Shown one piece after another: positions 1 to 42,711 of a stretch of 42,711 nt of DNA (its first letter is position 1; each line of letters opens with the position of its first letter). The position numbers were made by a program, and so were the translations under genes. The stretch is from Fimbriimonadales bacterium. GTDB taxonomy: Bacteria > Armatimonadota > Fimbriimonadia > Fimbriimonadales > JABRVX01. The stretch lies in NCBI GenBank assembly GCA_045862955.1, contig BTVI01000027.1:1-42711 (forward strand), read 5' to 3'. The notes under the pieces are model-generated. The model did not search any database, was not told the origin of the DNA, and saw only the letters and a list, made by a program, of their open reading frames with translations.

Positions 1-33
1 GTGGCGATGTGCGAGAGGTTGCGGCGTGCGGTC

Positions 34-174
34 GTCATGCTTCGACAGGCTCAGCATGACGAGTATGGCGGTGGTAGGGCTTGCAGAGGCTTCTGCAGGA
101 GCTGGCGGGGTTCGAGGCCGCCCCGCCGCCTGCCGGGCCCATACACCGTCATGCTGAGCCTGTCGAAGCATGAC
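34..174. repeat. Inverted pair of 27-bp REP-like palindromes (GTCATGCTGAGCCTGTCGAAGCATGAC)
   Basis: 34-60 is the exact reverse complement of 148-174. The same unit recurs as inverted pairs at 33539-33643 and 42434-42539. Confidence 0.9.
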
Positions 175-260
175 CTGGGGTACCGCCAGCGGCGGCACGA
201 ATAATAGAAGCGATGTCGGATCGCTCGCGAGTCACATAGGTAGAGTGGAACAGAGGCTAC

Positions 261-3011
261 ATGGATTACCGTAAGACGCTAACACTTCCGGACCAGGAGT
301 TCACGATCCCCATGCGGGCGGGGCTGCCCTCGCTCGAGCCCCGCATCCAAGAGCGGTGGGCCGAGATGCGGCTATACCACCGCATCCAAGAGCAGACCCG
401 CGGCAGGAAGAAGTTCATCCTGCACGACGGGCCGCCGTACACCAACTACCCCATCCACATCGGCACTGCGATGAACCGCGTGCTGAAGGACTTCATCGTC
501 AAGTTCCGCACGATGTCGGGACACGACGTTCCCTTCATCCCCGGCTTCGACAATCACGGAATGCCCATCGAGCAGGCGGTCATCCGCAAGTTCCGGGAAG
601 AGGGAAAGACCCCCAGCAAAGTGGAGCTGTGCAAGGCGTGCCGCGAGCACGCGGCCTACTACATCGGCCTGCAGACCGAGCAGTCGAAACGACTGGGAGT
701 TTTCGGAGACTGGGAACGGCGCTACGCCAGCATGGACTTCCATTACGAGGCGAAGCTGGTCCGGGCATTCGGTGAGCTGGTGGAGAAGGGTTACATCTAC
801 CGAGGTCAGCGACCGGTCACCTGGTGCCCCGTCTGCACCACGGCGCTCGCCGAAGCGGAAGTGGAGTACGAAGACCACGTCAGCGAGTCCATCTACGTGT
901 CCTTCCCGCTCCTGTCGGATCCGAACGGCGTGTTTGCGGGTCGGAAGAACCCCTACGCGCTGATCTGGACTACCACCCCTTGGACTATTCCGGCCAACCT
1001 GGGTGTTGCCGCGGCGAGGGACATGGAGTATTCCCTCGTCGAGGCGGGAGACCGGACCTACCTGCTTTATGCGGGGTTGGTCCGTCCGGCGATGGAGCAG
1101 TGCGGCATCTCGGAGTATCGCGAAGTAGGGGTCGTACAGGGCTCGGCGCTCGAGGGAATGTCGTTTCGGCATCCCATCTTCCAGAGGCCGTCGGTGGTGG
1201 TGTTCGCCGACTACATCAAGGCTGACGAGGGAACGGGCCTGGTTCACACGGCGCCTGGTCACGGCGCAGAGGACTTCTACACGGGGCAGGAGTACGGGCT
1301 GGACATCCTGTGTCCGGTGGATGGCAACGGTGTGTTCACCGCAGAAGCGGGCGAGTTCGCAGGCCTGCCCATCGTGCCGGAGGGGAACGCGGCGGTTCTG
1401 AAGAGGCTGCGCGAGGAAGGCAACCTCCTGCACTACCACGAGTACGAGCACCAGTACCCGCACTGCTGGCGATGTCACACGCCGCTCATCTTCCGAGCTA
1501 CCAATCAGTGGTTCCTGCGCATTGATCACCAGGGGCTTCGCGAGAGGATGCTCGAGGAGATCGAGAAGACGACCTGGTATCCGCCGCAGGCGAAGAATCG
1601 AATCTACGCGATGGTGGAAGGGCGGCCCGATTGGTGCGTGTCGCGCCAGCGAACCTGGGGGATTCCAATCCCTGCCTTCTACGCTCCGGGCAATCCCGAG
1701 CCACTGCTGGACAAGGAGGCCATCGAGAAGGTAGCAGAGATCGTAGAGAGGCAAGGCATCGAAGGCTGGTTCGAGGCAAAGCCCGAGGATGTCCTAGGTG
1801 ACAGGGAGTATCTAGGCGTTCCCGCCGCAAAGCTGGAAAAGGAGACGGACATCCTGGACGTGTGGTTCGACTCGGGCTGCAGCCACTACGCCGTCTTGGA
1901 CAGCGGATATTGGCCCGAGCTCTCTTGGCCGGCGGACCTGTACATCGAAGGTTCGGACCAGCACCGTGGCTGGTTCAACACGTCGCTCATTATCGGCTGC
2001 GCGCTCAAAGGCGGTGCGCCGTATCGCTCGGTGCTCACGCACGGTTTCGTGCTGGATGCGGAGTACCGGAAGATGAGCAAGTCCGCGGGCAACGTATTGG
2101 AGCCGATGGATGTCGCCGAGAAGTACGGCGCGGACATGCTGCGGCTGTGGGCTGCTAACGTGTCCATCTTCGAAGACGTCCCGGCCTCCGAGGAGCTAGT
2201 TCAGCAGTACTCCGACGGATTTCGAAAGGTTCGGAACACGCTGAGGTTCCTGATTGCGAACCTTGCAGACTATGACGAGAGCAAGGCGGCTCCGCCGCAA
2301 GAGATCGATCGCTGGGCGCTGCATCGTTGGAATCGGACGCTGGAACAGGTGCGGTCGGCCTTGGACCAATACGAGTTCCATCGAGCCTGGAACGCGCTGT
2401 TAGTTTTCTGCACGCAGGACCTGAGTGCGTTCTACATGGACGTGACGAAGGACCGTCTCTACTGCGATGCGGCGGACTCGCCCGGAAGGCGTGGCTGTCA
2501 GGCCACCTACCTCGCACTCGCATCGGCTCTCTGTCGCGCGTGCGCTCCGATCCTCCCCCACGCGATGGAGGAGGTGTGGGAGAAGCTACCCCTGAGCAAC
2601 AAGGAAGAGAGTGTTCATCTCGCGCCCTTCCCTTCGCCCGAGCCGAACGGGCTCAGTGCCGACGAGGAGAAGCGGTGGGAGCTGCTTCTAGCTTGGCGCG
2701 ATCGCGTGAACCTCCGACTGGAGGAGGCCAAGAGGACCGGGGTGGTGAAGGACACGCAGGAGTCGCTGGTCCGTTTCGGCCCGCCCTCCGAGGAACGGGT
2801 GTTGCCGGACTACTATCGTGACCTCTTGCCCACGGTGTTCAAGGTGTCGGCGGTAGAGTGGTCGGACCAGAGCGCGGAGATCGAAGTGACGCTCGGGCCG
2901 GGAGTGAAGTGCGAGAGGTGTTGGCTCCGCCGAACCGATGTGGGTACCGACTCCGATCACCCGACTCTGTGCGCCCGTTGCGCATCGGTGGTCAAGGCGT
3001 GTCAGGGTTAG
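261..3011 (+). CDS. ileS: Isoleucine--tRNA ligase (type 1, C-terminal zinc finger)
   Basis: LHDGPPY, HIGH-equivalent HIGT, WTTTPWT editing motif, GTGLVHTAPGHG, DWCVSRQRTWG, EGSDQHRGWF, KMSKS, C-terminal CERCW...CARC; followed by lspA. Confidence 0.97.
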   Translation: MDYRKTLTLPDQEFTIPMRAGLPSLEPRIQERWAEMRLYHRIQEQTRGRKKFILHDGPPYTNYPIHIGTAMNRVLKDFIVKFRTMSGHDVPFIPGFDNHGMPIEQAVIRKFREEGKTPSKVELCKACREHAAYYIGLQTEQSKRLGVFGDWERRYASMDFHYEAKLVRAFGELVEKGYIYRGQRPVTWCPVCTTALAEAEVEYEDHVSESIYVSFPLLSDPNGVFAGRKNPYALIWTTTPWTIPANLGVAAARDMEYSLVEAGDRTYLLYAGLVRPAMEQCGISEYREVGVVQGSALEGMSFRHPIFQRPSVVVFADYIKADEGTGLVHTAPGHGAEDFYTGQEYGLDILCPVDGNGVFTAEAGEFAGLPIVPEGNAAVLKRLREEGNLLHYHEYEHQYPHCWRCHTPLIFRATNQWFLRIDHQGLRERMLEEIEKTTWYPPQAKNRIYAMVEGRPDWCVSRQRTWGIPIPAFYAPGNPEPLLDKEAIEKVAEIVERQGIEGWFEAKPEDVLGDREYLGVPAAKLEKETDILDVWFDSGCSHYAVLDSGYWPELSWPADLYIEGSDQHRGWFNTSLIIGCALKGGAPYRSVLTHGFVLDAEYRKMSKSAGNVLEPMDVAEKYGADMLRLWAANVSIFEDVPASEELVQQYSDGFRKVRNTLRFLIANLADYDESKAAPPQEIDRWALHRWNRTLEQVRSALDQYEFHRAWNALLVFCTQDLSAFYMDVTKDRLYCDAADSPGRRGCQATYLALASALCRACAPILPHAMEEVWEKLPLSNKEESVHLAPFPSPEPNGLSADEEKRWELLLAWRDRVNLRLEEAKRTGVVKDTQESLVRFGPPSEERVLPDYYRDLLPTVFKVSAVEWSDQSAEIEVTLGPGVKCERCWLRRTDVGTDSDHPTLCARCASVVKACQG

Positions 3012-3021
3012 GGAGCCTCGA

Positions 3022-3507
3022 GTGAACCGGCACGGCCTGGCTATCGCGGTCTTTGCTGTTAGTGTGGCTTTGGACCGTGTCGTGAAGCTTTGGGTGCAGT
3101 CGGCGCTGGCCGAGCATCAGTCCGTTCCCGCGATTCCGGGTGTGCTGTACATCACGCTTACCTACAACACCGGAATCGCCTTCGGCCTGCTGCAGAACGC
3201 CCAGTGGTTGACCGTGCCGGTGAGTGCGCTGGTCATCGCAGGCGCGCTGGCCATCTACCTGCGGTTGCCGGCGAAGGACCGATTCGCTGCCGTTGCGCTC
3301 GCCATGTTGTTGGGTGGAGCAGTGGCCAACCTGTACGACCGCATCGTGCACGGACGGGTCACCGACATGTTCGACCTGCGGTGGTGGCCGGTTTTCAACG
3401 TTGCGGACAGCCTCATCTGTGTGGCCGTTGCGTTGCTCGTGGTGCGTGCGATGTTCGCCCCGCACCAGAACCAGGAGTCCGCCGTCCGGCCCGGCGAGTC
3501 CGGATGA
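3022..3507 (+). CDS. lspA: Lipoprotein signal peptidase II
   Basis: YNTGIAFG, GAVANLYDRI, VTDMF, WPVFNVADS motifs; ileS-lspA synteny; start placed at GTG 3022, just after the ileS stop. Confidence 0.95.
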   Translation: MNRHGLAIAVFAVSVALDRVVKLWVQSALAEHQSVPAIPGVLYITLTYNTGIAFGLLQNAQWLTVPVSALVIAGALAIYLRLPAKDRFAAVALAMLLGGAVANLYDRIVHGRVTDMFDLRWWPVFNVADSLICVAVALLVVRAMFAPHQNQESAVRPGESG

Positions 3508-4283
3508 ACGGAGCAGAGGGAGCCCTGCTGTTCGCCGCGGGAGTGGGAGCCGGGGCGTTCGGGGCGATCCTGGGTCTGGGTGGCGGGATCATCATGGTGC
3601 CCGTGCTGACTCAGGTCCTCCAGGTTCCGATGGACAAGGCGATCGCGGCCAGCCTTCTCGGCATCATCGCCACCTCGGCGGCTTCGTCCGTGGAGTACCT
3701 CTCGCAGAAGCGTACCGACCTCGATCTGGCAAGTCGGCTCCTGCTTAGCTCGGTCGTCGGGGCGGTGATCGGGAGCTTCTTCGGAAAGCCGCTGCTCGGG
3801 ACGGCGGAGGGCAGAAGGGTGGTCGCCGGGCTGTTCGCGGCTGTCACGCTCGGCGTCGCGTGGGTGATGTTTCGCAACCGCCGGCAGGAGACCGACCACC
3901 ACGAACGGGAGGTTGGTAGAGTGCCGCTTCGGGCGCACGGCGCCGTGTTCGGTGGCGGGGTGCTGTCTACCCTTCTCGGCATCGGTGGGGGAGCGATCAA
4001 CGTCCCGACGATTGCACTCGCCGTGGGTGCACCGATGAAGGTAGCGGTTGCCACGAGCTCCTACATGATTGGCGTCACCGCTGCTTCGGGGGTTGCGATC
4101 TACGCGTGGGCGGGCATGGTGGACCCGACGGTAGCCGGCCCTTCCGCGCTGGGGCTGCTCATCGGGGCGCAACTGGGCGCAAGGGCCGCGAAGTTCGTGA
4201 GCGGCAAGAACCTACGTGCGCTGTTTTCGCTCGTGCTGCTATACATAGCGTATACGATGGCAAGGAGGGCCATTCTTGGATAG
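3504..4283 (+). CDS. Sulfite exporter TauE/SafE (TSUP) family membrane protein
   Basis: Duplicated GLGGGII.VP / GIGGGAINVP motifs, AVATS, multiple TM helices; ATGA overlap with the lspA stop. Confidence 0.88.
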   Translation: MNGAEGALLFAAGVGAGAFGAILGLGGGIIMVPVLTQVLQVPMDKAIAASLLGIIATSAASSVEYLSQKRTDLDLASRLLLSSVVGAVIGSFFGKPLLGTAEGRRVVAGLFAAVTLGVAWVMFRNRRQETDHHEREVGRVPLRAHGAVFGGGVLSTLLGIGGGAINVPTIALAVGAPMKVAVATSSYMIGVTAASGVAIYAWAGMVDPTVAGPSALGLLIGAQLGARAAKFVSGKNLRALFSLVLLYIAYTMARRAILG

Positions 4284-4542
4284 AGACGCGACTTGGTGCA
4301 AGGCTGTCTTGATGATAGGCTTGGCGACATCATCCGTTGCGTTGCTGGTCGGCGGGTTGTTATACGCGGTAAGCAGTGCAGCCGCGGGGTGGGTGGCCTC
4401 GGTCGGAGTGTGGACACTGATTGGCACTCCGCTGGTCGCGCTGATCCTGTCGGGAGCCGTCCGGGGTAGCGCGGCACTGATTCGAGGCGTTGCGGTAGTG
4501 GCCCTGATTGCCCTCGCTGTGGTAGCCGAGGTGATGCGCTGA
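4276..4542 (+). CDS. Small membrane protein (DUF1634-like partner of TSUP)
   Basis: 88 aa, about 3 hydrophobic helices, LIGTP motif, overlaps both neighbours in the operon. Confidence 0.55.
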   Translation: MDRDATWCKAVLMIGLATSSVALLVGGLLYAVSSAAAGWVASVGVWTLIGTPLVALILSGAVRGSAALIRGVAVVALIALAVVAEVMR

Positions 4543-5354
4543 TGATTCAGCCCCCCGCCAAGATCAACCTCACGCTGGACATCGGGCCTCTGGGAGAAGA
4601 CGGGTACCACGCGATCGACACCGTCTTTCAGGCGGTGGACCTGCGGGACGATCTCGAGGTGGACCTCTCCGGTGGTCCGGCATTGGCCGAGGACAACTTG
4701 GTGATGCGAGCGTTGCGTCGGCTGGACGCGGAAGCACCGTGGTCCGTGCGTTTGAAGAAGCGCATCCCGGAGCGAGCGGGCCTAGGGGGAGGGAGCGCGG
4801 ACTGTGCCGCAGCGCTCCTAGCCGGCGCTCGGCTGCTGGATGTGCCCGTTAACCGCCTCTCCCGCCACGCCGCGTGTCTCGGTAGCGACGTGGCCTTCTT
4901 CCTGATCGGTGGCGCCGCAAGGGGTCGCGGGCGCGGCGAGCGGCTCACCCCGCTGCCCGACTTGCCGACCATGTGGTTCTGCTTGGCCAAGCCTGCTCAC
5001 GGCGTGCCCACGCCCGAGGCGTTCGGGCTGTTGGATAGGGATGGGCGCGCGATGGGCACTGCGACGGAACGATTGACGAGCGCTTGGTCGGAGGTCACCT
5101 CACCCGAGGCGTTAGCCCAGCTTTTGGCCAACGACTTCGAGCCGGCAATCCGACGCGCATACCCCGAAGTGGATGCGCTGATGGACGAGGTGAGACGGCG
5201 CGGCGCACTGAACTCCGTGCTGTGCGGGAGCGGGTCGGCCGTTGCGGCACTGACCGCAGACGAAGAGCACGCGCGGCGGATGGCCGAGGCGCTCGAATCG
5301 CAGGGCTACTGGGCACGCGCTGTTCGGACGTTGCGTCGGGACGAATGGCCCTAA
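4542..5354 (+). CDS. ispE: 4-diphosphocytidyl-2-C-methyl-D-erythritol kinase
   Basis: PAKINLTLDI, DGYH, KRIPERAGLGGGSADCAA, LGSDVAFF, NDFE, CGSGSAV. Confidence 0.95.
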   Translation: MIQPPAKINLTLDIGPLGEDGYHAIDTVFQAVDLRDDLEVDLSGGPALAEDNLVMRALRRLDAEAPWSVRLKKRIPERAGLGGGSADCAAALLAGARLLDVPVNRLSRHAACLGSDVAFFLIGGAARGRGRGERLTPLPDLPTMWFCLAKPAHGVPTPEAFGLLDRDGRAMGTATERLTSAWSEVTSPEALAQLLANDFEPAIRRAYPEVDALMDEVRRRGALNSVLCGSGSAVAALTADEEHARRMAEALESQGYWARAVRTLRRDEWP

Positions 5355-6106
5355 CGCCTGGCTCCGTCGGAGCGGTCATTTTGGCGGGAGGACGCTGCCC
5401 CCCGGACCTCGCTGCTGCGGCGGGGGTGGAGTGTCGGGCACTGCTTCCCTTTCGCGGGCGGCCGATGGCCGAGTGGGTGCTTGAGGCCGTGCGTTCCGCG
5501 CCTTCCATCGGGCGGATCGTGGCAGTCGGCGACCTGCCGGCGTCTCTCGGATGCACCGTGGTGCCGGGGGGACGAACGATTCTCGAGAGCATTCGAAACG
5601 GCACCGAGGCGCTGGGGGGTGACAGCTTTCTGCTCGTCTCGGCGGACATCCCCTTTCTCACACCCGAAGCCGTAGAAGATGTCTGCCGAAAGTCGGTGGA
5701 ATCGGGTGCTTGGTTCTGCTACTCCATTATTCCGATGTCGGCTTGTGAGACGGCATTCCCTGGGGTCGAGAGAACCGTGCTACGGATCCGGGAGGGCTGC
5801 TTCACCGGCGGCAACATTACCTATCTGCACCGGCGGTTCCTGGAGGAGAACTGGGAGAGGGTGGAAGCCGCGCACGCAGCACGCAAGAGCCCACTCCGCC
5901 TGGCGGCCATGCTCGGTCCGGGCATGATCCTACGCCTGCTTCTCGGCAAGCTGGCTCCTAGTACCCTTTCGTTGGAGTACCTGGAGCGGAAGGCGGGTCG
6001 GATGCTCGCTGCTCCCGTAAAGGCGATCATCACCGAGCACGCGTCGGTCGGCACGGACATCGACTCCCTAGAGCACTGGCGGGCATTTTCTCGGGGCGAT
6101 ACCTAA
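5345..6106 (+). CDS. MobA-like nucleotidyltransferase family protein
   Basis: AVILAGG, ALLPFRGRPM, SADIPFL, C-terminal DID; ATG 5345 overlaps the ispE end. Confidence 0.8.
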   Translation: MALTPGSVGAVILAGGRCPPDLAAAAGVECRALLPFRGRPMAEWVLEAVRSAPSIGRIVAVGDLPASLGCTVVPGGRTILESIRNGTEALGGDSFLLVSADIPFLTPEAVEDVCRKSVESGAWFCYSIIPMSACETAFPGVERTVLRIREGCFTGGNITYLHRRFLEENWERVEAAHAARKSPLRLAAMLGPGMILRLLLGKLAPSTLSLEYLERKAGRMLAAPVKAIITEHASVGTDIDSLEHWRAFSRGDT

Positions 6107-6187
6107 GAGGGCTTGCAGGATGCCGGCCGGCTGTTGGCGAAACCGCGAGTCGGTTGCCGCGGGCGGCCCAAGACAGGGAGGTGTGCA

Positions 6188-6865
6188 ATGATTCTCGGGA
6201 CGGTCTTCTATGTGGCGACGGCGTGCGTGATTGCCACAGCATCGGCCGGCGCGGGCGGCGGGCAGGTGGTTCAGCGCTCTCGCGAGGCCCTCACCAGCTC
6301 CAACACGCTGTATGGGCCGACGGGCCTCATCAACGTTCCGACGGCCTACGTGACCCAGCACGGCAAGGTGCAGTTCAGCACCTCGTTCGGGGAAGACATC
6401 CGTGGGCCGGCTGCGAACTACGGGGTTACACCGGGCGTGGAGATCGGCGGAGCCTTCATAGACCGGGAGGGCCGAAAGAACAAGGGCATCGCGAACGCCA
6501 AAGTGAACATCATCCCCGCCAACTTCGACTTCTTCGAGGTCGGGATTGGGGTGATTGACGCAGCGGATGCTATCACTCGGTCCTACTATGTGATCGGCTC
6601 GGCGGACTTTGCCATCCCGCGCGCCGTGGAGGACAGGGCTATCGGGTTCCGCCTTCACTTCGGCGCAGGAACGGGCATGTTCGAGGACGAGTTCATCTTC
6701 GGCGGCGAACTGCAGCTCGATCCGAAGTTCAGCCTCATCGGCGAGTACGACGCGAAGGACTTCAACGGGGTGGTGCGCTACTCGCACGACCGGAACTTCC
6801 GCGTGCAGGGTGGAGTGCAGGGTGCGGAGATCTTCTTCGGCGCCACGTATCTGCTGGAGTTCTAG
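6188..6865 (+). CDS. Exported YjbH-like outer-membrane beta-barrel protein
   Basis: Signal peptide, GPTGLINVPTA motif, amphipathic beta-strands, terminal Phe; GGAGG RBS before ATG 6188. Confidence 0.6.
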   Translation: MILGTVFYVATACVIATASAGAGGGQVVQRSREALTSSNTLYGPTGLINVPTAYVTQHGKVQFSTSFGEDIRGPAANYGVTPGVEIGGAFIDREGRKNKGIANAKVNIIPANFDFFEVGIGVIDAADAITRSYYVIGSADFAIPRAVEDRAIGFRLHFGAGTGMFEDEFIFGGELQLDPKFSLIGEYDAKDFNGVVRYSHDRNFRVQGGVQGAEIFFGATYLLEF

Positions 6866-6947
6866 ATAGGCATCCGTCGTCAGGTAGCCTCCTGAGTGCT
6901 CTAGCCAATCGATCCGGGGGCGGGTGGAGGGGCAATTTGCGTCTTCC

Positions 6948-7647
6948 CATGCCTCCATCCGCCTTCGGATGGAGGCTGGTGGGTGCGCGGTCCCATGCCT
7001 CCATCCGCCCTCGGATGGAGGCTGATGGGTGTGCGGTCCCATGCCTCCATCCGCCTTCGGATGGAGGCTGGTGGGTGCGCGGTCCCATGCCTCCATCCGC
7101 CCTCGGATGGAGGCTGGTCGGTGTGTGGTCCCATGCCTCCATCCGCCCTCGGATGGAGGCTGGTGGGTGTGTGGTCGCATGCCTCCATCCGCCTTCGGAT
7201 GGAGGCTGGTGGGTGTGCGGTCCGATGCCTCCATCCGCCTTCGGATGGAGGCTGGTGGGTGTGTGGTCGCATGCCTCCATCCGCCTTCGGATGGAGGCTG
7301 GTGGGTGTGTGGTCGCATGCCTCCATCCGCCCTCGGATGGAGGCTGTTCTGCGCGGTCAGGCTCTCCACCCCAGGGGGGGTGGAGAGATGGGCAGGAAAA
7401 GGTATGGGTGGCGTTGACTGCGCGGCAAGCGGATTATTCAATTTCATGCCTCCATCCGCCTTCGGATGGAGGCTGGTCGGTGTGTGGTCCCATGCCTCCA
7501 TCCGCCTTCGGATGGAGGCTGTTCTGCGCGGTCAGGCTCTCCACCCCAGGGGGGGTGGAGAGATGGGCAGGAAAAGGTATGGGTGGCGTTGACTGCGCGG
7601 CGAGCGGATTATTAATCTCATGCCTCCATCCGCCTTCGGATGGAGGC
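6948..7647. repeat. Tandem hairpin array: GCCTCCATCCG-N4-CGGATGGAGGC, 9 copies at 46-bp period plus 3 dispersed copies
   Basis: Hairpins start at 6951, 6997, 7043, 7089, 7135, 7181, 7227, 7273, 7319, then 7448, 7494, 7622; the 20-bp linkers are near-identical. Confidence 0.95.
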
Positions 7648-7991
7648 TGTTCTGTGCGGTCGGGCTCTCCACCCCAAGGGGGGGTGGAGAGATGGGGAAG
7701 AAGCGGTATGGGCAGCGGGCTCTCCATCCCAACTCTCCACCCCAAGGGGGGGTGGAGAGATGGGGAAGAAGCGGTATGGGCAGCGGGCTCTCCATCCCAA
7801 CTCTCCACCCCAGGGGGGGTGGAGAGATCGGAGTTGGGGGGGGGTGGAGAGATGGCAGGAAGGGGTATGGGCAGCGTGCTCTCCACCCCAACTCTCCACC
7901 CCAGGGGGGGTGGAGAGATGGGAGTTGGGGGGGTGGAGAGATGGGAGTTGGGGGGGTGGAGAGATGGGAGTTGGGGGGGGTGGAGAGATGG
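7362..7991. repeat. Second hairpin family CTCTCCACCCC..GGGGTGGAGAG (6 copies) with trailing G-rich half-repeats
   Basis: Copies near 7362, 7537, 7665, 7733, 7801, 7892; GGAGTTG(n)TGGAGAGATG half units at about 7830 and 7921-7991. Confidence 0.9.
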
Positions 7992-8037
7992 GAACCGGGC
8001 ATGGGGTGGCCGGCCGCGAGCGGAGGAATCAACGCTT

Positions 8038-9033
8038 CTAGCCAAGCTCCACGCGCGTCGACTCGCCGCGTTCGGCGGACTTCATCGCAGCCTCGATGCA
8101 GGCCACGCCGATCCGCACCTCCTCCGGCTTCACGATGAGCTCTGTTCCCTCGTTTAGGTGGGCCGACACGTTGCGGTAGAGCGCGTTCCAGTCGCCCTTC
8201 TCCATCTCCACCTTCAGCGAGCCTACCACTCCGTTCACCTCGACCTGTGCGGTGGCGGTATCCCAATCCGGCATGTGCAGCGCTCCCTTATCTCCCCTCA
8301 CCAGCCATCGGGACCGCTGCGTGCGGCTGATGCACCCGACGTCTATGCACGCCGTCACGCCGTTGTCGAAGAGCACCATCACGCTGTTTTGCGTGTCCAC
8401 GTCCACGTCCATCCACACCCGGTGGGCGCGACTAGCGAAGACGGCAGTGGGGAGCGACGGCAGGTTCATCTGCACCACCTGGTCGAAAAGGTGCGCGCCC
8501 CAGTCGTAGAGCATGCCGCCACCTGCCGCGCGGGAGCCCCGCCAGCCCGGAGGGGCCCACCAACCGTTGACGGAGCTGTCTATTTGAAACACCTCGCCCA
8601 GCAGGCCCGCTGCGATCACCTTTCGCACGGTCAGGTAGTCGTGGTCCCATCGCCGGTTCTGGTAGACGGAGAGCATCCTGCCTGCCTCGCGCGCAGCGGC
8701 AATCATGGCGTCGGCCTCGGCGACGTTCAGGCACATCACCTTCTCGGTCAGCACGTGCTTGCCCGCCTTGCTCGCGGCTATGGACATCGGGGCGTGGGTG
8801 TCGTGGGGGGTCACGAGGATCACCATGTCAACGCTCGCATCGGCGAGCACCGCATCGTAGGTGTCGTGGATCGTGACTTCGGGTAGTTCCTGCCGGGCGA
8901 TCTGTCGGCGCTCGGGGTCGATGTCGTACACGGCGGCCAGATGCAATCCGGGGGTGTCCATCACCTGCTTGGCGTGGTGCATTCCCATTGCGAACCGGCC
9001 GCCGAAGCCGACGACGGCGCATCCGATGCTCAT
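8038..9033 (-). CDS. Gfo/Idh/MocA family oxidoreductase
   Basis: N-terminal Rossmann VVGFGG, TPHDTH, GKHVLTEK, YQNRRWD, GGGMLYDWGAHLFDQ. Confidence 0.92.
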   Translation of the reverse strand: MSIGCAVVGFGGRFAMGMHHAKQVMDTPGLHLAAVYDIDPERRQIARQELPEVTIHDTYDAVLADASVDMVILVTPHDTHAPMSIAASKAGKHVLTEKVMCLNVAEADAMIAAAREAGRMLSVYQNRRWDHDYLTVRKVIAAGLLGEVFQIDSSVNGWWAPPGWRGSRAAGGGMLYDWGAHLFDQVVQMNLPSLPTAVFASRAHRVWMDVDVDTQNSVMVLFDNGVTACIDVGCISRTQRSRWLVRGDKGALHMPDWDTATAQVEVNGVVGSLKVEMEKGDWNALYRNVSAHLNEGTELIVKPEEVRIGVACIEAAMKSAERGESTRVELG

Positions 9034-9189
9034 CGGGTTCCTCCTGAAACTTTGGGGGTATTGGCGGAACTAGCTTCGTTTTCGACTAGGCCTGTCCTTG
9101 CGAAGGGGAGGAGGATGGAGCAGGGAAACGCGAATCTCCTGGGCTGATTCCCCGAGCCGCAGGAAAGGCATGGGAGCGGAGGTTCGAAG

Positions 9190-12100
9190 ATGCACATCGT
9201 TGCCGCGTTGCTTGCTACCCTTCTGTCGCTGTCGAGCGCACCGCTCGGCTCTGCGCAGACTATCAAGCCGCACCCCGGCATGCTGCGCTATCCTGCCGTG
9301 AGCGCGAAACACGTCGCGTTCGTGTATGCGAACAACCTATGGCTCGTTCCTCGCGAGGGGGGAACCGCTATCCCGGTGGCGATGCCGCAAGGCTCGGTGA
9401 CGCAGCCGAAGTTCAGCCCCGATGGGACAAAGATTGCTTTCGGAGCGAACTACGACGGCAACCTGGACATCTACACGCTGCCCATAGGGGGCGGGATCCC
9501 CTTCCGCGTGACCTACCACCCCGCAGGCGAGCAGGTGATGCAGTGGACCCGGCAGGGCAAGCTGCTGTTCGCAGCCGGCGGGATGCACCCCCAGCCGCGG
9601 AGCACTCAGCTGTGGCAGGTGGCGGAGAAGGGCGGATTGCCCGAGGCACTTCCTATTCCGTATGGCACCAACGGCAGTATCAGCGAAGACGGCGAGTGGC
9701 TGGCCTACACGCCGCACTCGACCGACCGCATGAGCTGGAAGCGCTATCGAGGCGGCATGGCGACGGACATCGTGCTGTTCAACCTGAAGACGAAGCAGGC
9801 CAAGCGCATCACCGATTGGGAAGGCACCGACACGCTTCCCATGTGGCACGGAAGGACGGTCTACTACCTGAGCGACCAAGGCCCCGAGCACCGGCTGAAC
9901 ATCTGGTCCTATGACACGCGGACGGGGGTACGCAAGCAGGTGACCCGGTTCACCGACTTCGACGTGCGGTGGCCGAGTATGGGGCCCGGTCCGGATGGCG
10001 GCGGGGAGATCGCGTTCCAGAGCGGGACCGACATCTACCTATTGGACCTGAGAACCGGGCAGAGCCGGGTGGTTCAGGTTCAGGTGCCCGGGGCGCGGCC
10101 GACTCTTCGCCCGCGCACCGTGAATGCCGCAGGCTACATCTCTGGCTGGTCGCTCTCGCCTTCTGCGAAGCGAGCAGTAGTGGAGGCGCGGGGGGACATC
10201 TGGACGTTGCCCGCAAAGGAGGGCTCGCCGCGCAACCTAACGCGTACCAGTGGCGTGGCAGAGCGAGATCCGGCTTGGAGCCCAGACGGCCGCTGGATCT
10301 CTTACTTCTCCGATGCAACCGGCGAGTACGAGCTGTACATCACGGAGTCGGACGGCAAGGGTGAGACCAAACAACTCACTCACGATGGCAAGCTGTACCG
10401 TTACTTTCACCGTTGGTCGCCGGACTCCAAGCACCTCGCGTTCGCCGACAACTCGGGGACCATCTACATCCTCACCGTCGAGACCGGGTCGGTCAAGAAG
10501 GTGGACACCGATCCGTGGGCGGCCGTTGGGACGGTGAACTGGTCACACGACAGCCGTTGGCTGGTGTACGACAAGACCGAGGAGCGCTCCACGATGTCCG
10601 CGATCTGGCTCTATGATGTGGAGAAGGGGGAGCGCCACAAACTTACCTCCGGCATGTACTCGGACTCTGCGCCCGTTTTCGACCGGAAGGGCGACTTTCT
10701 TTTCTTCGCCTCGAACCGCTCGTTCCGGCCCACCTACGACGACATGGGTGCGACGTGGATCTACCGTGGCACGCAGCAGCTCTTCGCCGTGCCACTGAGA
10801 AAGGATGTGAAGCGTCCCTGGCCTTTGAAGAGCGACGAGGAGACTGCGAAAAAGGAGGAGCCGAAGAAGGAAGAACCCGCCAAGGACCAGCCCAAGCCAC
10901 CGAGTGAGGCGGCGACCGATGACGGAGTTAGTGGCACTTGGACCGGCACTGTCAAGGGGCCTAGCCCCGTGCCGCCAGAGGGACTGCCGATCACGATGGT
11001 TCTGAAGCTGGAGCCCGATGGCAAGGTGACGGGCAGCGTAGAGGCGATGGGACAGTCGGTGCCGATCAAGGAAGGCAGCTACGACAAGGCTACCAAGCAG
11101 CTTAGCCTGACGGTCGAGTGGACCGGTGGCAGCGCGACCATCACGGCAACGATTCAGAACGGCACGCTGACGGGTACTGCAGCCCTGGCAGGGCTCAGGT
11201 TCACGGTGGAGGCAAAGCGCTCGGTTTCGGCCAAAGGCGAGGATGCCAAACCGGACGACAAGAAGCCCGAAGAGGCTACGAAAAAGGTAGAGATCGAGAT
11301 CGAAGGCTTCGAGGGCAGGGCGATCGAGCTTCCGGTATCCCCCGGACGTTTCGGCAAGCTGGGCGTGAACGACAGGGGTGCGCTGTTGTTCGTTCGGTTC
11401 GGGGCGCCGGGATCGGGGGAGGGTTCCGGGATCAAACTGCTGGACCTGACCGATGACAAGAGGGAGGAGAAGACCGTCGCAACCGGCGCAAACGACTTCG
11501 ACCTCTCGGCCGATGGGAAGAAGATCCTCGTCATGCGGGGGGCGAGCGCGAGCATCCAAGATGCATCGGCAGGTGCTTCCGGTGATGCGGTGGTAACCGC
11601 GGGCATGACCGTGCAGATCGAGCCTCGCGAGGAGTGGAAGCAGATCTTCACCGATGCGTGGCGGATTATGCGCGAGTTTTTCTATGACCCCGGCATGCAC
11701 GGCGTGGATTGGCAGGCCCAGCGCGAGCGCTATGCGGCCATGCTCCCCGATTGCGTGTCTCGCGAGGACCTGAATTTCGTGATTGCGGAGATGATCGCGG
11801 AGTTGAATGTCGGGCACGCGGGAGTCGGCGGCGGCGATACGGAGGGAGGGCCATCGGTTCCTGTTGGGCTCCTCGGCGTGGACTTTGCGCTGGAGAACGG
11901 TGCCTATCGAATTGCCCGCATCTACCGCGGCGCGCCGTGGGACACCGACGCGCGCGGGCCTCTGGACGGCTTGGACGTCCAGGAAGGCGACTACCTGCTA
12001 GCCGTCAACCGGGTACCGGTGGACGTCTCGAAGGCCCCATGGGCGGCATTCACCGGCACTGCGGGTCGGACCATCAGTATCACGGTTAGCGAGAACCCCA

Positions 12101-12843
12101 CGATGGACGACAAGGCGCGTGAGGTGCTCGTTCGACCGACCTCGTCTGATGGAGGCCTTCGCTATCGTGACTGGGTGGAGCGCAATCGCAAGTACGTGGA
12201 GGAAAGGACGGGCGGGCGTGTCGGCTATGTATACGTGCCCGATACCGGACAGAACGGCCAGACGGAGCTCTATCGTCAGTTCTTGATGCAGTTCAGCAAG
12301 GACGCGCTGATCATTGACGAGCGCTGGAACGGCGGAGGTCAGATCCCCAACCGATTCATCGAGCTGCTGAACCGGCCGGTAATCAGCTACTGGGCGCGTC
12401 GCCACGGCAACGATTGGGTGACTCCATCGCCCGCGCATTTCGGGCCGAAGTGCATGCTGGTCAACGGCCTGTCCGGGTCCGGAGGAGACGCTTTCCCTGC
12501 GTTCTTCCGCCAGGCGGGTCTAGGCAAGCTGATCGGGATGCGAACGTGGGGCGGACTGGTCGGGCTGAGCGGCAATCCCTCGTTCATCGACGGCGGGAGC
12601 ATGTCGGTCCCGACCTTCGGGTACTTCGAGCCGAACGGCACATGGGGCATTGAAGGACATGGCGTAGACCCGGACATCGAGGTGTGGGACGATCCTTCTG
12701 TTCTGGTGACCGGTGCCGATCCGCAGCTCGACGCCGCTATCGCGCTGATGCTGGAGGAGTTGAAGACGAAGCCGTACGTCAAGCCTGCCAAGCCCGCATA
12801 CCCAATCCGCAGCGGCATGGGCATCAAAGAAGAGGACAAGTAG
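9190..12843 (+). CDS. Tricorn-type S41 protease, exported
   Basis: Signal peptide, PD40/beta-propeller repeats (FSPDG, WSPDG), WKRYRGG, ELNVGH, PDZ-like region, IIDERWNGGG, catalytic GSGGD, IGMRTWGG, EGHGVDPDI. Confidence 0.93.
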   Translation: MHIVAALLATLLSLSSAPLGSAQTIKPHPGMLRYPAVSAKHVAFVYANNLWLVPREGGTAIPVAMPQGSVTQPKFSPDGTKIAFGANYDGNLDIYTLPIGGGIPFRVTYHPAGEQVMQWTRQGKLLFAAGGMHPQPRSTQLWQVAEKGGLPEALPIPYGTNGSISEDGEWLAYTPHSTDRMSWKRYRGGMATDIVLFNLKTKQAKRITDWEGTDTLPMWHGRTVYYLSDQGPEHRLNIWSYDTRTGVRKQVTRFTDFDVRWPSMGPGPDGGGEIAFQSGTDIYLLDLRTGQSRVVQVQVPGARPTLRPRTVNAAGYISGWSLSPSAKRAVVEARGDIWTLPAKEGSPRNLTRTSGVAERDPAWSPDGRWISYFSDATGEYELYITESDGKGETKQLTHDGKLYRYFHRWSPDSKHLAFADNSGTIYILTVETGSVKKVDTDPWAAVGTVNWSHDSRWLVYDKTEERSTMSAIWLYDVEKGERHKLTSGMYSDSAPVFDRKGDFLFFASNRSFRPTYDDMGATWIYRGTQQLFAVPLRKDVKRPWPLKSDEETAKKEEPKKEEPAKDQPKPPSEAATDDGVSGTWTGTVKGPSPVPPEGLPITMVLKLEPDGKVTGSVEAMGQSVPIKEGSYDKATKQLSLTVEWTGGSATITATIQNGTLTGTAALAGLRFTVEAKRSVSAKGEDAKPDDKKPEEATKKVEIEIEGFEGRAIELPVSPGRFGKLGVNDRGALLFVRFGAPGSGEGSGIKLLDLTDDKREEKTVATGANDFDLSADGKKILVMRGASASIQDASAGASGDAVVTAGMTVQIEPREEWKQIFTDAWRIMREFFYDPGMHGVDWQAQRERYAAMLPDCVSREDLNFVIAEMIAELNVGHAGVGGGDTEGGPSVPVGLLGVDFALENGAYRIARIYRGAPWDTDARGPLDGLDVQEGDYLLAVNRVPVDVSKAPWAAFTGTAGRTISITVSENPTMDDKAREVLVRPTSSDGGLRYRDWVERNRKYVEERTGGRVGYVYVPDTGQNGQTELYRQFLMQFSKDALIIDERWNGGGQIPNRFIELLNRPVISYWARRHGNDWVTPSPAHFGPKCMLVNGLSGSGGDAFPAFFRQAGLGKLIGMRTWGGLVGLSGNPSFIDGGSMSVPTFGYFEPNGTWGIEGHGVDPDIEVWDDPSVLVTGADPQLDAAIALMLEELKTKPYVKPAKPAYPIRSGMGIKEEDK

Positions 12844-12879
12844 CACGACCTGGGCTAGCGCAGGCTCGGCGAGCACTTC

Positions 12880-13899
12880 TTAGCGGGGCTGCGGCGAGGC
12901 TGCCAAGATGCTCATCAGACGGCGGCGGAACCGACGATAACGGTCGCCTTCGGGGTCGCAGTGCACGCGGTTGGTAAGGAGCACCGCTGCGGGCCCTCGG
13001 TCCGGGTTGATTAGCATGGCGGTGCCCGTAAAGCCGCTGTGCCCGATGGCAGAAGCTCCGAACATCTGCACGTCGGGGAGTAGGGGGTTGCCGTGCGTGA
13101 AGAAGCCTACCGACTGATGTCCTAGCCCCTCGATCCCGTTGCGGACCAGGTTGTCCATGCCGCCGCGCGATGCCAGGACCGGGTGCGGCGCGCCGGGTAG
13201 CAGGGACTCCGCGAATGAGGCGACATCGGCAAGGGTAGCGAACAGCCCGGCATGACCGGCTACCCCTCCGAGCGCGGTGGCGTTTGCATCGTGTGGCACT
13301 CCGCACAACGTTTGGCCCTCTCGCCAGGCGCAGTTCGACGTTGGCGCAGCCGGCAAGTGGTTCGGCGGCAAGAAGCCTGTCCGCGTCATTCCCAGCGGCT
13401 CGAAGACCAACCGGCGGCAGAGGCTCGAGAGCGGTTCGCCGCCGGCACGCTCCAGGATCACTCCGAGCAGGATGTAGCCGAGGTCGCTGTAGTTGTAGCC
13501 CAAGCCGGGGAGTCGCTCGAGGGGGGTGTGGAACGCCGCGCGCAGCGGGTCGTCGGCCTCGTACAGCGGCTTCCATGCCGGCAGCCCGCAAGTGTGGGTT
13601 GCCAGGTGGAAGACGGAGGCGGTGCCGAGGTGCCTGCACTCTGGCAGCCAGTCGGAGACAGGGTCGGTGAGGGCGAGGCGGCCGATCTCTACCAGCCGCA
13701 AGAGCGTGGTGGCGGTGGCCATGGGCTTGGTGAGAGACGCGAGGTCGAACAGCGTGTCGGCAGTGGCATCTCCTACATACCACTCTGCACGCACTGCCTC
13801 GCCAAGCTCCCCGGGACTGCTCAAAGAGCAGGCAGCCGCAGAGAAGACGCGTTGATCGAGACCTTCACGCAGGATCGACTCGACTCGCTCGCTCGTCAC
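12880..13899 (-). CDS. Serine hydrolase, beta-lactamase-related family
   Basis: FDLASLTK (SxxK), YSDLGY, GHAGLF, GHSGFTG, LLTNRVH. Confidence 0.9.
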   Translation of the reverse strand: MTSERVESILREGLDQRVFSAAACSLSSPGELGEAVRAEWYVGDATADTLFDLASLTKPMATATTLLRLVEIGRLALTDPVSDWLPECRHLGTASVFHLATHTCGLPAWKPLYEADDPLRAAFHTPLERLPGLGYNYSDLGYILLGVILERAGGEPLSSLCRRLVFEPLGMTRTGFLPPNHLPAAPTSNCAWREGQTLCGVPHDANATALGGVAGHAGLFATLADVASFAESLLPGAPHPVLASRGGMDNLVRNGIEGLGHQSVGFFTHGNPLLPDVQMFGASAIGHSGFTGTAMLINPDRGPAAVLLTNRVHCDPEGDRYRRFRRRLMSILAASPQPR

Positions 13900-15062
13900 C
13901 GTTCCGCACCGAGCACTTCCCGCAGGGCGGTGAGGTTTTTCTCGGTGGTTCCTTCGTTCGTCAGGCCGCCGTAGGAGAAGAGGCTAATGCCGGCCGCACC
14001 GAGCTCCCGTGCAATCCTTATGCGCTTCCGGTTGTCCTCGGGCTTCAGCCTCCAGGCGCCGATGCCCATCCAGACGGGAGTAGCACCTGCCTGCCGCATT
14101 GCCTCCTCGGCGTGCGTGCGATAGGTTGCCTCGTCCACGGCGTAGTTCATGGGCAGCACGGCATCCAGCCAGCCTTCCTTACACCAACGGGGCCAGTCCT
14201 GGAACTTGGTGTCGCGGGCCCTCTCGACGTCTACCCACACGGCGGCTGTCAGCTTGACGTTGCTGTTCTTCAGGTCGTCTCGGATGTCGCGGACCAGCGT
14301 GGATATCTGCTCCCTTCGCCATTCGGTCCACTGTTTGGCGAAGCGCTTGGGGGCCTCGGCCGCGGCGATCCCGTTCGCGGCGTCGCCCAGGTGCTGCGCA
14401 AAGCGCTGCAGGCAACCCGGGCAATGGCAATAGTGCTCGTTCGGATAGCGGATGTAATCGAGGTGGACACCGTCCAATTCGTAGCGTGAGACCAGGTCTT
14501 TGATCACGGAGCGAACGTGCGCTCTCACTTCCGGATTGGACGGGCAAGCGTACGCACCCTCGACCCGGCCCGAGGTCTTGGGGCGCGCGCCGTCGGAGTC
14601 CATCGCGAGCCAGTCCGGCTTCGCGTTTACCAAATGCAAGGCATCGAGGGGTGGCTGGTCGCCGCTCCACACATACATCACGTTGACCCAGGCGTGCACG
14701 CTCAGCCCGGCCTTCTTGGCAGCATCCAGCACGGCAGCGAGCGGATCGAAGTCGCTCGACTGGTTAGCCAGCGCTTCGGCCCTCGGTTCCGCGCCGCCGA
14801 GGAAGTAGGAGTCCCCGCGACCCCGCACTTGTACGAGGAGCGTGTTGAACCCTGCATCTGCGGCGCGCCGAACGAGGTTGGCGACCTTGGCAGGGCTGGT
14901 GATGCTCGTTCGAACCACCCAAAGCGCGCGAACCTCTTGGTTCGTCGCGCCTACCAACTCGGCCCCTGCATCCTTGCCCAGACCGACGCAGAGCAAGGCC
15001 ATCGCGAGGCCGATCAGCCCCCGAGCCCAGAGCCGCCGTGAAGATTGATCCTTGTTTCGCAA
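13896..15062 (-). CDS. Glycoside hydrolase family 10-like (GHL10/YddW-type) exported protein
   Basis: EVRALWV, FNTLLVQVRGRGD, FDPL, VHAW, DGVHLDYIRYP, QDW..W, PMNY; signal peptide; exact start uncertain. Confidence 0.88.
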   Translation of the reverse strand: MRNKDQSSRRLWARGLIGLAMALLCVGLGKDAGAELVGATNQEVRALWVVRTSITSPAKVANLVRRAADAGFNTLLVQVRGRGDSYFLGGAEPRAEALANQSSDFDPLAAVLDAAKKAGLSVHAWVNVMYVWSGDQPPLDALHLVNAKPDWLAMDSDGARPKTSGRVEGAYACPSNPEVRAHVRSVIKDLVSRYELDGVHLDYIRYPNEHYCHCPGCLQRFAQHLGDAANGIAAAEAPKRFAKQWTEWRREQISTLVRDIRDDLKNSNVKLTAAVWVDVERARDTKFQDWPRWCKEGWLDAVLPMNYAVDEATYRTHAEEAMRQAGATPVWMGIGAWRLKPEDNRKRIRIARELGAAGISLFSYGGLTNEGTTEKNLTALREVLGAER

Positions 15063-15168
15063 TTAGAACTCGCTCCATGAGGACGCTTCGGCCCTTGGCC
15101 GAGAATCCGGGTATGCGGAGCCTCGGCGCGCCGCACTTGCTGCCATTATGGCGCCGTGGGAGGGGGAC

Positions 15169-15621
15169 GTGTCCGAAGCGCAGGTGCTGGAAAGCGGAAT
15201 CCAGATCGTTGTCTTCGAGCTTGCGGGCGAGTTGTTCGGTGTGGACATCTTCCGGGTGCAGGAGATCATACGCAATCGGGACATGACGCCCATTCCGAAG
15301 GCACCCGATCACGTGAAGGGCCTGATCAATTTGCGGGGCCAAACCGTCCCCATCGTGGACCTGGGCCGGCGTCTCGGCTTGGGACCGACTGCCCCGAGCG
15401 ACGCCACGCGAATCATCGTGGTGGACGCGTGCGACGGCCATGTCGGGCTGCTGGTGGACGCGGTGACCGAGGTGCTCACGGTGCCCAAGGGGATGATCGA
15501 GGAAGCGCCCAAGCTGGCATCCGCTGACGGCGCTGGTCACGTACTGGCGATTGCGCGGAAGGAAAACGCGCTCATCAGCCTCTTGGACCTGGACCGGACG
15601 CTCACCACGAGTGGCAGCTAA
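15169..15621 (+). CDS. cheW: Chemotaxis coupling protein CheW
   Basis: QIVVFEL, FGVDI..VQEII, GLINLRG..VPIVDL, GLLVDAVTEV; GTG start after GGAGGG. Confidence 0.93.
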   Translation: MSEAQVLESGIQIVVFELAGELFGVDIFRVQEIIRNRDMTPIPKAPDHVKGLINLRGQTVPIVDLGRRLGLGPTAPSDATRIIVVDACDGHVGLLVDAVTEVLTVPKGMIEEAPKLASADGAGHVLAIARKENALISLLDLDRTLTTSGS

Positions 15622-15629
15622 CCACGCGA

Positions 15630-17549
15630 ATGGCCCCTAATCTCGAGACCACTCAGTACGTCGAGGTCTTTCTCGAGGAGTGCGCCGAGCAGATTGCAGT
15701 CCTAGAGCGCGAGGCTCTGGCCCTCGAGCAGGATCCCAGCGCGGAGCGAATCCAGGCGATGTTCCGTGCGGCGCACACTCTCAAGGGGTCTTCGCGTGCA
15801 ATGGGGTTCCAGAACCTCGCCACGCTGACCCACGAGATGGAGAACGTCCTGGACTGCATTCGCGGCGGCCGTTGCACGTTCACCACGGACATCGCCGACG
15901 TGATGCTACAGTGTCTGGACACGCTCAAGCTCTTGCACGAGTCGATCTCCTCCGGATCGGGGGATGCTGTAGCGACGGACGAAGTGCTCGCGGCCCTGCG
16001 TGCCTGCGTGGATGGCGAGGCTTCCGTGCCCTCGTCTGAGCTTGTTTACGCGGTCACAGTCACGCTTCGCGAGGACTGCGCGACGCCCTACCTGCGAGCC
16101 TTTCTGTGCATTACGGTTCTCGGAGAACTGGGAACCGTTCTGGGTACCACACCTTCCGAGGAGGAACTGGAGCAGGAGCAGTTCGGCGGACGATTCTCCG
16201 TGAAACTTGCCACGAAGGGGACCGCAGACGAAGTGCGGGCCAAGCTGCTCGCCGTGCCCGAAGTGATGAATGTGAGCGTGAGCGATGCACAAGCGGCTCC
16301 GCCGAAGGCATCGCCCGCGCCCGCTGACCGCCCTCGGCAGGAGACCCCCAGCACGGTGCGCGTGGACGTTGCGAGGCTGGACGCGCTCGTCGACCTAGCG
16401 GGAGAGCTGGTGGTCGAACGGTCCCGCCTCGGGAGCCTTAGTCGCTCGGTCGCCTCCCGTTCGGGTCGCGATCCCGAGGTGGAGCAGATCGTCGAGGCGG
16501 TCGATCGGCTCGGTCGCATCACCGAGGCCCTTCGGGAGCAGGTCACCAAGGCTCGAATGCTCCCGATCGGCACGGTGTTCCAGAGACTGCCACGGGCCGT
16601 TCGCGACATAGCGCGCAATACCGGCAAGTCGGTCTCGCTCACCCTAGAGGGAGAGCAGACCGAGTTGGACCGATCCGTCATCGAGGCCATCGGAGACCCC
16701 CTCCTTCACCTGCTTCGAAACTGTGTGGACCACGGAATCGAACCCCCGGAGCAGCGCAGGGCCGCAGGCAAGCCCGAGACGGGCTCCATTCGCGTCTCGG
16801 CCCGCCACGAGGCGGGACACATTATTGTGGAAGTTGCGGATGATGGCGCAGGGATTGATGCGGAAAGACTCAAGAGCAAGTGCGTGGAGACAGGGACCCT
16901 GGCGCCGGAAGCCGCCGAACGATTGTCCTACAGCGAAGCTTGCCGGCTCGTTTTCCAGAGCGGGGTTAGCACCGCAGAGGCGGTCAGCGAGGTCTCGGGC
17001 CGCGGAGTCGGGATGGACATCGTTCTGAACAATCTGCAGCAGTTGGGCGGGCTCGTGACAGTGGACTCGAGTCCGGGCCACGGGACTACCTTCACCCTGC
17101 ACCTGCCACTGACACTGGCCATCGTGCGTGGCTTGTTGGTGATGGTGGAATCCACGGTACTGGTCTTGCCCGTGCGGAACGTGGTGGAGACGGTGCCCCT
17201 TGCTTCGGCCGAGGTGCATCGGGTGCAGGGCAACAGCCTGCTGTACCATCGGGGCGCAACGGTACCACTGGTTCCGGCGGCAGAAGTGCTGGGAATGGAC
17301 AAGGGTGTGGAGCGCTCTGAGGACCGAGAGGCGGTGTCGTGTGCGGAGATCGTGGTTCTTGGTTCAGCAGAGCAGAGATTCGGACTTGTCGTGGACCGGG
17401 TGCTGGGTGATGAGGACGTGGTCATCAAGCCGCTCGGTGCATTCATCGGCAGGGCTTCGTGCATTGCGGGCGCGACCATCTTGGGAGACGGGACCGTCGG
17501 GCTTATCTTAGATGTTGCGGGGTTAGCCAAAGAAATATCTGGGGGCTAA
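15630..17549 (+). CDS. cheA: Chemotaxis histidine kinase CheA
   Basis: HPt FRAAHTLKG, P2 region, VRVD..RLD.L, HLLRNCVDHGIE, DDGAGI, SGRGVGMD, C-terminal CheW domain. Confidence 0.95.
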   Translation: MAPNLETTQYVEVFLEECAEQIAVLEREALALEQDPSAERIQAMFRAAHTLKGSSRAMGFQNLATLTHEMENVLDCIRGGRCTFTTDIADVMLQCLDTLKLLHESISSGSGDAVATDEVLAALRACVDGEASVPSSELVYAVTVTLREDCATPYLRAFLCITVLGELGTVLGTTPSEEELEQEQFGGRFSVKLATKGTADEVRAKLLAVPEVMNVSVSDAQAAPPKASPAPADRPRQETPSTVRVDVARLDALVDLAGELVVERSRLGSLSRSVASRSGRDPEVEQIVEAVDRLGRITEALREQVTKARMLPIGTVFQRLPRAVRDIARNTGKSVSLTLEGEQTELDRSVIEAIGDPLLHLLRNCVDHGIEPPEQRRAAGKPETGSIRVSARHEAGHIIVEVADDGAGIDAERLKSKCVETGTLAPEAAERLSYSEACRLVFQSGVSTAEAVSEVSGRGVGMDIVLNNLQQLGGLVTVDSSPGHGTTFTLHLPLTLAIVRGLLVMVESTVLVLPVRNVVETVPLASAEVHRVQGNSLLYHRGATVPLVPAAEVLGMDKGVERSEDREAVSCAEIVVLGSAEQRFGLVVDRVLGDEDVVIKPLGAFIGRASCIAGATILGDGTVGLILDVAGLAKEISGG

Positions 17550-18428
17550 ATGAGAGTCAACGTAGACAAAGAGGCGCTTAGACTTCATGTGAATCGCTGC
17601 GTGGGGGATCTCCCGGCGCTGCCCGACGTCGTCGCACGGGTACTCGAGCTGACGGACAGCAAGACAAGCACCGCAGGCGATCTCGAGCGGGTGATCAGCA
17701 CCGACCAGGCGCTCGCCGGCAAGATATTGCGCGTGGTCAACTCGGCTTTCTACGGAGCCGCGGGCAAGGTGTCCACTATTAGTCACGCCGTGATGGTGCT
17801 TGGTGTGAAGCAGCTCCGGAACCTAACACTGAGCGTAGCTGCCATGAGCTTGGTGAAGGCGCGTATGCCACATATGGCGGAGCACCAGATGGAGTTTTGG
17901 CGACACTCGCTGGGGACCGGCGCGGGAGCCGCCGCAGTTGCCCGCAAGCTCGACCTGGGACGAGACGTGGCCGACGAGGCGTTTACCGGTGGGCTCTTGC
18001 ACGATCTCGGTAGGCTGTTCTTGTTAGGGTACTTCTTCACCTTTTTTTCTGAAACGGCCTTGCTGGCAGCGCAAGAGGACATCACAGTGGACGAGGCCGA
18101 GCGTGAGCTCCTGGGGCTCGACCACGCGGAGATCGGTGTGATGTTGGGGAACCACTGGCACTTCCCCGAGCCGCTGCTCGCGATCATCGAGCGCCACCAC
18201 GGCCCCCTGGGTGACGACGAATACTTCCCACTCTGTGCCTGCGTACACATCGGTGACAACCTGGCAAGCACTACCGTTAGCTACGAACTGTCCGAGAGAA
18301 GCAGGATCCTGCCGGAGGCGCTGGAGTGGGCCAAGCTGACACCGGAGGACCTCGCCGAAGTGTCGGACCAGATCTTGGAGAAGGTCCGCGACTCCGAGGA
18401 GTTCGTGAAGACCCTTCGGGCGGCTTAG
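17550..18428 (+). CDS. HDOD domain protein
   Basis: LPALP, DQALAGKILRVVNSAFYG, FWRHSL, GLLHDLG, DHAEIG..L..HW.FP, HH. Confidence 0.92.
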   Translation: MRVNVDKEALRLHVNRCVGDLPALPDVVARVLELTDSKTSTAGDLERVISTDQALAGKILRVVNSAFYGAAGKVSTISHAVMVLGVKQLRNLTLSVAAMSLVKARMPHMAEHQMEFWRHSLGTGAGAAAVARKLDLGRDVADEAFTGGLLHDLGRLFLLGYFFTFFSETALLAAQEDITVDEAERELLGLDHAEIGVMLGNHWHFPEPLLAIIERHHGPLGDDEYFPLCACVHIGDNLASTTVSYELSERSRILPEALEWAKLTPEDLAEVSDQILEKVRDSEEFVKTLRAA

Positions 18429-18507
18429 TGTTGGGTCGGGCGTGATCCGAGGCCTCCGCCGCTCGCGGTGGAGGCTTTCGAGTTTGCGGTACGAGCGGCT
18501 GTGCAGA

Positions 18508-18885
18508 GCCTCGGCCAGGAGCGGCGGAGGCATGTCATTCTGACCCCCACCCCGCCCCTCCCCCTTTCGCTTCGCTCCAAGGGGAGGGAGCACTTGGTGA
18601 GCCGACCCTGGGGTGTTGCCGAGGAGAGTCTCGGCTGGGAGCGGCGGAGGCATGTCATTCTGACCCCCACCCCACCCCTCCCCCTTTCGCTTCGCTCCAA
18701 GGGGAGGGAGCACTTGGTGAGCCCAGCTGGGGTGTTGCTGAGGAGAGTCTCGGCTGGGAGCGGCGGAGGCATGTCATTCTGACCCCCACCCCTCCCCCTT
18801 TCGCCTCGCTCCAAGGGGAGGGAGCACTTGGTGAGCCCAGCTGGGGTGTTGCTGAGGAGAGTCTCGGCTGGGAGCGGCGGAGGCA
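18508..18885. repeat. About 120-bp tandem repeat (3 full copies plus a partial) with CCCTCCCC..GGGGAGGG hairpin
   Basis: GAGCGGCGGAGGCA recurs at about 18519, 18639, 18758 and 18872, between convergent genes. Confidence 0.92.
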
Positions 18886-18901
18886 GGTCAGGTCTGCCTG
18901 G

Positions 18902-20002
18902 CTACCCGCCGTAGGTGCACTCGCGGGCTGCCTCGGCGTAGGCTTGCAGGTTCTCCGGCGGCACGTGGAAGAAGTGATCGCTCGGGCTCATAATATAACC
19001 ACCCCCGGGACCGTACGCCTCGAACAGCTCGTGGATGTGGCGACGGACATCCTCCTGTGTACCGACCTCCAGTACGGTGTTCTGGTCTAGTCCGCCTATC
19101 AGCGCCACCTTGTCGCCGATTCGCTGCTTGAGTTCCTTGGGACGGGCATCACCACCCATGCTCGGAGGCGTGAGGGTCTCGGATGCGTCGCAGCCGTTCT
19201 CCACGATCAGCTCCAGGATCGGCATCATGCCACCGCAGGTGTGATACACCACCTTGTGCCCGAGTGAGTGGAGCAGGTCGTGCATCTTGCGGTCATAGGG
19301 GATGCAAAACTCTTTGAAATATCTCGGGGAGATGACCGTGGAGGACGCGGCACCGCCACCCGTCTCGATCAGGTCGTACTTGGCGCCAGCGAGGCTCTCG
19401 TGGATGAAACGCTCCTTCTTCCGCCACAGCACTTCCAGGAAGTAGTGCACCCAATCCGGGTCGTCGGCGGCCGCCATGATCATCTGTTCGGTGCCCATGA
19501 GACAGGTGGCGTCCTGCCAGCATCCACCTTGGTATCCCCACACGAAGCCCCGCATGATGCCGTCGTCGCCCAGCTCGTCATAGTCGCGAGCCAGCGCCTC
19601 TTTGTCCAGCTTGGGGACGGGCATGTACTTGTCGACGAGCTCCACGTCTTCCGGCTTCTTGACCAGGTATTCGATGGTCCAGCGCGTGATGGGGTTTTCT
19701 CCCTCCAGGGTCTCCAGGGTTCCCCCGGGAGTGGTGACGGTGGTGAGGAACCTGCGCTCGCCTTCGGGTGCGGGGACTTCACGTCTCTCGGTGACCCATT
19801 CGGGCGAATCCATCGGGAGCATGGGGCTTCGCGGTATGGCGGCGTCCAAGCCGAACCGGCGGAATGCCTCGAGGTCGGAGATGCCGCCGAGGTAGGTGTT
19901 CAGATGAAAAGGCTGCCACTGGTGCACGGAGGCCGGCACGCGGTCTGGCACTTCGAGGTTCAGGGCGGTCATCATCCGCTCTTTGGAGGTCATCGGTTTC
20001 AT
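18902..20002 (-). CDS. Uroporphyrinogen decarboxylase-like (UroD/MtaA-CmuA superfamily) protein
   Basis: MTSKER, PDRVP, ISP..F.EF..PY, YHTCG, GGLDQ; start at 20002 or 19993. Confidence 0.85.
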   Translation of the reverse strand: MKPMTSKERMMTALNLEVPDRVPASVHQWQPFHLNTYLGGISDLEAFRRFGLDAAIPRSPMLPMDSPEWVTERREVPAPEGERRFLTTVTTPGGTLETLEGENPITRWTIEYLVKKPEDVELVDKYMPVPKLDKEALARDYDELGDDGIMRGFVWGYQGGCWQDATCLMGTEQMIMAAADDPDWVHYFLEVLWRKKERFIHESLAGAKYDLIETGGGAASSTVISPRYFKEFCIPYDRKMHDLLHSLGHKVVYHTCGGMMPILELIVENGCDASETLTPPSMGGDARPKELKQRIGDKVALIGGLDQNTVLEVGTQEDVRRHIHELFEAYGPGGGYIMSPSDHFFHVPPENLQAYAEAARECTYGG

Positions 20003-20124
20003 CGCAGAGATTGTGGCAGAAGGCTCACGATTTATCCACACGCAGTGCAATGGACCTTGCGGCGTTGGTCGCTGGCCGGGATAGCTGGTACGATTCCGCC
20101 TAATCCAAAGGGGGAGGATTTCGA

Positions 20125-20544
20125 ATGGACAAGAGCAAAGTCATCGAGCTTCTGAACAAGTGTCTTGCGTGGGAGTACCGCGCGCATCTGCTCTATGCGC
20201 ACTACGCCGAGTTCGTCGGGGGGATCCACACGGCGTGGCTGAAGAGTCACTTCGAGGAGGAGGCCGAGGAGGCTATCGGGCACGCGGGGAAGGTTCGTGG
20301 CATCATCGCTCACCTGGACGGTGTGCCGACCGTCACGCCGGACCCGACGCCTATCCCGCACACGTTGAATGCCAAGGAGATGCTCCAGAACGCTCTAGCG
20401 ACCGAGAAGGGCGCGGCTGCGGCGTATGCCGAGGTGCTGCCGTTGCTCAAGGACGATCCCTGGGCGATGCATGACATCAGCCACATCTACATGGACGAAG
20501 TGAAGGCGGCGGAAGAGGTGGAGCAGATCCTGCGCGAGTCGTAG
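20125..20544 (+). CDS. Ferritin-like (bacterioferritin/Dps superfamily) protein
   Basis: LN..LA.EY.A...Y, EA.EA.GHA, E..A...Y, DE four-helix-bundle pattern; GGGGAGG RBS. Confidence 0.82.
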   Translation: MDKSKVIELLNKCLAWEYRAHLLYAHYAEFVGGIHTAWLKSHFEEEAEEAIGHAGKVRGIIAHLDGVPTVTPDPTPIPHTLNAKEMLQNALATEKGAAAAYAEVLPLLKDDPWAMHDISHIYMDEVKAAEEVEQILRES

Positions 20545-20773
20545 GGCTGGCTAGCCCGGGTTGTGGTTTGGGCGCCTCCGCGGCTCTTGCCGCGGAGGCG
20601 CCCTTAGTATCTGCCGAAGCGATGCACCGTCCGGGGCATGGAGGTTGGTGCGCGGGCGCGGTCCTTGGGGTGGAGGCAGGCCGTCGGTAGTTGCTGGTCG
20701 GCGGACGCGGGCCGGGGCATGCAATAGGCAGGGAGGCGAAGTGCCGATGGGGAACGTTGGGTCGGAGGATGCC

Positions 20774-21625
20774 ATGCAAGAGACAAGAGCCGGCATGACC
20801 CGACGCGAGGTGCTGCGAGCCGGGCTGAGCCTCGCGGCGGGAACGGTGCTAGCACGTATCGGACTGGCTACCCAGCAACCGCAAAAGGAGAAGCGCAGGA
20901 TGGTTCATATCGGGATACAGAGTTACTGCCTGAGGGACTTGCCCTGGCAGCAAGCCATGGAACGGGCGAAGGCGCTCGGAGTGAATGCGTGGGAGGTCTT
21001 CCCGGGTCACATCCCAACCACGCTAGACGAGAACGCGGACAAGGCGAGGAGCACCCTAGCAGCAGCCAAGATGGCAATGCCTAACTATGGCGTGATCGCC
21101 CTCGGCGATGATCCGGAGGCCGACCGCAAGCAGTTCGAGTTCGCCAAGCGGATGGGCATCTCCGTCCTTACCGCCGACCCCAATCCGGCACAAATGCAGC
21201 GGGTGTCCGCACTCGTGCAGGAGTTCGGCATTGCCGTAGCCATCCACAACCATGGGCCCAAGGCTCGCTACGACCGCGTGGAAGACGTGGAGCGGGTGCT
21301 GGCAGGTACGCCGGCCAAAATCGGCGCGTGCGTGGACACGGGTCACTTCATCCGCTCTGGCGAGGACCCGGTCGCGGCTCTGCGGGCATTCGGCAAGAAG
21401 GTGCTTGCGATCCACCTGAAGGACTACTTGGACGTCGACACGGAGACGGTGCTGGGCGAAGGCAAGCTGGATGTGGACGCGACGATGCGTGCCGTCAAAG
21501 AGATCGGCTTCGAAGGTCTGATCGCCGTGGAGTACGAACCGGACCCGAAGGGCGAAGGCGATGCGCTGAAGCGCTGCCTGGAGATCGCTCGGGCCTCTGC
21601 GCGGAAGGCTGGATTGATCGAGTAG
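20774..21625 (+). CDS. Tat-exported sugar phosphate isomerase/epimerase (xylose isomerase-like TIM barrel)
   Basis: TRREVL twin-arginine signal, IGIQSY.LR, IHNHG, DTGH, HLKD, VEYE; GGAGG RBS. Confidence 0.85.
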   Translation: MQETRAGMTRREVLRAGLSLAAGTVLARIGLATQQPQKEKRRMVHIGIQSYCLRDLPWQQAMERAKALGVNAWEVFPGHIPTTLDENADKARSTLAAAKMAMPNYGVIALGDDPEADRKQFEFAKRMGISVLTADPNPAQMQRVSALVQEFGIAVAIHNHGPKARYDRVEDVERVLAGTPAKIGACVDTGHFIRSGEDPVAALRAFGKKVLAIHLKDYLDVDTETVLGEGKLDVDATMRAVKEIGFEGLIAVEYEPDPKGEGDALKRCLEIARASARKAGLIE

Positions 21626-21636
21626 GCGGATAGAGG

Positions 21637-24600
21637 TCAGTCGTGGACGTGGACGGCCGAGGGGCCGAACAGCGTGCGCAGGCGATCCAGCAGGTCCTTA
21701 GTCGGCGTGACCGAGTGCGGGGTCACGAAGCGGGACCGGGTGCCGTTCTTTTGGACGTACACGAGCACATGGTAGTCGCCGGGGTGACTGCGTAACCCGG
21801 CGTCGGCCTCGCGTAGCTGCTCGAGGGTGGCGCGGCTGAGGTTGATGACGATGGAGGGTCCCGTCAGAGCCTCGACTCCCTGCGCCTCGAACCGGTCCAT
21901 ACTCTCGACTCGGACTTCCACCTCGGCGGTGCCGCCGTTGCCCGGGCGCTCACGGTGCATCGTGCGCCCGCGCACTAGCACCACGGCACCCTTCTGCAGC
22001 ATCTCGTTGCAGCGCTCCAAGACCGCTGGAAAGACGGCGAAGGTCACGTGACCGGTCAAGTCTTCCAGCACGCCGGTGGCCATCTGCTCGTTTCGGGTCT
22101 TGGTGCGGAATCGCTTCACGGAGGCGATGACTCCGCCGAGGGTGACCAGGGAGCCCTCCTCCATCTCGGCTAGCTGGTCCACGGTCGCCGTGACCGCGCC
22201 CTCCAGGGCGAGCGCGACGGATCGCAGCGGGTGATCGGAGACGTAGATCCCCAGCACCTCTTTCTCCATGGAAAGGCGCTCCAGCCGACTGGGCTCTTCC
22301 ACTATGGGGAGCGATGGGTAGTCCACGACGCGGCCCGATGCTCTCACGTCGCCGAAGAGCGCTTCTTGGCCCGCTTGCCGATCCCGGTTTACCTTCTCTG
22401 CATATTCGCAGATGGTCTTGACGCCCTCTTGGAGCTGGCGGCGATTGGGATGCAAGGAGTCGAAAGCTCCCGCCTTGATGAGTGCCTCGAGGAGAGAGCG
22501 GTTGAAACCCCTGGCCGCCCGGGTACGGTCTGCGAAGTCGAAGACGTTCTCGAACGGTCCGCCTTGTTCGCGAGCCTTGAGGATCGTCTCCACCGCTGCC
22601 TCACCGACCCCTTTGATTGCGCCGAGGCCGAAACGCACAGCATCACCTTCGACGGTGAAGTCCACCGAGCTGTGGTTCACGTCCGGTGGTAGCACCTTCA
22701 CGCCGAGGCGTCGGCATTCTTCGATCTGGGCCGTGACCTTGTCTTCCTTGGCGCGATAGCAGGCGAGCAGTGCGGCCATGTACTCCACCGGGTAGTTGGC
22801 CTTCATGTAGGCGGTGCGATAAGACAGCGCGGCGTAGCAGTAGGCATGTGCCTTATTGAAGGCATATCCGGCGAAGGGCTCGATCAGCGCCCATATCTCC
22901 TCGGCCTTTTCTCGGGGGATGCCGCGCTCTTGTGCGCCTTGGTAGAACATGGCGGTCATGCGCTCCATGTCCTCTTTCTTCTTCTTTCCCATCGCGCGAC
23001 GCAGCACGTCGGCCTGTCCCAGCGTGAAGCCTGCGACCGCTTGCACGATTTGCAGCACCTGATCCTGGAACACGATGACGCCGAAGGTGGGCTTCAGGAT
23101 TGGCTCGAGGCATGGATGGAGGTACTTGGCGGGGGCGCCGTGCTTCCCGGCTGCGTACTCGCCTATGTGATCCACCGGCCCGGGTCGAAACAGGGCCACG
23201 AGCGCGGCGAGCTCATCCAGATTGCCTGGCTTCACCTGCAGGATGGCGCGCCTCATGCCGGGGCTTTCGAGCTGAAAGACTCCCGTTGTCTCGCCCTTCT
23301 GCAGCATGGCGTACGTCTTTGCGTCGTCGAAGGGGATGTCTTCCACGCGCAGTTCGAGTCCCCGTGTTCGGCGCACGTTTTCGATCGCTTTGGCTAAGAC
23401 GGACAGGTTGGCCAGGCCCAGGAAATCCATTTTTAGCAGGCCGAGCCAACCGAGGGAGTTCATGTCGTACTGGGTAATGAGTTCGCCGTTGCCACCTTTG
23501 GTCAGGGGAACGTTCTCGACGAGGGGATCTCGGGAGATGACCACGCCCGCCGCGTGCGTGCCGGCGTTTCTGACCAGCCCCTCCACCCCCATAGCGGTGT
23601 CGAGCAGCTTCCGCATGTCGCCGCCCGAGTCGTAGATGCGCTTGAGCTCGGGAACTTCTTGCAGCGCGCGCTCGATAGTCATCGGCTCTGTGGCCGTTCC
23701 AGAGGGGATCAGCTTGGCCACGCGGTCTACGTCGGGAAGGGGCAGTGCGAGCGCACGGCCGGCATCTCGAATGGCCGCCTTCGCTGCCATCGTGCCGAAG
23801 GTGATGATTTGCGCGACGTGCTCGGCTCCGTACAGGTCCACCACGTAGCGGATCACCTCGTCGCGGCGCTCGTCCTCGAAGTCCATATCTATGTCCGGCA
23901 TGGAGAGGCGTTCGGGGTTGAGGAAGCGCTCGAAGGTAAGGCCGTAGCGAATGGGGTCGAGCTCGGTGATGCCCAACAGATAGCTCGTCAGGCTGCCGGC
24001 AGCAGAGCCTCGCACCCCGAAGTAGATACCGGACTTGCGCGCGAACTCGGTGAAATCGCGAACGATGAGGAAGTAATCGCTGAAACCAGTTCGCTCGATC
24101 ACCGAGAGCTCATAGTCCAACCTCTCGCGCACCTCGTCCGGGGTGTTGGGGAACTTTTCGGCGAGGCCGCGATAGCAGAGGTCCACCACGTGCTGGTGAG
24201 GAGTAACACCTTCCGGAAGGCCCGGGCACGGGAGCTGAAGCCGCTCTGCGCTCAACTCCACATCGCACCTCTCGGCGATCTCCAGCGTTCTTTCTACGGC
24301 GCCTGGGTCGTCCTTGAACAGGTCGTACATCTCGCGCGGGGACTTCAGATAGAACTCGTTCGTGTCGAACTTCAGCTTCCGGCTTTCGTCCTTCACCGTG
24401 GCGTTGGTCTGGATGCACAGCATTACGTCGTGCACTCCGGCGTCCTCGCGCATCAGGTAGTGCACGTCGTTCGAGCAGATGACGGGGATGTGGAGCTGCT
24501 GCGCGATGCGGCGAAGATGTTCGTTGACGAGCCGCTGCTCCTCCAGCCTGTGGTCTTGCAGCTCGATGTAGTAGTTCTCGGCGCCGAAGATGTCCCGGTA

Positions 24601-25083
24601 CTCGGCGACGCACTCCTTACCCGCTTCGTACCCTTCGGCGATGATCTTGCGACAGACCTCGCCCGAAAGACAGGTAGAGGTGCCGATGAGGCCTTCTGCG
24701 TGTTCGGCCAGCACCGTCTTGTCTATGCGCGGGCGCATGTAGAAGCCCTCGATAGCAGCGATGGTGCTGAGCTTCATGAGGTTCTTGTAGCCGGTCCGGT
24801 TCTTGGCAAGGAGCAGGAGGTGGTGCCGAACCTGGGCCAGCTTGCCGGACTTGTTCTTCATCCCGTGCGGCGCGATGTACGCTTCCAGGCCGATGATGGG
24901 TCGGATGTCCTCCGCCTTACAAGCGTTGTAAAACTCCACCACGCCGTACATCGCGCCGTGGTCGGTGATGGCTAGAGCGGGCAGCTCTAGCTCTTTCGCA
25001 CGCCTGACGAGCTTCTTGATCGGCTGCGCTCCGTCGAGAAGGCTGTATTCGGTGTGGACGTGCAGGTGCGCGAAAGAGGACAA
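21637..25083 (-). CDS. dnaE: DNA polymerase III alpha subunit
   Basis: PHP domain HLHVHTEYSLLDG, AITDHG, RGSAAGS, PDIDMDF, KMDFLGL, GVFQLES, FAGYAFNKAH, OB fold; TTG start at 25083 after a GAAAGGA RBS. Confidence 0.97.
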   Translation of the reverse strand: MSSFAHLHVHTEYSLLDGAQPIKKLVRRAKELELPALAITDHGAMYGVVEFYNACKAEDIRPIIGLEAYIAPHGMKNKSGKLAQVRHHLLLLAKNRTGYKNLMKLSTIAAIEGFYMRPRIDKTVLAEHAEGLIGTSTCLSGEVCRKIIAEGYEAGKECVAEYRDIFGAENYYIELQDHRLEEQRLVNEHLRRIAQQLHIPVICSNDVHYLMREDAGVHDVMLCIQTNATVKDESRKLKFDTNEFYLKSPREMYDLFKDDPGAVERTLEIAERCDVELSAERLQLPCPGLPEGVTPHQHVVDLCYRGLAEKFPNTPDEVRERLDYELSVIERTGFSDYFLIVRDFTEFARKSGIYFGVRGSAAGSLTSYLLGITELDPIRYGLTFERFLNPERLSMPDIDMDFEDERRDEVIRYVVDLYGAEHVAQIITFGTMAAKAAIRDAGRALALPLPDVDRVAKLIPSGTATEPMTIERALQEVPELKRIYDSGGDMRKLLDTAMGVEGLVRNAGTHAAGVVISRDPLVENVPLTKGGNGELITQYDMNSLGWLGLLKMDFLGLANLSVLAKAIENVRRTRGLELRVEDIPFDDAKTYAMLQKGETTGVFQLESPGMRRAILQVKPGNLDELAALVALFRPGPVDHIGEYAAGKHGAPAKYLHPCLEPILKPTFGVIVFQDQVLQIVQAVAGFTLGQADVLRRAMGKKKKEDMERMTAMFYQGAQERGIPREKAEEIWALIEPFAGYAFNKAHAYCYAALSYRTAYMKANYPVEYMAALLACYRAKEDKVTAQIEECRRLGVKVLPPDVNHSSVDFTVEGDAVRFGLGAIKGVGEAAVETILKAREQGGPFENVFDFADRTRAARGFNRSLLEALIKAGAFDSLHPNRRQLQEGVKTICEYAEKVNRDRQAGQEALFGDVRASGRVVDYPSLPIVEEPSRLERLSMEKEVLGIYVSDHPLRSVALALEGAVTATVDQLAEMEEGSLVTLGGVIASVKRFRTKTRNEQMATGVLEDLTGHVTFAVFPAVLERCNEMLQKGAVVLVRGRTMHRERPGNGGTAEVEVRVESMDRFEAQGVEALTGPSIVINLSRATLEQLREADAGLRSHPGDYHVLVYVQKNGTRSRFVTPHSVTPTKDLLDRLRTLFGPSAVHVHD

Positions 25084-25286
25084 AGCGTGCTTCCTTTCTC
25101 GTCGTGTGAACTGGCTTGGAGACGGCGGGCCTTTGCAGGACCGTCGCGATAGGTGGTTCGACGGGCGGCCGTGGATTCCCCGTGGATTTTGCGAGATACA
25201 TGTCCAGCGTCCTGCCAGATATCGTTCATCGCCGGGACGGCGAGATGACACGTGTCTCCCGCCGGCGCGCGGAAGGGCTAGGACCC

Positions 25287-25315
25287 TTGACATGTAGACG
25301 CATGTCTGGTATAAT
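25287..25315 (+). promoter_or_regulatory. Consensus sigma70 promoter with overlapping inverted repeat GACATG-N6-CATGTC
   Basis: TTGACA 25287-25292, 17-bp spacer, TATAAT 25310-25315; inverted repeat at 25289-25306. Confidence 0.85.
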
Positions 25316-25408
25316 AGGTCCCAGCGTTGCTCGAAGAAGGGTTTCTAGCGGTACCCCCTTGGGCGACGGACGCTGCATCGAGTGAAAACCGGGCCGGCCC
25401 GGAGATTG

Positions 25409-25452
25409 GGAGGCCCTCGCCGAGGACGTCTCGGCGGGGGCTCCTTTTCTTT
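25409..25452 (+). terminator. Intrinsic terminator in the leader of the phage-like operon
   Basis: Stem GCCCTCGCCGAG / CTCGGCGGGGGC (one G-U) with GACGT loop, followed by TCC then TTTTCTTT. Confidence 0.75.
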
Positions 25453-25514
25453 GGAAGGGCTGGCCGGGTCGGACCCGTCCGAGCAGCTGGCAGCAACAAA
25501 GAACGGAGGCTGGA

Positions 25515-26498
25515 GTGCGCGAAGTAATCAAACAAGCGAAGCTCTTCGAGGCGGGGGACTACCCCGACAAGGGGCTGAGCGTCTCCGAGGAGGACCTCGA
25601 CGTGATGGCCCGTACCTCGGGCGAGGTGCCGCTGACCGTGGGCCATCTGGACCCGGATTCCGAGAATCCGCTGCGGCTGGGCACCGTGAGCAACCTGCAG
25701 CGGAAGGGCCGCGAGCTGTTCGGGGTGATTCGGTTCGCCCCGGAGGCCTGGGCGCTGCTGTTGCGATCCGGAGCGAAGTACCTTTCGGTGTGCCTCGACC
25801 GGCTGCGCAAGCGGCTGCTGGAGGTGTCACTGGTGGTGAGGCCGCGAGTGCGGGATGCACGCGTGCGATTCTCCGAGGGCGATGTCCCGGTTCGGATCGA
25901 CGTGCCGTTCGACTCGACTCTGGACGATAGGACGGGGGCCGTTCGGGCGGCGATCTACGATGCTTTCGGCCCGGAGGTATGGGTGCCCGAGGTGTACGAG
26001 GACCATGCCATCGTGGAGCGTGGGGCCGAGCTGCTTAAGGTGCCCTATCGCTTCACGCGGGACGGCGCGGTACGGCTGGGGCGCGGGAAGCGGGTCGAGC
26101 GGCGGTACGTGCCTTTGAGCGCAGAGGACGTGCGCTCACGCAGGCCAGCCGAGGGTTCGCTCTCGCAGGCCAGGCTGCGCTCCGAGGCGGAAGAGCGGAT
26201 CGAGCAGTGGCGGCGAGGGGGGCGTATCACGCCTGCTACCGAGGAGTACGCACGGAGGTTGCTGCTACACGCCCCGCCGGAGACCCGGCGCATGTTCATG
26301 GACTTCGTCGAGGCTCAGCCGGAGAGCATTCTGTTCACCCAGGTCACGCCATTCGCCATGAGCGAGGAGGAGCCGCTGCCGGAGCTGGAGCCGGCCGAGG
26401 CGGCGCTGTGCGAGCGCTTCGGAATCGGGCTGGACGAGTATCGGCGCATCAAACACAGCGCCCAGGGGAACCACCGATACACAGGAAGGAGGGCATAG
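25515..26498 (+). CDS. Mu-like prohead protease/scaffold (gpI-like)
   Basis: F.AG.Y, EEDLD, PL.VGH, G.V..L...G..L, KYLSV, C-terminal GRITPA; upstream of decoration and capsid genes; GGAGG RBS. Confidence 0.75.
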   Translation: MREVIKQAKLFEAGDYPDKGLSVSEEDLDVMARTSGEVPLTVGHLDPDSENPLRLGTVSNLQRKGRELFGVIRFAPEAWALLLRSGAKYLSVCLDRLRKRLLEVSLVVRPRVRDARVRFSEGDVPVRIDVPFDSTLDDRTGAVRAAIYDAFGPEVWVPEVYEDHAIVERGAELLKVPYRFTRDGAVRLGRGKRVERRYVPLSAEDVRSRRPAEGSLSQARLRSEAEERIEQWRRGGRITPATEEYARRLLLHAPPETRRMFMDFVEAQPESILFTQVTPFAMSEEEPLPELEPAEAALCERFGIGLDEYRRIKHSAQGNHRYTGRRA

Positions 26499-26499
26499 G

Positions 26500-26934
26500 T
26501 TGGCGGCACTCACATCCGAGCGAAACCACCCCATCAAGGACGGTCTCATTGTCAGTCTGAAGATGGCAGCTGTGAAGATCTTCAAGGGTGCTATGGTAGG
26601 CATGACGGCGGAGAGCGTGGCAGGAGTGCCTGACACCGGCTACGTCACCAATCTCGCGACGGGCACGACGAACCCGATGCTCTTCATGGGGGTCGCGGAG
26701 GAGACCGTGGACAACAGCGCCGGACAAGCAGGGGCGAAGGCTATCCGCGTGCGACGGTCCGGCAGGTTCGTGTTTTCGCGATCGGGAGCCTCTCAGGCAG
26801 ATGTCGGGCGGGAGTTCTACGCATCCGATAACCAGACACTCACTACTACCTCCACCAAGAACGCGAAGGTCGGCAAGTGCGTCGGCTACGTGGACGCCGC
26901 GCGCCTCGAGGTGGACATCTCCAATTACACCTAG
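26500..26934 (+). CDS. Capsid decoration/cement protein, Mu-like phage type
   Basis: MAALTSERN, KIFKGAMVG, GVAEETVDNS.G.AG, DVG...YASD.QT pattern; typical position between protease and capsid genes. Confidence 0.7.
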   Translation: MAALTSERNHPIKDGLIVSLKMAAVKIFKGAMVGMTAESVAGVPDTGYVTNLATGTTNPMLFMGVAEETVDNSAGQAGAKAIRVRRSGRFVFSRSGASQADVGREFYASDNQTLTTTSTKNAKVGKCVGYVDAARLEVDISNYT

Positions 26935-26988
26935 GCCGAACACCACGCACGGTAGACCTCAGGATCACACTCATAAAGGGGGATCATC

Positions 26989-27954
26989 ATGCCTGTCACC
27001 GACAGTGACATTCAAGGCTTCATTGCGCCGGTATTGCGCAACGACTTCTTCGAGGCATACTTCCAGGCGTTAGAGGGCGACGTCCAGCGAGCCATTGACC
27101 TGCTCGCCACCACCGTACCCATCTCCGGAAACATTGCGCGCTTCCCTTTCGTCGGGGACGTTCCGGAGATGACGCGCTGGACCGACGAACGGGCCTACGA
27201 TGCCTTCAACACTTACAATTACACCGTGACGCTGGGCGATCCGTGGGAGGAGACTGTCGCCATCAAGCGCACTGCTCTACGGGACGACATGACGGGTCAA
27301 CTCCGGCAGCGAGCGCGGGACTTGGGTGCTTTGCCTATCAGTGCACGGCTCAAGCAACTGATAGCTGCCCTAGAGGCCGGAGTTAGCACACCTTGCTACG
27401 ACGGGAAGAGCTTCTTTGCATCCGACCATCCGGTGCGCAATCTGTCTGGAGCAGCGGACACTGCAGCGAATGTCGGCAGCGCCGATCTAGGGACGGATGC
27501 GATCGAGGCGGTGATCGAAGCGATGCGTTCGTTCACTTCCGACCAAGGGAAGCCGCTGGCGGTCACGCCTTCTCACCTGCTGGTAGGTCCGAAGCTGGAG
27601 TGGCGCGCTCGCAAGCTGCTGGAATCTCCTATCGTGGTAGTGAACGTCGGCGAGGGAACTGTGGGAACCGGCGCGACGGCTGCAACGCCCTACAAGAACG
27701 TTCTGCAAGGACAGCTCGAGTTGATCGTGTCGCCCTGGATCGACAACTATCACTGGTACGTGTTGGACCTGACCAAGTCCGCGAAGCCGCTGGTGTTAGT
27801 GACCGAGTCGGGGGAGCCGGTGGAGTTTCAGTACCTAGAGCAGGGTAGCGAGCATGCCTTCAAGCGGGACGAGTTCGTGTTCGGGGTGCGTGACCGCTTC
27901 GAGGTGGGATACGGGTTGTGGCAGCTCGCCTACTACCAGGCGGGAACGGGCTAG
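26989..27954 (+). CDS. Mu-like prophage major head subunit gpT
   Basis: GDVPEM..W..ER, E.TVAIKR...DD..G, CYDGKSFFASDHP, P..LLVGP.LE..AR, WYVLD..K..KP, FVFGV..R..VGYG.WQLAY. Confidence 0.92.
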   Translation: MPVTDSDIQGFIAPVLRNDFFEAYFQALEGDVQRAIDLLATTVPISGNIARFPFVGDVPEMTRWTDERAYDAFNTYNYTVTLGDPWEETVAIKRTALRDDMTGQLRQRARDLGALPISARLKQLIAALEAGVSTPCYDGKSFFASDHPVRNLSGAADTAANVGSADLGTDAIEAVIEAMRSFTSDQGKPLAVTPSHLLVGPKLEWRARKLLESPIVVVNVGEGTVGTGATAATPYKNVLQGQLELIVSPWIDNYHWYVLDLTKSAKPLVLVTESGEPVEFQYLEQGSEHAFKRDEFVFGVRDRFEVGYGLWQLAYYQAGTG

Positions 27955-27955
27955 C

Positions 27956-28231
27956 ATGCAGTTGGACTGGCAGGTAGGGTTGCAGTGGCTTGCGCTGTTA
28001 GGTTTGGGTGGCGTGCTGGGGGCGTTAGTCGCGCTGGCCTCGGCCACTGCTCGCCTGCGCGCACACTGGAACACCCTTCGGGAGGCACTCACCCCTTACT
28101 TGGAGTGGCGACGAGAGGAAGGCGACGAGACGGCCCGGCTGCTGCTGGAGGCCGTCGGCTCCGTGGAGACGGACATGCAGGCCGCGTCGAAGGCTCTGCG
28201 CGACCTGCAGGAGCGCCTGCGCAAGCGATGA
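27956..28231 (+). CDS. Small membrane protein with C-terminal coiled coil (possible lysis component)
   Basis: N-terminal TM helix, helical charged tail; abuts the capsid stop. Confidence 0.55.
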   Translation: MQLDWQVGLQWLALLGLGGVLGALVALASATARLRAHWNTLREALTPYLEWRREEGDETARLLLEAVGSVETDMQAASKALRDLQERLRKR

Positions 28232-28683
28232 GCATCACGCTGCCGTTGGAGGCGATTGCAGCAGCGCTCGAGGAGATGGTCGCCGCGGCGTGGCCCGAGG
28301 TGGTGTCGCCCATTCTGTACGAGACGGAACCGATGCGCATCCTATTGGACCGACAGTCTTCTCCGCAGGTAGCCGTGGTGTGGGGAAAGGTCTCGAGCGA
28401 GCCGGACTGGGGGCCGACGGTCGGCGCGTTCGACCTCGAGGTGGACGTGTTCTACTTTCAGCGCGCCGAGGCACCCGCTGCGATGGAAGCTGCCATGCGG
28501 ACGAAGGCCGCTGCCCTTCTGAACCGCGCGCTGGATGCGGGAAATCGCTGGAGCGGTGTCGCTGGCATGCACGGCTGGAGGCTCCGGGACGCCGAGGCGC
28601 CGCAGGCATCGAGGGCGTGGCGGGCCACCGGTTGGGTGGTGGCGCACATCCCTTTGGAGGTGAGGTTCGACTATGAACGGTAG
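28228..28683 (+). CDS. Putative tail terminator/neck protein (gp37-like)
   Basis: 151 aa with N-terminal helix, beta-strands, central helix and terminal strand; ATGA coupling; function inferred from size and position only. Confidence 0.45.
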   Translation: MSITLPLEAIAAALEEMVAAAWPEVVSPILYETEPMRILLDRQSSPQVAVVWGKVSSEPDWGPTVGAFDLEVDVFYFQRAEAPAAMEAAMRTKAAALLNRALDAGNRWSGVAGMHGWRLRDAEAPQASRAWRATGWVVAHIPLEVRFDYER

Positions 28684-28918
28684 CGTGGCAACGGAGTCGG
28701 GCGTGACGCTGTCCTGGCTGCAGCTAATGCTCGGCGTGGTGAGCCTGCTGGGCACCGTGCTTTGGTCTTGGCATTCGATTGCCTCACGGCTGGAGGTGAC
28801 TACGGCGGTACAGAGCGAGCAGCTCGGGCGACTGTTTCGCACTGCGGAAGAGCAGCAGCGTCTGCTTGCGGACGTGCGAGAGCGGGTGGCTCGGATCGAG
28901 GAAAGGGGGCGAAAGTGA
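28673..28918 (+). CDS. Small membrane/coiled-coil protein (holin-associated type)
   Basis: One TM helix, then a coiled coil ending RVARIEERGRK; overlaps neighbours. Confidence 0.55.
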   Translation: MNGSVATESGVTLSWLQLMLGVVSLLGTVLWSWHSIASRLEVTTAVQSEQLGRLFRTAEEQQRLLADVRERVARIEERGRK

Positions 28919-29094
28919 CCTACGATTTGTTCAAGTTTCGCTGGACGATCTTAGGCGCAATGATGGTCGGCCTGGGGGCCGGGCTGGCCGGATCGGAGTT
29001 CCACCCGATCCTGCGCGCTCTGGGAGCGATGCTGTCTTCGGGCGGTGCGGCCATCGGTGGGTTCTTTCTAGACCGGAAGGCGGCTGGTTCGTGA
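28915..29094 (+). CDS. Putative holin (59 aa, two TM helices)
   Basis: GTGA overlaps at both ends, two hydrophobic segments, charged C-terminus, amidase nearby. Confidence 0.5.
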   Translation: MTYDLFKFRWTILGAMMVGLGAGLAGSEFHPILRALGAMLSSGGAAIGGFFLDRKAAGS

Positions 29095-29528
29095 GCTACT
29101 TCAGCGACGCCGACCTGACGGAGCGACTTCGGGGCACCGGGATCGTGCCCGTCTCGGCCGAGGTCAACGCCGCGAGGGCGTTTGCCGAGGGCTATGTGGA
29201 CGCCGCTCTGACGAGCCGCTATCACGTGCCGTTCGACCCGGTGCCCGAGGTGGTTCGGTTCGTGGCGCTGGACATCGCCGCGTACGAGGTGCTCTCGAAG
29301 CACTTCACAACCGAGGACCCCAACGTCGGCGACCTAGTGCGGCAGTTCTGGAAGAGGGCACAAGACACGTTGGCGGCCCTGGCCGAGGGACGGTTGCGGT
29401 TGGGGGACGACGCCCGCGTGGACCAGACGGCGGAGCAGCAGCCGCTCGCGAGCCGCACGACCGAGGACAGCGTGTTTCGCCTGCCCGACGAGCGGTCGGC
29501 AGAGCCGGGCACGATGGAGGACTGGTGA
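29091..29528 (+). CDS. Mu gp36-like (DUF1320) head-tail adaptor
   Basis: SY....DL..R, A..YVDAAL..RY.VPF..VP, DIAAY.V, A...L..LA.G...LG. Confidence 0.85.
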   Translation: MSYFSDADLTERLRGTGIVPVSAEVNAARAFAEGYVDAALTSRYHVPFDPVPEVVRFVALDIAAYEVLSKHFTTEDPNVGDLVRQFWKRAQDTLAALAEGRLRLGDDARVDQTAEQQPLASRTTEDSVFRLPDERSAEPGTMEDW

Positions 29529-30007
29529 CAGGGCGGTACATGGAGCGCCGGTCGCCTAATCAAGGGAGCCGGCGCGGTGCCACCGTGGACACCATCGTGC
29601 TACACGCGACCGGCGGAACGAGTTTCGTAGGTGCGGTTCGGTGGTTGTGCGACCCGGCGAGTCGCGTGTCGGCGCACTTCGTGATCGGCAAGAAGGGCGA
29701 GCTGGCCAAGCTGGTGCCGCTCTCTCGCGCCGCCTATCACGCGGGAAGGTCGCGGCTGCCGGACGGTAGCGGCGGCGTCAATCGCCGTTCCATCGGCATC
29801 GAGCTGGTGAACCGCAACGATGGTGACGACCCCTACCCGCTTGCCCAGCTATCGCGTCTAGAGACGCTGCTGGCGGAGCTGATGCGCGCCTTTCCCATTC
29901 GGTGGTTGGTGTCGCACGCCAGCATCGCACTGCCCGCGGGCCGAAAGACCGACCCGAGGGGGCTGGACGTGCAGGCGCTGGCTCGTGAGCTCGGATTGGA
30001 TGGTTAG
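29525..30007 (+). CDS. N-acetylmuramoyl-L-alanine amidase (Amidase_2), putative endolysin
   Basis: SPN, IVLHAT, VSAHFVI, AYHAG, SIGIELVN, H..IA...RKTDP. Confidence 0.93.
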   Translation: MTGRYMERRSPNQGSRRGATVDTIVLHATGGTSFVGAVRWLCDPASRVSAHFVIGKKGELAKLVPLSRAAYHAGRSRLPDGSGGVNRRSIGIELVNRNDGDDPYPLAQLSRLETLLAELMRAFPIRWLVSHASIALPAGRKTDPRGLDVQALARELGLDG

Positions 30008-30018
30008 GAGGTGCATGC

Positions 30019-30438
30019 ATGGCACAACGCCTGATCGCACAAGACGCGATCATCACCATAGCGCCGGCGGGTGCGGACGACGGCACTTTCAGCCCTGGTA
30101 GCGCGGTCACGTTGAGGTTTCGAAGTGCCAACTTCCTGTTCCGAAGCGACCTCGTGGACGTAACAGCGGCGGGAGACCCCTACCGAATGCTGCGTATCGC
30201 GAGGCGCGACTTCGTGGTGGAGTGCGAGGGGTTAGTACACACGACGAACGGCAACTATCCGGACTTGACAGCCCTCGCCTTCGACAACGCACTCGCACGA
30301 CTTACATGCACTCTCATCGGATCGGGTAGGTCCGTGGTCGTGGACGGCATCATCGAAAGGCTGAACCTGAACGTGGCCGAGCCCGATACGGAGAGTCTTA
30401 CGCTGCGGCCGTATGGCATCGCCCCGATCCTCACATGA
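30019..30438 (+). CDS. Putative tail tube protein (non-contractile type)
   Basis: 139-aa beta-rich protein with F....VDVT...D..R pattern; strong AGGAGG RBS; precedes a frameshifting chaperone gene; no sheath gene present. Confidence 0.6.
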   Translation: MAQRLIAQDAIITIAPAGADDGTFSPGSAVTLRFRSANFLFRSDLVDVTAAGDPYRMLRIARRDFVVECEGLVHTTNGNYPDLTALAFDNALARLTCTLIGSGRSVVVDGIIERLNLNVAEPDTESLTLRPYGIAPILT

Positions 30439-30797
30439 CACCGGAGCGCAAGAGGGAGATTGATGGCTCTCGATTCGGTTACCCGCAACGCATACGCCTG
30501 AGACGTATCGAGGACCTGGCAACGTTGATACGTGTGGCGTGCGACCAGCGCGAGGCCAAGCCGCTTGCCGTGCATTTCTCGAAGGTGTTCGGTTTCGGTG
30601 TGACCGAGGCGGTGGTGCAGGCGTCGGCCGTGCTCAGTGCATGCTGGGACGCCGAACCGCCGAAGCGCCTGGAGGATCTGATTGCTATGTCGCGCGAGCA
30701 CGGATCGTTGATGCTGGAAATGCTCCGTGTGTGCAACGAACTGAACGGGTGGAGCGACGACCCTTTTGGGAGTGCCGCTGGTGGCGGCGGCTGCTAG
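30435..30797 (+). CDS. Putative tail assembly chaperone (G); -1 frameshift extends it to 30904 (GT)
   Basis: Follows the tail tube gene; in-frame C CCT TTT heptamer at 30761-30767 near the 3' end; open -1 frame to the stop at 30904. Confidence 0.65.
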   Translation: MTPERKREIDGSRFGYPQRIRLRRIEDLATLIRVACDQREAKPLAVHFSKVFGFGVTEAVVQASAVLSACWDAEPPKRLEDLIAMSREHGSLMLEMLRVCNELNGWSDDPFGSAAGGGGC

Positions 30798-30912
30798 GTG
30801 CATCTTTGGGTGTGCTCGGACGACATCCCATCGAGCTCTGCCATCTACCTCGGTGGGTACTCGAGGAGGTTGCAGAGTGGAGGAGTCACTTAGGCGAGAA
30901 GTAGCCTCTTCC

Positions 30913-31248
30913 TTGAGATGGGCTGAAAAGGTACTAGGATGGATTCGGGCGTGTCTGACGCCAGCGCTGTCAGTGGGTGGAGTGTCGCAACGCCTGCTAG
31001 CAAGCAATCCTCAGTCGAGTACCGATGCTGGCGGCGGAAAGGTTTCGCCGCAACGAGCGGAGGAGTCTGCGCGCACTGGCACGCCAGTGCACTCGCAAGA
31101 GGCTGTTTCGGATGATCTGCTTCGACGGCTTCAGGGGGTGGCCCGACTGCTGGAGGAAGTGGTGATGCGCGCAGCGCGCGTAGGCGAGCCGGTGTTAGCA
31201 GACGATCCGTGGCGGGATTCGCGCATCGCGTTGAGCGAGGAGCTGTAG
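30913..31248 (+). other. Short open frame at the tape-measure position (remnant or miniature protein)
   Basis: Open frame without a good ATG/RBS whose stop abuts the next ATG; about 110 codons only; start uncertain. Confidence 0.35.
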
Positions 31249-33465
31249 ATGTCCATCGAGCTGCTGCTGAACACGACGGAGAGGGAGTTGCGCGATCCCG
31301 GCTGGGGGAAGACCTTGTCTGCGTTGCAGATCGTGCATCGAGAACCCTTGGACGAGGGCCTGTGGCGGGAGCCTATAACCGGTGCTGTCATGTTACGCCC
31401 CTCGCCGCTGCTACCCGAGTGGAAGGAGGGTGATACCTACGAAGGAGACAAGCTGACAGTCGAGGACTTCCACCGGCGCGAGATGTTCTGGGAGACGGTG
31501 TACACCCGCGGCGGACTGGAGGACCCGTTCCTGTCCCTGGGGTATCCGGCCGGATCGATGCCCGGCGATGTGGAGTTGGACACCGGGCTCGGCATGGGGG
31601 GACTGGTCGAAGGCTACGGTGCGGGGCTCGTGTGGGCCTTGCACTCTAAGGAGAACCTGACGCTGAACCAGGGCGTATACCTCGAGGCGCGGCACCTAGG
31701 ATACACCTACGATCGTGCGGCAGACTACCTAGCTCTCGTGTTCGGGCAGTATGCGCTCAAGCTGCGCACAGACGGCACCGCACTGCTGCTACGCTACATG
31801 CAGCGCGAGAACGAATGGTCTCGGCTTCATGCGATGAGGTTCGCTGGTCCTTCGGAGCAACATGGGGAAGGGCTCTCGGTGTTAGTGCTCCCGGTGCTTG
31901 GGAACCGACTACATTTTTACTTCTCCAGCCTGCGGGCCGTGGATGCTAGCACCGATTCGGAACGACTGCCTGCGCCGCGGAGCAGCTACCACGCGTATCG
32001 CTTGCCACGCTCGGAAGAGCAGTGGGATTCGGTAACACGCGTGTGGCGAGTGGTGGACGAAGGGCCGATTCGGGTCGCAGTGTCTCCTGGGCGTCGCTAC
32101 TTCCTTCAGATCGGCAAGGTGCGATTCGCGGCCGGGCAGCGCTCGGTGTATCTAGGACACGACGATCTGGGTGCACCGCTTGCGAAGCCACCTAAGATCA
32201 CGTTGCACGGGTACTTGCCGGGAGATGCGGAGATGGAGGGTCTGGTCCTGGACGCCGACACGGGTGGCGTGTTTAGCGTGGGTGATAGCACCAAACCCCA
32301 ACCTCGCGTTCTGCTGTCGGGTGCGGTGTCGGGGCCGTGGTCGCCGGAGCTTCACGCGGTCACCGTGCAGTTCGCGCCACGGATCGCATCGGTACCGCGA
32401 GAGACGCTCGACGTGAGCAGCGACGTGATGACAGTGCGGCTGCGCCTCAGCGACGATATGCAGCCGCAAACACTGCTAGCGACGCTCCGCGACTGGGCTG
32501 CTCTGCCGTTGCACGCGGGCATTCCATGCCGAGTGTCACTGGGTGGTACGTCGCTGTTTCGCGGCAACGTGGACTCTGTGACGAGCCGAGCCGGGGTGCC
32601 AGGGCAGACGGTCACATTGCGGGCGCGAGACGGATGGTCGCGGCTCGAGAGCGTTCAGGCCGTACCTTCGCCGGCATTCGACGGCTGGGTTCATACGGAA
32701 GTAGTGCGCTACCTGCTAGGGCGCGCGGGTGTGGCGGACGACGAGATGGATATCGCGGAAGGCGACGCGAGCTTGCCGGGCGGTGGCCAGACCGACGAGG
32801 AGCCGGATGCTATCCCGCTGAGCCCGTCGGTGAACGACTGGCGCTTCTGCCCGAAGCCCGGAGACACGGTGGCGGATATGCTTCGACTGATTGGCACGCA
32901 GTTCAGCGGTTGGACGCTGCGCCACGACGCAGGAGTGTGGCGTTACCGGCCACGACCACAAGGACAGGAGCCGGACCTGTGGGTGTTCGCCCGGACCGCA
33001 GACTACGTGGAGTCCAGCGAGCCCGACGAGCACAAGCTGCGAGCGCTAACACTACACCGCGTGGTAGTCCCACCCGAGTTCAACGTTCTGTACGTGTACG
33101 GCGCGGACGGATCGCGCGATGCGCATAGGGTGATGACCTATGAGCGCAACCTCGCATCCATTCAGCTGCCAGGCTCGGAGGACTACCTAGGGCGCGCCGT
33201 CGAGGCCCACCACACGGTGTCGTGGGCTACTACGGCGGAGGCGTGCGCGCGAGTCTCGCGTCTGCTGATGAACGAGAAGGGCCGGTCGCGCCACCTGTGT
33301 ACGTTCACATGTGAGTGGCGAGCCGCGGTGCTACCGGGCGCAGTGGCGTCGGTAGTAGGTGTCAACGGTGAGGCGTTAGGTGAGTACCGGCTGACGGATG
33401 TGCAGATCGAAACGGGGGGTCGACGGGGTCAGCGTTTGCTCGCACGCTGTACCGGCACGGCATGA
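31249..33465 (+). CDS. Putative tail hub/baseplate protein
   Basis: 738 aa; C-terminal half has LFRG.VD.V....TVTLRARDG..RL and FN.LYVYG patterns, as in tail hub proteins; position in the tail module. Confidence 0.55.
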   Translation: MSIELLLNTTERELRDPGWGKTLSALQIVHREPLDEGLWREPITGAVMLRPSPLLPEWKEGDTYEGDKLTVEDFHRREMFWETVYTRGGLEDPFLSLGYPAGSMPGDVELDTGLGMGGLVEGYGAGLVWALHSKENLTLNQGVYLEARHLGYTYDRAADYLALVFGQYALKLRTDGTALLLRYMQRENEWSRLHAMRFAGPSEQHGEGLSVLVLPVLGNRLHFYFSSLRAVDASTDSERLPAPRSSYHAYRLPRSEEQWDSVTRVWRVVDEGPIRVAVSPGRRYFLQIGKVRFAAGQRSVYLGHDDLGAPLAKPPKITLHGYLPGDAEMEGLVLDADTGGVFSVGDSTKPQPRVLLSGAVSGPWSPELHAVTVQFAPRIASVPRETLDVSSDVMTVRLRLSDDMQPQTLLATLRDWAALPLHAGIPCRVSLGGTSLFRGNVDSVTSRAGVPGQTVTLRARDGWSRLESVQAVPSPAFDGWVHTEVVRYLLGRAGVADDEMDIAEGDASLPGGGQTDEEPDAIPLSPSVNDWRFCPKPGDTVADMLRLIGTQFSGWTLRHDAGVWRYRPRPQGQEPDLWVFARTADYVESSEPDEHKLRALTLHRVVVPPEFNVLYVYGADGSRDAHRVMTYERNLASIQLPGSEDYLGRAVEAHHTVSWATTAEACARVSRLLMNEKGRSRHLCTFTCEWRAAVLPGAVASVVGVNGEALGEYRLTDVQIETGGRRGQRLLARCTGTA

Positions 33466-33538
33466 GGCGGGGCAGCGCGTTGCGTACGTGTTTCTGCCGG
33501 TCTCGTGATTCGGCCTTGCTCGACCTCACGCCAATACG

Positions 33539-33643
33539 GTCATGCTGAGCTTGTCGAAGCATGCGGTCGGTAGCCGCGAAGGTGGCGGTGGATAACGTTA
33601 GCGTGCGGCGCGCGAGGTCATGCTTCGACAGGCTCAGCATGAC
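33539..33643. repeat. Inverted REP pair of the same family as 34-174, inside the phage-like cluster
   Basis: GTCATGCTGAGCTTGTCGAAGCATG at 33539-33563 and GTCATGCTTCGACAGGCTCAGCATGAC at 33617-33643. Confidence 0.9.
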
Positions 33644-33713
33644 GAGTGAGGGCTAGTCGCGGAATCGCGCGTAGGCATTCGGGCCGAGGCGGTGGCAGGA
33701 AGGAGGTCGTGCG

Positions 33714-33941
33714 ATGGATTGGGAGCGGGAGCGATTGAGGGAGGCACTATCAGGTCTTATGAGGCAGGAGTATGTGCGGTCCGGGGACCGGGCATTCACG
33801 AGTGGGAACCTGACCACACAGCGGCTAGATGTCGCACGGCTTCCGCTAGGCGAGTCGCGATCGCTTACAGCCTCCGACGGCTCGCCGTTCCTGATCGTGG
33901 GCCTCAGCCACATCGGCGACGGGTCGGTGGTAGGCCGCTAG
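33714..33941 (+). CDS. Small hypothetical tail-module protein (75 aa)
   Basis: GGAAGGAGG RBS; stop 1 nt before the next ATG. Confidence 0.65.
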   Translation: MDWERERLREALSGLMRQEYVRSGDRAFTSGNLTTQRLDVARLPLGESRSLTASDGSPFLIVGLSHIGDGSVVGR

Positions 33942-33942
33942 C

Positions 33943-36867
33943 ATGGTAGACCTGTTCCGCACGGGGCGGACGCGAAGGCTGACACTCGCGTGGGCGTTTA
34001 GCGTCGAGGCGGCCTATCGTGCCCTGCAGCCCGTGGGCGAGGGATACACCGGCGGCTCCGGCATCGCTGTGCGGTGGCTCGGCTTCGAGGTGTGGGCAGG
34101 CAGCCCGGGCGATGTGTGTGGCCGCAGCGACACGGGCGCACCGCCGAATGGGTTTCTGCTACCGATCGCTGGTGGCCCGGATGGCCTGTCTTGGGTGTTA
34201 CAGATCAGGCTGCCGGGCGACCCCGCCACGGGCTTCGGAGGGTACTTCAATGCCTATGGCCCCTGGGGCCACGTTGGCGACGAGATGCCCGTGGCCGCTT
34301 ATAAGCCGCTAGGGATGCCCACCGTTCCACCCGGGCAAAGGTATGGCGTCGTCGGCTCCGTCGCGCTATGGATGGACGTGGAAGAGTGGAAGGGTATCGA
34401 GATCGACGCACGAACCCCTCGGGTGCCACTTTCGTATCCCACGAGCGGACAGGGTCCCGGCGACGACGATTTCGTAGGTATGTGCACCATGCATTACTAC
34501 GAAGGGCCGAAGGCGGGCGGGCAGTATGGGTTCGCGATTACGCTCGAGGAGGGGTTCGGGGCATCTGCATCGGCTGACATACCTGCCGACATCGTCGGCC
34601 CCGACGTGCTAGCACACACCCCGACGGCGAGGCTGTTCCACTCCCCATCGAATGAAGAGGGCTTCGCAGGAAGTATCGGCACCATGCGTCTCAACGAGCT
34701 ACCGATCAACTTCGATCGCGTAGCCTGCGAGCAGCCATACTACACGTGCGTGGGTGCGGAGGACGGTACGCTGTGGGGAGAGACTGCTGCACACCCCTCC
34801 GGCCCCTACCTTGCGACGTGCGAGTGCGCGCCCGACACCGAATTGCAGGTGCATGGTGTCACCACGAAGGTCTTCGAGCCGAACTACGGTGCGGCCGTTC
34901 GCTATCGCCGCTCGTGGGCGGAGCCGCCGGAGGTCGTGAAGGCTAACGGGGTCTACGCCGGAGAGCCCGAGTCGTACACGGAGCAGCGCGCTGCCGTGGA
35001 GCGGTGCGTGGGTGGAGAGCCGGTCCCGCTATGCGACGTACTGCTAGCGAGGCCCGACCTCTTCCTTTGGCTAGACAACGAGTGGATGACGCAGAACGGC
35101 GAAATACCTCAGGACTGGCGAATCCTGATCGCAGACGACTTCTCGTGGACGCCCTTCGAGCTGGCTCACACAACTTCGCGCACGGTGGATGCGTTCGACT
35201 CGGCTGAGGGCTGGGTGGGTGAGAATGCCACGGTTACCGCATCGGGTGGCATCCTGCGCCTCGTCGTGGCTGGCGGCGAGGGCAGTGTGCGCAAGAACCT
35301 CACGCGCGACGCATCGCAGTATAGGAAGCTGAGGCTCACTGCGCGCTCCAATCCGGCCGGACCCTGCACGGTCCGGCTGAACGACTCGAACCTATACGTG
35401 TGGGAACTCGACCTGACCACGGGGTTCAGGGAGTACGTGCTCGATCTGTGCGTGCCCCAGGGGGCGAGTGCCGACTACGACCTGACGGACAGCTCTTACG
35501 TACCTCCGGGAGAGTACTACGGCCCGAGGCACATCGAGAGCGTCGGCCTGGAGCGACTGTCGGATGGCGCCACCTACAGCTTCGCCGATCTGTCTCTTGT
35601 TAGAACGCGGGAGGCTGCAGTCACGGCCCTGCCGCCCTTCGACGAGAGCGTGATAGGTGACGACGGGGTGAGGCGATATCGCCTGTGCTGGGGATTGTGC
35701 GACGGTAGGCAGATTCTGGACATGCCGTATCGTGTCGAGGACACTCGCGGGGATCGGTTCCTCAGCGTGCGCGAGCTGATCGAGGAGCTAACATCGCACG
35801 ATGCATGCGACGTCAGAGTGCCGGCGCCGCCCGGCAGTGACGAGCGCACGCGGTACTACTACGATCACGACTCTCGCTTGGCGGCCTTCATGGCGTCCGA
35901 GTGGTACTCCGGAGGCACCAAACTCGACCTGCTAGACGTGAGCCTCGTGGGCAGAACTCCCATCCGCTGGCTACAACGATACGACATGGTGGGTATCTAT
36001 CCAGGGATCGGTGACCCTGCCGGCTCGCACGGCGGTCCCTACCCTCTGCGCTTCACCAAACGGTTGCGAGCGATGTGTCATGGACTAACCGTGGACATCA
36101 CGGAGCAGCGCTCGGCAGAAGGCGTGCCCGTCACACTCTATCGGAACGGTTCGGGCTACGCGAGCGCGGTCAGTGGAGAGGAAGGCTACTACCGCGTGGG
36201 CCCGTTCGCCCCTATTGACGGAGCGTGGTCTATCGGGACATCGGAGAGCGGGCCGATCCCTCTTCCGTCCGGGCTAACCGACAGGAAGTACCGCTGGGTG
36301 GGGCTCGCCGGCGAGCCACACCCTCTAGCAGGCAGGACGAGCATGACGCGTAACGAGACAGGAAGGCTGTTCGTTGCGTACACGGCGAACGACGGGCTGA
36401 GGCTGAGACGTTTCGAGACCGACGGACGGAGCGAGGACTTCATGCTGGAGGCCGGGTTCGCGGGCAGCGGCTTCGCGATAGCGTGGTCCCCGCCGGGACG
36501 TTTGCACGCGGTGCTGGAGATCGGCGGGAATGTGTTGCATCGGGTCGCCCTCGATGACGGTGAGACATGGGAGGAAGACGGGATGGTTTTCGCTTCGGCA
36601 GGTCATCCGAACTTAGCGGCGGACCCTGTAACGGGGTTCCTGTATGCTTTCAGTCACGATGGCAACGGAATACGTTGCAGCCGCTCCATAGACGGCGGTG
36701 CCACCTGGACCGATCCGGTGATCGTGGTTGCTCAGTGCCCTCAGCAGACGTGTGGTGTGACTATCAGGCCGGATGGTGCTAACACTCTCTTCGTGAGTTG
36801 GCTAGCCGAGGATGGGACGGTACGTCTCAGCCGCAGCCTGGACAACGGGGTTACGTGGCAAGAGTAG
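33943..36867 (+). CDS. Large tail-associated protein with C-terminal Asp-box (BNR) beta-propeller
   Basis: 974 aa; LDDGETWE, SIDGGATWT, SLDNGVTWQ; central jelly-roll/CBM-like segment (FDSAEGW...YRKLRL). Confidence 0.6.
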   Translation: MVDLFRTGRTRRLTLAWAFSVEAAYRALQPVGEGYTGGSGIAVRWLGFEVWAGSPGDVCGRSDTGAPPNGFLLPIAGGPDGLSWVLQIRLPGDPATGFGGYFNAYGPWGHVGDEMPVAAYKPLGMPTVPPGQRYGVVGSVALWMDVEEWKGIEIDARTPRVPLSYPTSGQGPGDDDFVGMCTMHYYEGPKAGGQYGFAITLEEGFGASASADIPADIVGPDVLAHTPTARLFHSPSNEEGFAGSIGTMRLNELPINFDRVACEQPYYTCVGAEDGTLWGETAAHPSGPYLATCECAPDTELQVHGVTTKVFEPNYGAAVRYRRSWAEPPEVVKANGVYAGEPESYTEQRAAVERCVGGEPVPLCDVLLARPDLFLWLDNEWMTQNGEIPQDWRILIADDFSWTPFELAHTTSRTVDAFDSAEGWVGENATVTASGGILRLVVAGGEGSVRKNLTRDASQYRKLRLTARSNPAGPCTVRLNDSNLYVWELDLTTGFREYVLDLCVPQGASADYDLTDSSYVPPGEYYGPRHIESVGLERLSDGATYSFADLSLVRTREAAVTALPPFDESVIGDDGVRRYRLCWGLCDGRQILDMPYRVEDTRGDRFLSVRELIEELTSHDACDVRVPAPPGSDERTRYYYDHDSRLAAFMASEWYSGGTKLDLLDVSLVGRTPIRWLQRYDMVGIYPGIGDPAGSHGGPYPLRFTKRLRAMCHGLTVDITEQRSAEGVPVTLYRNGSGYASAVSGEEGYYRVGPFAPIDGAWSIGTSESGPIPLPSGLTDRKYRWVGLAGEPHPLAGRTSMTRNETGRLFVAYTANDGLRLRRFETDGRSEDFMLEAGFAGSGFAIAWSPPGRLHAVLEIGGNVLHRVALDDGETWEEDGMVFASAGHPNLAADPVTGFLYAFSHDGNGIRCSRSIDGGATWTDPVIVVAQCPQQTCGVTIRPDGANTLFVSWLAEDGTVRLSRSLDNGVTWQE

Positions 36868-36876
36868 GAGGAGAAG

Positions 36877-38067
36877 ATGGGTTACTTCCGACTAGTGGAC
36901 GGGGCGGTGCTCTCGGCGAGTCAGCAGAACCGTAACTGGAGCGACTTCGAGACGTTGTCGCGCCTATCGCAGGGGCATGTGGTATTGAGCGGCCTCACGC
37001 TATCGGCGGGCCAGGGACTATCCGTGACCGTGGCAGAGGGGGCGGCCTCGCTCGATAAGTTGGTGGAAGTCGCGGAAACCGAGATCGTCGGCTTGCCACC
37101 CTCGAGCACCACATACGTCTGGCTGCGCGAGGACGGAACATTCACGCTGACACCGACCCTTACCCCGCCCATGGGGACTCACACCTTGCTCGGTTCCGCG
37201 ACGACGGGTACCGATAGCGTCATCGGAGTGGATACTTCCATCGCATGGCGCGGGCAGCGCGTGGAAGACTCTGTCCGACAGGTGACGGGGCCGAACGCAC
37301 TGACCGTGATGCTGAACGCTGTTAAGGTGGGAATCGGCACCGATAGCCCGTCGGAGGCTTTGCACGTGTCCGGGGCTGCGCGTGCGGACGCACTTAGCCT
37401 CCCGGAGCGCACAGCCCCGCCCACTGGAATTGCCAATCGTGGCTTCTTGTTCACGTTGGACGTCGGTGGACGGACCGAGCTGTTCTACCGCGACGATGGG
37501 GGCAACGACACGCAGATCACTTCGGAAGGCGGGCTTGCTCCGGGTGGTTTTCTGCTGCTCTCCGGCGGCACCATGGCGGGTGACATCGCGATGGGTGGGC
37601 ACCGGGTGACCGGCCTGGCTGCGGGGCAAGCCTCCTCGGACGCGGTGCGGCTGTCGCAGCTCCTTGCGCACAGCATTCGCACCTTTGCAGTACACACGGG
37701 TTCGTGGGCGCAGCTTCAGAACACCACGCGGTTCTTGCCGCTCGTTGGCTACCGCGGGCCGTCCACCGGGAACGAGGCATATGCGCAGGTTCGTCTGTAC
37801 GACCAGTCGCACACGCTGCGCAACCTCAGGGTCTTCGTCAGCGCCAACAGCACGCTGGCCGATTCGACGGTAACGCTGCGGGCGGACGGGAGCGACACGG
37901 GCCTCTCCGTCGCGATTCCCGCGGGGCAGACGGGGGAGTTCGAGAACACCAGTGGGAGTGCGGAGCTCTCGGCGGGCTCCCGGGCGTGCTACAAGGTGTT
38001 CGCGGGCGCAGGCGGCACCGGAATGATCACGGTGGAGACGATCCAGGTGGACTCGCTGAGCGCGTAG
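36877..38067 (+). CDS. Putative tail fibre / receptor-binding protein
   Basis: VLSGL.LSAG.GLSVTVA.G, VGIGT.SP...LHV.G and LSGGTM.GDI.MGG..VTGL......DAV motifs typical of fibre shafts; AGGAG RBS; last gene of the cluster. Confidence 0.7.
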   Translation: MGYFRLVDGAVLSASQQNRNWSDFETLSRLSQGHVVLSGLTLSAGQGLSVTVAEGAASLDKLVEVAETEIVGLPPSSTTYVWLREDGTFTLTPTLTPPMGTHTLLGSATTGTDSVIGVDTSIAWRGQRVEDSVRQVTGPNALTVMLNAVKVGIGTDSPSEALHVSGAARADALSLPERTAPPTGIANRGFLFTLDVGGRTELFYRDDGGNDTQITSEGGLAPGGFLLLSGGTMAGDIAMGGHRVTGLAAGQASSDAVRLSQLLAHSIRTFAVHTGSWAQLQNTTRFLPLVGYRGPSTGNEAYAQVRLYDQSHTLRNLRVFVSANSTLADSTVTLRADGSDTGLSVAIPAGQTGEFENTSGSAELSAGSRACYKVFAGAGGTGMITVETIQVDSLSA

Positions 38068-38499
38068 AGAACGGCGGAGCTCCGCCGCGGCGAGGCGCTC
38101 AGTCGGGAATGAAGCCGAAGGCTCGATGTCCTGCCTTCATGCCGTTGCTTCGGGACGACTCGTTCGCGGACCTCTGCGTGTTGCGAAACAGAGCCCGGGC
38201 CGGCGTATTGCTGCTGCTCCCGTCGCAGCGCCACCAGGGTATGGGTAGGTGCTATCACGCGGCGTTCGCAGAGGCGGCGCCGAGAACCGAAGAGGGTCGG
38301 CCACCCGCCGATCGCACGGGCCCGTCAGCGCAGCCTTCTCGCTGAGGCCTTGGTAAGGAAGAGGGGTGCCGACTCGCTCGCTCTTTTCGGTCTGGAAGCC
38401 CGCGCGAGCCCGCTGCCCTGTGACTTTTCACAGAGTGATCCGACAATCCTTATGACACATCAGGCGTTTGCGCCTGAGCTATGGAGGAAAGTGCGGTTC

Positions 38500-39138
38500 A
38501 TGGCTGTGAACAAACAGAACACGCCGAATACCGGCAACGTTGAGAACAAGAACGTAGGGACCTCGACGTACAGGCTCATCGGTGGGACGGCAACGGTCAC
38601 CAAGCCTGTGAAGAAGAGCGGCTCTACCAAGGCCAAGCGGACGACGAAGACGACGGCGCAGACCACCCGAACGGTCAAGCCGAAGGCCGTGACCAAGAGG
38701 ACCACCTCGGTCCGCCGGACCACGACGACGACCCAGAAGTTCGGCGCCTACACCGGCACTGCAACCGCTCCGCAGTTCCTGCCGTTCTTCAACATCAAGT
38801 TCGAGAAGCTGACCAACGGCATCAAGTGGCAGCTCATCAGCAACACGCCGGACGCCGTGAAGAGCCTGCAGAACTACTTCCAGATCTACTCGGGCAGCAT
38901 GGTTAGCCTGAACATCCTGCAGAACGGCATCCCGTGGTTCAGCTTCAACTTCGCCTTCGGTAACTGCACCTGGAAGCCGGCCGCCAACGGCGTCTGGTAC
39001 CTCTGCAACACCACCGACAAGGACTACATCAAGGCGTTGCACATGTTCGTAGACCTTGCGAACTACAGCATGAAGTGGGGCTCGACCTGCTGCCTCTCCA
39101 TTGGCGGCAACCCCCTTTGCTGCTGCTACTCGAAGTAG
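38500..39138 (+). CDS. Hypothetical protein with Lys/Thr/Arg-rich N-terminal tail and Cys-rich C-terminus
   Basis: GGAGG RBS, strong C/G third-position bias, downstream hairpin. Confidence 0.85.
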   Translation: MAVNKQNTPNTGNVENKNVGTSTYRLIGGTATVTKPVKKSGSTKAKRTTKTTAQTTRTVKPKAVTKRTTSVRRTTTTTQKFGAYTGTATAPQFLPFFNIKFEKLTNGIKWQLISNTPDAVKSLQNYFQIYSGSMVSLNILQNGIPWFSFNFAFGNCTWKPAANGVWYLCNTTDKDYIKALHMFVDLANYSMKWGSTCCLSIGGNPLCCCYSK

Positions 39139-39163
39139 TCCGGTAAGGCGACTTGTGATGCGA

Positions 39164-39189
39164 GGGGCCCGACCGAATGGTCGGGCCCC
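39164..39189. terminator. Hairpin between convergent genes
   Basis: GGGGCCCGACC-GAAT-GGTCGGGCCCC perfect 11-bp stem; weak U tract. Confidence 0.6.
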
Positions 39190-39212
39190 GGTTCGTTGAC
39201 TTGAGGGCCGAC

Positions 39213-39443
39213 TCAGTTCATCGAGAGGTATTCTTCGGCTTCGGCGCGTTGGCGTTCCATCTCAGCCTCCGGGTCCACGATTGCGGGCGGGTGGTGCGGG
39301 GGGCGCATCGTGCCGAAGAAGGGCGACATCCATCCCCAGGCCGTGCGCGGCAGCGCGATCTCGCCGGGAGGTTCCGGCATAGGCAGTTCGTCGTCCTCTA
39401 GGTAATCAGCGTCGTCGAATCGAGCTTCATCTTCCCCATACAT
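39213..39443 (-). CDS. Small acidic, Pro-rich hypothetical protein (76 aa)
   Basis: GGAGGT RBS before the ATG at 39443; non-random acidic composition. Confidence 0.65.
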   Translation of the reverse strand: MYGEDEARFDDADYLEDDELPMPEPPGEIALPRTAWGWMSPFFGTMRPPHHPPAIVDPEAEMERQRAEAEEYLSMN

Positions 39444-39772
39444 GGGCCACCTCCGAGACGTTCGGAGAAACGTCGATCCCTGACGTGCAATGGCCGAGCC
39501 AGAGCGACCCGCGCCGGTACTGGGTGTCCGGACGCGGGTCCCGCTGCGTCCGCACACAGCGCATCCATTCCGTGAGTGCGCTACCATGGTACACACTCGC
39601 TTTCCCGGTTGCGGCCCCGCAGATCGGCGAGATTTCGGCCGCCTGCAGTCGCAACCGGCAGAATTGCTTGGCCGCTAAGCGAAACTTCGAAAGCGGGTCG
39701 TGAGGTACCAGGCTCGGGGGAAAGGCTCAGGCCTGCTCGACGGGAAGTCTGCGGGCCATCCTTGCGGAAGTG

Positions 39773-39801
39773 TTGACATTCGGTGAATCGTGTGTTAACA
39801 T
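39773..39801 (+). promoter_or_regulatory. Putative sigma70 promoter of the PEP-CTERM gene
   Basis: TTGACA 39773-39778, 17-bp spacer, extended TG-n-TAACAT at 39793-39801. Confidence 0.65.
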
Positions 39802-39916
39802 AGGCAAGTCGCGGGCCTGCGTGCCCGTGCCGAATGTTTCCGTGTTTTTCTTTGCTATTGTGCCGCTCCTTCCCGTGGATGCAAGCTAATCGCAATCACG
39901 CAAAGGAGATTGGACA

Positions 39917-40804
39917 ATGCTCACCAGAAGCTTGCTGCTGGCCGCGTTCGTTACGGGCGCGATTAGCGTGGCGTTCGCGGATCTCTCCGAGCAGGAGCCC
40001 AATGACACCTTCCCCGGCACTCACATCGGCACGCTGAACAACGGGGAGAACATCACCGGCTCGATGACCTCGAGCGACGACGACTTTCATTACTTCGACA
40101 CGGCAGCCAACGGCTATGCCGCGCTTCGGCGGTACGTGTTCGACGTGAATGTCGATCCCGGGAATGGTGATTCGTACCTGTACATCTACGATACGAGCCC
40201 CGAGGGCTGGATCCTCGGCAACAACGACGACGTGAACTATCCAGCGGACGCAACGAGCTGGGTCAGCTTCGACCTGTTCGACTCAGGGGGAACGAACACC
40301 TGGGGCTACTACATGTGGGGCTACAACTCGTTCAACTATTGGCTGAACGTCTCGTGGTATGACCTCACGCCGACCTTCGCTGGTACGTTCGGACCCGGAG
40401 CGCTGAACATCAACACTTTCGCTGCGGACTTCGACACCGAGCTGTCGTTCTTCGACGGCTCCGGCAACTTCATCGCCTCGAACGACGACTTCAGCGGCAC
40501 GAGGTCGAATTTGGACCTGGTGCTGTCTCCGGGGCTGTACTACCTTTGCCTCGGTGGCTACAACACCCGGGATCCCGGCGATGCGATCAGCGGTGGCGGG
40601 TCGTGGGACCGCTCGGGAGCCGGTGGTGGGATCGACACCCGCGGCGGCAACTACGGCCTGAACATAGGTGGGACGCTAATCAACGGCACCCTGGCACAGG
40701 GTGACCGCCACTGGTTCACGATCGAGGTCGTTCCGGAGCCCGGCACCTACGCCGCGATGGCGACCGGCCTTCTCGGGCTGCTCGCTCTTCGCCGACGCAA
40801 GTAG
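39917..40804 (+). CDS. PEP-CTERM sorting domain surface protein with PPC-like domains
   Basis: Signal peptide, EQEPNDT, two DS/DT.L...D......NDD repeats, VPEPGTYAAMATGLLGLLALRRRK tail; AAAGGAG RBS. Confidence 0.92.
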   Translation: MLTRSLLLAAFVTGAISVAFADLSEQEPNDTFPGTHIGTLNNGENITGSMTSSDDDFHYFDTAANGYAALRRYVFDVNVDPGNGDSYLYIYDTSPEGWILGNNDDVNYPADATSWVSFDLFDSGGTNTWGYYMWGYNSFNYWLNVSWYDLTPTFAGTFGPGALNINTFAADFDTELSFFDGSGNFIASNDDFSGTRSNLDLVLSPGLYYLCLGGYNTRDPGDAISGGGSWDRSGAGGGIDTRGGNYGLNIGGTLINGTLAQGDRHWFTIEVVPEPGTYAAMATGLLGLLALRRRK

Positions 40805-40828
40805 TCACGGACTCTGACATGCCTGTGT

Positions 40829-40862
40829 GAGGCGGGGCCGAACGGCCCCGCCTCCTCACTTT
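40829..40862 (+). terminator. Putative intrinsic terminator
   Basis: GAGGCGGGGCCG-AA-CGGCCCCGCCTC inverted repeat right after the PEP-CTERM gene; short T run. Confidence 0.6.
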
Positions 40863-40926
40863 GCAGCCGCCCCCCTCGTCTGCATCACCGCGCGGGGCGG
40901 CCTTTCGGTATCATTGCTCACTCGTA

Positions 40927-42261
40927 ATGAGCGGAGAAGCCTACAAGATCGTCACCTGGGGTTGCCAAATGAACGAGGAAGACAGCGAGCAGATATCGCT
41001 CTTCCTCGACGAGCGCGGCATGCACCCTGCTGACACCATCCGGGATGCTAGCGTGGTGATCCTGAACACTTGCTCCGTCCGCGCCAAGCCCGAACAGAAG
41101 GCCTTTTCGCTGCTCGGACGCTTGAAGAAGCTGAAGAAAGAGCGGCCAGACCTGGTGATCGGAGTGGTCGGCTGCATGGCTCAGCTCAAGGGGGCGAGCA
41201 TCCGTAGCAGGGCGACGCATGTGGATTTCGTCGTCGGTACACGAGACCTGGCCGTGATCCCCGAGCTGGTGGAGCAAACGAAAGAGCGGCGAGGCTTCGC
41301 TCTGCGCACGGAGATGCCGGAGCGCAAGGGCGCCGTAGTGACCGACCTGCCCGGACGGGCTTCGGGGAGAAAGCCGAAGCTAAAAGCCTTCGTGCCCATC
41401 CAGTATGGATGCGATAAGTTCTGCACCTTCTGCGTGGTGCCGGTAACACGAGGACGGGAGCGAAGTAGGCCCACCGAAGACATCCTGCGCGAGGTTCGCG
41501 AACTGGTAGCGCAAGGGACGAGGGAGGTCACACTGCTCGGCCAGACGGTGAACAGCTATGGCAAGAACCTGCTAGAGGGCCGCGTGCCGTTCCACCTGTT
41601 GCTACGGCGACTCGCAGAGCTCGAAGGGCTGGAGCGCATCCGCTTCACGTCCCCCTACCCGAGGGACTTCTCGGACGAGCTCGTCGAGACCATTCGCGAC
41701 GTGCCGCAGGTGATGGAACACGTACACCTACCACTGCAGTCGGGTGACGACGAGGTGCTGCAGCGAATGAAGCGGGTGTACTCGGTGAACGAGTTCCTTC
41801 ATACGGTGGAGCGCTTGCGCGAGGCCGTGCCACACATCGGCATCACCACCGACCTCATCGTCGGTTTTCCGGGAGAGACGGAGGAGCAGTTCCAGCGCAC
41901 TTTAGACGTTGTGCGCGAGGTGCGGTTCGACAGTGCTTTCATGTTCGCATACTCCACCCGGCCGGGCACGAAGGCCGCCGAGATGCCGGATCAAGTGCCC
42001 GAAGAGGTGAAGGCCGAGCGCTTGAACCGCCTGATAGACCTGCAGAACGGGATCGCCGTGGAGAAGAACCGCGCTTGTGTCGGTCGCGAGTTCGAAGTGC
42101 TGATCGAAGGGCCGTCGGACAAAGACCGACGACTGCTGGCAGGGTACACGCGGGAGTTTCGAATGATGCATTTTCCCGGTGGGCCGGACCGCGCCGGCCG
42201 CCTCGCCACCGTTCGCGCCACCGAGGGGCATCTGTGGGGGATGATGGGAGAGCTGGCGTAG
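40927..42261 (+). CDS. miaB: tRNA-2-methylthio-N6-dimethylallyladenosine synthase
   Basis: TWGCQMNEEDS, LNTCSVR, GCMAQ, radical SAM CDKFCTFC, LLGQTVNSYG, IVGFPGET, C-terminal TRAM domain. Confidence 0.95.
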   Translation: MSGEAYKIVTWGCQMNEEDSEQISLFLDERGMHPADTIRDASVVILNTCSVRAKPEQKAFSLLGRLKKLKKERPDLVIGVVGCMAQLKGASIRSRATHVDFVVGTRDLAVIPELVEQTKERRGFALRTEMPERKGAVVTDLPGRASGRKPKLKAFVPIQYGCDKFCTFCVVPVTRGRERSRPTEDILREVRELVAQGTREVTLLGQTVNSYGKNLLEGRVPFHLLLRRLAELEGLERIRFTSPYPRDFSDELVETIRDVPQVMEHVHLPLQSGDDEVLQRMKRVYSVNEFLHTVERLREAVPHIGITTDLIVGFPGETEEQFQRTLDVVREVRFDSAFMFAYSTRPGTKAAEMPDQVPEEVKAERLNRLIDLQNGIAVEKNRACVGREFEVLIEGPSDKDRRLLAGYTREFRMMHFPGGPDRAGRLATVRATEGHLWGMMGELA

Positions 42262-42415
42262 GCACCGTCACGTGCCATCTCGAAGTCCGCAAGGTCGAGA
42301 GTGACGAAGCAGGATCCGAGAGTCCGCCCACGACCGTGTCTCTGTCCCTCACCGCTCGCACTGGTGATGCATGGATGGACCCGCCACGCTCAGCCTGTCG
42401 CCATGCTGCGTCTAT

Positions 42416-42539
42416 CGTCATGCTGAGGTTGACGTCATGCTGAGCCTGTCGAAGCATGACGCCGGATGCCGCGACCGCAGTATCTGAAGGCGATGACGTG
42501 CTGCCTGCGTGTGCATGCTTCGACAAGCTCAGCATGACG
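42416..42539. repeat. Inverted REP pair plus partial copy downstream of miaB
   Basis: Partial CGTCATGCTGAG at 42416-42427, full unit at 42434-42460, inverted copy at 42514-42539. Confidence 0.9.
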
Positions 42540-42711
42540 ATCGTGACGATGGTTGGACCTGCAAGAGCCACCGTGGTAAAGGCGGACGGGACGCCTGGCA
42601 GAGCCAATGCCGCCATGCTCGGCCCATGGAAGGTGGTGGTCCCTACCTGGGGCTCTAGGGCCCCAGCAGCCAGCGCACGGGTCGGGGCGCGGCCAAACCC
42701 CATCCGCCGTC

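Follow-up and report, generated by a model that had tools for sequence, protein, structure and literature searches.

Very few lineages of gene transfer agents (GTAs) are described outside the Alphaproteobacteria (PMC12946183). RcGTA is reported to be encoded at five loci (PMC5026251), GTA-aided DNA repair has been described in Caulobacter (PMC9632790), and FpGTA packages 8.4 to 8.9 kb of host DNA (PMC12946183). The window, the 42,711-nucleotide stretch of a Fimbriimonadales genome (phylum Armatimonadota) analyzed here, carries a cluster that suggests an undescribed kind of GTA in a little-studied phylum, and a literature search found no description of such a system. In many Armatimonadota families the core of the system follows the inheritance of host genes, unlinked to mobility or replication genes, and the system is almost certainly host-domesticated.

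All genes of the window cluster are open and co-directional (+ strand), and their content and order agree with the initial annotation, which had listed protease, decoration, gpT capsid, gp36 adaptor, membrane protein and amidase genes behind their own consensus promoter. This promoter has perfect σ70 hexamers (TTGACA-17-TATAAT, positions 25287 to 25315, +), which are identical in G001, a genome of the same genus, and is one of seven perfect sites in the whole genome. Between the −35 and −10 hexamers lies an operator, TAGAC-N4-GTCTG (25295 to 25308), and the 5′ leader holds an intrinsic-terminator-like hairpin (25409 to 25452, +), a possible attenuator that had no match in Rfam. Its 14-bp stem and U tract are kept in G002, from a sister genus, though the sequence has changed. 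The head genes encode a Mu gpI-like maturation protease/scaffold (25515 to 26498; weak PF10123 match, E value, 2.6e−4; dN/dS 0.13) with residues H44, S91, and S105 invariant in 63/63 orthologues, a decoration/cement protein (26500 to 26934; phrog_1731, E value, 1e−24; PF09956 in one orthologue; dN/dS 0.04), and a major capsid protein of the Mu gpT family (26989 to 27954; PF10124, E value, 3e−53; dN/dS 0.04). They are followed by a single-helix membrane protein with a coiled coil and a putative lysis role (27956 to 28231), found at the same position in families f2 and f5; a 151-aa protein without family match, a candidate tail terminator or neck protein by position (28228 to 28683; dN/dS 0.20); a small, putatively holin- or spanin-like membrane protein (28673 to 28918; weak phrog_214 match, E value, 0.03; hydropathy); a 59-aa hydrophobic, putatively holin-like protein (28915 to 29094; dN/dS 0.03; not called in G002); the Mu gp36 head-tail adaptor (29091 to 29528; PF07030, E value, 2e−16; phrog_195); and an Amidase_2 endolysin (29525 to 30007; PF01510, E value, 7e−31), which is absent from the G002 cluster.

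The tail labels of the initial annotation stand less firmly. The gene at 30019 to 30438 (+) encodes a probable tail tube protein; its low-confidence model (pLDDT 53) best matched XkdM (2guj; Z 7.7, rmsd 3.3, 111 residues aligned), and it is full length in eight of nine database rows and truncated in G002. The tail assembly chaperone (30435 to 30904, +; G ends at 30797 and its GT extension at 30904) is recognized by a −1 frameshift site, CCCTTTT (30761 to 30767), conserved with the extension in 3/3 genomes of the window's family, f1 (extension dN/dS 0.20). At the tape-measure position, where two prophage-like loci carry 543- and 563-aa genes, lies a 122-aa ORF (30877 to 31248, +; dN/dS 0.44) that may be a vestigial tape measure; neither this ORF, the operator, nor the leader terminator had been listed previously. 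A putative 738-aa distal tail or hub protein (31249 to 33465, +; dN/dS 0.11) had no family match, with an Atlas lead to DUF5047/5048 (score, 0.85 to 0.87) and homologues in 14/221 genomes of the phylum. After a copy of a dispersed chromosomal repeat (33470 to 33650) come a 75-aa protein (33714 to 33941, +; dN/dS 0.09), whose position is also taken by a small ORF in related prophages, and a 974-aa multidomain beta protein (33943 to 36867, +) modeled with a C-terminal BNR propeller (pLDDT 89; sialidase-like propeller matches). The latter matched the phage protein A0A6J7WIV8 over its full length (E value, 1.6e−38; TM 0.52) and is a putative tail tip or receptor-binding protein. Family and PDB searches gave no match for the 396-aa putative fibre (36877 to 38067, +; dN/dS 0.11); its homologues lie 3′ of hub genes in G145 and near a hub gene in G236. 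We infer the hub, tail terminator, and fibre assignments from position and from homologues in prophage-like loci. G002 carries stops in the tube gene and the tape-measure remnant and a frameshift in the 974-aa gene. A search of IMG/VR for f1-type tubes found nothing, and metagenome contigs yielded one, of 1.7 kb.

The genome is 97.55% complete in 94 contigs. A 12,649-nt contig from an independent study (run X9) covers dnaE to the hub gene, a second independent contig covers 33635 to 42458, depth is flat (289 to 316) outside two repeat bins, and the dnaE-to-miaB context is the same in G001; the cluster is thus not an assembly join, the artifact against which the initial annotation had cautioned. 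In RNA runs X17 and X19, the contigs covering host genes and the stretch from protease to tube were short and of low depth, which does not demonstrate transcription.

Family searches and tblastn of the window found no terminase, portal, gpF, transposase, integrase, repressor, or replication gene, as had been claimed. The suggested split GTA with packaging genes elsewhere gained support as to its loci, GTA function being a further step: on contig C46 of the same genome, a Mu-type portal and a large terminase, its motifs intact, adjoin a CI/LexA-like repressor, alongside a zinc-finger ORF and a small-terminase candidate. The PF03237 family search of this genome had missed the terminase, which was recognized adjoining the portal. 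The reported lack of a repressor therefore holds for the window and fails for the system. This repressor retains the Ser/Lys dyad and Ala-Gly site and is divergent from an early-type promoter; it is not the cell's LexA, since a canonical LexA is encoded on C29. In G002 both parts form one operon (terL-portal-protease-capsid contiguous; gene order portal-protease-decoration-capsid), and the repressor orthologue stands alone on a separate contig. In the window's own genome, 440 phage-locus queries gave no match to MuA, MuB, gpF, primase, or tape measure; profile searches with positive controls and tblastn likewise found neither gpF nor a full tape measure. Proteins of the FP_Mushu locus matched only a methylase, the portal, and the capsid by tblastn. 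A PF09299 search was empty, its control also being silent. Three tyrosine recombinases were matched, none on C27 or C46, and none of the particle loci is linked to an integrase, primase, or satellite genome.

A palindrome, TAGAC-N4-GTCTA, occurs at both promoters, that of the window cluster and that on C46, and also precedes uvrA, uvrB, recA, a Y-family (IMS) polymerase gene, a radical SAM gene, and pcrA. It is present before recA and uvrB of G013, a genome without the C46-type repressor. From these positions, the palindrome is likely an SOS (LexA-type) box, a by-product of this analysis for the Fimbriimonadales. Genome-wide, exact boxes outnumbered those of the reversed control in just one of five genomes; therefore, only box position was used as evidence. 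The operator at the protease promoter is kept in G001, G002, 5/8 f2 loci, and two f18 loci, and is missing from 4/4 f4, most f5, and 3/8 f2 promoters. A GGTTGAC-type element was found at 27/34 split operon starts versus 11/323 other genes.

The capsid gene was identified in 47 of the 61 Fimbriimonadales genomes, nearly always in single copy, as were the portal (50/61), a second-type terminase (47/61), and the adaptor (44/61), almost all single. Across the phylum, 68/221 genomes carry the capsid, presence or absence going by family, and portal, terminase, and adaptor accompany it, the set being distributed among one to four loci. Terminase matches at E < 1e−80 were present in 47/52 capsid-positive versus 1/19 capsid-negative genomes. 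In the closed genome G020 the four loci lie up to 1.3 Mb apart, which makes self-transfer of the system implausible. The proposed dnaE linkage holds within the genus (G001) only, location differing in G002 and every other family. Most families show only head and neck genes, whereas f1 has a stub tail and a different terminase and adaptor. Tail searches of five near-closed capsid-positive genomes were negative with the tube profile (0/5) and with PF10145 (0/5, control positive); because the tube profile is narrow, remote tails may remain. In other families the adaptor gives a DUF3199 lead; adaptor and closure profiles had no PDB match, and closure only faint PHROG matches. Some orthologues are in pieces (G012, G023, and G027).

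Both head trees sort by host family with the minimum number of changes (capsid, 13 families and 12 changes; portal, 12 and 11). The congruence between capsid and species trees that the initial annotation proposed as a check appears at family level, while at the deep branches agreement with RpoB is no more than loose (Spearman 0.30 and 0.33; 23/38 and 24/37 splits shared). Values of dN/dS run from 0.03 to 0.20, not near 1, at dS of 0.5 to 1.0 versus 0.6 to 0.85 for host genes; purifying selection also occurs in prophage genes. Distribution, family-sorted trees, and dN/dS together uphold the earlier view of a host-maintained element. The f1 capsid sits on a very long stem (1.62), its position in the tree not being fixed, and tailed prophage-like capsids (G109, G257, f11, and a second copy in G092) nest within the same clade, so several independent domestications are possible.

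Known here from its genes, the system is probably a domesticated, DNA-damage-inducible, multilocus GTA-like particle system. DNA damage would activate RecA, and LexA, possibly also the CI-like repressor, would be cleaved and leave the shared box at both promoters; the leader terminator would also have to be read through, confining production to few cells. A prohead made by protease, capsid, and portal would be filled with chromosomal DNA by the terminase, which has no phage genome as substrate. The particle would be closed by the adaptor and a very short tail whose tip bears the propeller, the amidase and membrane proteins would lyse the cell, and particles would bring DNA to kin as a repair template. 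The f1 terminase, adaptor, and tail were probably acquired later, from a tailed Armatimonadota phage, onto an older head module. Given domestication, packaging of host DNA is highly probable; we are less sure of delivery to kin. DNA injection by the tail-less family versions, for which this reading has no explanation, counts against it.

Two alternatives appear improbable to a similar degree. In the first, a PBSX-like particle would package host DNA without delivering it and benefit its host, on SOS induction, by killing competitors or acting as a decoy. The SOS-type box and the receptor-like propeller protein would suit such a role, as would PBSX itself, with its 13.4-kb packaged host fragments, mitomycin induction, and tailocin action (PMC12946183). 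However, neither the ORFs of the window nor a tblastn search with a Mu-type sheath gave a contractile sheath, a remote one elsewhere being possible, and most families keep head and motor under selection without visible tail genes. In the second, an anti-phage interference module, the cell would be flooded upon damage or infection with its own heads and terminase, which would mispackage the DNA of an invading phage, cut it, or join up with phage tails. Here the head-only core of most families fits, the phylum's tailed prophage-like loci have related capsids that would permit subunit mixing, and f1 exemplifies that tails can be reattached; that no integrase, primase, or satellite genome was seen linked to the system argues otherwise, and the complete, self-consistent set of head, motor, adaptor, and lysis genes exceeds the need. 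More doubtful still is a shell that would export, discard, or store damaged DNA (or act as a nanocompartment) without other cells taking anything up: it would accord with DNA-damage control and with families lacking a visible tail, but not with the retained adaptor, closure-like, and lysis genes or the f1 tube, chaperone frameshift, and tip, which are under selection in two genomes. The DNA-free capsid/tail particle raised earlier is disfavored, since the system has a terminase and a portal that are intact and conserved. Least probable are slowly decaying prophage remnants, with f1 an independently grounded tailed phage of no present function, a reading to which the G002 lesions, the repressor facing an early-type promoter, the long f1 stem, and the prophage-like f1 terminase and tail lend something, but which is largely refuted for head and motor by low dN/dS at dS up to 1, single-copy family-sorted genes, clean loss of nonstructural genes, a promoter at each split piece, and the isolated repressor orthologue of G002.

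The GTA-like system combines capsid, portal, and terminase genes of phage origin, carried on the host chromosome, with no replication, integration, or excision genes of its own, and with vertical inheritance under purifying selection, deep congruence being partial. Its capsid, portal, and terminase set it apart from tailocins, which have a tail without head or packaging genes, and its portal and terminase from encapsulins, stand-alone shells with cargo; the integrase and primase or replication genes linked to small capsid genes in capsid-forming PICIs and satellites were not found. A wider reading, less likely than not, is an ancient, phylum-spanning Armatimonadota GTA with a Mu-type head wired directly into the SOS regulon, mostly a capsid that has portal, adaptor, and closure but no tail and would reach recipients by a route yet to be found; the window's family would have rearmed this head with the tail and terminase of a phage, and genus g7 swapped in an HK97-type equivalent with the same tip module, hence exchange of whole virion modules between host and phage in both directions. 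The system is a separately derived GTA candidate on a Mu-type head, present in at least 10 families of a phylum that is common in sludge and in bioreactors. Its inducer (DNA damage) and operator are predicted and closed genomes carry it, so the DNA-repair rationale for GTAs becomes testable in a new lineage, and tailed versus apparently tail-less versions of one system offer a test of what a particle needs for DNA delivery.

VSH-1 of Brachyspira shares split loci with the Armatimonadota system and is induced by DNA-damaging agents, the inducer predicted here; to our knowledge, its structural proteins are unrelated. The capsid and portal here match PF10124 (Mu gpT) and PF06074 (Mu gp29), which we take to differ from the RcGTA families. 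Like RcGTA and CcGTA as described, the system is multilocus and vertically inherited, comprises a head, motor, and short tail of phage origin, and lacks replication genes (PMC5026251), and their control includes a LexA/cI-like repressor, with DNA repair as the benefit (PMC9632790). It differs in phylum, in the missing tail of most families, in operons that appear to bear the SOS-type box directly, and in a repressor that keeps the catalytic residues absent from RogA (PMC9632790). FpGTA of Faecalibacterium likewise has two operons, is near-ubiquitous in its clade, and forms capsids without visible tails (PMC12946183); its range is the genus rather than the phylum, and it is set apart by description only, the main text giving podovirus-like proteins and no "Mu-like" (PMC12946183). 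PBSX of Bacillus subtilis is DNA-damage-induced and packages random host DNA (PMC12946183), properties predicted here from genes; the f1 tube fold (XkdM) and the DUF3199 lead also point its way, unlike the split loci, the vestigial or unfound tail, and the lack of a found sheath. Compared with Mu-like phages (Mu, D3112/JBD26, and FP_Mushu), the best deposited phage capsid is ∼30% identical to that of the window, transposase A/B and the early region, Gam, GemA, gpF, and a full tape measure are missing, and the terminases are of phrog_38 or phrog_2 type. Shared with these phages are the gp29 portal, gpI protease, gpT capsid, and gp36 adaptor and, in G002, the order portal-protease-decoration-capsid.

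All genes named in the initial annotation proved to be open reading frames running in one direction, from 25515 to 38067 of the window, which is the entire contig C27 of the G000 assembly (3.36 Mb; 94 contigs; 97.55% complete). The GC content of this cluster was host-like, and an assembly join that had removed the remainder of an ordinary Mu-like prophage can be dismissed, as an independent sequencing run spanned both cluster borders at flat depth. HMM and family searches with the window ORFs returned firm matches for the capsid, decoration, gp36 and amidase proteins. The HMM match of the protease was weak, yet H44, S91 and S105 were invariant in all 63 orthologues. For the tail tube, the support is a structure model of low confidence, for which the best match was XkdM of PBSX (Z score, 7.7, below the tool threshold of 8). 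The following gene carries a CCCTTTT slippery site with a minus-one extension, a hallmark of tail assembly chaperones, and this was kept in all three genomes of the window's family, f1 (G000, G001 and G002). A 122-aa ORF at the tape-measure position was the least constrained gene of the cluster (dN/dS of 0.44 between G000 and G001); in two prophage-like loci that share the hub, the genes at this position are 543 and 563 aa long, and the longer one matches a tape measure. The 974-aa protein gave a confident fold prediction and a full-length match to one uncultured-phage protein. A dispersed repeat, whose 11-mer core TCATGCTGAGC occurs in 855 copies, was present in the cluster (33470 to 33650) and at the contig ends (42430 to 42711).

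Two further window genes lie 3′ of the cluster. A 215-aa Lys/Thr-rich, Cys-tailed ORF (38491 to 39138), covered by a contig of depth 17 in RNA run X19, had a dS of 0.08 to G001 compared with 0.5 to 1.0 in its neighbors, reflecting either recent exchange or strong constraint. The miaB gene (40927 to 42261) was found 2.9 kb 3′ of the cluster in G000 and G001 and directly before the protease gene in genus g8 (loci L040 and L043), which could represent an ancestral link or chance.

A split GTA with packaging genes at another locus had been among the options proposed, and a terminase-portal block was indeed located on a second contig, C46, bordered by host genes. The only portal gene identified by a PF06074 search of G000 lies here. 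Upstream of it lies a large terminase gene (phrog_38; E value, 3e−94), whose product has the Walker A/B, motif III and nuclease motifs. A 115-aa ORF overlapping the start of this gene is, by position, a small-terminase candidate; an ORF for an 80-aa zinc-finger protein and a divergently oriented gene for an HTH-S24 repressor complete the upstream set. In G001, the packaging and cluster blocks are ∼31 kb apart on a single contig with host genes around both, and in G002 the terminase, portal, protease and capsid genes form one contiguous run. Eighteen phage or prophage-like loci supplied 440 query proteins, of which 59 matched G000, with all structural matches on C27 or C46; the transposase, gpF, primase and tape-measure queries among them had no match in this genome.

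The G002 system lacks the amidase and has lesions in three tail genes: the tube gene (L033:6512-6931) and the tape-measure remnant (L033:7327-7756) contain in-frame stops, and the 974-aa gene is frameshifted at a run of G residues (L033:12480-12500). These may reflect tail decay or assembly error; the tube was full length in 8 of 9 database rows.

Selection was assessed by the Nei-Gojobori method using our own script. Between G000 and G001, dN/dS was 0.03 to 0.20 in 15 of the 16 cluster genes, a purifying range and not near 1, the value on which the initial annotation would have yielded. The terminase and portal genes gave 0.06 and host genes 0.04 to 0.05, with similar dS in all three sets. 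Eleven further genome pairs gave mostly 0.03 to 0.17, with two values of 0.35 to 0.40 at small dS. Between G005 and G032 (loci L217 and L219), dS was 0.44 for rpoB and 0.04 to 0.11 for genes of the system, suggesting that close relatives recombine.

The proposed congruence of capsid and species trees was upheld in part. The capsid tree (128 rows; duplicates, G036, P0005 and P0028 omitted) sorted 13 family labels with as few changes as possible (12; mean after shuffling, 51.8), f32 alone needing two; the portal tree, likewise without G036, required 11 changes for 12 labels. P0024, a capsid homologue named "Fimbriimonadales bacterium," fell in f4, a family of the order to which G000 belongs, and the order name used here derives from this placement. 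As kin cluster by nature, these trees demonstrate sorting by family rather than coevolution as such, and splits were only partly shared with the RpoB tree (23/38 and 24/37; patristic correlation, 0.30 to 0.33). Constraining f1, f2 and f5 to the RpoB arrangement was not rejected (p-AU, 0.57 and 0.55), and under a mixture model the f1 stem was 1.62 long and joined f2/f5, f4/f18 and prophage-like rows of tailed type at an open node. Given the dN/dS range, the family-sorted trees and the lack of transposase and primase matches in G000, the earlier reading of a host-maintained element holds; the window cluster and C46 together are a real, host-maintained, split system.

Across the order, the capsid was found in 47 of 61 genomes (44 of the 56 good ones), the portal in 50 and the adaptor in 44; these counts include the unpublished G036, on which no claim depends alone. 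The system is therefore dispensable, 14 of the 61 having no capsid match. In the phylum, 68 of 221 genomes carried the capsid, distributed by family: f18 (17/18), f25 (9/10), f32 (10/13) and f9 (3/3) were rich in it, and f8 (0/20) and f28 (0/11) were free of it. Two f32 genomes, G163 and G179, carried two and three capsid-portal-terminase sets, respectively. The adaptor cluster has Armatimonadota as its taxon in the Atlas, the source of the phylum name used here. Close orthologues of the C46 terminase were confined to G001 and G002. Families other than f1 had a phrog_2-type terminase (47 of 61 genomes, three weak matches among them). At E values of <1e−80, this type was recovered from 47 of the 52 genomes with a capsid and from 1 of the 19 that lack one, with four alignment rows coming from the searched genomes. 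Loci outside f1 run protease, decoration, capsid, small membrane proteins, adaptor, closure-like gene, terminase and portal, then host genes, with an amidase after the portal in some. In the closed genome G020, the system occupies four places (1.23, 1.41, 2.27 and 2.56 Mb). Tails were not recognizable by homology in most carriers, which may still have remote ones: the hub was found in 14 of 221 phylum genomes, and 5 of 61 order genomes carried a 974-type gene at full length, the other 40 matches being partial and mostly propeller only.

How the f1 version arose can be read in two ways. The membrane gene behind the capsid and the Mu-type portal are common to f1 and f2/f5, and prophage-like loci with an f1-type terminase have other portals. 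Later gain of the terminase, gp36 and tail by f1 is slightly favored over independent domestication, being the more parsimonious given the phylum-wide range of the phrog_2 terminase and of the other adaptor.

Other lineages carry related loci. Genomes G028 (L294/L295; C2, about 583 to 597 kb) and G049 (L291/L292 and L313; C1, 1.165 to 1.175 and 2.729 Mb) of genus g7 are without the Mu-type capsid; their head cluster is compact and of HK97 type and includes the same hub and a 954-aa tip module, possibly a second domesticated system. No long tape measure was found in either cluster, and in G049 the terminase lies at a distant locus. A tailed element on G092:C68 (L232/L300) with gpF and a tape measure has a capsid on a long branch among f25 host-type capsids, a possible phage capture of host head genes. 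The f11 loci L145 and L146, in which host chemotaxis genes interrupt a Mu-type capsid, S49 protease, phrog_38-type terminase and another portal, are perhaps a further domesticated variant.

The palindrome TAGAC-N4-GTCTA lies between the −35 and −10 elements in the window, with two copies at the promoter on C46, and has been retained in G001 and G002; it was also found in 12 of 37 protease upstream regions. Within one mismatch, G000 has 28 sites, 12 of them intergenic (43%; permuted half-sites, 19%; non-coding DNA, 16%). Genes preceded by these sites are uvrA, mraZ and those for an IMS-family polymerase, a radical SAM protein, an HNH nuclease and two glyoxalase-family proteins; a further such site is located 240 nt ahead of recA. 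When two mismatches were allowed, uvrB, pcrA and, as judged by eye, lexA also had a site upstream; none was found before recN, ruvA or uvrC. G013, which is without the C46-type repressor, has exact copies before recA and uvrB. From its sequence context, the palindrome is probably the LexA/SOS box of Fimbriimonadales. A terminator-like leader hairpin was kept in G002 with altered sequence. In f2, f4 and f5, a GGTTGAC-type element precedes the starts of the separate pieces (27/34, compared with 11/323 other genes), a motif defined after the sequences had been seen.

A literature search covering few subscription journals identified no published description of such a system, and no published SOS box, in Armatimonadota. 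The split system probably works like a GTA.
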